DNA from: Candidatus Cloacimonas sp.
GTDB lineage: Bacteria; Cloacimonadota; Cloacimonadia; Cloacimonadales; Cloacimonadaceae
Reading direction: 5' to 3'
DNA length: 64,000 nt
NCBI GenBank assembly: GCA_035403355.1
Contig: DAONFA010000001.1
Coordinates: forward strand, 30,133 to 94,132
Shown: in pieces, positions 1 to 64,000 of the stretch
Position numbering within the stretch: position 1 is the first letter of the stretch
Layout: the number at the start of each line of letters is the position of its first letter
Notes under the pieces: generated by a model
What the model was told of the DNA's origin: nothing
What the model saw: only the letters and a program-made list of their open reading frames with translations
Database searches by the model: none
Translations under genes and position numbers: made by a program

Positions 1-2619
1 AATTTTATGGCAGAACATTTTCATACTTCTGGCAAGCCACGTTTTAAGTGTGATACCAATACTATGGCAACTGTAACCGTTTGGGGTTACTTGGGAGCTG
101 ATTCTACTGCCTATATGCAATATTACGGTTTGGAATCAGATTACGGCTGGAATACTTTAATCAACTTTACTAATACCCTGCAAAACAACTATGCTAACAT
201 AAGCCAGGTGATGAATGTGGATCAGAATTTATGGATGTGTGCTTTTGATAATCTCTTGGTAAATTTGGATTCACCCATCAATGTCTTTCATAATTTCTAT
301 CTTTTTGCCGATGCCGATAACAGAATAAATCCTCTGCTATGGGATTTGAATATGTCTTTTGGCGGCTTTCAAGGTGGTTCCGTTTCCGGTATGCAAAATC
401 TTGATCCCTTGCGCAATGTGAATAGCAGCACTTTTCTCCTGCTCAAGAATGTATTAGTAAATCCTCGTTACAAAAAGATGTATCTTGCTCATATACGCAC
501 AATGATAGAAGAGAACTTTTCTAATGGCTGGTATGCAACCAGGGCAGCTGAATTGCAAAGTATTTGCGGTCCCTCTGTGCAAAACGATCCTAATTACTTT
601 TATACTTATGCCAATTTTCAAGCAAACTTGAATAATCAGGTGGGAGGTGGTTCAGGAGGTCCCGGAGGTGGACAAACCGTTCCTGGAATTACTCAACTGA
701 TGAATGCTCGGGCTACCTATCTTTTAAGTAATACCAATTTTGCCGGAACTGTCCCTACAATGACGGTGCAAAATTATTCTCCTGCCAATCCTGAGCCGGG
801 CTCAACAATGCAATTTACTGCTACTTTTACCAATGCTACTTATGCTCAGTTGGGTTTTAAACAGGACATAGCTCACAAATATACCTATTATCAAATGTAT
901 GATGATGGAGCTCATTCCGATGGTGCTGCTAATGATGGTGTGTTTGGAATTAGTGTTCCTGTCACTTATGGTGATATCAATTATTTTTTCTGGGCAGAAA
1001 ATACTTCGCAGGGGATGTTCTTTCCTGCGGGAGCAGAACACGAATATTACACAATTCCGGTTGCCGGTTTTACGGGGGAACTTTTTATCAACGAAATTAT
1101 GGCAAAAAATGCCTCTTATACCGATCCGAATGGCGAATTTGATGACTGGGTGGAAATTTACAATCCCAATGATTATGCAGTTGACCTTGGCGGGATGTAT
1201 ATGACCGATAGCCATTACAGCAATGGAATAAGTGCCTGGACACAAATTCCGACAACTAATCCTGATGTTACAACTATTCCTCCGCATAGTTATAAAATTG
1301 TGTGGTTTGATGAAGACCTTGATCAGGGTCCTTTGCATATCAATGATAAACTCGGAGGCGGAGCAGACGCTGTTTATTTAATTGATACGGATGGGATTAC
1401 AGTTATTGATAGTTATATCTGGACTGAGGCAGCTGATTTAAATGTAGATGACAGGTCTATTGGCAGATTACCTGATGGCAGCGATAACTGGATTTTATTT
1501 GGAGCGGGACAAACCAATCCCTGCACTCCCGGCGCTTCCAATCAGGGAACTGTAAACACGCTTCCCATTATTGAAAATATTGCTTATAGCCCTCTTATTA
1601 CAGATGAAAACAGCATTATAACCGTTTCCACCAGTGTTAGTGACAGTGATGGAACTATAAGTAGCGTGCAATTATTGTATGGCATTTCCGACTGGACTTT
1701 GAACACTGTGGCAATGAGTTTAAACCAAAACAGCTACACTGCCCAAATCGGATCTTTTGCTTTGGGCTCTATTATTAAATACCGGATTCAAGCAACCGAT
1801 AATGCCTCAGGGATAACTCAGTCACCTGTCTATTCAATACTGATTGGATATACTGCTCCAGTTCTATATATTAATGAATTGATGCCTTCCAATGCTACAA
1901 CCGTTATGGATGAAAACAGCGAATATGAGGATTGGATAGAAATATATAATCCCAATGATTTTGCAGTTGATTTAGCGGGCTATTATTTGACGGATGATCA
2001 TTATCCCGATACCGGAACTTCTTTAACTCAAATTCCTGCCGGTTTTTCCGAGACCATCATTCCTGCCCACAGCTATAAAATAATCTGGTTTGACGAAGAC
2101 CTTGACCAGAGTCCTTTGCATATCAATACGAAATTGAGCACAACAGCTGATGCTGTATATTTATTAGCTCCGGATATGTTAACCGTAGTTGATCATATTG
2201 CCTGGAGCGAAGATTTGGCTTTAGGCAGTGATATTTCTTATGGCAGATATCCTGATGGGAGTGAGAATTGGATACAGTTCGGAGTTGATTTTGAACATCC
2301 CGTAACGGCAGGAACAAGCAATAATCCTGTGTCCAATAACGATAACAACATTACTCCGGTAGTGATCAGTTTGGATGTTTGGCCTAATCCTGTAAGAGAT
2401 GTTCTGAACATCAATCTGAAAGGTGCCTCCGATAAATATAGAGTGAAAGTATATAATCTTAAAGGTCAGTTAGTTGCGGATTACTATACTGCCCAAGGCG
2501 GTAAAAATGAATGGAACCTGAAAGATAAACACAGCAACAGAATCAGCAGTGGAATCTATCTTGTCCGCACGCAATATGCGGGCAAACAATTCAGTAAAAA
2601 AATCTGTATCATCCAATAA
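1..2619 (+). CDS. Secreted CotH-like protein with two lamin-tail (LTD) domains and a T9SS C-terminal sorting domain; 5' end probably cut by the window edge
   Basis: ORF 7..2619 stays open to base 1 and has no signal peptide. A CotH-like motif is present (NFYLFADADNRINPLLWDLNMSFGG). There are two LTD-like modules (INEIMAKN..DDWVEIYNPNDYAVDLGG and INELMPSN..EDWIEIYNPNDFAVDLAG). The C-terminus (VWPNPVRDVLNINL..KVYNLKGQLV..SGIYLVRT) fits the Por/T9SS CTD pattern. Confidence 0.8.
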   Translation, partial: NFMAEHFHTSGKPRFKCDTNTMATVTVWGYLGADSTAYMQYYGLESDYGWNTLINFTNTLQNNYANISQVMNVDQNLWMCAFDNLLVNLDSPINVFHNFYLFADADNRINPLLWDLNMSFGGFQGGSVSGMQNLDPLRNVNSSTFLLLKNVLVNPRYKKMYLAHIRTMIEENFSNGWYATRAAELQSICGPSVQNDPNYFYTYANFQANLNNQVGGGSGGPGGGQTVPGITQLMNARATYLLSNTNFAGTVPTMTVQNYSPANPEPGSTMQFTATFTNATYAQLGFKQDIAHKYTYYQMYDDGAHSDGAANDGVFGISVPVTYGDINYFFWAENTSQGMFFPAGAEHEYYTIPVAGFTGELFINEIMAKNASYTDPNGEFDDWVEIYNPNDYAVDLGGMYMTDSHYSNGISAWTQIPTTNPDVTTIPPHSYKIVWFDEDLDQGPLHINDKLGGGADAVYLIDTDGITVIDSYIWTEAADLNVDDRSIGRLPDGSDNWILFGAGQTNPCTPGASNQGTVNTLPIIENIAYSPLITDENSIITVSTSVSDSDGTISSVQLLYGISDWTLNTVAMSLNQNSYTAQIGSFALGSIIKYRIQATDNASGITQSPVYSILIGYTAPVLYINELMPSNATTVMDENSEYEDWIEIYNPNDFAVDLAGYYLTDDHYPDTGTSLTQIPAGFSETIIPAHSYKIIWFDEDLDQSPLHINTKLSTTADAVYLLAPDMLTVVDHIAWSEDLALGSDISYGRYPDGSENWIQFGVDFEHPVTAGTSNNPVSNNDNNITPVVISLDVWPNPVRDVLNINLKGASDKYRVKVYNLKGQLVADYYTAQGGKNEWNLKDKHSNRISSGIYLVRTQYAGKQFSKKICIIQ

Positions 2620-2628
2620 GGAGTAAAA

Positions 2629-4704
2629 ATGAAAAAGTTCTTGTTCATAGCATTCATCCTGATGTGGGCTGCATTAAATGCTACCGTTATTTCTTCCTGG
2701 ACTTTTGAAAATACACTTTTACCTTCAACAGGTAGTGGAACTGTTTCTTTAATCGGAGGAGTTACGGATGATGGTTTCAATACCGGTTATAGTGGAGGAC
2801 TGGGTTGGAGTACTACATCTTATCCTGCTCAGGGAACTAATAATATGACGGCAGGAATAATGATTGAGCTCTCTACCCAGAATTTTCAAAATATAACTAT
2901 CAGTTGGGAGCTTCGGCATAGCAATAAGTCCGCTAATAGAGCAGTCCTGTTTTATACTTTGGATAGAACCGCAGCTGAACCGGTTTGGATTCAGGCAGGG
3001 GTTTACGATGCTACCGGTGGTGACAGCTGGTTTCCCAATTCTTTTGATGCGAATTCTATTGCCGGGATAAATAATAATCCTAATCTTGCTTTTAAGCTTG
3101 TTTCCGCTTTTGCCAATTCAGAGAATACTCTTTATATGCCTTCCGATCCCACAAAGGTTTACGATGGCGGCAAATGGCGTTTTGACGATATTATTATTTC
3201 AGGAACTTCTGCTGCTCCTTATGTGCAAATAACTTCAGAGTTGCAACCTTTTTATGCTATGGTGGGAGATGTTTCCCCGGTTCAGACCTATCAGATAACT
3301 GCTACTAACTTAACCGGAAATCTAATTGTTACAACTCCTCAATATTTTTACCTGCGTTTGTTTGATACCGATTCCTTCGTTTCTTCTTTAGAGCTTATTC
3401 CTCGTAATGGTTGCTTTGATAGACAGATACAAGTGGTTTTTCAGCCAACCGTAAGCGGCAATTTTAATGGCAGTATTTTACATAACGGAGGCGGAATTAC
3501 TTCTCAACTGATTGAAGTTAGCGGTTCCACCATTTTCCCCGAGCCGACAAATTATCCCGTTTCTTTATCTGCCTCTGGAATAAACTATTATCAGGCATAT
3601 CTGAATTGGACAGATGCCACAGGGGCAATTTTACCGGCTGGTTATCTGATTAAAGGTAGTGAAAACGGCTTTTCAGATATTGCAGACCCCATTGATGGCA
3701 TTCCTGAAAGCGATGCAGAGCTTAGTAAAAATGTCAGTTATAGCGTTCAGACCCAGCTATTTTATGGATTAAAAGAAAATCAGGCATATTATTTTAAGAT
3801 TTTTCCCTATACCAATAGCGGAGACAACATTGACTACAAAGTTGATACTAACGTACCTTCTGTTCAATGGACAACCCCTACAGGACCCGTTGGTTCTGTT
3901 TTACTCCCGGGAGATTTAGCGTTTGTAGAATATGCTACCGATTCCCCTGACCGTTTCAGTTTCGTGCTTTTGAAGGATATTTTGGAAAACACTAAAATAT
4001 GCTTTACCGATAAAGCGTGGACGGGAACCGCTTTTACGGCAAATGAAGCCCTCTATGAATGGAGAGGAGTAGGACGCACTTATGCTACAGGAGAAGTTAT
4101 TCATCTGGTTGAAGGGCAAACCTTTACCAATGAAGGTATCCATAGTCCCGGTGTAGAAGGTCTTTCCAACGACGGTGAACAAATTATTGCCTTCCAGGGA
4201 ACCATAAACGAGCCCTCTTTCATTGCAGCTATTTCTTCTACCGGATGGTTAACAGAGGGAACAGTAAGTAACAATAGTTCCTACCTTCCTTCCGTTTTAA
4301 CCTTGGGAGTAAATGCTTTAGGTTTTGCCACCGAAGTGGATGATGGTGTCTATAATGGTGCTACCACAGGTTCCGTTGCTGAAATAAGAACTGCTCTTAA
4401 TAATCCAGATAATTGGAACAGAGCGGGGAACTTGAACAACATCATTTTTCCGAACTGGAATTTTGTATTAAATGCCCTGGTTATTCCGGAACCGCTGATT
4501 ACCCAAATCAGTAGCACTACGATTAGGATTTCCTGGCAACCGGTATCCGGAGCTACGCATTACAATGTCTATAAATCTACATTACCGTATGCCAGTTTTC
4601 CGCAGGACTGGGTTTTGGCAGCGGATAATGTCACTGGACTATTTTGGGAAACGACCGAAATTACTAATCCGAGACAGTTCTATCGCATTATGGCAGCTAA
4701 CTGA
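2629..4704 (+). CDS. Secreted hypothetical protein with fibronectin-III-like modules and no T9SS CTD
   Basis: The RBS AAGGAG lies 7 nt upstream of the ATG. The signal peptide is MKKFLFIAFILMWAALNA. Fn3-like segments are present (YQAYLNWTDATG..YYFKIFPYTN and TIRISWQPVSGATHYNVYKS). The gene starts 10 nt after the CotH/LTD gene. Confidence 0.7.
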   Translation: MKKFLFIAFILMWAALNATVISSWTFENTLLPSTGSGTVSLIGGVTDDGFNTGYSGGLGWSTTSYPAQGTNNMTAGIMIELSTQNFQNITISWELRHSNKSANRAVLFYTLDRTAAEPVWIQAGVYDATGGDSWFPNSFDANSIAGINNNPNLAFKLVSAFANSENTLYMPSDPTKVYDGGKWRFDDIIISGTSAAPYVQITSELQPFYAMVGDVSPVQTYQITATNLTGNLIVTTPQYFYLRLFDTDSFVSSLELIPRNGCFDRQIQVVFQPTVSGNFNGSILHNGGGITSQLIEVSGSTIFPEPTNYPVSLSASGINYYQAYLNWTDATGAILPAGYLIKGSENGFSDIADPIDGIPESDAELSKNVSYSVQTQLFYGLKENQAYYFKIFPYTNSGDNIDYKVDTNVPSVQWTTPTGPVGSVLLPGDLAFVEYATDSPDRFSFVLLKDILENTKICFTDKAWTGTAFTANEALYEWRGVGRTYATGEVIHLVEGQTFTNEGIHSPGVEGLSNDGEQIIAFQGTINEPSFIAAISSTGWLTEGTVSNNSSYLPSVLTLGVNALGFATEVDDGVYNGATTGSVAEIRTALNNPDNWNRAGNLNNIIFPNWNFVLNALVIPEPLITQISSTTIRISWQPVSGATHYNVYKSTLPYASFPQDWVLAADNVTGLFWETTEITNPRQFYRIMAAN

Positions 4705-4725
4705 TTTATGCTTTTATCTTGCTTT

Positions 4726-4752
4726 GCCGGCTGGGATGTCCTTCCAGCCGGC
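4726..4752 (+). terminator. Stem-loop after the 691-aa gene
   Basis: GCCGGCTGG-gatgtcctt-CCAGCCGGC is a perfect 9-bp stem starting 22 nt after the stop codon. The tail AAATTATATTT is only weakly T-rich. Confidence 0.5.
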
Positions 4753-4941
4753 AAATTATATTTAGGCGTGATAAATTCCAATTTGAGCAACTTCCGGTAA
4801 TAATATGCATTTCATATTGAAAAGACATAAAAGGAAAATAAGGTTTAGCAGGTTGAAAAGGTTTAGAGGGTTGATATCCAAAAATGGCTGCTAAACCCTT
4901 CGCTCTAAATGTGTCACTCTAAGGAGCTTTTTGTTCAGGAA

Positions 4942-4994
4942 GAACGACGTCCTCGTCGTTCAAGCACAAGAAGAGGTTGACCAGGAGGTCAACC
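4942..4994. repeat. Copy of the interspersed hairpin pair (B: GAACGACG-tcct-CGTCGTTC; A: GGTTGACC-agga-GGTCAACC)
   Basis: Both palindromes were read directly from the sequence. The same two hairpins recur at 14641-14813, 39911-40185 and 57683-58064. Confidence 0.85.
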
Positions 4995-5415
4995 ATCCGA
5001 TCTCGCCCTAAGGGGCTTTCAGGATGCGGGAAAAGGATAAAAAATATTGTAGCTTACACTAAACGAGGGGCTTACGCTACCATCGCTATCATTGTGTCGT
5101 CCTAAAGGGCTTTTATTTTTGTTCATATAATCATCATCTATAACAATAAGTCCTCTAAATCCTTAAATCCTGAAATCCTTGTTTCTAAAATGCCAAATTT
5201 GTAAAACCTGTAAATCTGCGTGAAAATAAATCTAAGATTATTGCATATAAAACTACAAACAATGCCCTTCAATTATGTTATCAAAAATTCAGAAGACACG
5301 CAATAACTTTTGCAGTGCAACATTTTTCAAATGTAACAATCGCTTTTCTAATAAAATCCCCATATTTTGTCTAATTCCTTCCTTGCTTGAGGACATTAAT
5401 TTAGCGTTTAACATC

Positions 5416-5452
5416 CCTTAATCAAGCGTTAATAATTAACGCTTGATTAAGG
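5416..5452. repeat. Perfect 37-bp palindrome (18-bp arms, 1-nt centre)
   Basis: CCTTAATCAAGCGTTAAT-A-ATTAACGCTTGATTAAGG, followed by the degenerate direct copies TTGATTAA / CTTGATTGA up to about 5480. Confidence 0.9.
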
Positions 5453-5713
5453 TTTGATTAACACTTGATTGACGCTTATAGCTAAGGGCGAAAAGCGCAG
5501 CTGGCATCCGATATGCTGTCTATTAAAGTAGCAAATACTTAAGAATAGATAAATACCTATTGCATTTAATATCATTATAGAGAGGATATCAGCATTGTTG
5601 TAATATTCATACAATCCAATGGGATTTCTTATTTGAATATTACTCTACAATAGCCATAAATTAGAGAGATAATATGCTTGCTCTTAATTGATAAATTGTA
5701 TTATTAATATTAA

Positions 5714-7210
5714 CTAAGTGGTTTTCATCTGAGGGAACAGGATAACTTCCTTGATGGAGTCGTTTTCCGTTAGCAGCATAACTAAGCGGTCTATACCGAT
5801 TCCCTGACCCCCCATTGGAGGCATTCCGTATTCCAGCGCTTCCAAAAAATCCTCATCCACAACATTGGCATCGTCAATTCCCAAAGCGCGCAGTTTTGCC
5901 TGTTCTTCCAAACGCGCTCTTTGTTCTAAAGGGTCATTCAATTCACTGAAGGCATTGGCAAATTCCCCGCCTGCAATATACAGTTCAAAACGGTCTGCAA
6001 CAAAGGGATTTTCGGGTTTTGCCTTTGCCAGAGGAGAAACCTCTTTGGGAAAATCGCAAACAAAGGTTGGCTGAATTAGCGTTTCTTCAATAAATTCTTC
6101 AAAAAGCAGAGCAATCAGTTTCCCTTTTTCTGAGCCGGCAGGAATCTCTAATCCCTTGTCTTTACAGACAGAGGCAAGCTCCTCTAAGCTGATGCTCATA
6201 ACATCCTGCCCCAGATATTCACTAACCAGATCGGGTAACGATGCTCTTTTCCATTTTCCGCTTAAGCAAACCTGGTGCTGATGATAAATGAAAGTATCCT
6301 TGCCGATTACATCCATTGCCAAATGCTTAATCAGCTCTTCAGCGATATCCATCATACCCTGCAAATCGGAATATGCTTCGTAAAACTCAATCATCGTAAA
6401 TTCCGGATTATGAGTTCTATCCATCCCTTCATTGCGAAAATCCTTGCCCAGCTCGTAAACACGCTCAAATCCACCTACAATTAAGCGTTTTAAATAAAGC
6501 TCCGTAGCAATTCTTAAATATAAATCCATATCCAGAGTATTATGATGAGTAATAAAAGGTCGGGCATTAGCACCTCCGTAAAGTGGTTGCAAAATAGGGG
6601 TTTCCACTTCAATATAACCGTGACTATCCATAAAATTGCGAATAGCGGTTATAATTTTGGCGCGCAGAGCAAAGACCTTTCTATGTTCAGGATTGAGCAA
6701 AAGATCAAGATAGCGTTTACGATAGCGCAATTCAATATCGGAAAATTCATCGTAACGAATAGTTTTGCCGTCAACAATCTTTTCTTTAACTGCCGGCAGA
6801 GGTCTGATATTTTTGGAAAGAAGCGTTATTTGACTGCATTTTAAAGAATACTCACCTGTCTGGGTGAAAAATGGTTTTCCCGTTGCCTGAATAAAATCGC
6901 CGGCATCACAGAGCTTAAAAAGTTCGTAATTTTCTTCGCCAATAGTATTTTGAGCCACATAAAGCTGAATTTTTCCGGAACTATCTTCCAGATCGCCAAA
7001 ACCGATTTTTCCCTGTCGGCGCATAGCTGTTAAACGACCGGTTATAGTAACTTCTTCATTTTTTTGCAGGCACTCTTCTTTATCTGCCAAAAGAGAAGAT
7101 ATATAATTAGTTCGGAGGGATTTTACAGGATAGGGATCAATCCCCAGCGCTTTGATTTTTGCCAGTTTTTCTTTACGCAACTGGATAAACTGATTGGATT
7201 TGGAGAGCAT
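5714..7210 (-). CDS. lysS: Lysine--tRNA ligase (class II)
   Basis: 498 aa with the typical class II LysRS layout: an N-terminal OB anticodon-binding part followed by the catalytic core (FRNEGMDRTHNPEFTMIEFY, GIGIDRLVMLLT). Confidence 0.95.
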   Translation of the reverse strand: MLSKSNQFIQLRKEKLAKIKALGIDPYPVKSLRTNYISSLLADKEECLQKNEEVTITGRLTAMRRQGKIGFGDLEDSSGKIQLYVAQNTIGEENYELFKLCDAGDFIQATGKPFFTQTGEYSLKCSQITLLSKNIRPLPAVKEKIVDGKTIRYDEFSDIELRYRKRYLDLLLNPEHRKVFALRAKIITAIRNFMDSHGYIEVETPILQPLYGGANARPFITHHNTLDMDLYLRIATELYLKRLIVGGFERVYELGKDFRNEGMDRTHNPEFTMIEFYEAYSDLQGMMDIAEELIKHLAMDVIGKDTFIYHQHQVCLSGKWKRASLPDLVSEYLGQDVMSISLEELASVCKDKGLEIPAGSEKGKLIALLFEEFIEETLIQPTFVCDFPKEVSPLAKAKPENPFVADRFELYIAGGEFANAFSELNDPLEQRARLEEQAKLRALGIDDANVVDEDFLEALEYGMPPMGGQGIGIDRLVMLLTENDSIKEVILFPQMKTT

Positions 7211-7219
7211 TACGGCTGT

Positions 7220-8731
7220 TTATAAATCTTTAAAGGGATTATCTGTTACAGGATTCACTTTTTGGCTGGCATACTTGCGCCAATCCTCATCATTACGATT
7301 TCTTCCACCCCGGCGCTGATTTGAGCTATGAGGTCTATCGTTATGCTGTTCTCTATGATTATGTTCTTCAGAACGGGCACGCTCTTCAGCAATTTCCATC
7401 GGTGTGCGGTCTGTATAATCCAAAGTAATTCTGTGATTATCTTTATCTATGGCAGTCACCATTAAAGTTATGGGATCGCCTGATTGAAAACTATCGCTTT
7501 TCCGGACTCTGGATTTAGGTAAAAGCCCTGTAATACCTTCACTGATAGTAACAAAAACGCCAAAATTGGTGGAACTTTCTACAATTCCTTCAAAAGGATT
7601 TTCCAGCTGTACAATTTCGTCAATTTTATCCCAAGGGTCTTCTTCCAAGGCCTTCAAGGAAAGGGATATTTTGCGGGTATCTTCATCTATGCGAAGAATT
7701 TGCACCTGCACCCAGTCCCCTTCTTTTACAATTTCCCGCGGATGAGATATTTGGCGATTGCGGCTCATTTCAGAAACAGGTATCAGCCCTTCCACCCCGG
7801 GTTTAAGTTCTGCAAATGCTCCAAAATTATGTAAACGCAGAACCCGACAATTAATAATATCGCCTTCGTGCAGTTCTTTCAATGCCTGTTCAAAAGGATT
7901 TTCTAAAAGCGCTTTGCGGGACAGGGCAATTTTTTCTCCCTTAATATCCAGAATTTTAACTTCAATTTCCTGCCCTTTTTTCAGCTCGTCCTGCGGTTTA
8001 ACTATATGCTGCCAGGAAATTTCCGAAATATGTAACAAACCCTCAATGCCATCTAAATCTACAAAAGCGCCAAAAGTGGTCATCCGCAAGACCTTGCCGG
8101 TAACAACATCCCCTACATTCAGTTTGGCTAAAGCTGCTTCTTTTCTTTCCTGCTCCTGCATTTCTTCAAGCTGCCGATGCGAAACAACAATCCGACGGCA
8201 ATTTTCGGAACATTCTATTACCAGAAAATCCATCGTTTTGCCTATATATTGAGCAGTATCTTCTGAGGACCTTTGAGATACTTGAGAAACGGGACAAAAT
8301 GCCTTTGCTCCTAAAATATCAACATTAAAGCCACCCTTGGTAGGAGTAAATATCTTTCCCTGCACGGGAATTTTCTTTTCGTATGCCTCAAGGATTGACT
8401 GCTTATCTACATATTGCTTGGTTAAACTTTTAGCTATAACATAGCCATTTTCATTCTGGTCAACAACATAACCTTTTAAGCTGTCTCCCACTTTGTAAGA
8501 TAGAACTCCACTGGCGTTGGAAAATTCTCCGATTTCGGCATAAGCATCATATTTGCCGCCCAAATTCAAAATTAAATATTGGTCGCTGATACTTACAATA
8601 GGGGCTTCAATAACATCGCCCTTTTTAATTTCAGCCGTGTTTTGAAAGGATTCTTCCAACATCCGCAGATATTCATCCTTCATTTCTCTCATAGCAGCTT
8701 TGCTGCTGGTAGTATGTAACTTATCTGACAT
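7220..8731 (-). CDS. rpsA: 30S ribosomal protein S1 (multi-S1-domain) with a basic, disordered C-terminal tail
   Basis: 503 aa with repeated S1 OB-fold modules (GDVVTGKVLRMTTFGAFVDL, GDIINCRVLRLHNFGAFAEL, FEGIVESSTNFGVFVTI). It lies 9 nt upstream of lysS on the same strand. Confidence 0.85.
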   Translation of the reverse strand: MSDKLHTTSSKAAMREMKDEYLRMLEESFQNTAEIKKGDVIEAPIVSISDQYLILNLGGKYDAYAEIGEFSNASGVLSYKVGDSLKGYVVDQNENGYVIAKSLTKQYVDKQSILEAYEKKIPVQGKIFTPTKGGFNVDILGAKAFCPVSQVSQRSSEDTAQYIGKTMDFLVIECSENCRRIVVSHRQLEEMQEQERKEAALAKLNVGDVVTGKVLRMTTFGAFVDLDGIEGLLHISEISWQHIVKPQDELKKGQEIEVKILDIKGEKIALSRKALLENPFEQALKELHEGDIINCRVLRLHNFGAFAELKPGVEGLIPVSEMSRNRQISHPREIVKEGDWVQVQILRIDEDTRKISLSLKALEEDPWDKIDEIVQLENPFEGIVESSTNFGVFVTISEGITGLLPKSRVRKSDSFQSGDPITLMVTAIDKDNHRITLDYTDRTPMEIAEERARSEEHNHREQHNDRPHSSNQRRGGRNRNDEDWRKYASQKVNPVTDNPFKDL

Positions 8732-9064
8732 AAGATTCTCCTAAAGGCAATTCAGAAAGACCAACTTTCCTGTTGCCTTCTTTTTGTAAAGGTTTTTATT
8801 CCTCAGCTTCTTTTAATTGTAAAAATAAGTGTCTGTTAGCTAATTAAGACCCCTGTTATAAACCTCTGTAAATCCTAATAATTCAGTTGCCCTATTTCAG
8901 ATTGTATATCTGCGACTGAGTTACCTGAAGTTCTTGATAAAAAACTCCTTATCTTGTGGCAAAAAAGAATACTAAATCTGTTTTTATTTGACAATTATCA
9001 TAGGATCTGAAAATGATGCTTTTCATAAGTTAAAGCGGGTTATTTAAACCGAAGAGCCAGATAA

Positions 9065-9559
9065 ATGGCTAAAGGATTGACTATGGCAAACGATATTGAA
9101 CTGCTGGATGAAATTCTGGCTAAGTATCAAGGCAAAAAGGGGTCTTTAATTCCGTTATTACAAGAAACGCAGAATACCCTGGGTTTTTTATCCCGGGAAA
9201 CAATGGCTTACATAGCGGAAAAAATGCATATTCCGGCAGCTGAGATTTTTGGTGTAGCTACCTTTTATTCAATGTTTCGTTTAAAACCACAGGGAAAACA
9301 TCTTATTCGTGTTTGTAAAGGAACTGCTTGTCATGTTTCCGATGCGGATGGCATAAAAAAAGCCGTGATGGATGCATTACAGCTTTCCGAAGAGGAAAAT
9401 ACAACTGCCGATATGCAGTTTACTGTAATGGAAGTTGCCTGCCTGGGTTGCTGTTCTTTATCTCCGGTAATTATGATAGACGGAAGAACTTATGGTAAAT
9501 TAACGCCGGGGGCAATTCCTGCTGTTCTGAAACAATATGAAACCGAGGATACTTTATGA
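9065..9559 (+). CDS. NuoE/HydC-like thioredoxin-fold [2Fe-2S] subunit
   Basis: 164 aa. The NuoE-type cysteine pattern is present (VCKGTACH ... ACLGCCSLSP). It overlaps the next gene by 4 nt (ATGA). Confidence 0.85.
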   Translation: MAKGLTMANDIELLDEILAKYQGKKGSLIPLLQETQNTLGFLSRETMAYIAEKMHIPAAEIFGVATFYSMFRLKPQGKHLIRVCKGTACHVSDADGIKKAVMDALQLSEEENTTADMQFTVMEVACLGCCSLSPVIMIDGRTYGKLTPGAIPAVLKQYETEDTL

Positions 9560-11325
9560 ATAATATAATCGTAAAAGTTGGTTTGGCAAGTTGTGGTGTT
9601 GCAGCTGGTGCCAAAGAAGTATATAATGCCCTGGAACAATATCTTGAAAATAATCCAAGACCTGTTACTCTAAAAAAGACAGCGTGCATTGGAATGTGTT
9701 TTGAGGAGCCAATTGTGCAATTTGAGGGCTCCGAACTTGGTTCTATTCATATCGGTAGAGCTAATCCGGAAACCATAATTCAAATACTGGAGGACTATAT
9801 AGCCGGAAAAGCACCTGCCGAAAATATCATTTTAGCTGAAAAGATAAGCGGTAAGCATAATGCTCTTTTGGCAAATCAGCAAAGAATCGTTTTACGCAAT
9901 TGCGGAATTATAGACCCGGAATGCCTTGAGGATTATGAAGCCGGAGATGGTTATAAAGCACTGCAAAAAGCACTGCAAATGGAAAGAACAGCCATCATTG
10001 AAGAAATTAAAAAATCCGGTTTAAGAGGAAGAGGTGGAGCTGGTTTTCCTACAGGGCTGAAATGGCAATTTTGTGCCTCTGAAAATTCGGATAAGAAATA
10101 TGTAATTTGTAACGCTGATGAAGGAGACCCCGGTGCTTTTATGGACCGCAGTACTCTGGAAGGTGACCCCCATTCTGTAATTGAAGGTATGACTATTGGT
10201 GCTTATGCCATTGGAGCTAACGAGGGCTATATTTACTGTCGTGCAGAATATCCTATGGCTTTGGAACATTTGAAAACAGCTATTTCTGCCGCCGAAGAAA
10301 AGGGTTATCTGGGAAAAAACATTCTGGGCAGCTCCTTCAGTTTTGATTTACATATCAAAGAAGGAGCCGGTGCTTTCGTTTGCGGAGAAGAAACTGCTTT
10401 AATGCAATCCATTGAAGGAAAAAGAGGTATGCCAACTCTACGCCCTCCGTATCCTGCAGCAAAAGGACTTTGGGGCAAACCAACAAACATCAATAATGTA
10501 GAGACCTGGGCAAATATTCCCTGGATAATTATGCACGGGGCACAGGAATTCAGGAAATACGGAACGGAAAAATCACCCGGAACCAAGGTCTTTGCCTTAG
10601 CCGGAAAAATTGCCGGTAGCGGTTTAATTGAAGTTCCCATGGGAATTACATTGCAGGATATTATCTACAATGTCGGAGGAGGAATGAAGACCTCCAAACC
10701 CTTTAAAGCAGTCCAAATGGGAGGTCCTTCCGGGGGCTGTATTCCTGCTGAAAAACTTGATACTATAGTTGATTATGATTCTATTACGGCAACAGGTGCA
10801 ATTATGGGTTCCGGAGGTATGGTGGTAATGGATACAGGAACCTGTATGGTTGATGTAGCCAGGTTTTTCCTTAATTTTACCCAAAACGAATCCTGCGGCA
10901 AATGCACTTTTTGCCGCATTGGTACAAAACGGATGCTGGAAATTTTAACCCGCATTACTGAAGGGAAAGGTGAATTGCAAGACATTGAAAAACTGGAAGA
11001 ACTGGCAGTAAATATTATCAAGGGTTCTCTTTGTGGTTTGGGTCAAACAGCTCCCAATCCGGTTTTAACTACTTTACGCTATTTTAAGGATGAATATTTG
11101 GCTCATATTGTAGATAAACACTGTCCCGCAGGTGTTTGCAATGCTCTCATAACCTATAAAATAAATCCCGAAAAATGTATCGGCTGCACTCTTTGTGCCC
11201 GAAAATGTCCTGTTTCCTGCATTTCCGGACAAGTAAAACAAGTTCATACTATAGACCAAAGCAAGTGTACTAAATGTGGAACCTGTTTCCAGGTATGCAA
11301 GTTTGATGCCGTAACTAAAGAATAG
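9556..11325 (+). CDS. NuoF/HydB-like FMN- and NADH-binding subunit with an extra N-terminal [2Fe-2S] domain and a C-terminal 2x[4Fe-4S] domain
   Basis: 589 aa. It has the motifs GRGGAGFPTG, GAGAFVCGEETALMQSIEG and ESCGKCTFCRIG. The C-terminus carries CIGCTLCARKCP and CTKCGTCFQVC. The N-terminal part (ASCGVAAG..TACIGMCFEEP) resembles a thioredoxin-like cluster domain. Confidence 0.85.
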   Translation: MNNIIVKVGLASCGVAAGAKEVYNALEQYLENNPRPVTLKKTACIGMCFEEPIVQFEGSELGSIHIGRANPETIIQILEDYIAGKAPAENIILAEKISGKHNALLANQQRIVLRNCGIIDPECLEDYEAGDGYKALQKALQMERTAIIEEIKKSGLRGRGGAGFPTGLKWQFCASENSDKKYVICNADEGDPGAFMDRSTLEGDPHSVIEGMTIGAYAIGANEGYIYCRAEYPMALEHLKTAISAAEEKGYLGKNILGSSFSFDLHIKEGAGAFVCGEETALMQSIEGKRGMPTLRPPYPAAKGLWGKPTNINNVETWANIPWIIMHGAQEFRKYGTEKSPGTKVFALAGKIAGSGLIEVPMGITLQDIIYNVGGGMKTSKPFKAVQMGGPSGGCIPAEKLDTIVDYDSITATGAIMGSGGMVVMDTGTCMVDVARFFLNFTQNESCGKCTFCRIGTKRMLEILTRITEGKGELQDIEKLEELAVNIIKGSLCGLGQTAPNPVLTTLRYFKDEYLAHIVDKHCPAGVCNALITYKINPEKCIGCTLCARKCPVSCISGQVKQVHTIDQSKCTKCGTCFQVCKFDAVTKE

Positions 11326-11336
11326 GAGTTTAGGCA

Positions 11337-14300
11337 ATGATAAATGTAAGTTTAAACGGAAAACCAGTGAAAGCAGAGCCCGGAATTACTATTTTAGAAC
11401 TCTGCAAACAGAATAAGATAGATATTCCTACTTTATGTAACGATGAAGAATTAAATCCTTATGGTTCCTGCTGGGTTTGTTTGGTAGAAGTAAAAGGCAG
11501 AAAGGGTTTTGTAACATCCTGCGGAACTATTATTGCAGAAGGAATGGAAATTATAACCGATAGCGAGTCCATTCACACAGCTCGTAAAATGGCTTTGGAA
11601 TTACTTATTTCCAATCACTATGCGGATTGCATTGCTCCCTGCACAATTGCCTGTCCTGACCAGGTTGATATTCAGACCTATATATCTTTAATAGCCAATG
11701 GCAAATATCATGAGGCAGTGAAAGTTATTAAAGAGAAACTCCCAATGCCTCTATCTATTGGAAGGATATGTCCTGCCTTTTGTGAAAAAGAATGCCGCAG
11801 ACAAATAGTAGATGAAAGCATTGCTATCAGGCAGCTGAAAAGATATGCTGCCGATGTGGATAACGAAGATGTATGGAATTATGTTCCTGAAAAGTTACCT
11901 TCCAAAAACAAGAAAGTTGCCATTATCGGAGCCGGACCCAGCGGACTTACCTGTGGCTATTATCTTTCCCACCTGGGCTATGAAGTTCATATTTATGAGG
12001 CAGCTCCTAAGGCAGGGGGTTGGTTGCGTTATGGGATTCCGGAATTTCGGCTTCCCAAAGATATTCTGGATGCGGAAATAGAGCTTATTTGCACCAATGG
12101 AATGCAGATTGAATATAATCAACAACTGGGCAAAGATGTCTTTTTACAAGACCTGGCAAATGATTTTGCTGCAGTGTATCTTGCCCTCGGAGCTCAAAAA
12201 GCAGTGCCAATGCCGGTTAAAGGTAGTGATTTGGAAGGTTGTTTTTTAGGGGTTGATTTCCTGAAAGCACACGCTTTAGGCAATTCTCCTGATTTAGGAT
12301 TTAAAGTAGCCATCGTTGGAGGTGGAAATACTGCTGTTGATTGTGCCCGAACTGCTGTTAGAAAAGGTTGTGAAGTTGCTGTTATTTATAGAAGAACCAA
12401 AGCTGAAATGCCTGCCGAGCCAAGCGAGGTCTTTGCCTGTGAACAGGAAGGCGTGAAATTTTACTACCTTGCCAATCCTGTAGAATATATAGGTAAAGGT
12501 GGACATCTAACCAGCGTAATTATTGAAAAAATGCGTTTAGGAGAACCCGATAAAAGCGGAAGAAGAAGACCTGAACCAACCGGTGAATTTTTTGAACTGC
12601 CTTTTGACAGTATTATTGCTGCTATTTCTCAGGTTCCTGAGGTGGATATCTTTACGGAAGAGAAAAACTATGTAGCAGATAAAATATTGCCCATTTCGCG
12701 TTGGCAAACAGCTATTGTGGATGAATCAACTATGTTTACCGGCTTGGGAAATGTGTTTGCCGGAGGCGATTTTAGAAGAGGTGCTGCAACAGCTATTGAG
12801 GCAATTGCTGATGGAAGAATTGCCGCAACCGCTATAGACAGATTTTTGGAAACAGGAGAAATAACTGCTGAACTTATCCCTTTTGACAGTAAAAAAGCTA
12901 ACACAGTGAAAGAAATCAGCCCTGAAGAGTTTTCTATTTATGAAAAAATAGAGCGACGGGAGATGCCGGAACTGCCTGTTGAAGAAGCAAAAATCAGTTT
13001 TAAAGAAGTGGAGCTTGGTTTTTCGGAAACAGCTGCCGTAAGTGAAGCAAAACGCTGTCTGGAATGTGGTTGTTTTGTGAATGAGACCTGTTTCCTGCGT
13101 AAATATTGCACTGATTATTTAGTTAATCCTGCTCAATTTTTAGGGGATAAAAATAAACATCCGATTGACTACACTCATCCTTTCATCGTTCGGGATGCCA
13201 ATAAGTGTATTTATTGCGGACGCTGTATCAGAACCTGTGCCGAAATTCAGGGTCCGGCTGTTTTGGGCTATATTTATAGAGGTTTTGCCACTCTCGTAGC
13301 TCCAGAATTTGGGGATTCGTTAACAAAGACAAGCTGTCTTTCCTGTGGAAAGTGTATTGATGTTTGTCCCGTGGGGGCTTTAACAGAAAGGACTGTTCAC
13401 TATAAATTCAATCCTCATCCTAAAGATATTTCTCTGCAAAATTGCGGTTTATGTGGAGTGGGCTGTTTTATTCAAACCGAAACCCAGGCAGGAACTATCA
13501 CCCGGGTTACAACTTCACAAAAGGAACCTGGCTTTAACGGTAAAAATCTCTGTTTTAAGGGAAGATTTGGCTGGCAAGGTCTTGATGATAAAGATAGATT
13601 GACTGTGCCTCTGAAAAAAGAAAAGGGCATTTTTAAAGAAATCAGCTGGCAGGAAGCAACTGACCTCATAGCAGAAAATATATCTTTAGGCAAAACCCAA
13701 CGCTTTGAAATCAGCCCCTATATTTCTCTGGAAGAAATGCTGCTGCTGAAAAGAGCTGCGGATAAATATTCTACCGGGCTTTCTGCCAATCCTGCTTTTT
13801 CAGCTTTCAGCGATTCCTGTATTTCCTTAAGACCTCAAAAAGAACCCTATAGAATTTTGGACAACTTTCAGGAATATGTTGTTTACGGAGAACTGAATCA
13901 GGTGCTGGCAACTTTAATCCGTTTGCAACAAAGAAAAGGCAAGAAATTAACCCTCGTAAACTATCCGGAAAGCCCCTTTTCCCGTTTTGCCGATGCTAAC
14001 TATGCAAATTTAAAAGAAGTTATGGCAACGGAGAAAACCCTGTTTGTTTATAATCAGAATCGCATCTCAGAACAGGAAGCATATAATTTATGGTGTTTTG
14101 CCTCGGAAAAAGGAAAAGATAATCTTCTGGTTTCTACCGATTATCGTAATCATCCTGGTTTTTTAGCGATGCAGCCGAATTTTTCGCTAACCGTTTCCGA
14201 TTTTGTTATGGGTTGGGGTGTTTATCCTTCGTTAGCTGCTGAAGCAAAATTCAGGGTTGCCGTAATGACTTTTAAGGATGAAAAAGCACCTGTGGATTTG

Positions 14301-14675
14301 TTAATTCCGGCTCCAAGTTATCTGGAAATGGAAGGAACCGCTTTAAGCGACATTGGACAGGTAACAAAAAGTGCCAATCCTGCCAAGTCAATTATAATCA
14401 ATGAATTGATGAGGATGTTCTATTGCCTAAAATGGATTCATCCCAATAGCGCTGAAATACCTTTTTGGAATGCTGAAGCGGAAAAGTTGCTGGTTAGTTT
14501 ACAGAATTATGTTCCGGCAAAGTTTGAACCGAATGCTGTTAAAAGTGCCGAACTGAGTAAAACTATCAATGTTATTCCCTCTCAGGTAGAAAAGTATATC
14601 GCTAACCTTTTTGAACAGAGACAAAAGCCAACAAAATTCTCCGGAGGGTTGACCTCCTGGTCAACCAAGGAGTAA
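11337..14675 (+). CDS. Fusion oxidoreductase: NuoG-type [2Fe-2S] N-terminus, a GltD/NfnB-like FAD-NAD(P)H module, 4Fe-4S domains, and a truncated molybdopterin-oxidoreductase-like (NuoG C-terminal-like) domain
   Basis: 1112 aa. The N-terminus reads CNDEELNPYGSCWVCLVEV. The GltD-like part has HYADCIAPCTIACP..RICPAFCEKECRR, VAIIGAGPSGLTCGYYL and VAIVGGGNTAVDCA. Then come CIYCGRCIRTC, CLSCGKCIDVCP and CGLCGVGC..LCFKGRFGW. No H-cluster motifs (TSCCP, MPCxxK, MACxxGC) are visible. The last 12 codons are encoded by a repeat element. Confidence 0.75.
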   Translation: MINVSLNGKPVKAEPGITILELCKQNKIDIPTLCNDEELNPYGSCWVCLVEVKGRKGFVTSCGTIIAEGMEIITDSESIHTARKMALELLISNHYADCIAPCTIACPDQVDIQTYISLIANGKYHEAVKVIKEKLPMPLSIGRICPAFCEKECRRQIVDESIAIRQLKRYAADVDNEDVWNYVPEKLPSKNKKVAIIGAGPSGLTCGYYLSHLGYEVHIYEAAPKAGGWLRYGIPEFRLPKDILDAEIELICTNGMQIEYNQQLGKDVFLQDLANDFAAVYLALGAQKAVPMPVKGSDLEGCFLGVDFLKAHALGNSPDLGFKVAIVGGGNTAVDCARTAVRKGCEVAVIYRRTKAEMPAEPSEVFACEQEGVKFYYLANPVEYIGKGGHLTSVIIEKMRLGEPDKSGRRRPEPTGEFFELPFDSIIAAISQVPEVDIFTEEKNYVADKILPISRWQTAIVDESTMFTGLGNVFAGGDFRRGAATAIEAIADGRIAATAIDRFLETGEITAELIPFDSKKANTVKEISPEEFSIYEKIERREMPELPVEEAKISFKEVELGFSETAAVSEAKRCLECGCFVNETCFLRKYCTDYLVNPAQFLGDKNKHPIDYTHPFIVRDANKCIYCGRCIRTCAEIQGPAVLGYIYRGFATLVAPEFGDSLTKTSCLSCGKCIDVCPVGALTERTVHYKFNPHPKDISLQNCGLCGVGCFIQTETQAGTITRVTTSQKEPGFNGKNLCFKGRFGWQGLDDKDRLTVPLKKEKGIFKEISWQEATDLIAENISLGKTQRFEISPYISLEEMLLLKRAADKYSTGLSANPAFSAFSDSCISLRPQKEPYRILDNFQEYVVYGELNQVLATLIRLQQRKGKKLTLVNYPESPFSRFADANYANLKEVMATEKTLFVYNQNRISEQEAYNLWCFASEKGKDNLLVSTDYRNHPGFLAMQPNFSLTVSDFVMGWGVYPSLAAEAKFRVAVMTFKDEKAPVDLLIPAPSYLEMEGTALSDIGQVTKSANPAKSIIINELMRMFYCLKWIHPNSAEIPFWNAEAEKLLVSLQNYVPAKFEPNAVKSAELSKTINVIPSQVEKYIANLFEQRQKPTKFSGGLTSWSTKE

Positions 14676-14813
14676 CATTTTTTAGAACGACAAGGACGTC
14701 GTTCTTCCGGAAAGGGATGTCGTTTTCCGGAGGGTTGACCTCCTGGTCAACCAAGCATTAACATTTTTTAGAACGACGGGGAAGTCGTTTTTCCGGATGG
14801 GGATGTCGTTCCT
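14641..14813. repeat. Tandem 86-87-bp mosaic unit x2 (A hairpin + B hairpin + half-B)
   Basis: CCGGAGGGTTGACCTCCTGGTCAACCAAG..TTAGAACGACnnGGAnGTCGTTnTTCCGGAnnGGGATGTCGTT starts at both 14641 and 14727. Confidence 0.9.
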
Positions 14814-14831
14814 CCGCAAGAAAAAAAGAGA

Positions 14832-14917
14832 GGAGCTTCAGTGAGCTCCGGTTACCCATTTTGCGGAGCTTCAGCGAGCTCCGGTTACTCATTTTGCGGA
14901 GCTTCAGCGAGCTCCGG
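14832..14917. repeat. Three tandem 33-bp hairpin units (GGAGCT-tcagyg-AGCTCC), probably a bidirectional terminator between convergent genes
   Basis: GGAGCTTCAG(T/C)GAGCTCCGG(T/C)TAC starts at 14832, 14865 and 14898. The last copy abuts the stop codon of the radical SAM gene at 14918. Confidence 0.8.
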
Positions 14918-16267
14918 CTACATAATTTCAGCTATCACTGCATCTCTTTTGGTTTTGGCAAGAGAGTGCAGTTCATAGCCAAGTTCTTTATGTTTTTGTT
15001 GCAAAGCGGATAAAATATCAGACGCAGTATGCTTTTGCAGCATTTCCTGCCACAAAATTTTGTGTTCTTCTTTATTCCAATAGAGGTTTAAGAGCTTGGC
15101 AAAATTTTCCAGTTGCTGCATTTCCTCAAAAGAGAGGGCATCCGAGGCAAGGCATTGATAGGGTGGCTGGTTAAGCCATTTATAATTTAAGTCCAAAGCA
15201 ATTTTCTGCATCGGGGTATCGGGAAGAATTTTTAAAATGCCCAGTTGGACAGCATCCGGAAGAGTTGCACAGACCTCATTTAAGCCATTTATCACGGAAG
15301 CATAATTTTCTCCGGGCAGTCCGGCAAGCAAATCAGTATGGATGCGTATTTTAGTGCGTTTTTTCAGTTCCAGCAAAGTCCATTTTGCTTTTTCCCAATT
15401 TGATTTTCTGCCACAGTTCAAAGCCACTTCTGAGTTTATGGTCTGAATGCCGATTTCCAAACGGATTCTATTTTCCGGCGCTTTTTCCAGTATGGCAATA
15501 TCGTCTTCTGTCAGCAAATCAGGGTAGATTTCAAAATGGACATCGCCAAGGCAGTTATGTTCAATAAAGAAATTCCAGATATGATGTGCCATTTTTTTTT
15601 GGAGGTTAAAGCTGCGGTCAACGAATTTAATAGTTCTGGGTTGTAAAGAAATTAAGGTTTCCAGTTCCTTATTTAGGCATTGCAGATCTTCTTTATTTTC
15701 AGGATGATAACGAAGTTCAGAGCGTTTATCGGAAGCTGAAAGACAATAGACACAGGAAAACGGACAGCCCCTAAATGTTTCGTAATATAGCAATTTGCCT
15801 TTTAAAGTTTCTATATCGCTTTGTCTGTAAGGAAAAGGAATATCTTTCAAGGGAATATGTTCTGCCTGAAATAATTCTTTTTCATTTGCAGAAAAATCGT
15901 GTTCTGCCAAATAACGAAATTTACCTTCACCGGCACCTTGGACAATGTAAAGCCCTTTTCTTTTCAGGCAGGATAGGTTTTTTGCTTCAGGTCCGCCAAT
16001 TACAATAACTGCTTCCGGCAAAAGTTTGCTAACTTCAGGAATCAATTCCTGCAGATAAAGACGGTTCCAAATATAGGCAGAAAAACAAAGGACATCGGCA
16101 TTTTGGCTATAAATATCATATAGCACATCCAAAAGTCGGTCTTTTAATGTCCATTCTTTCAGAAAAACGGTATAAGGCAAATCTGCAATCATTTCCCGTA
16201 AGTAGTAAAGGGCAGGATTGGATTGACTCCAGCTGCTGTTTATGGCTGTTAGAAGAACTTTTTTCAT
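14918..16267 (-). CDS. B12-binding-domain radical SAM protein (DUF4080-type C-terminus likely)
   Basis: The CxxxCxxC motif is present (FRGCPFSCVYCLSA), and the N-terminal part is cobalamin-binding-like. I place the start at MKKVLLTAINS (ATG at 16267, with the RBS AAGGAAGGA upstream). The 43 upstream codons of the track ORF are only the translated 9-bp repeat array. Confidence 0.85.
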   Translation of the reverse strand: MKKVLLTAINSSWSQSNPALYYLREMIADLPYTVFLKEWTLKDRLLDVLYDIYSQNADVLCFSAYIWNRLYLQELIPEVSKLLPEAVIVIGGPEAKNLSCLKRKGLYIVQGAGEGKFRYLAEHDFSANEKELFQAEHIPLKDIPFPYRQSDIETLKGKLLYYETFRGCPFSCVYCLSASDKRSELRYHPENKEDLQCLNKELETLISLQPRTIKFVDRSFNLQKKMAHHIWNFFIEHNCLGDVHFEIYPDLLTEDDIAILEKAPENRIRLEIGIQTINSEVALNCGRKSNWEKAKWTLLELKKRTKIRIHTDLLAGLPGENYASVINGLNEVCATLPDAVQLGILKILPDTPMQKIALDLNYKWLNQPPYQCLASDALSFEEMQQLENFAKLLNLYWNKEEHKILWQEMLQKHTASDILSALQQKHKELGYELHSLAKTKRDAVIAEIM

Positions 16268-16285
16268 TTTTTCCTTCCTTGTAAA

Positions 16286-16402
16286 CACTGAGGACACAGA
16301 GGACACAGAGGACACTGAGGACACTGAAAACACAGAGAACACAGAGGACACTGAGAACACTGAGAACACAGAGAACACTGAGAACACTGAGGACACAGAG
16401 AA
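16286..16402. repeat. 13 tandem copies of a 9-bp unit CAC[AT]GA[GA][GA]A
   Basis: Read directly from the sequence. The array begins 19 nt upstream of the radical SAM start codon. Confidence 0.95.
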
Positions 16403-16520
16403 TTCCAGTAATAATTATAAAAGTTTAATAGACAGCTAATTACTACTGGATTTAGTCCTGCTAATCCTATTGTTGCAGTTATCCGTTTTCTATAAATCCT
16501 AACTTACATCGTCGCACAAA

Positions 16521-16740
16521 ATCTCTTTTTCTCTTTTCCTCTTTGTTCAATTCAATCTCTTTTTCTCTTTTCCTCTTTATCTCTTTGTATCATAAACTTT
16601 CAGTGTTCTCAGTGTTTTCAGTGTTCTCAGTGGTCAAAATATCTCTCTTTTTCTCTTTATCTCATTGTATAATAAACTCTCAGTGTCTTCAGTGTTCTCA
16701 GTGGTTAAAACATCTCTCTTTTTCTCTTTGTTGTCAGTCC
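16521..16740. repeat. Imperfect tandem units of 34-86 bp (ATCTCTCTTTTTCTCTTT...) carrying the 9-mer in inverted orientation (TTCTCAGTG)
   Basis: Units start at 16521, 16555, 16641 and 16712. The runs CAGTGTTCTCAGTGTTTTCAGTGTTCTCAGTG (16601-16632) and CTCAGTGTCTTCAGTGTTCTCAGTG (16679-16703) are reverse complements of the 16286-16402 array. Confidence 0.9.
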
Positions 16741-16779
16741 TATATCTCAGATAACCATCTCATCAGATTCCCATATTGC

Positions 16780-16824
16780 GATACGGGAACGATACGGGAA
16801 CGATACGGGCATCATACGGGAAAG
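16780..16824. repeat. 11-bp tandem GATACGGGAAC x3-4
   Basis: GATACGGGAAC GATACGGGAAC GATACGGGCAT CATACGGGAAAG. The same element occurs inverted at 40238-40290. Confidence 0.9.
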
Positions 16825-16847
16825 CGTTATGGGTTTTCCAACCGGTT

Positions 16848-17744
16848 TTACTCCTTGTTTCTGGGGTGTCCTTTTTTATATGCCTCTTTAATATCTTCCA
16901 GGGAAATGTGGGTATATGTTTCTGTAGTAGAGAGTAAAGAGTGTCCTAAAAGTTCCTGGATAGCTCTTAAGTCCGCTCCTCTGGAAAGCAAATGGGTGGC
17001 AAAACTATGTCTTAACGAATGGGGTGAATAGCCCTTAGCTCTGGCAACGAGTTCAAAATAGCGTTTTAGAATGAGGTCCAGCTGTTTTGTGTCAAATGCT
17101 TTACCGCTTTTTGTTAAAAAAAGCAAATCGGGACTTTCTGCTCGCCAAAAATGTTGTCGCACATTTAAATAGTTATTTATAGCCGCAACGGCATACGAAC
17201 CAAGGGGAACAATACGCTGTTTATTGCCTTTTCCTGTAACCCTTACCAGCCCTCTTTTAAGATCTATATCCTGCAAACGGATTCCAGCCAGTTCGGAAAT
17301 CCGCAATCCGGAAGAATATAAGGTCTCCAAAATTGCCTTATTTCTTATTCCAAAGGGGCTATCGGTATCCGGAATAGAAAGTAAAGTTTGCACTTCTTCT
17401 TCGGTAAAACATTTGGGGAGAGGAACTTCGTATTTGGGACGCTTAATTTTTTCCATGGGATTATTTTGAATTATATCGTTTCTTTTACCATAACGGAAAA
17501 AAGCATTCAGGGCAGCGCTTTTACGAGCCAAAGAGCGGTTGCAATCCGGTTTTTCATTTAAGAAGCGTAAAAAATCCCGTATATTAAGAACAGTAATTCC
17601 TTTAATATCCACTTCGCCATTTTCAAAATAGCGTTTCAGAAAATTGTGGAATTGTTCCAAATCCAGCTTATAGGCAGTAATCGTTCGGGGCGATTTGCCT
17701 TCCAAAGCCAGATAATTACAGAAATCAGCAATATAATTTTCCAT
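16848..17744 (-). CDS. Tyrosine site-specific recombinase, XerC/XerD family
   Basis: 298 aa. The N-terminal SAM-like domain reads SPRTITAYKLDLEQF, and the catalytic region reads HSLRHSFATHLLSRGADLRAIQELLGHSLLSTTETYTHI. Confidence 0.9.
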   Translation of the reverse strand: MENYIADFCNYLALEGKSPRTITAYKLDLEQFHNFLKRYFENGEVDIKGITVLNIRDFLRFLNEKPDCNRSLARKSAALNAFFRYGKRNDIIQNNPMEKIKRPKYEVPLPKCFTEEEVQTLLSIPDTDSPFGIRNKAILETLYSSGLRISELAGIRLQDIDLKRGLVRVTGKGNKQRIVPLGSYAVAAINNYLNVRQHFWRAESPDLLFLTKSGKAFDTKQLDLILKRYFELVARAKGYSPHSLRHSFATHLLSRGADLRAIQELLGHSLLSTTETYTHISLEDIKEAYKKGHPRNKE

Positions 17745-17814
17745 AAAGCCATTTTTTCCTTGCCTTAAAACTAATCAAGCAAAAAATGGTATTAGCTAAA
17801 AAAAGGGAGGACGA

Positions 17815-18570
17815 ATGAACCGGTTTATTGACGAAAGTGCTGAAATTGGAAACAATGTTACCTTGGGCAATAATGTAGTTATTATGGCAGGAGTCCAAAT
17901 CGGCAATGACTGTAATATAGGGCATAATGTTGTTATTCATCCGGATACAAAAATCGGAAATGCCTGCCGGATTGATGATGGAACCATAATTGGCAAAAAA
18001 CCGCTTTCCTCTCCACGCAGTATATTTAAGGTTGCTGAGGACTTAAAAGGCGCAAAAATAGGTGATTTTTGCCAGATTGGCAGCAATGTAATTATTTACT
18101 GTCAATGCACTGTGGGTAGCCGAAATTTGATTGCTGATCTGGCAACTATTCGCGAAAATGTAACCTTAGGCGATTTGAACATTGTGGGCAGAAATGTTAC
18201 AATAGAGAATTTTGTGCATATAGGCAACCGAAATAAGCTGGAAACAAACTGCTATGTAACTGCCTATTCGGAAATCGGGGACTATTGTTTTATAGCACCC
18301 TGCGTGGCAACAAGTAACGATAATTATATGGCTCGCGATAAAGAACGCTTTAAACACTTTAAAGGAGTTACAATGATAAGTGGCTCTCGGATTGGAGTTA
18401 ACGCTACAATTCTGCCCGGGAAAGTTATTAATGAAGATGGAACAGTAGCTGCAGGAGCTATTGTAACCAAAGATGTTCCCGCAAAAACAATCGTAGCAGG
18501 CAATCCGGCAAAGCCATTTAAAGAAGTTCCCGAACCGCAACTAATGGAGAATAATTTGGATAAGCAATGA
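17815..18570 (+). CDS. Hexapeptide-repeat (left-handed beta-helix) acyl/acetyltransferase
   Basis: 251 aa with repeated [LIV]-G-x-x-x-x hexads throughout (IGNNVTLGNNVVIMAGVQIGNDCNIGHNVVI...). It overlaps the next gene by 4 nt. Confidence 0.8.
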   Translation: MNRFIDESAEIGNNVTLGNNVVIMAGVQIGNDCNIGHNVVIHPDTKIGNACRIDDGTIIGKKPLSSPRSIFKVAEDLKGAKIGDFCQIGSNVIIYCQCTVGSRNLIADLATIRENVTLGDLNIVGRNVTIENFVHIGNRNKLETNCYVTAYSEIGDYCFIAPCVATSNDNYMARDKERFKHFKGVTMISGSRIGVNATILPGKVINEDGTVAAGAIVTKDVPAKTIVAGNPAKPFKEVPEPQLMENNLDKQ

Positions 18571-19283
18571 AAACACTAATAATTATCCCTACCTATAATG
18601 AAATTGAAAACATTGAACAACTGCTGGAACAGGTCTTAGCTAAAAGCGAAACAATTGAAGTGCTGGTGATTGATGATAACTCTCCAGACGGCACTGCTTT
18701 AAGAGTTAAATTTATGCAAAGTTCCGAACCGCGCATTCATTTATTGGAGCGTCCGGGCAAAATGGGGCTCGGTTCTGCTTATGTTACCGGCTTTAAATAC
18801 GCCTTGGAAAAGGGCTATGACTATATTATGGAAATGGATGCCGATTTTTCGCATAACCCTGATGATATTCCCCGCTTTTTGGAAACAGCGAAAAAATATG
18901 ATTTAGTGATTGGCAGTCGCTATTGTGACGGAGTGAACATTATTCACTGGCCTATTAAAAGATTACTAATCAGTTACTTTGCCAGTAAATATGTGCGTTC
19001 AATTACCAGAATGCCTATTAAAGACCCCACCGGGGGATTCAAATGTTTTAGGCGTAAAGTGCTGGAAAGTATTGATCTGGATAATATTCTGTCGGATGGC
19101 TATGCTTTCCAGATAGAAATGAACTTTAAAGCATGGGTGAAAGGTTTTCGCATCAAAGAAATACCGATTGTGTTTACAGAACGACTGAACGGCGTTTCTA
19201 AAATGAGCCGAAAAATTGTTTGGGAAGCTGCCTGGATGGTTTGGCGTTTAGAAATGATGAAAATACTAAATAGATTGAGATAA
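18567..19283 (+). CDS. GT2 glycosyltransferase, polyprenol-phosphate mannose synthase-like
   Basis: 238 aa. The sequence IIIPTYNE..VIDDNSPDGT..MDADFSHNP is typical of Dpm1-like GT2 enzymes. Confidence 0.85.
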   Translation: MKTLIIIPTYNEIENIEQLLEQVLAKSETIEVLVIDDNSPDGTALRVKFMQSSEPRIHLLERPGKMGLGSAYVTGFKYALEKGYDYIMEMDADFSHNPDDIPRFLETAKKYDLVIGSRYCDGVNIIHWPIKRLLISYFASKYVRSITRMPIKDPTGGFKCFRRKVLESIDLDNILSDGYAFQIEMNFKAWVKGFRIKEIPIVFTERLNGVSKMSRKIVWEAAWMVWRLEMMKILNRLR

Positions 19284-19301
19284 AATAACAGGATACGCAT
19301 A

Positions 19302-19763
19302 ATGAAACGATTGATAATACTGTGCTGCGTGTTTTTTCTTGGGCTATCGCTTTCGGCAATAACAATTCCCAGAGTTTATGTGCAAAAACTGACACTGGAT
19401 AACGGCAATAATCCTACCATAACCTGGGAGAAAGATAAAAGTGCCAATGAATATATCCTTAAAGCATGGATAAATACCCGTCCGGAGGAAATAGTAAGTA
19501 CGGAAACTCATCCGCTGCATACTATTGCTTTGAAACAGGTGGGCGACGGGAAAAAATTTCCTGTTACCGTTATTGCCAGTTTGCAATTGGGAAATTTCCC
19601 CAGCCAATGGCAAGCTGGAGAAGTTATTCATCTGGAAGTAACCCATAAAAAAACAGGACAGAAAAAGACCTGGACGCAATCCATCCCTGAAGGCACAAAT
19701 TTAATAAAAATGCTGGAGAAACCGATTGTTATTCCCCCCTATACGAAAAAGAAAAACAAATAA
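19302..19763 (+). CDS. Hypothetical secreted protein
   Basis: 153 aa with the signal peptide MKRLIILCCVFFLGLSLSA. I recognise no motif. Its stop overlaps the ruvB start. Confidence 0.6.
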   Translation: MKRLIILCCVFFLGLSLSAITIPRVYVQKLTLDNGNNPTITWEKDKSANEYILKAWINTRPEEIVSTETHPLHTIALKQVGDGKKFPVTVIASLQLGNFPSQWQAGEVIHLEVTHKKTGQKKTWTQSIPEGTNLIKMLEKPIVIPPYTKKKNK

Positions 19764-20779
19764 TGCTGGAAAGAATTAATAATCCCGATAAATTGAATGA
19801 AGATGTAGAGCTGGATAGAGCTTTACGCCCCCGCTCTTTAAAGGAATTTATCGGGCAATCTCATATCAAGGAACTTTTGGATATTAGTATTAGGGCAGCC
19901 CAACTGCGGGGTGAATCGCTTGACCATATCCTTTTTTACGGACCTCCCGGTTTGGGAAAAACAACCCTGGCAGGAATTATAGCACGCGAAATGGGGGTAA
20001 ATATTACTGTTTCCAGCGGTCCGGTTATTGAAAAACCATCGGATTTAGCAGGAATTTTAACTAATCTGCAACGGCACGAAACACTTTTTATAGATGAAAT
20101 TCACCGCCTATCCCATATAATTGAAGAATATATCTATCCTGCAATGGAGGATTTTGAAATGGAGATTATTCTGGATAGCGGTCCCAATTCCCGCACTCTA
20201 AAAATTCCGCTGGAACATTTTACTTTGATTGGTGCCACTACCCGAGCCGGATTATTAACCCCTCCTTTGCGTGATAGATTTGGAATCGTGCTGCGTTTGG
20301 ATTATTACGATCAGGAATCCATTGCCCAAATAATTCGCCGAAGTGCACGCCTGTTAAATATTCCTGCAGAAGATGATGGTGTTCAAGAAATTGCCAGACG
20401 CAGTCGGGGAACCCCTCGCATTGCCAATCGTTTATTAAGAAGAGTGCGGGACTATGCTCAAATTAAAGGTGAAGGAATAATAACTTTGGATATTGCTTTG
20501 GCTGCCTTACAAATGCTGCAGGTGGATAATGCCGGCTTGGATGAAATGGATAAACGCATTTTAACTACCATTATTGAAAATTATAATGGCGGTCCTGTTG
20601 GCATTAAAACAATAGCTACAGCCATCGGTGAAGATTCCGGAACCATAGAAGAAATTTTTGAACCCTATTTGGTGCAGCAGGGCTTTCTGGAACGCAGCCC
20701 CCAGGGCAGAAAAGTTACTTTCAAAGCATACCGTCATTTAGGTTTAACTTCTGCCCCCGAGCAGACAGAGATTTTTTAA
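19763..20779 (+). CDS. ruvB: Holliday junction branch migration helicase RuvB
   Basis: 338 aa. Walker A is GPPGLGKTTLA, followed by FIDEIHRL and GATTRAGLLTPPLRDRFG. Confidence 0.95.
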   Translation: MLERINNPDKLNEDVELDRALRPRSLKEFIGQSHIKELLDISIRAAQLRGESLDHILFYGPPGLGKTTLAGIIAREMGVNITVSSGPVIEKPSDLAGILTNLQRHETLFIDEIHRLSHIIEEYIYPAMEDFEMEIILDSGPNSRTLKIPLEHFTLIGATTRAGLLTPPLRDRFGIVLRLDYYDQESIAQIIRRSARLLNIPAEDDGVQEIARRSRGTPRIANRLLRRVRDYAQIKGEGIITLDIALAALQMLQVDNAGLDEMDKRILTTIIENYNGGPVGIKTIATAIGEDSGTIEEIFEPYLVQQGFLERSPQGRKVTFKAYRHLGLTSAPEQTEIF

Positions 20780-20788
20780 CAGAGGCAA

Positions 20789-22216
20789 ATGCATACCAAA
20801 ACAGTGATTTCGGGCATTCGCTGGACTCTTTCCACTACTGTTTTAAGAAGAATTATCAGCTTAATTCTGTTCATCTTTCTGGCAAAATGGCTAACTCAAT
20901 CCGATTTTGGTATTTACCGCAGCTTTTCGGCAATTTTAGCTCTCCTTACTTATCTTACTCATTTAGGGCTGGATTATCTGTATCTTGTTTCCAGAGGGAA
21001 AGAGCGCGTAAATTTGCTGGCTCTTTTGCAGACAGGATTACTTGTTTCTGCCTTGATAACTGTTTTGCTGGCTGTTTTTGGTAAAAACATCGGGGCTTAT
21101 TATCATAGTGCAGAACTGGGCAAAGTTCTTGTTTATGGCGGGGGCTTAATTTTCATTGAATCCCTGCGTCGTATCGTTCGTGTTTATGCTCAAAAGAATT
21201 TTCAGTTTAAAGACCTGGCTTTGGCAGAAACCCTGAATGTCTTCATATATTCTATTCTCTGCCTTGCTCTTATCTATTTTTGGCGTTATGCCTGGTTGTT
21301 TATTTTGCTTTTTTACATAGGCAACTTGGGGGAACTGGTTTATTTGTGTTGTAAATTGCCCCGCATACCGTCTTCCTTGCTGAAAAGGGTTTTTAGTTTC
21401 AGCTGGCTGAAAAAGACCTTTGCACTGTTTTCCCGAAACGGCAATTTCCTGCTGATGGTTAATGCGATAAATCTTTTACAGTCCTATTCTATCAATGCTC
21501 CAATCTTGTTTTTGGGAACTTTGGTGGAGCCGGCTTTAATGGGTGTTTATTTCTTTGCTTCACAACTAATTGCTATTCCGGTAGGGATGCTGAATGCTTC
21601 CTTCGCTCAGGTTTTCTTTCCGGTTTTAGCTAAAAGTGAAAAGTCCGCAAGTGTTACCGGTATCAGGCATTACACTTCTCTGGTGCTGAAAATAGGCATT
21701 CCGGCTTTGATTGTTTATGCCCTTCTTTTGCAATATCTGGTTCCTGTAATCTGGGGCGATAAATGGCTTTCAGCAATGCCGTTAATCCTTTATTTGGTAA
21801 TCTATTATGGCACCAGTATGCTGCATAATCCAATTAGCGGGATACCTTTTATTTGCCGCAAACCGCAATGGGAATTGCTGTGGAACATTGTTACTCTCTG
21901 TTTGCGGATTTTAGTGCTGTATTTGGGTTTACGGGTAAGTTTTACTTTTGCCGTGTTGCTGTTTTGTTTGGTTAGTGCAGTTATGCACTTTGCTTTTTAC
22001 TATATGTCCTTAGCTTTGCTGAAAGCAGATTTATGGCAGATTACGCTTGATATTTTAACTTATCTTCCGTTGCTATTAGTGCTGGCATTAGGTTGCCTGT
22101 ATATGTGGAAGTTATCTTTTGTGTTTCCGCTGGTAGTGCTAATTGGATATGTTTTGTATCTTTTAGTGGCAGAAAAGGAAACCCTGCAGGAAGTATTGTC
22201 TCTGATAAAAAAATGA
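20789..22216 (+). CDS. Polysaccharide/oligosaccharide flippase (Wzx/MOP family) membrane protein
   Basis: 475 aa and polytopic. The N-terminus (GIRWTLSTTVLRRIISLILFIFLAKWLTQSDFGIY) is typical of the Polysacc_synt family. Confidence 0.75.
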   Translation: MHTKTVISGIRWTLSTTVLRRIISLILFIFLAKWLTQSDFGIYRSFSAILALLTYLTHLGLDYLYLVSRGKERVNLLALLQTGLLVSALITVLLAVFGKNIGAYYHSAELGKVLVYGGGLIFIESLRRIVRVYAQKNFQFKDLALAETLNVFIYSILCLALIYFWRYAWLFILLFYIGNLGELVYLCCKLPRIPSSLLKRVFSFSWLKKTFALFSRNGNFLLMVNAINLLQSYSINAPILFLGTLVEPALMGVYFFASQLIAIPVGMLNASFAQVFFPVLAKSEKSASVTGIRHYTSLVLKIGIPALIVYALLLQYLVPVIWGDKWLSAMPLILYLVIYYGTSMLHNPISGIPFICRKPQWELLWNIVTLCLRILVLYLGLRVSFTFAVLLFCLVSAVMHFAFYYMSLALLKADLWQITLDILTYLPLLLVLALGCLYMWKLSFVFPLVVLIGYVLYLLVAEKETLQEVLSLIKK

Positions 22217-22446
22217 AGAAGTGAGAAGGAAAAAGATTTCAGTCAGAAGCCCCCGGAATGAAGTCAGAAGCGGTTACTGTAGGCATAGCTTTTACCTTGC
22301 TTCCCGATTTTGCTTGGCAATGAGAACTCGTGCCTGAAGATTATAGGAACACTGATTTAACGGATTGGTACGGAATAACCCTGATGTATTCTTATATAAA
22401 CCGCTTTTTATGAACCCAGAGTAGTTTGGATAATATAACTGGATGG

Positions 22447-23160
22447 TTAAAACGCTAATGAGGTTATTTCCCATCCCAGGTTATCAATCAGCTGTTTTAC
22501 TTCGCTTTTTTTGCTTTCCGGAATTTTATGCAGTTCGCGCTCAATGGCTTTACGGGAAAGAATTTTAAGGGCAGGAGCATTTTTCCGCATTGCGGTTAAA
22601 GTGTTTTCTTCAATAGTAAAATTGAAGCGCAAGGCAAATTGCAGAGCTCTTAGCATTCGTAAAGGGTCTTCTGTAAAGCTTAGGTTCGCATCTTTTACGG
22701 TGCGGATTATTCCGTTTTTCAAATCGCTTAGTCCTTTGCCGCATAAATCCAGAATTTCACCTGTGGCAATAGAAATCAGCAAAGCATTTATTGTAAAATC
22801 CCTTCTGAGAACATCATCGGTTAAGGTTCCAAATTCAACTTTCGGATAACGGCTATGGGAAAAATATTGTTCTTTCCGGGTAGCTACAAATTCCAGTTGC
22901 AGGTTTTGGTAGTGTAAAGAGGCAGTTCCAAAACTTTTATGGATAACTAATTCCCTTGCCTGCAAGCGGTTCTGCAAAAAACGGGCAAGGGCAATTCCTC
23001 CTTCTGAAAGCTCCACGCAAATATCTACATCACCTATTATAACGGCAGCGGGGTTTAAAACATAGTCCCGCACGCATCCACCGGCAAAATAACTTTTGTC
23101 GGCAAATTCGCTATCCTGGATAAGTTCCTTTAAAAACAAACGCAATTCATTCAAGGTCAT
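22447..23160 (-). CDS. tRNA nucleotidyltransferase/poly(A) polymerase family protein, unusually short (head and neck only)
   Basis: 237 aa with the motifs GGCVRD, GDVDICV, RRDFTINAL and EDPLRMLRA. No body/tail region or HD domain follows. Confidence 0.75.
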   Translation of the reverse strand: MTLNELRLFLKELIQDSEFADKSYFAGGCVRDYVLNPAAVIIGDVDICVELSEGGIALARFLQNRLQARELVIHKSFGTASLHYQNLQLEFVATRKEQYFSHSRYPKVEFGTLTDDVLRRDFTINALLISIATGEILDLCGKGLSDLKNGIIRTVKDANLSFTEDPLRMLRALQFALRFNFTIEENTLTAMRKNAPALKILSRKAIERELHKIPESKKSEVKQLIDNLGWEITSLAF

Positions 23161-24281
23161 AGAATTAAATCCCCGATAACGCTGTTGGAAACAAATAATG
23201 CCTTTTCAGTTAATGCCAAATTATGCTCCGTTAAATTCAGCATACCTATTTTTTGCAGCTTAGCTATCTTTTCTCCATACAGCTCTGGAAGCTTAAACCG
23301 GAAACGGTTGTTAAATTCATCCAGAGCAATGCCTTCCTTCAAACGCAAACCCATCATAAGATAGTCCTGAACAATTCTTTGTTCGGAAAGTTCTTCTTTC
23401 TGAGGAAATGCTGCACCTTTATCTACGCCTTGATAATAGAGATTCAGGTCTGCGGGATTTTGATAACGGCAGGGGGAAATCCAACCTGCAGCAGAAGCAC
23501 CTAAAGCTAAGTAATCATCACTATGCCAATATCTTAAGTTGTGTTGAGAAGCATAACCTGAAAGCGCAAAATTGGAAATTTCATAGTGCTCATAACCCTC
23601 TTGCTTTAAACGGCTGCAAATGTATTCATATTGTTCTGCCTGTTTTTCGTCATCCGGTAAGAAGGCCTTATCTTTCGCTTTCAGACAATCATTATCCAGA
23701 GTTAATAAGTAGCAGGAAATATGTTCCGGTTTTAGCGTAAGATATTTTTCCACTGTCCTTTGCAAGGATGGGACAGAACTATCGGGCAAACCGTAAATAA
23801 GGTCTAACGAAATATTCCGATAGCCAAACTGGCGACAGAGAGCTATTTTTTCCTTAATTTGTTCCGGTTTATGATGCCTGTCCAACCAATGTAATTCTTC
23901 TGGATTCATACTTTGTACTCCGATGGATAAACGATTGACAGGGGTTGTGTTAAGTGCTTGAAGATAGGGCTCCGTTATTTGTAAAGGATTGATTTCCAAG
24001 GTAATTTCTGCCTCGGGGAGCAAATTCAAGCCGCTTAATAGCTGCCTAATCTGCTCTGCTATTAGTAAAGATGGAGTTCCACCACCAAAATAAACAGTAG
24101 CGACAGGACATTCTAATTGGCGTTGGTAAAGGGCTTTTTCCTTGTTCAGATAAACAACATATTCATCCAGCGCACTTTTACGGTAAGGCACACTGAAAAA
24201 GCTGCAATATCCACAACGACTGAGACAAAATGGAAGATGAAGATACAATCCTAATGCGGATGACGGAAAATCCTGTTCCAT
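23157..24281 (-). CDS. hemW: Radical SAM heme chaperone HemW (HemN-like)
   Basis: 374 aa with LYLHLPFCLSRCGYCSF (CxxxCxxC), GGGTPS and a HemN C-terminal-like domain. Confidence 0.9.
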   Translation of the reverse strand: MEQDFPSSALGLYLHLPFCLSRCGYCSFFSVPYRKSALDEYVVYLNKEKALYQRQLECPVATVYFGGGTPSLLIAEQIRQLLSGLNLLPEAEITLEINPLQITEPYLQALNTTPVNRLSIGVQSMNPEELHWLDRHHKPEQIKEKIALCRQFGYRNISLDLIYGLPDSSVPSLQRTVEKYLTLKPEHISCYLLTLDNDCLKAKDKAFLPDDEKQAEQYEYICSRLKQEGYEHYEISNFALSGYASQHNLRYWHSDDYLALGASAAGWISPCRYQNPADLNLYYQGVDKGAAFPQKEELSEQRIVQDYLMMGLRLKEGIALDEFNNRFRFKLPELYGEKIAKLQKIGMLNLTEHNLALTEKALFVSNSVIGDLIL

Positions 24282-25177
24282 CTAATATGCGGTTCGTCAT
24301 AAAGCTTATTAAATTCAATGCCTTTACTGAAAAAGATCAGCCAGGGTGTTCCCGTAATATATTTTCTTTCCAGAAAACCCCAATAACGACTGTCTTCACT
24401 AACATCACGATTATCGCCCATTACAAAATAACTCTTTTCCGGAACTTTTATAGGACCAAACCAGTCCCGGTTAAAAACTTTCCGCACAGCAGTGGTATCA
24501 CCTGCAATTCTTACTCTGTAGGGCTCATACCAGGGGTTCATTGAAACATAATCAAAACTATTTTCCGGATAAGTGAAATCTTCAATGCGCTCCGGAGCTG
24601 CAGGTGGGCTGGGAATAGCTACTCCGTAATTTTCAAACCCGCGGGTGTATTCCTTGCCGTTTACATACACAATTTTATTCTTAATTTCCACAATATCCCC
24701 GGGCATTCCGATAATCCTTTTAACTACATTTCTGCGTGCATAATAGCAAATATGAAAGGCAGTGAAAGGATGCTTGGAAAAACTATTCTTTTTGTTGATG
24801 TAGAGAGGGGGAAAGATTTTGATAAAATCATTCTTGGAATCCTCATATTCAGGAGTGCCTTCCTCAATTTTAGGATAACGAAAAGTGACAATTTCACCTT
24901 GCTTGGGAGTATTGAAAAAATACTTTATCTTATTGGCAACAAGATAATCACCCACTAAAAGGGTCTTCTCCATAGAAGAAGAAGGAATTAGAAAATTCTC
25001 AAAAGTATAATTGCGGATGATCATTGCCACCACAAAAGCAAAAAGAATTGCTTCTACCCAGTCCTGCAAACCGGGTTTGCGTTTATGAAACTTTTTCTCC
25101 CCAGGAAGAGGGGTTAAAGTGTAAGGTAGAGTATCAGATTTTGTTTTATCACGCCGGGGATTGATTTTATCCTTCAT
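24251..25177 (-). CDS. lepB: Signal peptidase I
   Basis: The S26 motifs IPSSSMEKTL and VMGDNRDVSEDSRYWGF are present. The track start at 25180 is a TTG, so I prefer the adjacent ATG at 25177. The 3' end overlaps the hemW start by 31 nt. Confidence 0.9.
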   Translation of the reverse strand: MKDKINPRRDKTKSDTLPYTLTPLPGEKKFHKRKPGLQDWVEAILFAFVVAMIIRNYTFENFLIPSSSMEKTLLVGDYLVANKIKYFFNTPKQGEIVTFRYPKIEEGTPEYEDSKNDFIKIFPPLYINKKNSFSKHPFTAFHICYYARRNVVKRIIGMPGDIVEIKNKIVYVNGKEYTRGFENYGVAIPSPPAAPERIEDFTYPENSFDYVSMNPWYEPYRVRIAGDTTAVRKVFNRDWFGPIKVPEKSYFVMGDNRDVSEDSRYWGFLERKYITGTPWLIFFSKGIEFNKLYDEPHIRWNRIFRHPH

Positions 25178-25246
25178 CAAGTAATATCCTTTTCTTTATC
25201 TGCAATTTCATTACCAACCTCTGAAAGAGTTGTTTGTGTCAAGCAA

Positions 25247-25365
25247 AATGGTGAACGGGATTGTTGGATCACGCAGATTACGCAGATTTTAGAAACACCT
25301 GTAAGACCAGACACAAAAAAACAGCTCACAGATTACACAGATTACACAGATTACACAGATTACAC
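25247..25365. repeat. About 120-bp composite element: AATGGTGAACGGGATT..GGATCA(CGCAGATTA)x2..ACACCTGTAAGACCA..CAGCT(CACAGATTA)x4
   Basis: A direct copy of the element at 29613-29746. It contains 9-bp tandem units at 25272-25289 and 25327-25365. Confidence 0.9.
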
Positions 25366-25538
25366 TGGATTATATATCCTTCCAAAAAAAAAGAATAGTT
25401 CGTTATAGTAAACGCCGGCATACCGAAAGAAGGCATATCTTTATTTAGTCCAAAATTCCCTCGTCACTCCTGCGTAAGGAGGAATCCAGAGATAATTAAT
25501 CTAATGGAAGTTACAATCCAGGATTTCATTTTTGGTAT

Positions 25539-28500
25539 TCATTTTAGCAAGGTTACTTTCTGCATATAGCTCTCTTTATCTACCAGCATTTTTATGAAAT
25601 AGATTCCACTTCCGCAATTGCTGTTATTTTTATCCTTACCTTCCCAGATAAGTTTATATCTGCCCTTATCTTTTTGTCCTAAGGTAAAAGTTTGGATTCT
25701 TTGACCGCGGTCATTGTATATTTCTATTTTTACTTCAGCTTTTTTACTTAGTTCATAACCAATAGTAGTAGAAGGATTGAAAGGATTAGGATAGATAGAA
25801 CGGATTCCTGTAATTAACTGATATGCCGGGGTACTATTGTGTGCTCCCTCAAAATAGATACATCTTGAGCCGTAATAACTATTAGAGGCATTATAATCTT
25901 GTATTTCCAGCCAGTAATAATACATCCCAGCTACATAAATATCTTTATCGGTGAATAAATACACTTGTTGTTGAGAAGTATTGGTAGCTTGAATTAAAGG
26001 ACTAATAACTGTTGCTTGAGAAAGGTCGTCAATGGTTGCACGAAGCAAATAATAACCGTTCACATTGGTTTCCGATTGAGTCGCCCACAGCAAATTTATA
26101 CCATACTGAGAATTGACAGAAGCATTAAAAGAAGATAATACAACGGGTAAAGTATTATCTTGCTGAGCAATAATAATTGGAATCTCCACTGTTCCCTTAG
26201 TTCCACTAAATGTTATAGAAAAACTTATCTTCTCCTCATCACCATAAATTATATGCCAGGCACTATTTTGATAATAAGCTCCATAATCGGAAGTTGTTTG
26301 GAAAGTAATAGTCCAATTGGAAATACTATTATCTAAAACAAAGTTATATTTGGAATAAGTTACATTGGGATTAGGCACAGGAGGGAAATCATCATTTATT
26401 ACACCTTTATCGGCATCTCCACCTGATACTGTAACAGAAATTCCTTGTTCAACTACAGGAATGTTATTAAGAAAATAAGGCATACGCAATTTGGCTACAT
26501 AGATGTTATCATATCCATTGCATGTTAAAGTGGTATTACCGAAAGTTGCATTACCGAAAAAATTTCCTACAATATAATTATTTCCATTAGTATCTACAGC
26601 AATGTCATATCCACCATCATTACTTGTCCCTCCGGCTTGGTTAATCCAAATCCAATTACCGTTACTATCCAACCTGGCAACAAAGATATCGTCCTTCCCT
26701 CTGCTGGTTAAAGTAGTATTACCAAAAGTAGCACTGCTGGAAAAATAACCGCTAATAAAACTGTTTCCGCTATCATCAATAGTAAGACCACTACAATAAT
26801 CACGAACTGTGCCTCCGGCTTGTTTTACCCAAAGCCAGTTACCGTTGCTATCCAGCTTGGCAACAAAGATATCCCAATAGTTACTGCTGGTCAAGGTAAT
26901 AGTGCCGAAGGTAGCGCTATGATAAAAACTACCTGCAACATAGCTGTTTCCATTGTTATCCACAGCAAATCCATCAGGGGTAGGCGTATTAGCTGAAGCT
27001 ACCCAAAGCCAGTTACCGTTACTATCCAGCTTAGCAACATAGCTGCCATCTCCTGTGTTACTTGTTACAGTGTAATTTCCAAATGTAGCACTTTCCATAA
27101 AATAACCACAAGCATAGCAGTTACCGTCATTATCTACTGCAACGCTATAACCGACATTATCAACAGGTCCTCCAGCTTTCTTTGCCCAGAGCCAGTTACC
27201 GTTATTGTCCATCTTAGCTATAAATATATCTTCATCTGCCTGTCCTGTCAGAGTAGTGCTTCCAAAAGTGATATTACTATCAAAACATCCTGTAACATAG
27301 CAGTTCTCATTGGAATCTACAGCAAGTCCATAACAAAAACCACCTTCGGCACCTCCTGCACTTTTTCCCCAGAGCCAGTTTCCGTTGCTGTCCATCTTAG
27401 CTATAAAAATATCCCCAGCTCCGTTACTGGTCAAGATTGTGGGGGGAGTAGTGCCAAAAGTAATACTACTCCCAAAATTACCGGTAATATAAATGTTACC
27501 GCTATTATCCATTACAATATCATTACAAGTATAATAACTTGTGCCTCCGGCTTGCTTTGCCCAAAGCCAGTTACCATTACTATTCATTTTAGCGACAAAG
27601 ATGTCAGATTGTCCGCTGTTTGTTAAGGTAGTAGAGCCCAAAGTTAAACTTTTGGTTATAAAATTACCCGATATATAACTATTTCCGTTATTATCAGTTA
27701 CAATGCATCGCGCGGTAACATTACTGCTCCCTTGTGCTTGTTTTGTCCATTGCCAATTACCGCTGCTATCAAGCATAGATATATAAAGGTCAGGATTTTG
27801 GTTATTGCTGTTATTTAAGATAGTATTCCCGAAATTAATATTTGTACTCAGAAAATAACCGGTAATAAAGCAATATCCATTAGTATCAATAGCAATGTCC
27901 ATACCTGTATCTTCAAGTGCTCCACCGGCTTTTTTTTCCCAGAGCCAATTACCGCTGCTATCCAGTTTAGCTATAAAAATGTCTTTATCTCCACTGCTGG
28001 TTAGAAGAGATGAATCAAAGTAAATGCTATTTTCATAAGAACCGGTAAGATAGCTATTGCCGCTCGGATCAATAGAAATTCCATTTGCTTCATCATAACC
28101 TGTCCCTCCGGTTTGTTTTGCCCAAAGCCAACTTCCGCTACTATTTAGTTTGGCAACAAATATATCTCCATTGCCGCTATTATTTAAAGTAATAGAACCA
28201 AAAGTAATGCTGCCACTATAGAAAATTCCTGTAATATAGCTATTACCACTGCTATCAATTGCGATGCTATTACTTACATCAGTTTTTGTTCCCCCAGCTT
28301 GAGTTGCCCAACTCCAGATCCCTGAACTGTTAAGCATAGCGACAAAAATATCACTTTCACCACTTTGGGTGTTATTTAATGTGATATTACCGAAGGTAAT
28401 GCTTGAACTTGAGAAATTCCCAGTTACAAAAATATTTTTATTACTATCAACTATAATTCCATAACCGGAATCAAAGTTATCTCCACCTATTTGTTTTGCC

Positions 28501-29147
28501 CAAAGCCAGTTACCACTACTATTCATTTTAGCGACAAAGATGTCACTATATCTATTGTTATATAGAGTAGTATTACCAAAAGTAATACTGCTACTAAAAT
28601 AATTCCCGGTGATATAACTATTTCCATCACTATCAATAGCAATGCCATAGCTGATATCTATGTCATTTCCTCCAGCTTGTTTTGCCCAAAGCCAATTGCC
28701 ATTGCTATCAAGTTTGGCAACAAAAATATCATAATATGCGGTACTCGTAAGAGTAGTAGAACCAAAAGTGGAAATACCTAAAAAACTTCCGGTAATATAA
28801 CTTATACCCGATGAAGTTACAGCAATACTATAGCCAAAATTAAGGGAATTTTCAGATGTTCCTGATGTTCCTCCGGCTTGTTTAATCCATACAAAATTAC
28901 CCTGGCTATCCATTTTAGCAACAAAGATATCCTGGTATCCTTTACTAATTAATCTTGTATTTCCAAATCTAATACTACCTTTAAAATTACCGGTTATATA
29001 GCTATTTCCGTATGAATCAAAAGCTACACTATAACCCTCATCTAAATTTTGTTCTCCTGCTTGAGTTGTCCATATCCATGGTTGATATTCACTAAAAAGC
29101 ATTATTGAAAAAAACAGTAAAACTGATAGTAGAATTGCCTTTTTCAT
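25539..29147 (-). CDS. Giant secreted beta-propeller-repeat (SBBP-like) protein with a T9SS C-terminal sorting domain
   Basis: 1202 aa with the signal peptide MKKAILLSVLLFFSIMLF. It has about 20 repeats of the form GxxxDxGxxIAxDSSGNSYITGxFxSSxTFGxTTLTxxGxxDIFVAKLDSNGNWLWAKQAGG. The C-terminus (IYPNPFNPSTTIGYEL..IEIYNDRGQRI..SGIYFIKM) fits the T9SS CTD pattern. Confidence 0.85.
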   Translation of the reverse strand: MKKAILLSVLLFFSIMLFSEYQPWIWTTQAGEQNLDEGYSVAFDSYGNSYITGNFKGSIRFGNTRLISKGYQDIFVAKMDSQGNFVWIKQAGGTSGTSENSLNFGYSIAVTSSGISYITGSFLGISTFGSTTLTSTAYYDIFVAKLDSNGNWLWAKQAGGNDIDISYGIAIDSDGNSYITGNYFSSSITFGNTTLYNNRYSDIFVAKMNSSGNWLWAKQIGGDNFDSGYGIIVDSNKNIFVTGNFSSSSITFGNITLNNTQSGESDIFVAMLNSSGIWSWATQAGGTKTDVSNSIAIDSSGNSYITGIFYSGSITFGSITLNNSGNGDIFVAKLNSSGSWLWAKQTGGTGYDEANGISIDPSGNSYLTGSYENSIYFDSSLLTSSGDKDIFIAKLDSSGNWLWEKKAGGALEDTGMDIAIDTNGYCFITGYFLSTNINFGNTILNNSNNQNPDLYISMLDSSGNWQWTKQAQGSSNVTARCIVTDNNGNSYISGNFITKSLTLGSTTLTNSGQSDIFVAKMNSNGNWLWAKQAGGTSYYTCNDIVMDNSGNIYITGNFGSSITFGTTPPTILTSNGAGDIFIAKMDSNGNWLWGKSAGGAEGGFCYGLAVDSNENCYVTGCFDSNITFGSTTLTGQADEDIFIAKMDNNGNWLWAKKAGGPVDNVGYSVAVDNDGNCYACGYFMESATFGNYTVTSNTGDGSYVAKLDSNGNWLWVASANTPTPDGFAVDNNGNSYVAGSFYHSATFGTITLTSSNYWDIFVAKLDSNGNWLWVKQAGGTVRDYCSGLTIDDSGNSFISGYFSSSATFGNTTLTSRGKDDIFVARLDSNGNWIWINQAGGTSNDGGYDIAVDTNGNNYIVGNFFGNATFGNTTLTCNGYDNIYVAKLRMPYFLNNIPVVEQGISVTVSGGDADKGVINDDFPPVPNPNVTYSKYNFVLDNSISNWTITFQTTSDYGAYYQNSAWHIIYGDEEKISFSITFSGTKGTVEIPIIIAQQDNTLPVVLSSFNASVNSQYGINLLWATQSETNVNGYYLLRATIDDLSQATVISPLIQATNTSQQQVYLFTDKDIYVAGMYYYWLEIQDYNASNSYYGSRCIYFEGAHNSTPAYQLITGIRSIYPNPFNPSTTIGYELSKKAEVKIEIYNDRGQRIQTFTLGQKDKGRYKLIWEGKDKNNSNCGSGIYFIKMLVDKESYMQKVTLLK

Positions 29148-29612
29148 CTTTTCCTCCTTGCCTTAATATTTCTTCATTGGGTTCATAGTTTTCATAATAG
29201 TAAGAACTCCTCTTTCTATTATAGTTTGGACAAAACAAAAAAATTTGTCTCTACGCTATCAGCTATTTACATAGCAAGTTTCCACATATTCAGGAATTAT
29301 ACCTAATTTAAAATACTCTACAAGATTTCCTTTTTACAAATTGTGGATTTATGTCAAGCACGATTATTCAAAAAATATATAAATCAGAATATCAAGCTTC
29401 AGGTAACAAGGGAATAATATGTTGTAATGCATTGTGATGTAATAAAGTTCTGCTTTAGAATGGTGGAATTTATTCAACACCCCAACCGCTATAATCTATC
29501 AATTTTGATATGTGAGCTGAAAGTAACTTCATATAAGAAAGATGGTTGCCAAAGTAAAATTTTTTTCTAAGAGATAAAATGCCTATTTCCTTGTCTTTCC
29601 TGAAAAAGCAGG

Positions 29613-29746
29613 AATGGTGAACGGGATTTTTGGATCACGCAGATTACGCAGATTTTATAAACACCTGTAAGACCAAACACAAAAAAAACAGCTCACAGAT
29701 TACACAGATTTCACAGATTAAACAGATTACACAGATTTCACAGATA
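29613..29746. repeat. Second direct copy of the ~120-bp composite 9-mer element
   Basis: AATGGTGAACGGGATTTTTGGATCACGCAGATTACGCAGATTTTATAAACACCTGTAAGACCAAACAC..CAGCTCACAGATTACACAGATTTCACAGATTAAACAGATTACACAGATTTCACAGATA. Confidence 0.9.
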
Positions 29747-29792
29747 TAGTATGGACACACTGATTTAGGATGGATATAGATTTCACGGAATT

Positions 29793-29824
29793 AAACAGAT
29801 AAACTCCTATTTTTATATCTGTTT
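29793..29824 (-). terminator. Possible stem-loop downstream of the two-gene cassette
   Basis: AAACAGATA-n14-TATCTGTTT forms a 9-bp stem about 80 nt after the stop at 29902. No clear T-run follows. Confidence 0.3.
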
Positions 29825-29901
29825 GTTGGCTTTACTTTTATAAGGATGCTTGCATAAACCGATCGGTGAAGCTGCATTTTTTTCTTAGAAGTGAATAGAT
29901 T

Positions 29902-30696
29902 TTAGTAATTAGCAGCTTTTAATTTATTTATGCTATCATTGGAGTATCTATTACTCCACAGAATATATTCAGTATCTTTGTTTTGCAATGCTTCCAGATA
30001 TTCCGGCTTAATTTCTCGGTCAGTATCATTAATTATTGCCAAGCCGATAACCATTTTACTTGAAAGAAGTTCACGCATCTGTTTAATATCGCTCCAAGTA
30101 AAAAGAAAGTGGGGCAAGTTTAACTTATTTACAGTATTAAAAGCTTTTATCACAATCTCTGTATTTCTAAAGGCAATTTGAAAATCAAAGGTAAATTCAA
30201 GACCTGTGCTTCCCTTGGAAATAAAATTGGGGGTATAAATAATATCCAGTTCTTTCAAGTAAGCTTGCACATCTTCTTTAAATACTGATTCTACTGTTTG
30301 TTTGGATAGCACATAAAGGTCATTGATTTCTGAAATTGCTGATAAGAGATTCAGTTTTTTCTGGGGAAAGTTCTTTTCATCAGTTTCTACAGTTAATTCG
30401 GAATCTTCAGATAAAACTACACCATAATTTAACAAAATTCTCTCTAACATTTCTTTCCGCTTAGCAGAGCGAGAAATAGAAACACCGCTTAATTCAAGAT
30501 TATGAATTGTTTCTCCATCATCAGATAAAATTACTTTCCCTTTCTCTTTTTTAGCATATATCTCTATAGAATCGTTAAATAAACCCAGAAAAGGAGTAGT
30601 TATTTTTGTCCAGGTGGTAACAGCATCCAAAGTAATAGTAGTTTTCTGTCTTAAGAAGTTATAAAAATCATCTACCAACGCAGTTATCTGATTCAT
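29902..30696 (-). CDS. Hypothetical protein, possibly DUF1828 + DUF1829 architecture (from memory only)
   Basis: 264 aa. The N-terminal part reads ITTPFLGLFNDSIEIYAKK..VILSDDGETIHNL. The C-terminal part reads FISKGSTGLEFTFDFQIAFRNTEIVIKAFN. Its start overlaps the upstream gene's stop (ATGA at 30693-30696). Confidence 0.6.
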   Translation of the reverse strand: MNQITALVDDFYNFLRQKTTITLDAVTTWTKITTPFLGLFNDSIEIYAKKEKGKVILSDDGETIHNLELSGVSISRSAKRKEMLERILLNYGVVLSEDSELTVETDEKNFPQKKLNLLSAISEINDLYVLSKQTVESVFKEDVQAYLKELDIIYTPNFISKGSTGLEFTFDFQIAFRNTEIVIKAFNTVNKLNLPHFLFTWSDIKQMRELLSSKMVIGLAIINDTDREIKPEYLEALQNKDTEYILWSNRYSNDSINKLKAANY

Positions 30697-31220
30697 AAAA
30701 ACACCTCATCTTGCATAGTTATCTTTAACTGAGATTGGAGGTTAACTAATTTAGCAACAGCTAAAATTGCTTCCGCTATGTCAGCAGTGGATTGGATATT
30801 TTTAATAGGGAAAACATCTTTTGACAAGGGGATAGCCCAATTTAAGTCATAATCTTGGACAAAATAATGAATATGCGGAATATTAACTCCAAGATATTGA
30901 CCCATATACGGTAAGAAATGCTTCGGAACATTTTCAGTTGCCTGTTCCGGATTCTTATGAGTTCCGCAATAATCAATCCGTAATAAAGGTAATTGACCAT
31001 CTGTATTCTGAAAATGAAGAGTAAGCTTTATAATGTGTTTTTTACTGCGAGTTATTTCCAGAAAAAACTCATATTCTGCATTAGGTATAGAAATCATATT
31101 AATTCTTTCTTTCAGGTAATTAGTCAAAGTAAAAGAATAAGTATCCATCATTACTTTACCATCAAAAGCTTTTTTCTCAATTGCGATCAACTGATCAGCA
31201 AATTCCTTTGTAATTATCAT
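30693..31220 (-). CDS. Hypothetical protein with a conserved-looking His motif pair (GTHKNP ... PHIHYF)
   Basis: 175 aa with no signal peptide or TM segment. The RBS GGAG lies upstream of the ATG at 31220. It is translationally coupled to the 264-aa gene. Confidence 0.6.
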   Translation of the reverse strand: MIITKEFADQLIAIEKKAFDGKVMMDTYSFTLTNYLKERINMISIPNAEYEFFLEITRSKKHIIKLTLHFQNTDGQLPLLRIDYCGTHKNPEQATENVPKHFLPYMGQYLGVNIPHIHYFVQDYDLNWAIPLSKDVFPIKNIQSTADIAEAILAVAKLVNLQSQLKITMQDEVFL

Positions 31221-31334
31221 AAAACTCCTGATGCTCTGTCTTGATTAAATCTCATTATAGTCAAGAGAGCATAACTCTACAAATTCCACAGTATATATTT
31301 GCGCAAGGGTGTCAATAAATATTTCGCATTTTTC

Positions 31335-31400
31335 CGGGGTTTATGTTGACGGGGACATCAACATTACGGGGGTTTTTGTTGACGGGGGTATCAACCTAAC
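31335..31400. repeat. Two tandem 33-bp units with an A-variant hairpin (GTTGAC-GGGG-(A/T)-ATCAAC)
   Basis: GGGGTTTATGTTGACGGGGACATCAACATTAC / GGGGGTTTTTGTTGACGGGGGTATCAACCTAAC. The second unit overlaps the nnr stop codon (31391-31393). Confidence 0.8.
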
Positions 31401-32941
31401 GGAAAAGGCATTGGTTCTTCGTTAAGAGAAATAAACAGGTTTTCTATTATATCCGTAGGCAGGATTGAAGGTGCGTAGCGTTTTTTGGCAAGTTCTTCCG
31501 CTGTTCTACCCATAATGTAAGAAGCATTGATAGCTGCCTCTCCAAGTTCCATTCTTTGTCCGCAAAAGGAACCGATAATTCCGGCTAAAACATCTCCGCT
31601 ACCGCCTGTGGCAAGTCCATCATTTCCTCTGGTATTGATAAACATTCTTTTTTCGTCGCAAAAGATAGTAGTATCACTTTTCAGCAGGACTTTTGCCCCG
31701 GTCTTTTTTACATAATTTTCCAAAGCGGCAGAGGTATCTTCATAGAGCTGATCCAGAGTGATATTTGCCAGAGCACAGAATTCTCCAAAATGAGGAGTGA
31801 GCAGGATATTAGGTTTTTTCAGATATTGTTGCAGAGCGGGGTCTTTTGCAATTAACCGTAAAGCATCAGCATCAACAACGGTAGGCACTGTAGAAGTTCG
31901 CAAGACAAATTCCAGCATATAGTTAGCATAAGTATCAAGCCCCAAACCGGGACCTATTATAACGCTATCTGCCTTTTTAAATAGATCGGAGAATAATTTC
32001 AAGTCCGGAGTTAGTGTTTTTCCTACTCTGGGTATTCCTACAAAGAGATATTCCGAAGGGTTAGCATTATAGAAATAGGCATTTTCTTCACGACTTACCA
32101 AATAAACTAAGCCGGCTCCTGCTCTCAAAGCAGCTTTAGCGGTCATAGATATTGCCCCCAAATATCCCAAATGGCCACCTATAGCTAAAACCCTGCCGTA
32201 ATCATTTTTAGTAGCATTAAAACTGCGTTCGGGTAATTTGAAGTTGGCATTATCTATCAAAATGGCAGGGGTGAAAAAGGCATCGTTATAGCTATCGGGA
32301 ATGCCAATAGGGATAGTTACTATTTTTCCGCTCTTATATTTTCCATATTGCAGGAATAATCCGGTTTTGAACGAATGCAAAGTTAAGGTTAAATTTGCCC
32401 GGAAGGCATCTTCACCATCTCCGTTGGCTCCATTTAAGCCGGAAGGGATGTCTATAGCCACTTTGAAGGCAGCAGTATCCTCAACGCTTTCAAATATTTT
32501 TTTCAGAGTAGCCGGTAATTTACCCTTAAAGCCCGTTCCGAAGACAGCATCAATAATCATCGTTACCCCTGGTAAATTTTCAATTACATCCAGGTTGTCT
32601 AAGTTCTTATTCAAATCATAAGAAGGGATTTTAAGTGCTTTGCAGAGTTCAAAATTGTGTTTGCTTTCTGCTGTCATAGTGCCATTATGGACTTTTAAGA
32701 GGAACACACTTTTCGCGTAGTTATGCAACCAGCGGGCAAGGACAAAGCCATCTCCGCTGTTATTTCCTGTGCCGTGTAAAATGATGATAATTCCGTCTGT
32801 TTCTTCCGGATAGTTATTAATAAGATAATCGGCGCAGCCCCTGCCGGCATTTTCCATCAGCAAGGCAGCTGGAATGCCGAAGCAATTGATGGTATTGTCA
32901 TCCAGGGTTTTCATTTGAGAGGGAGTAAAAACATAAGCCAT
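31391..32941 (-). CDS. nnr: Bifunctional NAD(P)H-hydrate repair enzyme (epimerase + ADP-dependent dehydratase)
   Basis: 516 aa. The N-terminal YjeF-N part has GTGNNSGDG. The C-terminal carbohydrate-kinase-like part has LTPHFGEF and GLATGGSGDVLAG. Confidence 0.9.
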   Translation of the reverse strand: MAYVFTPSQMKTLDDNTINCFGIPAALLMENAGRGCADYLINNYPEETDGIIIILHGTGNNSGDGFVLARWLHNYAKSVFLLKVHNGTMTAESKHNFELCKALKIPSYDLNKNLDNLDVIENLPGVTMIIDAVFGTGFKGKLPATLKKIFESVEDTAAFKVAIDIPSGLNGANGDGEDAFRANLTLTLHSFKTGLFLQYGKYKSGKIVTIPIGIPDSYNDAFFTPAILIDNANFKLPERSFNATKNDYGRVLAIGGHLGYLGAISMTAKAALRAGAGLVYLVSREENAYFYNANPSEYLFVGIPRVGKTLTPDLKLFSDLFKKADSVIIGPGLGLDTYANYMLEFVLRTSTVPTVVDADALRLIAKDPALQQYLKKPNILLTPHFGEFCALANITLDQLYEDTSAALENYVKKTGAKVLLKSDTTIFCDEKRMFINTRGNDGLATGGSGDVLAGIIGSFCGQRMELGEAAINASYIMGRTAEELAKKRYAPSILPTDIIENLFISLNEEPMPFPLG

Positions 32942-32961
32942 TATATCTCCTTATTTGGTTG

Positions 32962-34494
32962 TTAGACAGGCAGTTTTATTTCAAAAGTAGTGCCTTCACC
33001 CATTGTACTTTGCAGCACTTTAATATGTCCGTTATGGTATTCTTCAATGATGCGTTTTGCCAAGCTTAACCCCAAGCCCCAACCTCTTGTTTTAGTAGTT
33101 ACACCTGGTTCAAAAATACTTTTCCATTGCCGATGAGGAATACCTTTACCCTCGTCCCGGATTTGAATATAAATCCAGGGTTTCTTTATTGTAGCGGTGA
33201 TGATGATATTTCCGCCTTTATTACTCATTGCATCCACGCAATTTTTAATCAGGTTTTCCAGGGTCCATTTAATCAGTTCCTTATCCATAAGCACCATCAC
33301 ACCATCAATTTTGCCGATGTAATGAATATCAATCTTATTTCCCAGGTGAGGCATTCTTTCCCGAAAGTATTCTACGGTTGCAGAGATAATTTCATCCAGG
33401 TTTTGGGGTTCCAGTTTTGTGATGCTGCCTACTTTGCCAAAACGGGAAGCGATGTTTTTCAGGTGTTCCAGGTCAGCAGTCATATATTGCACAATTTGGT
33501 CTATATCGCGCACACAACCATCGGGCGCGGGTTCTTTCAAATAATCCAGCCAGCCCATTAAAGAGGTTATGGGTGTTCCAAACTGGTGGGCAGTTTCTTT
33601 GGCTAAGCTTATCCAGAGAGTATCTTTTTCGGTTTGGCTAAGCAAGAACAAGCCATAGATACCAAAGAAAACAACCATCAAAGCCAGAATCAATTCCAGA
33701 ATAACTATGTAGCGTATATAGGAAAGGGATTTGGGAGTGGAAAAATAGATATAGCCCAAACTATCTGCCGCATTGGAAAGAGGAATTTCGTCCATCGTTT
33801 TAGTCAGCTGAGCCAGTTTTTGCTGTTCTTCCGTGGAAATTTCATAGTAATTGACCGTTTCCGGGATGCCTACATTTCTCCAGAAGAGGGGTTGTTTATA
33901 ATGGTCGGTAACGATGATTGAGCAATCCACATTTTTAATGAACTCGGCAAAGGAAATTGGCTTGCTGTAATAGGCATAGCCGCTAATTCTGCCATCATCA
34001 GTTAAAGGCATTTGCACCATCGTTTTCATTAAGTTTTCCAATTTTTTCTTACTTGCGGGAGATAGTTCATAAAAGAGAGTATCGGAAGGCAAGCCAACAT
34101 TTTTCCACAGCAGGGGTTGATAATTTTGGTCTGTAATAATAACCGGCACCGGGTTTTCCTGCATAAAGTCCGTGCTGATGTAATCCCAAAGGTCTTGTTT
34201 GAAATCCCGGGAAGTAGTAAATTGCAGATATTTGGAGCTTATTTCCGTAATCAATTTTGCATTGCTTTCCGCTTCTCTTAAATATCTATCGGTGTAGGCA
34301 ATATACTGAGCAAAAATGCGCGGAATAAATTCCTGTTCTTTTTTGGCTTGTTTCAACAGGAATTGAATGTAAACGGCAAAGAAGATAAAGATTGCCAAGC
34401 TGCCGAAAATAAGGATAAACCGCAGGCGATTGAAGAGATTAGTGTTCTTTGGTTTTTTCCCAGTGAGAATCGAGTTCTTCAAGATTGGCTTCAT
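32962..34494 (-). CDS. Sensor histidine kinase with a duplicated extracytoplasmic module
   Basis: The H-box is ETAHQFGTPITSL, and the ATPase motifs are NLIKNCVDA, DEGKGIP and GWGLGLSLAKRI. I prefer the ATG at 34494 (GGAG upstream) over the track's TTG start at 34530. Even so, it overlaps the mazG 3' end. Confidence 0.85.
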   Translation of the reverse strand: MKPILKNSILTGKKPKNTNLFNRLRFILIFGSLAIFIFFAVYIQFLLKQAKKEQEFIPRIFAQYIAYTDRYLREAESNAKLITEISSKYLQFTTSRDFKQDLWDYISTDFMQENPVPVIITDQNYQPLLWKNVGLPSDTLFYELSPASKKKLENLMKTMVQMPLTDDGRISGYAYYSKPISFAEFIKNVDCSIIVTDHYKQPLFWRNVGIPETVNYYEISTEEQQKLAQLTKTMDEIPLSNAADSLGYIYFSTPKSLSYIRYIVILELILALMVVFFGIYGLFLLSQTEKDTLWISLAKETAHQFGTPITSLMGWLDYLKEPAPDGCVRDIDQIVQYMTADLEHLKNIASRFGKVGSITKLEPQNLDEIISATVEYFRERMPHLGNKIDIHYIGKIDGVMVLMDKELIKWTLENLIKNCVDAMSNKGGNIIITATIKKPWIYIQIRDEGKGIPHRQWKSIFEPGVTTKTRGWGLGLSLAKRIIEEYHNGHIKVLQSTMGEGTTFEIKLPV

Positions 34495-35206
34495 TGATAT
34501 CTTCTCCGTTTTTACGGTAATGTTCTTCAATTGTATTAAACCTGCGGGTAAACTTACGGGTGCATTCCTTCAAAGCGGATTCTGCATCTATATGTAACTT
34601 TCTTGCCAGGTTCACCAAGGTAAAAATCATATCTCCGAGCTCTTCCTGGATGGCACTTTGTTCATTGCTATTCAGCGCATCGGCAAGTTCTTCCCGTTCT
34701 TCATCCAGTTTTTCCAGAACGGGTTTTATATCCTGCCAGTCAAAGCCAACGGAAGCAGCTTTTTCCTGAGTTCTTTGAGCTTGAATGAGTGCCGGCAGGG
34801 ACCTGGGAATTCCTTCCAAAACGCTTTTCCGTTCTGTTTTTTCCGCTTTTTTCAGGCGTTCCCAGTTCTTTTTAACAGCATCGGCGTCAGTTAAAGTTAA
34901 TTCTCCAAAAACATGAGGATGGCGGCGGATAAGTTTGCTGACAATTTCATCCAAAACATCGTCTATATTCCATAGACCCTGTTCATTAGAAATTTGTGCC
35001 TGCATAACAATGTGCAGCATCAGGTCGCCCAATTCTTCTTTCAGGGAATAGTAATCCTTATCTTCAATGGCTTCCACCACTTCATACAGTTCTTCAATGA
35101 AATTGGGAACCAGGGACTCGCGGGTCTGTTTTAAATCCCAGGGACAACCCTTTTCGGGAGTTCGTAAGGCAGCTACGATAGCTACCAGTTGTTCAAATTT
35201 GTTCAT
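34439..35206 (-). CDS. mazG: Nucleoside triphosphate pyrophosphohydrolase MazG
   Basis: Two MazG repeats are present (EELYEVVEAIE..ELGDLMLHIV and EELADAL..ELGDMIFTLVNLA). I place the start at MNKFEQL (ATG at 35206, with RBS GAGGA). Confidence 0.9.
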   Translation of the reverse strand: MNKFEQLVAIVAALRTPEKGCPWDLKQTRESLVPNFIEELYEVVEAIEDKDYYSLKEELGDLMLHIVMQAQISNEQGLWNIDDVLDEIVSKLIRRHPHVFGELTLTDADAVKKNWERLKKAEKTERKSVLEGIPRSLPALIQAQRTQEKAASVGFDWQDIKPVLEKLDEEREELADALNSNEQSAIQEELGDMIFTLVNLARKLHIDAESALKECTRKFTRRFNTIEEHYRKNGEDINEANLEELDSHWEKTKEH

Positions 35207-36404
35207 ATTTCCTCGGCATCCAGTTATCGGGATGCGAAATTTCGTTAATAACGGCAAAAAGTATCCAGTAATGATGTTCCCAAATAATAGAGCTGGGCAA
35301 AATGGAAGTAGGCAGGAACATCAACAGGACAAAGAAATACATTTCGTAATAATATTTATTAGCAGGGTTCATTTTTATTGCCCTCCATAATCTGTAAAGC
35401 CAAACTACATAGAGATAGGCAAAACCCAGAAAGAAAAGAAGTCCGTAATTGGTAAGCAGTTCCAGAAAGAAATTATGGGAATTGGAGATACCGCCTGTTT
35501 TATACATTCTTCCTGCCAGCATATAGTGCTCCACATTTCCAGCTCCCACACCCTTAAAGCCGCTTTCAGCTAAAATTTCCAGATTTTGGGGAATGAGCCG
35601 CGTGCGAATTTTTATGCTGCTCATTGTGAAGGACTTTGATTCCTGACCTATGCTGCCAATTTCTTCGGTAAATGTATCTTTTGTAAAAGTAACAAGGGGT
35701 TTGGCAAAGATTATTAGACCAAGAATCAGCACAGCCATCAGCAATAAGCTCAAAGTTCGCATCCGTGAAGAATAGAGAAAAATAAAGGCAAACAGGAACA
35801 TACAGGAAGAAGTGATAATAGCAATTCTGGCACCTTCAATGATAACAATGCTCATAATAATAAAATAGCAGAGCAGTGAAATAAGCCCCAGTAATTTGCT
35901 TTTTTTAATCTCCGGTAAAAACAGAATAAAAGGAATTAAGAGATTGAAAACGGCAGCTAACTGATTAGGTCCGTAAAAAGGACCTGTAGGCACGAAAGTT
36001 GTTTTATTGTATAGAAGGGATTGCGGCAAATGATGCCAGGTAAGCATTTCCCACATAGCGATAGCGATATAAACTATAACAATAAAAAACCAGAACCAGG
36101 GAGCGCATTTTTTCACAGTGAGGTCTCTGCAAAAGATGCTTACAATGATAAACAGCATCGTTTTTTTGAAAATCAGTTCGGAATGCACGATGGAGATAGG
36201 TTTTACAAAAGACCAATTGTAGCTGAGAAAAGAATAGCTTGTCCAAGTAAGTAAAAACAGTGCCGGGAGAAAATTTACTTTATTAAAAACAATTACATCT
36301 TTGTTGATGAGGGCATACAGCATACACACACAGGCAATAAACAAAAAATACATATTGTTAATGCCCATCGCAACGGGAAAATATTCCAGCAGAAAAGAAA
36401 CCAA
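35193..36404 (-). CDS. O-antigen ligase/polymerase family (Wzy_C-like) membrane protein
   Basis: Polytopic, with SNSHNFFLELLTNYGLLFF, a typical HNxxLExxxxxG loop motif. The track start is a TTG; an alternative ATG lies at 36368. Confidence 0.75.
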   Translation of the reverse strand: MVSFLLEYFPVAMGINNMYFLFIACVCMLYALINKDVIVFNKVNFLPALFLLTWTSYSFLSYNWSFVKPISIVHSELIFKKTMLFIIVSIFCRDLTVKKCAPWFWFFIVIVYIAIAMWEMLTWHHLPQSLLYNKTTFVPTGPFYGPNQLAAVFNLLIPFILFLPEIKKSKLLGLISLLCYFIIMSIVIIEGARIAIITSSCMFLFAFIFLYSSRMRTLSLLLMAVLILGLIIFAKPLVTFTKDTFTEEIGSIGQESKSFTMSSIKIRTRLIPQNLEILAESGFKGVGAGNVEHYMLAGRMYKTGGISNSHNFFLELLTNYGLLFFLGFAYLYVVWLYRLWRAIKMNPANKYYYEMYFFVLLMFLPTSILPSSIIWEHHYWILFAVINEISHPDNWMPRKYEQI

Positions 36405-36469
36405 TAGCAGCCCTGTGACCAGATGTCCTAATCTGATATTATTATAAGGAATGCTGAGAGTGGCTGTGT

Positions 36470-37657
36470 TCAGGAGACCTTCTTCTTATGGAATAGAGCA
36501 GTGTTAATGGCTGTAATTTTCTCTTTGTTCTCCCCCTGTAAGCTTTCTAAAATTAAAGCCAGAACGCAGGATAGAACAAAGGCAGCCACAGTAGATAATA
36601 CAACGGTTAAAGCTCTTTTAGGTTTAGACCTGATACCTGCCAGCTGAGGGGCATCATAAACCTCAAAAGTAGGCAGGTCTTTCACTTCTTCCAGTTTGGC
36701 AAGTTCAAATTGCGGGTAAAGATATTCTATAATCTTTTTTTCAATTTCCACATTCAGCATCAATTGAGCATATTGCATTGCCAAATCGGGTATTTTATCT
36801 ATTTGGACGATATATTCGGGCACCAGATCGCTACCGCTATTTTCCAAGCTCTTTATTTTTTGTTTCAGCAATTGCATTTTTTCGGCTAAAGCAATTACTG
36901 CAGGTGAATCTGAAGAGTATTGACTTTGGGCAAGGGAATGTTCAATTTCGGTTTGCATATATTCGGACACAATTTCACTGTAAAGTGTCAGTTGGGCTTG
37001 AGTTTGTTGAGTAATATCAATGGAGCGATTTTTCTTCTGAAAATCCCTCAATAATACAGAAAGGGAATCAACGGTTTGCAAATGATTGTTTACCTGTTTT
37101 TCCAGAAATTCCCTTTTTTGGCGTCCTTTGCTCATTTTACTGTGCAGAATGTATTTATTCAAAGAATCCACATGATATTGCACGATTTGACGGGAGAGTT
37201 CTTTGTTTTTGGTTTCCGCTATGATATTTACCAGGTATGTCTTCTGGTCGTAAAAAATCTGCATAGTAGATTCGCTAAGCTGTTTAACGGCAAGTTCCAT
37301 TGCTTTCAGGGTATCGGGTTCATCTATTTTATAATAGGGTATCAGGTTAAACTTTCTAACCACCTCTTCCTGAAATTTGCGGCTTTGCATAATGTAAATA
37401 AAATCCACTGCCATATCAAATTTATCTGTTTGCAGAATGCCACTGCCTAAAATATCCATTATGCCTCCTCCCAGGGAACCTAATCCTCCCGATTCTGCAA
37501 TAGGCATAAGAGTTGCTTTGGATTCCCAATATTGGGGAACAAGCAGAGAATATATGATAGCAGCAATAGCTACAAGACAGCAGATAGTTATTACCAGATA
37601 TTTGCGTTTGGCAATTACCAGAATAATATCCAGCAGGCCTAATCCGTTTTTATTCAT
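36470..37657 (-). CDS. Polysaccharide chain-length determinant (Wzz/GumC-like) protein
   Basis: 395 aa. An N-terminal TM segment is followed by a Wzz-like segment (LLVPQYWESKATLMP), a long coiled-coil periplasmic region and a C-terminal TM segment. Confidence 0.75.
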   Translation of the reverse strand: MNKNGLGLLDIILVIAKRKYLVITICCLVAIAAIIYSLLVPQYWESKATLMPIAESGGLGSLGGGIMDILGSGILQTDKFDMAVDFIYIMQSRKFQEEVVRKFNLIPYYKIDEPDTLKAMELAVKQLSESTMQIFYDQKTYLVNIIAETKNKELSRQIVQYHVDSLNKYILHSKMSKGRQKREFLEKQVNNHLQTVDSLSVLLRDFQKKNRSIDITQQTQAQLTLYSEIVSEYMQTEIEHSLAQSQYSSDSPAVIALAEKMQLLKQKIKSLENSGSDLVPEYIVQIDKIPDLAMQYAQLMLNVEIEKKIIEYLYPQFELAKLEEVKDLPTFEVYDAPQLAGIRSKPKRALTVVLSTVAAFVLSCVLALILESLQGENKEKITAINTALFHKKKVS

Positions 37658-37728
37658 TTTCCATCCTCTTGTGAGGTCTTAATAGTTGTTTGCAGGATAG
37701 CGCAGAAAGATTTCATCGTTTTCTTAAA

Positions 37729-38988
37729 CTATAGTTTTAATTGCAGAAAAGGTTCCAGCACGGCAGGCAGATTGATGTTTCCCTCTTCTGTTTGATATGT
37801 TTCCAAAATAGCAATCAGCAAACGCGGAGTAGCAACTCCGGAGCCGTTTAAGGTATGCACATATCTAACTTTTCCGCTTTTATCCTTATAACGGATATTA
37901 GCGCGGCGTGCTTGAAATTCACCAAAAGTGCTAATTGAGCTTACTTCCAAATATTTTCCTGTTCCTGGAGCCCAGACCTCCAAATCGTAGGTCTTTTGAG
38001 AGGCGAAGGATAAATCGCCGGTGCAAAGGGTTACCACTCTATAATGCAAATTGAATGCCTGTAAAATATCTTCCGCATCGCAGAGTATTTGTTCCAGCGC
38101 TTCGGCTGATTTTTCCGGTTCTGTAATATGCACCAATTCTACTTTATTGAATTGATGCAGGCGTTGTAAGCCCCTTGTTTCTTTTCCATAGGAACCTGCT
38201 TCTCTTCTAAAGCAGGGAGTGTAAGCTGCAAATTGTTTAGGCAGGTCTTTATAGGAAAGCACTTCCTCCGCAAAAATATTTGTTACGGGAACTTCGGCAG
38301 TGGGAATCAGAAACAAATCATCTTTTTCAATGCGATACATATCTTCCTCAAGTTTAGGCAGTTGTCCTGTTCCGGTCATCGTTTTTCGGTTTACTGCCAA
38401 AGGAACCATCAATTCAGTGTAATGATGTTTCTGCCGATGAAATTCCAGCATAAAATTGATTATGGAGCGTTCCAGACGAGCCCCCTCACCTGTATAAATT
38501 GGAAAACCGCTACCGCTAATTTTTGCTCCCCGGGGCAAATCCAGCAGGTTATTTTGGATTGCCAGTTCCAGATGGTCTTTGGGAGTAAAGGAAAACTGTT
38601 TTGGTTCCCCCCAAACTTTCACTATCTTGTTGGAGCTTTCATCTCTGCCAACGGGAACATCTTCTTGGGGAATATTGGGAATAGTTAACAGCATTCTTTC
38701 CAGTTTTTCGTTTACAATGCTCAATTGAGCGGAGAGTGCTTTAATTTCTTCCGCGGTTTTGGTCATTGCCTGAAGTTCATTTTCAATGCTTTCCCCGGTT
38801 TTTTTCTTCTGGGCAATAAGGGAAGAAACGCTGTTTTGATGTGCTTTCAGGTTATCAAAGGCAAATTGCAGATCGCGTCTTTGTTCATCAATTTCCAGCA
38901 GAGCATCCAAATCCGCTTTTTCATTTTTATTGCGAATTGCCTGTCTAACGAGTTCTATGTTATTACGGATAAATTTAATATCTAACAT
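37729..38988 (-). CDS. serS: Serine--tRNA ligase
   Basis: 419 aa with an N-terminal coiled-coil arm and a class II core (FRREAGSYGKETRGLQRLHQFNKVE, GSGVATPRLLIAILE). Confidence 0.95.
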   Translation of the reverse strand: MLDIKFIRNNIELVRQAIRNKNEKADLDALLEIDEQRRDLQFAFDNLKAHQNSVSSLIAQKKKTGESIENELQAMTKTAEEIKALSAQLSIVNEKLERMLLTIPNIPQEDVPVGRDESSNKIVKVWGEPKQFSFTPKDHLELAIQNNLLDLPRGAKISGSGFPIYTGEGARLERSIINFMLEFHRQKHHYTELMVPLAVNRKTMTGTGQLPKLEEDMYRIEKDDLFLIPTAEVPVTNIFAEEVLSYKDLPKQFAAYTPCFRREAGSYGKETRGLQRLHQFNKVELVHITEPEKSAEALEQILCDAEDILQAFNLHYRVVTLCTGDLSFASQKTYDLEVWAPGTGKYLEVSSISTFGEFQARRANIRYKDKSGKVRYVHTLNGSGVATPRLLIAILETYQTEEGNINLPAVLEPFLQLKL

Positions 38989-39770
38989 TCTTGTCCTTTA
39001 TTTTTCATTCCGATTTTCACCATTTCCAGAAAATCCTCTTCCTTTAAAGAAGCGCCTCCAATTAAGCCACCATCAATATCTGGGCAAGCTAAAAGTTCCT
39101 CCAGGTTACCTGGTTTGATGCTTCCGCCGTAAAGGATAGAGAGTTCTTCTGCAATTTTTTCGCCATAATTACTTTGCAGCCAGTTCCGAATTAAATTATG
39201 CACTTCCTGTGCCTGGAAAGGACTGGCAGTTTTACCGGTGCCAATTGCCCAAACAGGTTCATAAGCTAACACTATTTCTTTTCCGGTAATTAGGTTAATG
39301 TTTGCCAAACAGCCCGTAAGCTGGCTTAAAATAACTTCCGTCGTTTTGTTTTCTTCCCGCTGTTGCAAGGTTTCTCCAATGCAAACCAGGGGAGTGATTT
39401 GGCTGGCAAAAAGTTTTAATATTTTAGCATTTACGGTGACATCTGTCTCATTATGGTATTGACGGCGTTCAGAATGCCCTACAATACAATATTTCAAACC
39501 CAACGATGCCAACATTGATGCTGAAACCTCTCCGGTATAAGCTCCGTTAGAATAAACGGAAACATCCTGAGCGGCAACCTGCATACAGGAACCGAAAGAG
39601 CCCTTCAATGCCTCATTTAGAAAGGGATAAGCGGGTGCAATTAAAGGAATTACATTATTTAACTCCAGCTCTTTTAACGCTGGAACTACAATTTGCAAAT
39701 AATCCTTTGTTTCCTGTAATCCTTTATTCATCTTCCAGTTACCTGCAATATATATCTTCCGCATTAGCAT
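38982..39770 (-). CDS. tpiA: Triosephosphate isomerase
   Basis: The motifs AGNWKMN, IVGHSERR, AYEPVWAIGTG and YGGS are present. The second ATG at 39764 may be the true start. The gene overlaps the serS start by 7 nt. Confidence 0.95.
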   Translation of the reverse strand: MLMRKIYIAGNWKMNKGLQETKDYLQIVVPALKELELNNVIPLIAPAYPFLNEALKGSFGSCMQVAAQDVSVYSNGAYTGEVSASMLASLGLKYCIVGHSERRQYHNETDVTVNAKILKLFASQITPLVCIGETLQQREENKTTEVILSQLTGCLANINLITGKEIVLAYEPVWAIGTGKTASPFQAQEVHNLIRNWLQSNYGEKIAEELSILYGGSIKPGNLEELLACPDIDGGLIGGASLKEEDFLEMVKIGMKNKGQEC

Positions 39771-39910
39771 ACCTCACTTCTTTCAATCTTTTATATCACT
39801 CAAATTTTACTTTGCATATTAGGTCAAGTATTTTTCTTTTAGCCGGGACTTCTACTTCCGATTTGATAGAAAAACATCGGCAAAAAAGATATTGCAACTG
39901 GAGAGGAGTA

Positions 39911-40185
39911 AATCCCGGAGGGTTGACCTCCTGGTCAACCGCCCTTTGAAATTTATTTCATCACAAAAGAGTTAGCGATAAGGAAATACTTTATTTGTAA
40001 ATAGAACGACAGAAATGCCGTTCTACTGTCAAATCCCGGAGGGTTGACCTCCTGGTCAACCACTCTTTGAAATTTATTTCATCACAAAAAAGTTAGCGAT
40101 AAGGAAATACTTTATTTGTAAATAGAACGACGGAAATGTCGTTCTACTGTCAAATACCGGAGGGTTGACCTCCCGGTCAACCCCC
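39911..40185. repeat. 121-bp tandem repeat x about 2.3 (A hairpin + spacer + AGAACG..CGTTCT hairpin)
   Basis: CCCGGAGGGTTGACCTCCTGGTCAACC starts at 39914, 40035 and 40156. The intervening sequence, including the spacer, is about 95% identical between copies. Confidence 0.9.
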
Positions 40186-40237
40186 CTTTTTTCCTTTTTT
40201 AGGACACCACACTATTCCTTACCATTTCTCATATCAT

Positions 40238-40290
40238 TCCCGTATCGTTCCCATATCGTTCCCGTATCGTGATACGGGAAAGTTATGGGA
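40238..40290. repeat. Inverted copy of the GATACGGGAAC element, ending in a perfect palindrome
   Basis: TTCCCGTATCG TTCCCATATCG TTCCCGTATCG-T-GATACGGGAAAGTTATGGG. Confidence 0.9.
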
Positions 40291-40401
40291 TTGTATTGAT
40301 AAATATAGCGGTTATGGTAATCAAACAAGAAATAGGCATTAACCGGAACAAACAGGAGCCAAAAAAAAGTTATTCTTATTTTTATGTAAGCAACAAAATA
40401 A

Positions 40402-40434
40402 GCGAGGTATCTGCCACTTAAACAGATACCTCGC
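40402..40434 (-). terminator. Rho-independent terminator of wrbA
   Basis: GCGAGGTATCTG-n9-CAGATACCTCGC is a 12-bp stem 24 nt after the stop. On the minus strand it is followed by TTATTTTGTTG. Confidence 0.6.
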
Positions 40435-40457
40435 ATTATAAAATAGTTATCAAGCTT

Positions 40458-41066
40458 CTATTTATGCATTTTTGCCACCAGGGAAGCCACATACCAACCC
40501 TGATACCGTGCACCTTCCAATTCGTTTTCCGAAGGCATTCTGCTGCCATCTCCAACAATTGTGGAAGCGCCATAAGGTGTTCCACCGGAAATCTCATCCA
40601 TAGTTCCCTGACCCTGAAAAGAATAGGGCAGACCTGTAATCAACATACCGTGATGCAGAAGAACGGGATAAAAACCCAAAATGGTGGATTCCTGCCCGCC
40701 ATGCTGAGCCGAAGTGGAGGTAAAAACACTGCCGATTTTACCTGTTAACGCACCTTTAACCCATAAAGAACCGGTTCCATCAATAAAGGTTTTCATTTGT
40801 GAAGGCAAACTGCCAAAACGCGTGGGAAAACCGAAAATAATGGCATCCGCCGTGGTTAAATCGCCAATTTCGGCAACCGGGATGTGAGCAAATGCTTTTC
40901 TTGCTTCTGCAGCACCGATTTTATGCAGAATATCAGAACTCAGCGTTTCCGGAACCTGTTTTATTTCCACTTCCATTCCTTCTACCTTTCTGGCACCTTC
41001 TGCAACCGCTTCCGCCATTTTGTAGATGTGTCCGTAGGCAGAGTAAAAGAGGACTAATACTTTCAT
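40458..41066 (-). CDS. wrbA: NAD(P)H:quinone oxidoreductase, WrbA type (flavodoxin fold)
   Basis: 202 aa with MKVLVLFYSAYGHIYKMAEAV..FGFPTRFG..QHGGQE. Confidence 0.9.
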   Translation of the reverse strand: MKVLVLFYSAYGHIYKMAEAVAEGARKVEGMEVEIKQVPETLSSDILHKIGAAEARKAFAHIPVAEIGDLTTADAIIFGFPTRFGSLPSQMKTFIDGTGSLWVKGALTGKIGSVFTSTSAQHGGQESTILGFYPVLLHHGMLITGLPYSFQGQGTMDEISGGTPYGASTIVGDGSRMPSENELEGARYQGWYVASLVAKMHK

Positions 41067-41100
41067 CTTTGTAAACTCCTTATTCTTTAGCTTTATGGAT

Positions 41101-41128
41101 ATATTAACTGAAAAGTTGCCTTTGGCAA
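41101..41128 (-). promoter_or_regulatory. Sigma-70-like promoter of wrbA
   Basis: On the minus strand: TTGCCA, 16 nt, TAATAT. AAGGAG lies 8 nt before the ATG. Confidence 0.5.
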
Positions 41129-41179
41129 GTTCAGGAATTGTGACGGGGATTATTTAGCGCTAAGGGGCTTTGGGCGAAG

Positions 41180-42205
41180 TTATAGCAGGGCTTTGAGGTC
41201 TAAAATAAAATTCTCTATATGCTTTTCCGTTGTGTTAAAACTGCACATCAGGCGGACTTCGTTTTTTTCCTCATTCCAAGTGTAAAAATGATATTTTTGT
41301 TGCAGGGGTTCTATTATCTGCCGGGGCAAAACTACAAACAGAGAATTAACAGCAACTTCCTGAGTAATAGTTATTTCCGGAATTTTTTGCAAACGCTCTG
41401 CCAATAATTTTGCCATTGCATTTGCAGCCATAGCATTTTTTAGATATAAATCGTCTGTCAGATACGCCTGATACTGAGCTGAAATAAAACGCATTTTGCT
41501 TAAAAGCTGGCTTGCCTGCTTCCGATAAAAACGCATTGCGGAAGTTAGGTCAGGACGAAAACTGATGATTGCCTCGCCACAAAGTAAACCATTTTTGGTG
41601 CCTCCAAAACTTACAATATCCGCAGCAATATCTTTGGTCATTTCTTTTAAGGAACATTTTAAAGCCGCTGCGGCATTAGCCAAACGCGCACCGTCAATAT
41701 GCAAAAACATATCATTTTGATGAGCAAAATCAGCTAATTCCTGCAATTCCTGCAAGGTGTATAAAGTTCCAAATTCTGTGCTTTGCGAAATGGAAATAAT
41801 CTTTGCCTGGGAATGATGTTGATCACGATTTCCTAAGAGATGTGGAGCAATAAGTTTTGGAGTGAGTTTGCCATCCGGGGTTTCAATTGGTTTTAACCGA
41901 CCCTGGGTAAATTTTTGCACGGCACCGCATTCGTCAGTATTGATATGAGCGCTTTGGGCACAAAAAATGGCATTATAGGAATGCATAATTGCCTGCAAAC
42001 ATAATATATTAGCACCTGTTCCAGTAATTACAAACCAGGCATCACAATTTCCTCCGAAAAGTTCTTTAATTTGTTCTAAAACCTTTATAGTTAGCGGATC
42101 ATCTCCATAAGCCGGACAAAAGCCCTCGTTAGCATTTAAGATAGCTGCTAAAACCTGGGGATGTATTCCGCTGTGATTATCTGAGCCAAAACTAACTGAA
42201 TTCAT
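41180..42205 (-). CDS. ltaE: Low-specificity threonine aldolase (beta-eliminating lyase family, PLP)
   Basis: 341 aa with FGSDNHSGIHPQVL..VSFGGTKNG. Confidence 0.85.
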   Translation of the reverse strand: MNSVSFGSDNHSGIHPQVLAAILNANEGFCPAYGDDPLTIKVLEQIKELFGGNCDAWFVITGTGANILCLQAIMHSYNAIFCAQSAHINTDECGAVQKFTQGRLKPIETPDGKLTPKLIAPHLLGNRDQHHSQAKIISISQSTEFGTLYTLQELQELADFAHQNDMFLHIDGARLANAAAALKCSLKEMTKDIAADIVSFGGTKNGLLCGEAIISFRPDLTSAMRFYRKQASQLLSKMRFISAQYQAYLTDDLYLKNAMAANAMAKLLAERLQKIPEITITQEVAVNSLFVVLPRQIIEPLQQKYHFYTWNEEKNEVRLMCSFNTTEKHIENFILDLKALL

Positions 42206-43405
42206 TTATATTACCTCATTTATCTTATTTAGCTTAAGCTTAAGTCGTTCAATGCGTTTATCTACAGCAGCTACTTTTTGGTCATTAACGATTGGACGGC
42301 TAATTAAGTAGGACTTTAATTTTTCGGCATTAACAAGGGCTTCTCCATAGCGGTGATAATATTTTTCCAGAATGATACAGACCTCCTGCAGGGAAACAGG
42401 ACAATTTAAAGAAGCAGCAATATTAAAACACTCATAAGCGGAATCAATGTCCTTTTCCTTTTTATAAATAATGCCCAGGTCACGCAGCACATCTTTATCC
42501 ACAATTCCAAGCGAAAGCATATCTACTAAAATGTTTTTAGCAATGTCTATCCGATTCTGGCTTTGATACAACATTGCCAAGGAATGATAATCAATCCGAT
42601 TGTCCATTCCCCCTGGGGGAGGGTAACTGATACTGTTACAAATAAGAGTAAAAAGAGCAGCCGTATGCAAAATGTCCGTGTGATTATGTAAAAAAACCCT
42701 TTGCATAAGCTCAGGATTGCCATTTAACAAAAAACTGAAATAGGTCTGCGGAATTTCACCTCCTTCAATATCCAGTTCTTTGTCTCTAATTTGACCCAGA
42801 ATGTAAAATTCTATGGTTTCCAGGGCACAGGAAGGAAGCTTGTTTTTCCATAAACGCCGGGCAAGATGAAGTAAATCCAGATGCTCCATTGCCCTTAAAT
42901 TAAGCCAAATTTGATGATACAGCAAACGAGATTCCAACACAGGAACATCAAAGGTCTTACCGTTAAAAGTTATCAGCAAGGACTTTTCGTCTATCAGTTC
43001 TATCAAGCGATCAAAAGAATTTACCTCTGCTTCAGGATCAGGTAAAAAAACCTGCTCCACTATAAAGCTCTCATTTATATAATAACCCAAACCAATCATA
43101 AAAGCAAAAATGCCGTTACTGCGTAATCCGGTGGTCTCCAAATCCAGAAAAAGGATGTCCTCTTTTGTCCGTTCTTTGCTTTTATCCAAATTTGCCCAAT
43201 TGAGAAGAACTTCCGGCAGGATTTCAGGATAAAGAGACAATCCCTCAATTTCTGTTTGCAGAGGATATGCTTTTTTTGTGTAGAAATAGGGGTCTTCCGG
43301 GTGAGCGGAAAATTCACCTTCTATGGAATGTTTTAATGTTTCTCGTAATAATTCTTTCAGTTCTGAGGCGAAAAACTCTCTATCCTGATTCATATCCTGT
43401 ATCAT
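42206..43405 (-). CDS. RNase H-like (YprB-type, exonuclease-fold) domain protein with a C-terminal TPR-like region
   Basis: 399 aa. ILFLDLETTGL is the DEDD-type motif I, followed by LITFNGKTFDVPVL. The C-terminus is helical-repeat. The stop directly abuts the ltaE start. Confidence 0.65.
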   Translation of the reverse strand: MIQDMNQDREFFASELKELLRETLKHSIEGEFSAHPEDPYFYTKKAYPLQTEIEGLSLYPEILPEVLLNWANLDKSKERTKEDILFLDLETTGLRSNGIFAFMIGLGYYINESFIVEQVFLPDPEAEVNSFDRLIELIDEKSLLITFNGKTFDVPVLESRLLYHQIWLNLRAMEHLDLLHLARRLWKNKLPSCALETIEFYILGQIRDKELDIEGGEIPQTYFSFLLNGNPELMQRVFLHNHTDILHTAALFTLICNSISYPPPGGMDNRIDYHSLAMLYQSQNRIDIAKNILVDMLSLGIVDKDVLRDLGIIYKKEKDIDSAYECFNIAASLNCPVSLQEVCIILEKYYHRYGEALVNAEKLKSYLISRPIVNDQKVAAVDKRIERLKLKLNKINEVI

Positions 43406-43511
43406 AATTTTTCCTCTTAAAAAAACCAGGAAGTATAAAGAGGTAGTTTTGTCAAGAGGTCTTGAGGGCGAGAGGTCTTGAGGTCTATGAGGTCTTGAGG
43501 ATTGGATAAAT

Positions 43512-43686
43512 CCCTCAGCCCTCAGCTCTCAGCCCTCAGCTCTCAGCCCTCAGCCCTCAGCCCTCCGCTCTCTGCCCTCAGCCCTCAGCCCTCCGCTCTC
43601 AGCTCTCAGCCCTCAGCCCTCTGCCCTCAGCCCTCAGCCCTCTGCCCTCAGCCCTCAGCCCTCAGCCCTCAGCCCTCAGCCCTCGG
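43512..43686. repeat. 25 tandem copies of a 7-bp unit (CCCTCAG with variants CTCTCAG, CCCTCCG, CCCTCTG)
   Basis: Read directly from the sequence. It is preceded by three GAGGTCTTGAG copies at 43457-43500. Confidence 0.95.
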
Positions 43687-43751
43687 TCTGCTGAAAATCT
43701 CTGGACAAGAACAGCCCTTCCAAGATAATGAATAATAAAGGAACAAAGCAG

Positions 43752-45143
43752 ATGCATAACAAAAAGAAAAAGCAGAAAAATAGTCGTCTTAGAACCAGTT
43801 TTAAAACCTCCATAACGGAAGGTATTTTTGCTCAGATATACGGAAATCTTTCTGCTATCGGTTCTTCCTTCATTGTAAAACTGATGGTGATTTTAGACGC
43901 TTCGCCAATGCATTACAGTTTGCTAAGTGCTATAGGTCAGGTCTCTGCAATTTGGCAACCTTTGGGAGTAGCTGTTACGCATAAACTGAAGGAACATAAA
44001 TCTACCTGTATAATAATAACTGCTGTCGGGCGATTTTTAACCATCTTTTTAGGGCTGTCTTTGCTTTTTAATAATACGCTACACGGTATCTGGTTTGTGC
44101 TTATACTGCTGTTTTTCAGTGCCGGTTTACAATCTTTGGGTGCAAATATTTGGATTGCCTGGATTAGCGATTTGATTCCTCTTTCCCTGCGAGGACGCTT
44201 TTTCTCCAGACGCAATCAAATTTTGGTTGGAATTGGTTTGATAGTTAGCTACCTCGTCAGTTTTCATATAGACCTTTTTGAATCAGCCAAAGGTGCATTC
44301 AAACTTGGTTACATCCACTTCTGGGGAGCGGAAAAATTCTTCCTGCCGCAAAATCAACCCTGGTTTTTAGCCGGGGTCTATGTTTTTGCTTCGCTTATTG
44401 GTTTAATTGGCTTATATTTTCTGAACCGTCAACCGGAAAGTCCTTTGCCTTCTGTTCAGGAACAGCGTTTACGGGAGCGTTATTTTGCCCCTGTGAAAGA
44501 TAAAAACTTCCGTCTGCTGTCTGTTTTTGGAATCTGGTGGATGTTAGCAATTGGCGTTGGCAGTCCTTTTTGGGGACCTTTTATGATGAAGAAACTCTCT
44601 ATGAGTATGTTTGAAATCCAAATCTACAATACTATAAGTGTGTTATCTTCACTTTTGTCTTACCAATTTTGGGGTCGCTTTATAGATAAAAACGGCAATA
44701 AAACGGCTATGCAGATCTGTATTGCTTTGGGTGGATTAAATCCCATGCTCTGGCTGTTTACCAGTCCTGGAAATTATTCTATTCTGTGGCTGGAGGCAAT
44801 TATTTCAGGTTTTATGTGGGCTGGAACAGGAATTATAACTACCAATTTTGTTCTTTCGGTAGCTGAAAAAGGCAAGGAACAGGTTTATTCCGGAATTTAT
44901 GGAGCTATCACAGGATTGGCAATGATGCTTTCTACCCTTGCCTGTGGAATATTTTATCCTTCTCCTTTAACAATTGGCAAAAAGCTGTTGGAGCCGGAAC
45001 AGGTAATTTTCGGAATCGGAGGAATTATGCGCTGGCTAAGTTTTATCCCTTTGTTGTTTGTTGTGGAAAAAAGAACTGTCCCCTTGCCTAAGGCGTTGCT
45101 TTCTCTTTTCCGGAAAAATACAGATAGGTCACTTAAGAAATAG
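43752..45143 (+). CDS. MFS transporter
   Basis: About 12 TM segments with an MFS-like loop (LSLRGRFFSRRNQ). I prefer the ATG at 43752 (AGGA upstream) over 43728. Confidence 0.75.
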   Translation: MHNKKKKQKNSRLRTSFKTSITEGIFAQIYGNLSAIGSSFIVKLMVILDASPMHYSLLSAIGQVSAIWQPLGVAVTHKLKEHKSTCIIITAVGRFLTIFLGLSLLFNNTLHGIWFVLILLFFSAGLQSLGANIWIAWISDLIPLSLRGRFFSRRNQILVGIGLIVSYLVSFHIDLFESAKGAFKLGYIHFWGAEKFFLPQNQPWFLAGVYVFASLIGLIGLYFLNRQPESPLPSVQEQRLRERYFAPVKDKNFRLLSVFGIWWMLAIGVGSPFWGPFMMKKLSMSMFEIQIYNTISVLSSLLSYQFWGRFIDKNGNKTAMQICIALGGLNPMLWLFTSPGNYSILWLEAIISGFMWAGTGIITTNFVLSVAEKGKEQVYSGIYGAITGLAMMLSTLACGIFYPSPLTIGKKLLEPEQVIFGIGGIMRWLSFIPLLFVVEKRTVPLPKALLSLFRKNTDRSLKK

Positions 45144-45150
45144 TTGAACT

Positions 45151-45412
45151 GTTTAAACTTCTATGTCAGGAGAAGAAACGGTCTGTTTTTCCTGTAGCCG
45201 GAGCTCGCTGTAGCTCCGCTCTTGGTTTAAACTTCTATGTCCGGAGGAGGAACGGTCTGTTCTTCCTGTAGCCGGAGCTCGCTGTAGCTCCGCCCTTGGT
45301 TTAAACTTCTATGTCAGGAGGTGGAACGGTCTGTTTTCCTGTAGCCGGAGCTCGCTGTAGCTCCGCTCTTGGTTTAAACTTCTATGTCCGGAGGAGGAAC
45401 GGTCGGTTCTTC
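45151..45412. repeat. 74-bp tandem repeat x about 3.5, each unit being a copy of the DUF975 gene 3' end plus a GGAGCT-cgctgt-AGCTCC hairpin
   Basis: GTTTAAACTTCTATGTC starts at 45151, 45225, 45299 and 45372. The last copy is the real 3' end of the gene at 45374..46024. Confidence 0.9.
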
Positions 45413-46024
45413 ATAAGGGGTCTCAATTATAACCTCAGATCTATCTACTGCTCTAATTTCATGATAGAAAATTGCCTTAGCCGTATAAATATAGCTCCAA
45501 ATCCACAAAAAACCAATTCCGAAAGATAAACACCCCAGTAAAATCCATCCTAAAAAGGAAAGCTCCAACCAAAAGAGCTCCGCTTTATGACCTTTCATCA
45601 TTTCTTTACTGACTCTAATTGCATCATTGGCTGAAAGATTGGGATTATCAGCCATTATGAAAAAAGTCATTGAATAGGCAAATGAGGCAACGATTCCAGG
45701 AATTATCAGCAGTAAAGACCATAAAAAAACATAAATAATTACTAATACTCCAGCTGTAAAACTACGGGCGAAATCTTTAAAACCGGAAAATACCAGTTCC
45801 ACACTAATCTCTTCACCCCGAACCAGTTTCAAAAATACAATGGCTAATCCCAATGTTATAGGTCCTGTAATAAGGAGAGAAATAACCGTTCCAAGAAAAG
45901 GAATTGCAGAAAGCCCTGCATTAAGAATTGCTATAATAAGAATTATTAAAGCACAGGGATTATTCCATTTCCCTTTTAAATACTCTCTGGCATTATAACG
46001 AATTTCAGTATAGGTTAGCATCAT
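45374..46024 (-). CDS. DUF975-family integral membrane protein
   Basis: The N-terminus (YTEIRYNAREYLKGKWNN) is followed by 4-5 TM segments, which is typical of DUF975. Start-codon choice among GTG 46027, ATG 46024 and ATG 46021 is uncertain. Confidence 0.7.
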   Translation of the reverse strand: MMLTYTEIRYNAREYLKGKWNNPCALIILIIAILNAGLSAIPFLGTVISLLITGPITLGLAIVFLKLVRGEEISVELVFSGFKDFARSFTAGVLVIIYVFLWSLLLIIPGIVASFAYSMTFFIMADNPNLSANDAIRVSKEMMKGHKAELFWLELSFLGWILLGCLSFGIGFLWIWSYIYTAKAIFYHEIRAVDRSEVIIETPYEEPTVPPPDIEV

Positions 46025-46558
46025 CACCTCACTTTTTTCTCTATAATTATTAGTTTTTATCCCCTATCTGCTGTCAAGTATTTTCTGCTTGCAGTGCAAA
46101 TTAGATAGCTGAATTGATTATGCTTTCTTACTTATTTTTTCAAATTGTATCACCAATTTTTCAAATCTGCGTTTTTGCTGGTTTGCGATATCACTATTTT
46201 TTCAAATGGATTTCACGACTTTTGTAGATTGGATTTCCAACTTAAACTAGCTGAATAGGTTGCACAGCATCTAATATTATTCTGATCACAATGGATTTTG
46301 TATACTGGAATATCAAGTTTTTTTTAGTAAGTTACATAAAACATTTGCTTGCATTTGATTACGGGTCATCCACTTAGAATTGATTAATCATGAAGACATC
46401 AATTATCTTATGTTATTGATCAATTGTGGGATATCTCACTATTCCTTCTAATCTGTTATTACTTTTTTGTAGATCTTGAATTGAAGAAGTCGAGATACAG
46501 AATTCTTTTTCTGGAGTTATCCAGATTAGAGATAATGTTTGATGTATTTATCTAAAAT

Positions 46559-46846
46559 TTATCTTACGAAAAACAGCCATAAGCCGACTATTGAAGTGCC
46601 ACCTGTAGCACCATCAATTGATCTCTTGACATCATTCATTGTAGCAAATCTGCTGTTATGCTCATCGTATATATCAGTTCCTTTAACTGTTGCAACTTTA
46701 TGGTTATGCTCGTTGTAGATATCACTACCTTTTATAGTTGCAACTTTGTGGTTATGCTCGTCATATATACCCGTACCTTTAATTGAAGCAATTTTGTGAT
46801 TCGATGATGTATACAGATCACTTCCCTTGAATTTGAAACTGGCCAT
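46559..46846 (-). CDS. Small repeat protein: four 16-aa repeats plus a hydrophobic C-terminal tail
   Basis: The RBS AAGGAG lies 7 nt before the ATG at 46846. The 95-aa product contains FKGSDLYTSSNHKIAS / IKGTGIYDEHNHKVAT / IKGSDIYNEHNHKVAT / VKGTDIYDEHNSRFAT. The tail is GGTSIVGLWLFFVR. Confidence 0.6.
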   Translation of the reverse strand: MASFKFKGSDLYTSSNHKIASIKGTGIYDEHNHKVATIKGSDIYNEHNHKVATVKGTDIYDEHNSRFATMNDVKRSIDGATGGTSIVGLWLFFVR

Positions 46847-46901
46847 AATATGCTCCTTTTTGTGATTTAATTCTGTTAATTTACTTGTCAAACTCATACA
46901 T

Positions 46902-47093
46902 TTATTTAATTTGACCCCTTTCTTTCTGTAATGCTTTTCTTTCTTTTATAATGTCTTCCATCTTCAACATAGATTTTTTCATTTTTTCCACCTCTGATTT
47001 AACTATGGGTTCTTTCATAATTTTTTTGGCGATTCTTTTGTCAATCCCAAGAGCTTTAAATACTATGTTAAATATTGAATACGCTATACTCAT
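46902..47093 (-). CDS. Small protein (63 aa) with an amphipathic/hydrophobic N-terminus and a Lys/Glu-rich coiled-coil
   Basis: The RBS GGAGG lies 5 nt before the ATG at 47093. The sequence reads MSIAYSIFNIVFKALGI..KSEVEKMKKSMLKMEDIIKERKALQKERGQIK. It lies 55 nt upstream of the repeat-protein gene. Confidence 0.5.
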   Translation of the reverse strand: MSIAYSIFNIVFKALGIDKRIAKKIMKEPIVKSEVEKMKKSMLKMEDIIKERKALQKERGQIK

Positions 47094-47210
47094 TGTTCCT
47101 CCATGAGTAAACTCTATAGAGATTCTCAATAATAAACATTAACTACTATGGCTGATTTCTGTCAATAAAAAAATTCCTAACTTTGGGAGTATGACAAAAA
47201 AATGTAACCG

Positions 47211-47278
47211 CTCACAAATATCACAGATTACACAAATAAAAATAATTGTTTCCCGCAGATTACACAGATTTCGCAGCC
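47211..47278. repeat. Degenerate copies of the CACAGATTA/CGCAGATTA 9-mer family
   Basis: CTCACAAATATCACAGATTACACAAATA ... CCGCAGATTACACAGATTTCGCAGCC. Confidence 0.8.
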
Positions 47279-47523
47279 AGAAATAAGGATTCCGAATTTG
47301 TTCTTAGTTCTTCGCTAATTATAAAAAATAACGAGCAAAAAACAAATCAATTTAATCCAGTCAATTCAGTTATCTTTGTTCTCTTATTCAGTCACCGAAA
47401 AAAAACTTTGCATTCCCGCACTACGAACTAAGAACTATAAAATCACCCTCTCATCCTTAACAATTTCTCTTGCCAAAAAAACAGAGCCGTAATAAAAGGC
47501 AAAAAAATAAAAGGGAGAGAGAA

Positions 47524-48465
47524 ATGACCTATTTATATGTAGTAATCGTGTTTGCGATTCTAATCCTGGCTTTTATTTCCAGGGGGATGATTATTGTGCG
47601 TCAGGCAAGCGTGGTAATTGTTGAACGCTTGGGTAGGTATTATCGGACTTTGGAATCCGGAATTCATATCATTATTCCGATATTTGATAAAACCCGTCCG
47701 ATTCATTGGCGTTATAACAAAACTGATTATCGCGGGAATGTAGTAGTTGTTAATAAAGTGGAAGATAGAATTGATTTAAGGGAAAATGTGTATGATTTTC
47801 CGCGGCAGAATGTTATTACCAGCGATAATGTTTCCATTAATATCAATGCCTTACTCTATTTTCAGATTACAGACCCCTATAAAGCTGTCTATGAAATCGG
47901 CAATTTACCTGAGGCAATTGAAAAACTAACTCAGACCTCCTTGAGAAATGTAATTGGTGAATTGACATTGCAGGATACTTTAACCTCTCGCGATGCTATC
48001 AATGCCAAATTGCGCGATATTTTAGATGAAGCAACTGATAAATGGGGCGTGAAAGTTAACCGCGTAGAAATGCAGGAAATTGTGCCTCCCGAAGAAATTA
48101 GAACGGCTATGGAAAAAGAAATGCGCGCTGAACGCGATAAAAGAGCCAAAATTTTACAGGCAGACGGGGAACGCGAATACCAGATAAGAGTTGCCAACGG
48201 AGAAAAGCAAGCCCGGATTTTACGGGCAGAAGGTGAAGCACAGGCAAAAATACTGGTTGCAGACAGCGAAAAGAAAGCAATATTACTAATTGCCGAAGCA
48301 GTGAAAGACACAAAAACAGACCCGGCTCAATTTCAAATTGCCCTTAGATATGTGGAAGCGTTTAAAGAGATTGTAAAACAGGGAGATAAAACAGTTGTTT
48401 TACCCTACGAATCATCTGCTCTTTTAGGTAGTGTGAAAACCCTGGGAGACATCTTCCAAAAATGA
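47524..48465 (+). CDS. SPFH/band-7 (stomatin/QmcA-like) membrane protein
   Basis: I place the start at the ATG at 47524 (RBS GGGAGAG). An N-terminal TM segment is followed by IVERLGRYYRTLESGIHIIIP..ITSDNVSININALLYFQITDP and a coiled-coil tail. The track's TTG start at 47470 is less likely. Confidence 0.85.
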   Translation: MTYLYVVIVFAILILAFISRGMIIVRQASVVIVERLGRYYRTLESGIHIIIPIFDKTRPIHWRYNKTDYRGNVVVVNKVEDRIDLRENVYDFPRQNVITSDNVSININALLYFQITDPYKAVYEIGNLPEAIEKLTQTSLRNVIGELTLQDTLTSRDAINAKLRDILDEATDKWGVKVNRVEMQEIVPPEEIRTAMEKEMRAERDKRAKILQADGEREYQIRVANGEKQARILRAEGEAQAKILVADSEKKAILLIAEAVKDTKTDPAQFQIALRYVEAFKEIVKQGDKTVVLPYESSALLGSVKTLGDIFQK

Positions 48466-48611
48466 TTTATCAGGAAAAGCTAACCAGCAGAAATAATTTT
48501 GGATAGCAGGAGTCGTCACTGCCCAAAAGGCAATCAATTTTATTCCATATCATTTGGTAGTGAGGACTCCTGCCACAAAATGGAGGAGAGGAGTAAACCT
48601 GCCGGGTAAGA

Positions 48612-51389
48612 TTAATATTTACATATTCTTTTGATCTGGAGAACCTTACCGTTAATACAAAGGCGGGCAAAATAAATGCCTGCGGCTACATTTTTACCTT
48701 TTGCATCACAGCCATTCCAATTATATTCTACAACTTCATTTTTTGCAGAATTGCCTCTGAAAGTAGTAACTTTTTGTCCTTTAAGGTTATAGATTTCAAT
48801 TTTATGCTTATTGGAACGGGGAACCTTCACTTGCAACAGCAAATTACTGTGCATAGGATTAGGATAAGCATTAAACATAGCTGTCTCAATTGCAGGAATA
48901 TAGGGATCATCAATAGCAACAGGCAGGGAAGCGACCCCGCGGTAGAGTTGATAATAATCCGGTTCTTCATTTTCTCCTTCCGTAAACAGCATAAAAGTTA
49001 CTTCCAAAGTGTTCTGCTGACGAGGTTGTAAACAAAGCTTACTTTGAGAGTGAATTTGAGGTTCCAGAAAATCCAGTTGCCAGGTCTCTACAGGAGTTAA
49101 TGTGCCGTCATTGTTTAACTTCCGAAGGTTAATTGTCCTATTGGATTCCAGAGTAGCAAGAAGAATATCTCCGTTTTCCAAAACAGCAACATCATTCATA
49201 GCCGAAAAGACAGGTAAAGATAGAGAATTGATAACAACATAGTTTTCATCGGTAAAAACATTTATTTTCAGTTCCCTGCTGCCGTTTGTTTCTTTTTCCT
49301 GATGAATCAGCAGAGCATTATCTGCCAGGATATGCAAGCCGGAAATATTGCCCTGGTCTTTCGTCAGCAAGGTTAAATTCTCAATTGAGGGTAAATCTCC
49401 TGTCCGGGCAGCAAGAACATCATTGGTAGCAAAATATGCTTTATCTCCTTTACGGACAAAACATTTACTGTGAATTGGTTTATATTGCGGGACACAATCA
49501 ACTTCTGCAAAACCATTTAAATTTTCTGTTGTGGACCAATCGCCTACTGAAATTCCCAGTTTCCAGGGATAAAAAACCGGGTGATTAGGGTCTTCAAAAC
49601 CCCAGCCGAAACGATTATCTGCGTGCTGAATCTTTTTATAACCAATACTTGGTCCTAATACACCTGGATAATCTTGGGCGCCTAAATAAATACCTGTTGG
49701 AGAATCAGTATAAGAAACAGAAGAATTTCCTCCGCAAAAGTCATTATCGGGATTCCATAAACCACCTGAAGGAATTTCATAATCATATAAAGCCCTGTGT
49801 AAAAACCCATAACGGATTTGATTGATGGCACCCCAAACTTGAATAGTACCCCTTTCCAAATAAGGATGAGCTTCTGGCCAAAGGGGATTATACCAGGGTA
49901 AATCTAATAGAGGAAGCCAGGGATTTGCAGAGGTCTGAGGATAATAATAGCGATGTAAATCAATCCAGGTATAAAGAGAATCCCCAATTAACACATCGGG
50001 CATTGAGGGATGCGGATGCTGATATTCAAAACTGAAAACACCTTCCTTCAGGGGATTATCCGGTTCTTCTGCTAAAGCATAAATATCGGCGTAATAATTA
50101 CCGGGATTAGCATCAGGAAAGCAATTGGGATGAATTCGTTCATTCGTTACAGGATCAACATAACCGTATTTGAGGAGAACACATTTTTCTGAAACAAGCT
50201 TAACGGAATCGTTAGGATTATTTTCAGGTGATTCTCCCGGAACTGTTCCACTTAATAAAATCTCACCAATAATCATTATTGTATCTGTAGCACACCAAAC
50301 TTGATGACCGCTGAAAGTTCCTTTGATCCAAAGTTTGGAATTTACAAAAAACCCCCTGTTATTACAATGCCCAAAGGTAGCATTTGGAATCCAGATAGTA
50401 TCACAAATCGTAAAATGATTAGTAAACAATGGTGGTTCTTCAATACCTACGGGATAATTTGTCCAGACATCTGTAAAGGTGCGATGTGGAAGTGTAATTT
50501 GTCCTACATAAGCAATGCAGTTATCTCCCTGGACATCTACCAGTAAAATACGATTGGGATCATAATCAGCAGGACCTACCCATAGATAATTCTCCCTGGC
50601 AAACGAGAAATTGGAAAACTCCAAAGGAGGGGCATTTTCTATTAAACCCCCTTGAAATACAGAATCTAAAGGAAATGCTGTTGGAACACTGTTAACATTA
50701 CCTGAAATAATCACCGGCTCGTGGAAAGTTGGCCAACCATTATTTGTTCCTCCACCTGCTTGTTTGATATTTATATCTGAATTACAACGAACGACACCCT
50801 GAACATCTGCAAATCCGTAAAAATAGGTATTAGTTTGATTCGGACTTAAGAAATCTTTGTAATAAATATGCACTGGTTTAAAGTGTTCCGGCTCCTCCGG
50901 CTGCAAATACTGTTCCTGATCCCATTGCGGATAGGGAACTTTTAAGGCAAACTGTCTCAAAAGTCCGTTATATTTCTCTATATAAGGACTGCTTTCAAAA
51001 GTATTCCAGTTTTGGGAAATACTCCAGGAATTGCCCGAATTAGAACTTTGAGCATATTGGCTGATATGCTCTTCGTGATTATTCCAGCTGACAATTATTT
51101 CTTCCGGACTGTAAAATAAAGTCGGTTCCGTATAGTGAAACAAAGAACTATCTACAATACTGCTTTGCCAGGTTTGACCTCCATCATAACTGATTTGGAA
51201 AAGAAGATGATAATACAAATTGTTATTTTCCGACCGCCGGGCTAATACATAAGCCAAGGTATCGCTTTTTGCATAACAACCAAGCTTACCGGCAAAAAAA
51301 CTATCGCCCATACTATTTACCGGACCAAGCTCTGCCAAAAGAAAAGCAACACTAAGCGCTATCAGAATGAATAAACAATACTTTTTCAT
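48612..51389 (-). CDS. Secreted BNR/Asp-box-containing protein with a T9SS C-terminal sorting domain
   Basis: The ATG at 51389 is preceded by AGGAGG, and the signal peptide is MKKYCLFILIALSVAFLLA. Asp-boxes are present (SYDGGQTW, SSNSGNSW). The C-terminus (AYPNPMHSNLLLQV..IEIYNLKGQKV..AGIYFARL) fits the T9SS CTD pattern. Confidence 0.8.
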   Translation of the reverse strand: MKKYCLFILIALSVAFLLAELGPVNSMGDSFFAGKLGCYAKSDTLAYVLARRSENNNLYYHLLFQISYDGGQTWQSSIVDSSLFHYTEPTLFYSPEEIIVSWNNHEEHISQYAQSSNSGNSWSISQNWNTFESSPYIEKYNGLLRQFALKVPYPQWDQEQYLQPEEPEHFKPVHIYYKDFLSPNQTNTYFYGFADVQGVVRCNSDINIKQAGGGTNNGWPTFHEPVIISGNVNSVPTAFPLDSVFQGGLIENAPPLEFSNFSFARENYLWVGPADYDPNRILLVDVQGDNCIAYVGQITLPHRTFTDVWTNYPVGIEEPPLFTNHFTICDTIWIPNATFGHCNNRGFFVNSKLWIKGTFSGHQVWCATDTIMIIGEILLSGTVPGESPENNPNDSVKLVSEKCVLLKYGYVDPVTNERIHPNCFPDANPGNYYADIYALAEEPDNPLKEGVFSFEYQHPHPSMPDVLIGDSLYTWIDLHRYYYPQTSANPWLPLLDLPWYNPLWPEAHPYLERGTIQVWGAINQIRYGFLHRALYDYEIPSGGLWNPDNDFCGGNSSVSYTDSPTGIYLGAQDYPGVLGPSIGYKKIQHADNRFGWGFEDPNHPVFYPWKLGISVGDWSTTENLNGFAEVDCVPQYKPIHSKCFVRKGDKAYFATNDVLAARTGDLPSIENLTLLTKDQGNISGLHILADNALLIHQEKETNGSRELKINVFTDENYVVINSLSLPVFSAMNDVAVLENGDILLATLESNRTINLRKLNNDGTLTPVETWQLDFLEPQIHSQSKLCLQPRQQNTLEVTFMLFTEGENEEPDYYQLYRGVASLPVAIDDPYIPAIETAMFNAYPNPMHSNLLLQVKVPRSNKHKIEIYNLKGQKVTTFRGNSAKNEVVEYNWNGCDAKGKNVAAGIYFARLCINGKVLQIKRICKY

Positions 51390-51539
51390 TGTATCCTCCT
51401 GATACATATAATCTTTATTTTTAAGGAAGCACTATTTATTCCAGAAGCAGCATATATTTATCTGTTAAATAAATAGATACATCAATTATTGCAGGTGTTC
51501 AGGGAAATTGAGAGTATAGCAGATAAGTTAGCTAAAAAA

Positions 51540-51563
51540 GAAGCCGCTGTTTAAAGCGGCTCC
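51540..51563 (-). terminator. Rho-independent terminator of eno
   Basis: On the minus strand: GGAGCCGCT-ttaaac-AGCGGCTTC followed by TTTTTT, 27 nt after the stop codon. Confidence 0.75.
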
Positions 51564-51589
51564 TGTTTATTAGATTGACGGGTTTACTA

Positions 51590-52873
<1,284 letters not shown>

Positions 52874-52888
52874 CTATTGGTTTTTTTC

Positions 52889-52917
52889 CTTATATAACGA
52901 ATGAGGTTTTTTGGCAA
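52889..52917 (-). promoter_or_regulatory. Sigma-70-like promoter of eno
   Basis: On the minus strand: TTGCCA, 17 nt, TATAAG. AGGAGG lies 5 nt before the ATG. Confidence 0.5.
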
Positions 52918-52957
52918 GGAAAATCTGAAAAGGCAGAACAAGGGATGATTTATTTCA

Positions 52958-53002
52958 CGCAGATTACGCAGATTACGCAGATTACGCAGATTACGCAGAT
53001 TT
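52958..53002. repeat. 5 tandem copies of the 9-bp unit CGCAGATTA
   Basis: Units start at 52958, 52967, 52976, 52985 and 52994. The array lies about 40 nt upstream of the putative eno -35. Confidence 0.95.
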
Positions 53003-53156
53003 TATTGATTTTTATCTATGCAGTTATTAATCGTAAGTGACAAAAGCCCTCAACTCTTCGCCCTCTGCTCTCTGCTTTTACCCTCTCAACTATTTTTCTA
53101 TATTTATGTTATTTACTCCGAGTTTTACTTTAACCACCTGTAAAATAATTACCTAC

Positions 53157-53230
53157 AGAGCTTGTGTGGAATAGAATATACACAAACCAGTTTGTGTTGC
53201 ATAAATTGCCAAATATGCAACACAAGCTCT
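53157..53230. other. Long interrupted hairpin (candidate structured RNA or regulatory element)
   Basis: AGAGCTTGTGT-[25 nt]-TGTGTTGCATA-aattgccaaa-TATGCAACACAAGCTCT. The right arm is a perfect 17-nt complement of the two left half-arms. Confidence 0.4.
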
Positions 53231-53410
53231 ATATCCTCTTTGTTTATAGATGGTTATAATTTTATTTCACAATGTTATAAAGAGCTCTGAACATAAACAA
53301 TCCTGGCATTCTTCCTCTGCTCTTTTGGATTTCTATAACGATTTTTTAGCTACGATGTTTATTGGGCGTTATACTTATTTTCGCTGCCGCTTCGCTACTA
53401 AATAAAAAAA

Positions 53411-53434
53411 GACCCTTCCGGTGAGGGAAAGGTC
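53411..53434 (-). terminator. Bidirectional rho-independent terminator after groEL
   Basis: GACCCTTCC-ggtga-GGGAAAGGTC is flanked by AAAAAAA (53404-53410) and TTTTT (53435-53439), 28 nt after the groEL stop. Confidence 0.7.
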
Positions 53435-53461
53435 TTTTTCTGTATATAAGTTATAATCGGA

Positions 53462-55132
<1,671 letters not shown>

Positions 55133-55159
55133 TTAGCAGTCAATACTTATGAGTGCTAA
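55133..55159 (-). promoter_or_regulatory. CIRCE operator (HrcA-binding inverted repeat)
   Basis: TTAGCAGTC-N9-GAGTGCTAA has one mismatch to the consensus TTAGCACTC-N9-GAGTGCTAA. It lies 43 nt upstream of the groEL ATG, and a TTGACA box sits at 55180-55185 on the minus strand. Confidence 0.85.
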
Positions 55160-55216
55160 TATTATTATAGCCGAAATTCTGTCAAGCGCAAATTAAATTT
55201 TTTGTCTTGATAGCAG

Positions 55217-56341
55217 TTATCCTATCCAATTCTCCAGAGTTTTCGGGCTGATTGTAAGAGTTTTGCTCACATTATAGCCTGCGCTGAATGTTTTAGAAAA
55301 AGTTACCTTGCGCCGGGGATTCCATTTCATTTCGTAAGCAGAAAAAGTATTGTTTTCTTCTTCAATATAATCAATTTCCTGTTTGGAAGTAGTTCTCCAG
55401 AAATAGGAATGCACATTCAAACCGTGATTCGCAAGATATTTTCGGCGTTCACTAACTGCAAAATTTTCCCATAATGCGCCTACATCAGTTCGGGAATTGA
55501 TTTCATTGAAATTACCCGTAATAGAATTAAGAATGCCATTATCCCAAAAATAGACCTTAATTCCCCGTTTAATCTCATTGCGTAAATTTCGTGATAGAGC
55601 AGGTAGGCGGTGAATAATAAATGCTTTCTCCATCAGGTCTATATATTTTTCTACGGTCTGATTATCTGCGCCGGCTAATTGAGCTATTTCATTATAGGAG
55701 ACCTCATTTCCTACTTGATAAGCCAATGCTCTGATAATTTTTTCCAAAATTGGAGGTTTCTTTATCTGTCCTAAAAGGAAAAGGTCTTTGAATAGATAAC
55801 TGTCAGCAAGTAATTTGAGTAAAGCTTTTTCTTCAGATGGTTTTGTAACTATCTCAGGGTAGTAACCATAAATCAAACGCTGCGGAATTAATCTGTTTTC
55901 TTCCAGTAATCCATTATGAACAGTCATTTCTTCGTAAGCCAAAGGGTAAAGCTGATATTGGTATATTCTTCCGGTTAAGGGCTCTTTAATTTTCCCTGCC
56001 AGGTCTAAGGCAGAAGAACCACTTGCAATTACTTGAATTTCAGGATAGTTATCTACCAAAAGCTTAATCGCTATACCAATATCATTTAAGCGCTGAGCTT
56101 CGTCTATAAAAACAATTCTTTTATTACCAATCAAAGATTTAAGCCGGGAAGAAGTTATGCCCGTAAATATATCTCTTACATCCGGTTCATCACCATTAAA
56201 AAAGTAATACTCATTTGCATAGTCCTGCAGAATGTAATTAATTAAAGTGGTTTTACCGCTTTGACGCGGACCTGTAATAATTATTGCTTTCCCTTTAAAG
56301 AAGTGCGCCTTAATCTGTTCAGTGATATATCTGGTTATCAT
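55217..56341 (-). CDS. AAA+ ATPase with a DUF4143-type C-terminal domain
   Basis: 374 aa. Walker A is GPRQSGKTT and Walker B is VFIDEAQ. The C-terminal part (WENFAVSERRKY..YFWRTTSKQEIDYIEE) is typical of AAA_14 + DUF4143 proteins. Confidence 0.8.
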   Translation of the reverse strand: MITRYITEQIKAHFFKGKAIIITGPRQSGKTTLINYILQDYANEYYFFNGDEPDVRDIFTGITSSRLKSLIGNKRIVFIDEAQRLNDIGIAIKLLVDNYPEIQVIASGSSALDLAGKIKEPLTGRIYQYQLYPLAYEEMTVHNGLLEENRLIPQRLIYGYYPEIVTKPSEEKALLKLLADSYLFKDLFLLGQIKKPPILEKIIRALAYQVGNEVSYNEIAQLAGADNQTVEKYIDLMEKAFIIHRLPALSRNLRNEIKRGIKVYFWDNGILNSITGNFNEINSRTDVGALWENFAVSERRKYLANHGLNVHSYFWRTTSKQEIDYIEEENNTFSAYEMKWNPRRKVTFSKTFSAGYNVSKTLTISPKTLENWIG

Positions 56342-56421
56342 ATTTACCTCTATGATGATAGATAAACAATAATCCTTTGTTTCCGGGTTGCCGTAAATCT
56401 GTCAAGTAAAAAATTGCTGAT

Positions 56422-56473
56422 ATTGCGATTCAAATCGCAGAATATTATAATATTTTGCGATTTGAATCGTAAT
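56422..56473. promoter_or_regulatory. 52-bp near-perfect inverted repeat (candidate operator or terminator)
   Basis: ATTGCGATTCAAATCGCAGAATATTAT / ATAATATTTTGCGATTTGAATCGTAAT has 2 mismatches between arms. Each arm contains an inner palindrome, GCGAT-n4-ATCGC. The element lies between the TPR gene stop and the ATPase gene start. Confidence 0.6.
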
Positions 56474-56536
56474 ATATAAGGGTAACTCAATCACCCAAAT
56501 TAAAGTAACGAAAAGGAATTTAGTTGTAAATTCGGC

Positions 56537-57175
56537 TTATTTTCCGGTTAGCTTCAGCAGTTCCTGATAGAGTTGATTGATATCCTCTTCGGCAATTACC
56601 TGATCGTATTCGCTATCTTCAAGTTCTTCGGTTAAATCAAAAGCTGTTTCCAGAGCAATCAGGGCATTCTTATAGTCCTTAAGTTCATAGAGGGTTTTAG
56701 CATACCAGAGGTAGGCATCGTAATGTTCTTTATTGGTTTCAATTGCCATTTCCAGGGATTTTTTAGCGGCATCATACTTTCCGCTTTTAAAGAGTGCTTC
56801 TCCTTTATGACGCCAGGGGCAGCTCCATTTTGGGGTTGCTTCGTTCAAAAGGTTATAAATACTTATGGCATCGGCATATTTATCCATTTCCAGATAAAGA
56901 TTTGCCAGGGCAAAGCGTTCGCCGGGTTTTAAATTATCTATATCCGCTTTTGCCAATTCCATTAACCTTAATGCCTCCAAATTGCAGATATAGGCAAGAT
57001 TCAGTTTTGCCTGCATTCCGCTATTTTCTTCTTTATCAAGTTGGAGGAGATAATTAACTGCCTGTTGATAGGTCTCCAAAGTTTGATTTTGCAAGTATAA
57101 AGTTACCGGTGATTCCTGTGCGAGACAGAAGATAAAAACAAGTAATCCCAGAGTTATCAAAGATAGCTTTTTCAT
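56537..57175 (-). CDS. Secreted TPR-repeat protein
   Basis: I place the start at MKKLSLITLGLLVFIFCLAQ (ATG at 57175, with RBS AAGGA). TPR-like repeats are present (YADAISIYNLL, AKKSLEMAIE, YKNALIALETAF). Confidence 0.75.
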   Translation of the reverse strand: MKKLSLITLGLLVFIFCLAQESPVTLYLQNQTLETYQQAVNYLLQLDKEENSGMQAKLNLAYICNLEALRLMELAKADIDNLKPGERFALANLYLEMDKYADAISIYNLLNEATPKWSCPWRHKGEALFKSGKYDAAKKSLEMAIETNKEHYDAYLWYAKTLYELKDYKNALIALETAFDLTEELEDSEYDQVIAEEDINQLYQELLKLTGK

Positions 57176-57189
57176 TTTCTTAATCCTTT

Positions 57190-57471
57190 TTATTCGTAGC
57201 GACAAAGATATGCCGTCTGTTCTTGCACTTTTACCTGGAATTTTTGCTGTGCAGCAACGGTGAATGTTTCGCCGGTAATAAAGTCCTGCCAGTTTTCCTT
57301 GCCTGGTAACTGGACAGTTAATTTTCCAGAAATAACGGTCATTCTTTCAATTGTATTAGTGCCAAATTCAAATTCTCCGAGGTCCATCACTCCTACAGTG
57401 AAATTGCCGTCCTCGTTTTGAAAAGCGATGGATTTAACCTTGTCGGCAAAATATTCGTTGGTTTTTAGCAT
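57190..57471 (-). CDS. ppnP: Pyrimidine/purine nucleoside phosphorylase PpnP (YaiE/UPF0345)
   Basis: 93 aa. MLKTNEYFADKVKSIAF..MTVISGKLTV..YLCRYE is collinear with E. coli YaiE as I recall it. Confidence 0.85.
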   Translation of the reverse strand: MLKTNEYFADKVKSIAFQNEDGNFTVGVMDLGEFEFGTNTIERMTVISGKLTVQLPGKENWQDFITGETFTVAAQQKFQVKVQEQTAYLCRYE

Positions 57472-57543
57472 CGTTATCTCCCTTTAGAATTCTTAATTAT
57501 AGGGCGTTATTCATTTTAGAATAAAACTTAACGGATAAAAAAA

Positions 57544-57618
57544 TGGCTCCGGAAGAGGGGTTCGAACCCCCGACCTAGTGGTTAACAGCCACCCGCTCTA
57601 CCGCTGAGCTATTCCGGA
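57544..57618 (-). tRNA. tRNA-Asn (anticodon GTT), with the CCA end encoded
   Basis: I folded the minus-strand sequence by hand into a cloverleaf. The acceptor stem is TCCGGAA/TTCCGGA and the D arm is GCTC-AGCGGTA-GAGC. The anticodon arm is GGTGG-CTGTTAA-CCACT and the T arm is GGGGG-TTCGAAC-CCCTC. The discriminator is G, followed by CCA, for 75 nt in total. Confidence 0.9.
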
Positions 57619-57682
57619 ACAATTTTCAAGGATACCTAATCTTTTCAGCCGTGATTTTTGTCAATCAGAATTTTTGTAAATG

Positions 57683-58064
57683 CGGAAAAACGACATCTTG
57701 TCGTTTGTTGTGGTTGATGAGGACATCAACCCTCCGGAAGAACGACATCTTGTCGTTCCACTTGCAACCGAGCTATTTCTTTATTACGCTTTTTTCAGTA
57801 ACGAGATGGAAAAACCTATCTGGTTGACCAGGAGGTCAACCCTCCGGAAGAAAGACATTATGTCGTTCATTTTGGTTGATGAGGACATCAACCCTCCGGA
57901 AGAACGACATTTTGTCGTTCCACTTGCAACCGAGCAATTTCTTTATTACGCTTTTTTCAGTAACGAGAAGAGCATCCTGCCTTGGTTGATGAGGACATCA
58001 ACCCTCCGGAAGAAAGACATTTTGTCGTTCATTATGGTTGACCAGGAGGTCAACCCTCCGGAAG
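57683..58064. repeat. Higher-order array of A and B hairpins: a 162-bp unit x about 2.2, with 5 A copies and 5 B copies
   Basis: TGGTTGA(TGAGGACA/CCAGGAGG)TCAACCCTCCGGAAG starts at 57711, 57821, 57873, 57983 and 58035. Each is followed by A(A/C)GACAT(n)TGTCGTTC. A conserved 46-nt spacer occurs at 57760 and 57922. Confidence 0.95.
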
Positions 58065-58126
58065 AATAACATTCTCCTACTCTGCGGAAAAAGAGTTCTC
58101 CGGTTACTATTTAATACTTTCTTGTT

Positions 58127-58498
58127 TTACTTTTCCGAGACCTCTTTTGCCTTGAAGAAAACGCTGGTTACCAGCTCAATAATGAAACCGTATAAAATTC
58201 CTAAAGCCCAGGTCAGGAAAAATATTCCCCATTTACCCATGCCTGCAATTGGTTGAGCCATAGCACTTAAAGAGAAAGGCAATCCTACAATCAGTCCCAT
58301 CAGTAAGCCGTGTAAAAGCCAATTAATTTTGCAGGCACTGATACCTATAACAAAACCAATCAACACGCGGCTCACGAAAATATTGGCAAGCACTTTCTTC
58401 GCTAAGGGCTCAGGGCTTACTGCTGATGCAATTAAACAGGCAATAATCCCTAAAATTATTCCCATTAAAACGGCGATGTAAAAACGCTTGGTAGTCAT
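58127..58498 (-). CDS. Small hypothetical membrane protein (about 4 TM segments)
   Basis: 123 aa, hydrophobic throughout. I recognise no motif. Confidence 0.55.
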   Translation of the reverse strand: MTTKRFYIAVLMGIILGIIACLIASAVSPEPLAKKVLANIFVSRVLIGFVIGISACKINWLLHGLLMGLIVGLPFSLSAMAQPIAGMGKWGIFFLTWALGILYGFIIELVTSVFFKAKEVSEK

Positions 58499-58646
58499 AT
58501 TAACCTCCCATTGTCGTGTTACTTATATTATAATGCAAAAGAAAGAATTAAGCAAATAATATTTTTTTCAGCAGGAATGTAATATCAGGGTAAGTTCTTT
58601 GCCTTTTTAATGGATATCTAAGTTACTTATATCTGGACTAAAACAA

Positions 58647-59966
58647 TCATTCCTCAGAAAAAGCAATTTCCAGGATGAGGTCTTCCTTGTCTTTTCGGGT
58701 ATCGGCTATTTGATAGGCATTCAAAATCAATTTCGCTGTTTCTTCTGCCTCGTTTTTATCTGCACAGTGAATTTCTCCTATTTTATCACCGCTTTTAATT
58801 TCATCTCCAATTTTGGGATAGAGCATAGCGCCGGCTCCATAATCCAGGGTATCAGTTACTTTTTTTCTGCCTGCTTTAATATGCACTAAGGCATAGCCAA
58901 TAGCCCTGCAGTCAATTTTATGCACCCAACCGCTTTGTTTAGCTATAATTGGATAAATTACCGGTGAGGAGGCAAAAAGGGAATAGTCCTCCAGCACTTT
59001 TGGTTCCCCACCTTGAGCAATAATTATTTCCTTTAGTTTTTCTAATGCCTTTCCGCTGGCAACGGCTTCATCAATCATCGTTTTTGCCTGTTCAAAATCC
59101 TTTGCCTTTCCAGCGCTGATGAGCATTTGAGCGGTTAAAACAGTAGTAAGTTCATAGGTATCGGGTAAATAGTTTCCTTTTAAGTATTCAATTGCCTCAA
59201 TCATTTCCAGAGCATTTCCAACCGCATGTCCCAAGGGAGCATTCATATTAGAGAAGACCACGGTCACTTTTTGACCGAAGCTTTTTCCGGTTGTCATCAA
59301 TAATTCAGCCAGTTCTTTAGCTTTTCTGACATTGGGCATAAAAGCACCGCTGCCTATTTTTAGGTCAATCACCAGGTGCTTTGTTCCTTCAGCGATTTTT
59401 TTGCTCATTATGCTGGCAGTTATTAATCCAGGACTTTCCACGGTAGCGGTTACATCTCTTAAGGCATATATTTTTTTATCGGCAGGAACAAGTTCTGAGG
59501 ATTGCCCTGCTAAAGCAAATCCGTGGTTTTCCACCAAGGCCTTGAATTCCTGCAGAGAAAAGGAAGTTCTAAACCCCGAAATGGATTCCAGTTTATCTAA
59601 AGTCCCTCCTGTATGTCCTAAGCCGCGTCCCGAAATCATTGGCACCAGCAAACCTAAAGAAGCAGCAATTGGAGCCAGCATCAAGCTGATTTTATCTCCC
59701 ACGCCTCCAGTGGAGTGTTTATCGGCAACCGGCAGACAATTATCAAAATTGATAGTACCTCCGGATTCAATATAGCACTGCGTTAAAGCGGATATTTCTT
59801 CAGGATTCAAGCCCTGCAAAAAGCAAGCCATCAAAAATGCGCTCATTTGGTAATCGGCAATTTCGTCCTTCAGATATCCTTGGACTAAATAGGCAATTTC
59901 CTCTGCAGCAAGAGCATAGCCATCGCGCTTTTTAATTAAAAGTTCCACGGGATTTTCTTCTTTCAT
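58647..59966 (-). CDS. deoA: Thymidine/pyrimidine-nucleoside phosphorylase
   Basis: 439 aa with DKHSTGGVGDK and SGRGLGHTGGTLDKLE. Confidence 0.92.
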   Translation of the reverse strand: MKEENPVELLIKKRDGYALAAEEIAYLVQGYLKDEIADYQMSAFLMACFLQGLNPEEISALTQCYIESGGTINFDNCLPVADKHSTGGVGDKISLMLAPIAASLGLLVPMISGRGLGHTGGTLDKLESISGFRTSFSLQEFKALVENHGFALAGQSSELVPADKKIYALRDVTATVESPGLITASIMSKKIAEGTKHLVIDLKIGSGAFMPNVRKAKELAELLMTTGKSFGQKVTVVFSNMNAPLGHAVGNALEMIEAIEYLKGNYLPDTYELTTVLTAQMLISAGKAKDFEQAKTMIDEAVASGKALEKLKEIIIAQGGEPKVLEDYSLFASSPVIYPIIAKQSGWVHKIDCRAIGYALVHIKAGRKKVTDTLDYGAGAMLYPKIGDEIKSGDKIGEIHCADKNEAEETAKLILNAYQIADTRKDKEDLILEIAFSEE

Positions 59967-59977
59967 AGTTTTAACCT

Positions 59978-60949
59978 CTAACTGGTAACGAGTTTAGAAC
60001 GAATGTAACCGCTGAAAATATCCATCGCCCAAACAATTAAAGCAATCAACCACATTATTAAACCTACATTTCTCCATGCAAGCATTTGCTGCTGTTGATA
60101 TAGTGCCAAACCAATTCCACCTCCGCCAACAAAACCTACCACCGTAGCCATTCGGATATTCATATCCCAGCGGTAAATGGTAAAAGCCAAATAGGGAGAT
60201 AAAATTTGGGGTGTAACTCCAAAACGCCATACCTGTAAAGTTGAAGCACCCGTTGCTTTGATAGCTTCAACAGGACCGGGGTCAATATTTTCAATCTGTT
60301 CGCTGTATAATTTTATCAGAGCGGCAATGGAATGTATCCATAAAGCGAGCATTCCGGCAAAAGGGCCGATGCCTACCCAAACGCAAAAGATTATAGCCCA
60401 AACAATTGCCTCAATACTTCTGAAAACTGTGGAAATAGTGCGGATAATAAAATAGATAATCTTGCCGATAACGGAATGGAACATTAAATTTTTGGCAGCA
60501 AAAAAGGAGAGCACAAATGCAAAAGGAATAGCAAAAACAGTAGCCAGTAAAGCCAAATAGATGGTTTCTACCAAAGCGCCCAGCATTGGGACAAGTTCTT
60601 TCAAATTCGGACTGAAAATGCCTTTAAGGATGGAACCGGTATTGGCTGCCTGGGTAAAAAAGGCAACCGGTTTTACATCCACAATCACCCAAGCCATAAT
60701 AAAGGTTATGCCGATTACTATTGCCAGCTCTACTTTCCAGAACCAACCGCTAACTTCAGGGATGGTTATTTTGGCTGCTATGTTATTCTTGCTTAGTGAA
60801 ATAAGAATAGCTATAAGCAAAGGAATAAGAAAGATAATATAGCTGCTTGCGGAAATACTGAATATCCGCAATAAAAACCAGCAGATACAGGCAAAAATAT
60901 ATAACCAGAGGGCATATTCAATACCCAAAATTTTCATCTTCTTTAACAT
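59978..60949 (-). CDS. ABC transporter permease, PhnE (phosphonate) family, with an extra N-terminal TM region
   Basis: The sequence EAIKATGASTLQVWRFGVTPQILSPYLAFTIYRWDMNIRMATVVGFVGGGGIGLAL is the PhnE-type EAA loop and GGGIG motif. No ATPase or binding-protein gene is adjacent. Confidence 0.8.
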   Translation of the reverse strand: MLKKMKILGIEYALWLYIFACICWFLLRIFSISASSYIIFLIPLLIAILISLSKNNIAAKITIPEVSGWFWKVELAIVIGITFIMAWVIVDVKPVAFFTQAANTGSILKGIFSPNLKELVPMLGALVETIYLALLATVFAIPFAFVLSFFAAKNLMFHSVIGKIIYFIIRTISTVFRSIEAIVWAIIFCVWVGIGPFAGMLALWIHSIAALIKLYSEQIENIDPGPVEAIKATGASTLQVWRFGVTPQILSPYLAFTIYRWDMNIRMATVVGFVGGGGIGLALYQQQQMLAWRNVGLIMWLIALIVWAMDIFSGYIRSKLVTS

Positions 60950-61069
60950 AGGACAATTTTTAGATACAGATTTATCCAGTCAAGGAAAAAAGCCGAAGAG
61001 TAGTGAGAGAACGGCAGCAACATTCATCTTTCGTCATCTTCTCTTTTATTGCTTGCTGGTTTTGTGTTT

Positions 61070-61142
61070 CTTTAACAATTCTTTAACGCTTCCTTAACGC
61101 CGTTAAGGCATTGTTAAAGAGTCGTTAAATCAGCATTAAAGG
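61070..61142. promoter_or_regulatory. Imperfect 30-bp-arm palindrome built from CTTTAAC/GTTAAAG boxes spaced 11 bp apart
   Basis: CTTTAAC-aatt-CTTTAAC-gctt-CCTTAAC-G|C-GTTAAGG-catt-GTTAAAG-agtc-GTTAAA. The arms match at 24 of 30 positions, and the central hairpin is CCTTAAC-gcc-GTTAAGG (61092-61108). Confidence 0.6.
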
Positions 61143-61305
61143 CACGGGTAAGGACGAGGTAGAAAAGATTCAGGGATGAACAGGTAGCTAAAGCTTTTAA
61201 ACTATCCTGTCTGTCAGCCATCGCAGGAGGAATAAGTTACTTTTCACCATAGCGGAAATGGCATCCTAACACTTGCGCACAAAACATAGCTACCGGTGAT
61301 AAAAG

Positions 61306-61333
61306 TTGACTTTTTGCCAAACTCGTTTATTTT
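61306..61333 (+). promoter_or_regulatory. Possible sigma-70-like promoter
   Basis: TTGACT, 16 nt, TATTTT. It lies 64 nt upstream of the ATG at 61397. Confidence 0.35.
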
Positions 61334-61396
61334 ATCTATTAAAAAGTAGTTGTGACCTTACAAAGAAAAAGGTTGACTAACCTGTTGGAGAAAAAA

Positions 61397-61963
61397 ATGT
61401 GTCGTCAAGTGGTTAATAAAATGCTTTCAGATATCCGTAAACAAAGAGAATCCGGTTTAGTAAGAAATCGGGCTGTGCTTATCATTTTCTTCCTTTATAT
61501 ATTTTCCTTTGCTTGTAGCGCTATCTTTGCCCAAGAGAAAAGTGAAGAATATTGGGAAGTTAAAAATTGGCAAGAACCCGGAGATGCCATTCCTTTTAAG
61601 GAACTGGTTTTAAAAGACGAGGTATATTTTTATAAGAACAAACCCTTCACCGGTATTGCGATAGAACGCTATGCCAATGGCGGTTTACAGCGAGCCGTAA
61701 CATTTGCCGATGGAAAACAAAACGGGCAAATGCTGATGTGGTATCCTGATGGCAACCCGCAAATGAGCGCCTATTATGTGAACGGTTATTTACAGGGTCG
61801 CTTTTTGGGTTGGTATGTTAACGGCAGTGTGATATATGATTTGATGATTAACAAAGGAGCTTACGCGGGTGATAATCTTCTGGATGAAGATGAAACCCGG
61901 GAAAGTTCAGAAGAGGAACAAGGAGAAGGAGAAAGTCCTGATAATGACCAAAGTAAAGAGTAA
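61397..61963 (+). CDS. MORN-variant/YwqK-like repeat protein with an N-terminal signal/TM segment and an acidic tail
   Basis: I place the start at the ATG at 61397 (GGAG upstream). The repeats read FYKNKPFTGIAIERYANGGLQRAVTFADGKQNGQMLMWYPDGNPQMSAYYVNGYLQGRFLGWYVNG. The C-terminus is rich in E, D and S. Confidence 0.65.
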   Translation: MCRQVVNKMLSDIRKQRESGLVRNRAVLIIFFLYIFSFACSAIFAQEKSEEYWEVKNWQEPGDAIPFKELVLKDEVYFYKNKPFTGIAIERYANGGLQRAVTFADGKQNGQMLMWYPDGNPQMSAYYVNGYLQGRFLGWYVNGSVIYDLMINKGAYAGDNLLDEDETRESSEEEQGEGESPDNDQSKE

Positions 61964-62768
61964 AAACAATTATCTGGCTAAGTTTCAGGAAATGAAACGG
62001 GAGGGAGAAAAGATCTGTATGCTTACCGCTTATGACTATGCGATGGCAAAATGCATTTCTGCCACTGCCATAGATCTCATTTTGGTAGGAGATTCTTTAG
62101 GGATGGTAGTTTTGGGCTATGCGGATACGCTGCAGGTTACTTTGGCAAATATGATTGAACACTGTTCAGCTGTCCGCCGGGGAGCTCCCGATGCTTTTAT
62201 TATAGTCGATATGCCCTATCTGACATATCATCTTTCGGAACAGCGAACCCGGCAAAATGCCGCTAAGCTAATCGTGCAGAGTAAAGCTGATGCCGTTAAA
62301 CTTGAAGGCGGTTCTTTATCCAGGGTGCAAGCCATCAAAGCGATTGTAGATATGGAAATTCCCGTTTGTGCGCACTTGGGTTTAACTCCTCAATCTATTC
62401 GTAAATTTGGTGGTTATCTTGTGCAGGGGAAAAAACCGGAAGAACAAGAGGAACTTATTAACCAGGCAAAAGAAGTGGAAAAGGCGGGTGCCTTTATGCT
62501 TGTTCTGGAAGGCATTCCGGAACTTTTAGGCAAAGAAATAACGAAAGCAGTGAGCATTCCTACTATTGGCATCGGAGCCGGAAGATATACTGATGGTCAG
62601 GTTCTGGTTTATCACGATTTACTTGGCTATTCGGATATGCAACCTAAATATGTTAAGCAATATGCAAATTTAAATAATGACATCACGGAAGCGATAGAAT
62701 TATATGTGCAAGAAGTGAAAGACAGGGCTTTTCCCGCTAAGGAAAACATCTATTTCCCCATTACATAG
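61944..62768 (+). CDS. panB: 3-methyl-2-oxobutanoate hydroxymethyltransferase
   Basis: The motifs MLTAYDY, LVGDSLGMV, VKLEGG and IGIGAG are present. I place the start at the ATG at 61944, overlapping the upstream gene by 20 nt. Confidence 0.92.
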   Translation: MTKVKSKNNYLAKFQEMKREGEKICMLTAYDYAMAKCISATAIDLILVGDSLGMVVLGYADTLQVTLANMIEHCSAVRRGAPDAFIIVDMPYLTYHLSEQRTRQNAAKLIVQSKADAVKLEGGSLSRVQAIKAIVDMEIPVCAHLGLTPQSIRKFGGYLVQGKKPEEQEELINQAKEVEKAGAFMLVLEGIPELLGKEITKAVSIPTIGIGAGRYTDGQVLVYHDLLGYSDMQPKYVKQYANLNNDITEAIELYVQEVKDRAFPAKENIYFPIT

Positions 62769-62889
62769 TTTTTTTATATTAAGATGAAGCTATTTAGTAA
62801 TTCTAAGGGAAATCCTGTTTACACTATAATGAAAAACGGGGTCTCATTCTATAAATGATATTACCGAACAATAAAGAAGGATAAGAAAA

Positions 62890-63510
62890 ATGCCGAAAAA
62901 AGTAAATGCTCCCGAAGCAATGAGTGCGGAAGAAAAATTGAATGCCTTAGCTAATTTGAAGGATCAGCTGGAAGAAAATTTTATCTCTCTCGGTCAGTTG
63001 CTCTCTGAAATCAGGCGTTCCAAATTATATCTCTATAAAGGGTATGAGAATTTCAAGGACTTTGTGGAAACGGAATATCAACTTTCCGGAACAATGGCAG
63101 GGAAACTGATGTCTATCTTTGATCTTTTCATTGAAGAGATGGATATAGATGAAGGCGAAGTGAAGGAAATCGGTTTTGATCGCCTGCAGGTTATTAAACC
63201 TTTTATGAAAAATGCGGACTGGAATGTGCGCGACGAATGGGTTCATAAAGCCGAAGAGATGCCCTATAAAGAGCTCCGCGACCATATAAAAGAAATGAAA
63301 CAAAAAGAAAAAGAAGCCAATGTGGATTTGAAAGAGGTCTATATTGAGCAATATTTGGAGAAAATGATTGGATGGTTTAATTGTTCCCGCAAAGAGCTTA
63401 ATTTCAAGCTTGCTCTCTATTTTCAAGATGCCGATCTGGATGAAATTAAAAAGATCGTCAAAGAGCGCCAACACCTCTTTGAACTTGAAACACAAACCAA
63501 AAAGGAGTAA
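62890..63510 (+). CDS. Hypothetical cytoplasmic protein, Lys/Glu-rich (possibly a helical DNA-binding-like N-terminus)
   Basis: 206 aa. The segment FISLGQLLSEIRRSKLYLYKGYENFKDFVETEYQLS resembles HTH-containing phage/plasmid proteins, but this is a weak impression only. Confidence 0.5.
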   Translation: MPKKVNAPEAMSAEEKLNALANLKDQLEENFISLGQLLSEIRRSKLYLYKGYENFKDFVETEYQLSGTMAGKLMSIFDLFIEEMDIDEGEVKEIGFDRLQVIKPFMKNADWNVRDEWVHKAEEMPYKELRDHIKEMKQKEKEANVDLKEVYIEQYLEKMIGWFNCSRKELNFKLALYFQDADLDEIKKIVKERQHLFELETQTKKE

Positions 63511-63516
63511 TATCCA

Positions 63517-64000
63517 ATGAAACAAATGCACATACTCTGGGTTGACGATGAAATAGACCTGCTTAAACCCTTTATCCTCTTCCTGGAAGAAAGAAACTAT
63601 CCCGTTGAGACCTGTAACAACGGAACCGACGCTATTGAAAAAGTAGTGGAAAATAAATATGACCTGGTAATTTTAGACGAAATGATGCCAGGTTTGGATG
63701 GTCTTTCCACTTTGCAGGAAATTAAACGCATCAATCCCGCTTTGCCAATTGTAATGGTTACTAAAAGCGAAGAAGAGGGCTTGATGGATAAGGCGATTGC
63801 TTCGCAGATTTCGGATTATTTAATTAAACCCATCAACCCTAATCAAATTATTATGGCAATTAAAAAGATCTTCCAGGCAGATGAAATTCGAGCCAATCAA
63901 ATTGGACAACAATATACCCGTTTTATTGCAGAATTGAATCAAAAGCTTTTTGCCACCCCCGATTGGAATGAATGGAGCGAAATTTATCGGGAACTTAGCT
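63517..64000 (+). CDS. Response regulator receiver domain, PorX-like (T9SS regulator family); 3' end beyond the window
   Basis: This ORF is absent from the track because it runs off the window. Translating from the ATG at 63517 gives MKQMHILWVDDEIDLLKPFILFLEERNYPV..LVILDEMMPGLDGL..IVMVTKSEEEGLMDKAIASQISDYLIKPINPNQI. That matches my recollection of REC-PglZ (PorX) regulators. Confidence 0.75.
   Translation, partial: MKQMHILWVDDEIDLLKPFILFLEERNYPVETCNNGTDAIEKVVENKYDLVILDEMMPGLDGLSTLQEIKRINPALPIVMVTKSEEEGLMDKAIASQISDYLIKPINPNQIIMAIKKIFQADEIRANQIGQQYTRFIAELNQKLFATPDWNEWSEIYRELS

Follow-up and report, generated by a model that had tools for sequence, protein, structure and literature searches.

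The window, that is, the whole 64-kb stretch of Candidatus Cloacimonas sp. DNA that was analysed, carries two small overlapping genes on its minus strand. Gene A (30693–31220, minus strand) is an ORF encoding a protein of 175 amino acids and gene B (29902–30696, minus strand) an ORF encoding a protein of 264 amino acids. The two genes share the four nucleotides ATGA (30693–30696, minus strand), in which the start codon of B (30696–30694) is interlocked with the stop codon of A (30695–30693); this junction had been proposed in the original prediction and both the ORFs and the sequence confirmed it. A Shine-Dalgarno-like GAGGTG (30702–30707, minus strand) was found 5 nt upstream of the B ATG, within the 3' end of A, and a similar AGGAG (31225–31229, minus strand) 4 nt upstream of the A ATG; judging from their sequence, both may serve in translation initiation. 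A perfect TATAAT hexamer (31254–31259, minus strand) is located 34 nt upstream of the A ATG, with no canonical -35 partner found at 16–18 nt. The hexamers TTGACA (31310–31315) and TTGACT (31259–31264), which had been put forward with TATAAT as the pair's own promoter, are indeed present upstream of A. They do not compose a canonical -35/-10 pair, since TATAAT is overlapped by TTGACT and is 50 nt distant from TTGACA. A scan returned 11 promoter-like sites where chance alone would give 10.6; the boxes exist, but a promoter proper to the pair was not supported. Rfam, tRNA and terminator scans of the region 29000–31500 found no non-coding feature.

The pair is surrounded in the window by housekeeping genes (nnr, a sensor kinase and a signal peptidase), and no homologue of hsdM, hsdS or hsdR was found in the window. 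Its GC content is 0.32 versus 0.39 for the window, which places it among the lowest 2.2% of same-size windows. The low-GC segment (29148–31390) comprises the pair (0.320) and a 754-bp gap (0.314), and extends between nnr (0.413) and a gene encoding a 1202-amino-acid surface protein. The pair had been described as sitting in a repeat-bounded gap, but the dispersed repeats of the gap bound the adjacent surface-protein gene and not the A-B pair. All nine contigs that carry the identical nnr protein also carry the pair. The insertion sites of the pair differ within Cloacimonadota, and homology between genomes stops within 10–90 nt of the A and B ORFs. The pair moves as a minimal cassette of 1.3–1.4 kb, devoid of an integrase of its own, and its edges showed neither terminal repeats nor target duplications. 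Genes A and B are real, and they were horizontally acquired.

Gene A matched the Pfam family DUF6978 (PF22398) with a score of 76 bits for a gathering cut-off of 29.6 (E = 4.4e-21), in agreement with what had been suggested as a possibility for the 175-amino-acid product. The protein is small, cytosolic and β-rich, and at least 193 representative clusters of homologues were recovered. Its conserved polar cluster consists of K16, K61, R81, D83, H88, N90, H116 and H118, and R81, D83, H88, N90, P91, H116 and H118 were conserved at 90% or more in 60 diverse homologues. This conserved R-D-H-N-H-H core is flanked by variable N- and C-terminal segments, and the gene evolves faster than gene B. The two histidine-containing motifs noticed earlier, LRIDYCGTHKNP and NIPHIHYF, are both found in gene A, separated by 21 residues rather than by about 25. 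An AF2 model of the protein was confident (pLDDT of 95.9), and a Foldseek search with this model gave no match at E ≤ 0.001 in either the PDB or BFVD. Sequence searches of the PDB with single proteins and family profiles yielded nothing significant for A or for B; for A, these sequence searches and the PDB and BFVD structure searches found no recognisable function. The spacing R81-x6-H88 resembles the Rx4-6H motif of HEPN domains, and a HEPN reading of gene A was considered; it was rejected because the protein is β-rich and not helical.

Gene B, as anticipated, combines DUF1828 (residues 34–124, E = 1.7e-26, 92.8 bits) and DUF1829 (residues 162–250, E = 5.5e-22, 78.5 bits) in this N-to-C order, both well above gathering cut-offs of about 22. 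At least 904 homologues were found, so that neither gene is an orphan, contrary to the first description of the pair, and B also matched phrog_5059 (E = 4.5e-67). In the DUF1828 domain, D42, D59, D60 and R80 are invariant family-wide. The C-terminus had been proposed to be a degenerate PD-(D/E)xK-like nuclease core, and the Pfam clan of DUF1829 (PF08862) is CL0236 PDDEXK (PMC13092281, Table S5), which fits this idea. E141, D171, E180 and K184 are invariant within the subfamily of the window's gene B; among 41 diverse members of the wider family, E141, D142 and D171 were the only C-terminal candidate nuclease positions conserved at 90% or more. The candidate residues E180 and K184, in a non-canonical E-x3-K spacing, are conserved only in the window's subfamily, K184 varying between K, Q, R, N and S elsewhere and E180 being lost in the Lactobacillus group, so that any catalytic activity of B is putative. 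The structure model of B was poor (pLDDT of 57) because the alignment of 23 sequences was too shallow. The order of its secondary structures fits an α-β-β-β-α-β core, and its top PD-(D/E)xK matches in Foldseek were Cap4, VC1899, Can2 and MspJI, all of them non-significant (E ≥ 0.016, TM ≤ 0.27) and taken as leads. No match was obtained with hhalign between the C-terminal domain of B and YhcG-type PD-(D/E)xK proteins from the surveyed loci.

The original prediction had asked whether homologues of the two genes co-occur, and they do. In other genomes from many phyla, 65 of 70 loci had an A-type gene immediately upstream of B, and a survey begun from gene A instead of gene B gave the same pairing result. 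The ATGA junction was present in 43 of 45 intact A-B pairs, in line with the proposal that both genes form one unit. The identities of A and of B between loci were correlated (rho = 0.46), and 18 of the 26 viral contigs (IMG/VR) containing B also had A upstream. This association is far from chance pairing.

The pair occurs in Bacteroidota, Cloacimonadota, anammox bacteria, Firmicutes prophages and at least one archaeon, gene B being about 63% identical across phyla. Homologues had also been sought in defence islands and mobile regions, and they were found there. Type I R-M genes were present within 10 kb in 28 of 69 loci, and in 21 of the 69 the pair was located inside the Type I R-M operon, in the order hsdM-A-B-hsdS-hsdR, on the same strand and with gaps of often 0–12 nt. 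In Telluribacter, the pair adjoins Kiwa (KwaA, KwaB) within a Type I R-M operon, and in a Flavobacteriales genome it is flanked by GmrSD, an MmeI-like enzyme, HipA and a Type I R-M system. The copies of prophages Lj965 and phiSP119-3 lie in the lysogeny module between integrase and repressor, and the one in Lj965 has a superinfection-exclusion gene next to it. Copies were also seen on some plasmids, temperate phages and satellites. The majority of copies reside on chromosomes, away from any phage genes, and about 37 of the 69 relatives, like the window, show housekeeping rather than defence neighbours. Since relatives lie within Type I R-M operons, defence islands and prophage lysogeny modules, the best reading is that of a cassette of the defence, abortive-infection or toxin-antitoxin type.

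About 15 of 65 loci have a disrupted gene A, and in 13 of these B was intact. Five or six of these lesions map to one poly-A tract, whose counterpart in the window is an A6 tract at 31038–31043 (minus strand, codons K60-K61). This tract is in frame here and is homologous to the recurrently frameshifted poly-A site (A3–A9) of other loci. A programmed frameshift at this site was envisaged and discarded: the lesions are of several kinds (-1, -2 and +1), and in many intact genes the tract is interrupted. Frequent loss of A next to an intact B indicates, if indirectly, that B does not depend on A as an essential antidote.

Comparison with the PADLOC models identified the pair. Gene A matched PDC-M24A (PDLC04537) over its full length (E = 6e-49, 164 bits) and gene B matched PDC-M24B (PDLC04539) likewise (E = 4.1e-95, 316 bits), and the genes of the window have the PDC-M24 arrangement, being adjacent, on the same strand and in the order A>>B. 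The system is a defence candidate whose prediction by "guilt-by-embedding" drew on genes nested in BREX, DISARM or Type I R-M systems, and it corresponds to cassette CAS_00098 (FAM_00129>>FAM_00065, count 153) (Payne, Hughes, Fineran and Jackson 2024, bioRxiv 10.1101/2024.01.29.577857). In addition, an E. coli DUF1828/DUF1829 protein (WP_000968518.1) is listed by DefensePredictor as a predicted novel defence gene with a log-odds of 5.6 (PMC13092281). By these matches, the cassette is a pair already catalogued as the candidate anti-phage system PDC-M24, and the idea of an undescribed module was not upheld. In the literature searched, PDC-M24 appeared in no main text, DUF6978 was linked to defence nowhere and no experiment was reported on any PDC-M24 member. 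Our survey likewise recovered the location within Type I R-M operons from which the candidate had been defined. The window copy resembles PDC-M24 in HMM matches, gene order and strand, and differs in being a solitary, non-embedded pair with housekeeping neighbours, in a Cloacimonadota genome.

We favour, with a probability of roughly 0.55, a candidate anti-phage defence cassette of the PDC-M24 type, which consists of two genes, is self-contained and was acquired horizontally. Most likely, B would be a nuclease-type effector and A its partner, a mechanism that, like the defence activity itself, we infer. Both proteins would be produced from one transcript, the ATGA overlap linking their amounts, and would work as a pair. 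B, the more conserved of the two, is the likely nucleic-acid-targeting effector, as suggested by its DUF1828 N-terminus and PD-(D/E)xK-clan C-terminus, and A is likely to be a sensor or regulator, or to bring a second enzymatic activity, at a cost that may be high enough for its repeated loss. Upon phage infection, the pair would cut nucleic acid, and the phage would be stopped or the infected cell aborted. A bolder version, which we put forward as tentative and on the doubtful side, is that PDC-M24 is a genuine anti-phage system in which DUF6978, with its R-D-H-N-H-H site and a fold lacking any solved relative, would represent a new sensing or enzymatic activity controlling the DUF1828/PD-(D/E)xK-clan partner, the poly-A frameshifts in A acting as an on/off switch that limits its cost.

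Two small, overlapping, co-directional genes in a mobile 1.3–1.4 kb cassette, present in prophages, on some plasmids and at varied chromosomal sites, could also be a toxin-antitoxin or addiction module, serving to stabilise mobile DNA and lacking a direct anti-phage role, one protein being the poison and the other neutralising it. The frequent inactivation of A next to an intact B would be the pattern expected of a toxin A and an antidote B. However, neither protein matched a known toxin or antitoxin family in Pfam, NCBIfam or PDB sequence searches, and HTH, RHH and AbrB DNA-binding domains were absent from both in Pfam and NCBIfam. The putative antidote B would moreover be the larger and more conserved protein and the one from a nuclease clan, an uncommon profile for an antitoxin, and the frequent embedding within R-M operons points to defence. 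This makes a pure addiction module improbable, although the two readings overlap since many toxin-antitoxin systems also function in defence. At 21 of 69 loci, the pair is inserted between hsdM and hsdS in the same orientation. This placement recalls PrrC, which is found almost only there (bioRxiv 10.1101/2024.01.29.577857), and would suit an accessory or guard of Type I R-M acting via the Hsd proteins, either by sensing that phage anti-restriction proteins inhibit the R-M complex or by modulating restriction. Such a role is unlikely: Type I R-M genes are missing from the 10 kb around the pair in the window and at most other loci, the prophage copies lie in lysogeny modules devoid of hsd genes, the same kind of embedding is seen for many unrelated systems that work on their own, Kiwa being one, and a Pfam search found neither ABC-ATPase nor anticodon-nuclease domains. 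PrrC-type systems share with about 30% of the surveyed loci the position between hsd genes, but their domains are unrelated to those of A and B.

The presence of the pair in temperate phages, satellites and IMG/VR contigs, the phrog_5059 match of B and the movement of the cassette without an integrase of its own could reflect a function of phages or mobile elements other than host defence, such as lysogeny control, anti-defence or a nuclease that helps the cassette to spread. Against this stand the predominance of chromosomal copies with no phage genes around them, the cassette edges at which neither terminal repeats nor target duplications were seen, and the site of the prophage copies in the lysogeny-expressed region, beside a superinfection-exclusion gene. 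Prophage-borne defence genes usually sit in this region, from integrase to repressor, and we give a mobile-element function little credit. The nnr, sensor kinase and signal peptidase neighbours in the window, and the nine contigs of nine with the identical nnr protein, would be compatible with a conserved housekeeping function of the host. This last explanation is effectively refuted by the distribution of the pair, which is patchy across phyla yet about 63% identical between distant lineages and differently located among related genomes; the low GC of the pair, its frequent pseudogenisation and the absence of NCBIfam matches for A or B also oppose it.

The preferred reading of a PDC-M24-type defence pair may be set beside better characterised systems. 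DS-6/HipAD is a validated two-gene defence system made of a HipA-like kinase and a DUF3037+DUF1829 partner, in which the product of the first gene is the active effector and that of the second is a partner, with predicted binding to this effector and to DNA (PMC13092281). Like B, this second protein has a DUF1829-like C-terminal domain, an assignment which rests on an HHpred probability of 0.78 only (PMC13092281), whereas its N-terminus is DUF3037 instead of DUF1828 and the first gene encodes a HipA kinase instead of DUF6978. The sensor-nuclease fusions Cap4, Can2/Card1 and MspJI resemble B in joining a non-nuclease domain at the N-terminus to a PD-(D/E)xK-clan domain at the C-terminus. Unlike them, B has no SAVED, CARF or SRA domain, its nuclease motif is non-canonical and variable, its structural matches to them are non-significant and no cyclic-nucleotide synthase is found nearby.

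Should a defence role of PDC-M24 be confirmed, the pair would constitute a widespread minimal immune module of two genes and 1.3 kb. Both of the proteins lack a characterised relative, and for one of them, A, the PDB offers no structural match. The survey supplies experimenters with residues for mutation, natural A-knockout variants and two typical settings, the Type I R-M operon and the stand-alone pair. The annotation of the two window genes changes from "hypothetical proteins" to "PDC-M24-type candidate defence pair". A strong match to another PADLOC model, PDC-S01, was also recorded within the 64-kb window.

Gene A (window 30693-31220, minus strand, 175 aa) and gene B (29902-30696, minus strand, 264 aa) were found in the sequence as the two overlapping open reading frames originally predicted, sharing an ATGA at 30693-30696 (minus strand) in which the ATG of B lies over the TGA of A. 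An AGGAG sequence stands ahead of A (31225-31229, minus strand) and a GAGGTG ahead of B (30702-30707, minus strand), the latter within the end of A. The hexamers proposed as promoter boxes are present but include no canonical -35/-10 pair, and a promoter scan of the pair region gave 11 sites where shuffled sequences would give 10.6; the same scan found no terminator, and Rfam and tRNA scans of window 29000-31500 gave no matches. A 33-nt tandem duplication (31336-31402) covers the nnr stop codon (31391) and the region upstream of A. It holds a hairpin, ATGTTGA-CGGGGACA-TCAACAT, which occurs once in the window and could be an nnr terminator or a regulatory site.

Pfam bore out the domains named in the original prediction: A is DUF6978 (76 bits, cut-off 29.6), and B combines DUF1828 at residues 34-124 with DUF1829 at residues 162-250. 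NCBIfam gave no match for either protein, and B also matched phrog_5059 (4.5e-67), a family of phage proteins whose function is unknown. The cassette had been regarded as an undescribed module; both proteins match, over their full length, an existing PADLOC candidate, A as PDC-M24A (6e-49) and B as PDC-M24B (4.1e-95). PDC-M24 originates from Payne, Hughes, Fineran and Jackson (bioRxiv 10.1101/2024.01.29.577857), who gathered genes embedded in BREX, DISARM and Type I R-M systems and listed "candidate PDC-M24" as cassette CAS_00098 (FAM_00129>>FAM_00065, count 153), one of 145 predicted candidates and outside the seven systems tested. The window's pair is a non-embedded Cloacimonadota member of this candidate system. 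In our literature search, PDC-M24 appeared in no main text and DUF6978 was nowhere tied to defence, being mentioned only incidentally in two S. aureus studies. In DefensePredictor, WP_000968518.1, an E. coli protein of the DUF1828/DUF1829 type, is a "predicted novel defense gene" (log-odds 5.6), given in Tables S5 and S10 only and not in the tables of cloned and tested units (S6, S7); Table S5 places DUF1829 in Pfam clan CL0236, PDDEXK (PMC13092281). In the validated HipA-kinase system DS-6/HipAD, the second protein has a weak DUF1829 match (HHpred probability 0.78) (PMC13092281).

Nor is the pair an orphan, as had been thought. At least 904 homologues of B were found; among the matches listed, identity to the window's B is about 63-65% even across phyla. 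A scan via B, with one genome per species, gave 70 loci spanning Bacteroidota, Cloacimonadota, Brocadiaceae, Nitrospirota, Ignavibacteriota, Chlorobiales, Heliophilum, an alphaproteobacterium and the archaeon Methanimicrococcus hongohii. Homologues of A and B do co-occur, since in 65 of these loci a profile of A detected an A-type ORF immediately upstream of B; in two of the five others B is broken or truncated, and in one there is no room upstream. The ATGA junction is found in 43 of the 45 fully intact pairs, and a search seeded with A homologues led to the same pairing result. The archaeal copy lies in a complete genome (M. hongohii Hf6 chromosome, 2073741-2094514) and its B is 62% identical to the window's, which implies cross-domain transfer. 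A DUF6978 plus DUF1828/DUF1829 pair, at about 25-37% identity, is also carried by the Firmicutes prophages or satellites Lj965, phiSP119-3, MissF, Javan357, phage 37 and TMW 1.1365 P3, and 18 of 26 IMG/VR viral contigs with B have an A-like ORF just upstream. Elsewhere in the Cloacimonadaceae, a B 79% identical to the window's is preceded by a gene other than A (homologous loci L071:195-1013 and L072:3-902), of 272 or 299 aa with weak Radical_SAM / DUF5131 matches; Payne et al. also list an alternative cassette, FAM_01408>>FAM_00065 (10.1101/2024.01.29.577857).

The window is part of a 293-kb Cloacimonadota metagenome contig, where nnr and a T9SS surface-protein gene flank the pair. An identical nnr protein occurs in nine contigs, all of which have the pair. 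Other Cloacimonadota carry it at different sites, beside thiamine genes and rpsU or beside ftsZ; at the same ftsZ-adjacent site of a sister Cloacimonadaceae genome (L089:1720-2914), A is decayed or truncated and B is split. The GC content of the pair is 0.320 vs 0.394 for the window, among the lowest 2.2% for windows of the same size. Nucleotide homology between genomes (80-90%) ends within about 10-90 nt of the two ORFs, so that the mobile unit is a minimal cassette of 1.3-1.4 kb without its own integrase.

The repeats originally described as bounding the pair's gap bound the T9SS/SBBP surface-protein gene instead (25539-29147, 1202 aa). They are direct copies of a block of about 150 bp (25272-25370 and 29638-29746) containing a 9-nt tandem array (CACAGATTA / CGCAGATTA). 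On a strain contig that shares nnr and the A/B pair, this gene is missing and one block copy is kept (L079:3300-3450), which indicates an indel bounded by these repeats. The array has two further copies (47213-47270 and 52958-53001), all on the plus strand, and resembles a dispersed family of intergenic repeats in this genome.

The AlphaFold2 model of A, built on a diverse 60-sequence alignment, was very confident (pLDDT 95.9, pTM 0.91) and consists of a beta-meander sheet and three helices. Foldseek found nothing at E <= 0.001 in the PDB (best E 0.18, TM <= 0.3) or BFVD, and profile searches against PDB sequences were empty. Conservation is concentrated in a core (61-135), residues 21-50 and 141-175 being variable; the conserved residues are K16, F52, K61, R81, D83, H88, N90, P91, P99, G107, H116, H118, W128, A129 and P131. 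The two predicted His motifs, LRIDYCGTHKNP and NIPHIHYF, are both there but are 21 residues apart rather than about 25. The model of B, from a shallow alignment, was poor (pLDDT 57). Its order of secondary structures is compatible with an alpha-beta-beta-...-alpha-beta nuclease core, and its best Foldseek matches, none significant, were Cap4, VC1899/Card1, Can2 and MspJI, all of which fuse a sensor domain to a PD-(D/E)xK nuclease. The PD-(D/E)xK-like C-terminus proposed for B agrees with the Pfam clan placement, but its motif is not kept family-wide: E141, D171, E180 and K184 are invariant within the window's subfamily, whereas across 41 diverse members conservation reaches at least 90% at E141, D142 and D171, with K184 variable and E180 missing from the Lactobacillus group. 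The putative nuclease assignment is thus based on the clan placement and weak structural hints. Across the same 41 members, the invariant residues fall mostly in DUF1828 (P35, D42, Y47, D59, D60, R80; also G92). This cluster (residues 35-92, window ~30421-30594) lies away from the presumed nuclease motif, and DUF1828 may be the functionally critical domain, catalytic or ligand-binding.

In 990 between-locus comparisons, identity averaged 44.6% for A and 63.0% for B, B being the more conserved in 99.9%; the two are correlated across loci (rho 0.46). Of 65 loci, about 15 have a disrupted A, 13 of them with B intact; B is disrupted in only 3-4 of 70, a comparison biased since loci were found via B. 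A single poly-A tract of conserved Lys-Lys codons, at about nt 173-178 of the gene, accounts for five or six of the A lesions, all indels of 1-2 nt: -1 in L012, L027 and L029 (the M. hongohii locus, thereby frameshifted), -2 in L020, +1 in L044, and possibly L034. These indels are independent, in genomes from different phyla, with B intact. Judged from contig names, most lesion-bearing assemblies are SPAdes or MEGAHIT (short-read type), which makes real mutation more likely than homopolymer sequencing error. In the window the tract is an in-frame A6 (31038-31043, minus strand). Intact A genes have tracts of A3 to A9, often interrupted, and we therefore read the site as a mutational hot spot; a regulated on-off switch by phase variation is possible. 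The loss pattern shows that A can be dispensed with where B is present and so is no essential antidote to B; it further suggests that A is costly.

Taken together, these results favour, with a probability of about 0.55, a stand-alone PDC-M24-type anti-phage system in which B would act as a nuclease-clan effector and A, the fast-evolving protein, would be its partner as a sensor, regulator or second enzyme. The general interpretation of the original prediction was judged good, and the cassette is real. A pure addiction or toxin-antitoxin module appears doubtful. A housekeeping function is all but excluded, given how the pair is distributed, its GC content and how often it decays.

The surroundings of the pair in other genomes bear on two further explanations, an accessory or guard of Type I R-M and a phage or mobile-element function other than defence. 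Local profile searches, seeded with the annotated Hsd proteins of two loci, detected Type I R-M genes within 10 kb of the pair in 28 of 69 loci; in 21 of the 69 they flank it on both sides in the same orientation, the usual arrangement being hsdM-A-B-hsdS-(x)-hsdR with 0-12 nt between genes. A guard role is nevertheless improbable, as most copies lack hsd genes, those of the window and the prophages among them. The pair is placed between integrase and repressor in prophages, and in Lj965 a superinfection-exclusion gene adjoins it; a mobile-element role other than defence seems about as improbable as the guard. In the 37 remaining loci, as in the window, neighbours are mostly housekeeping and defence genes only occasional. 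In a Flavobacteriales genome, the pair lies between GmrSD, an MmeI-like enzyme, HipA and a Type I R-M system.

In Telluribacter, the pair adjoins Kiwa within a Type I R-M operon (L083/L084:8754-16951), in the order N6_Mtase fragment, A-B, hsdS, KwaA-KwaB (Kiwa), hsdR, two unrelated defence cassettes being nested within a single operon. In the window itself, a 492-aa ORF (14921-16396, minus strand) matches PADLOC PDC-M51A (7.9e-27) and another ORF matches the PADLOC candidate PDC-S01 (9e-153); neither adjoins the pair.
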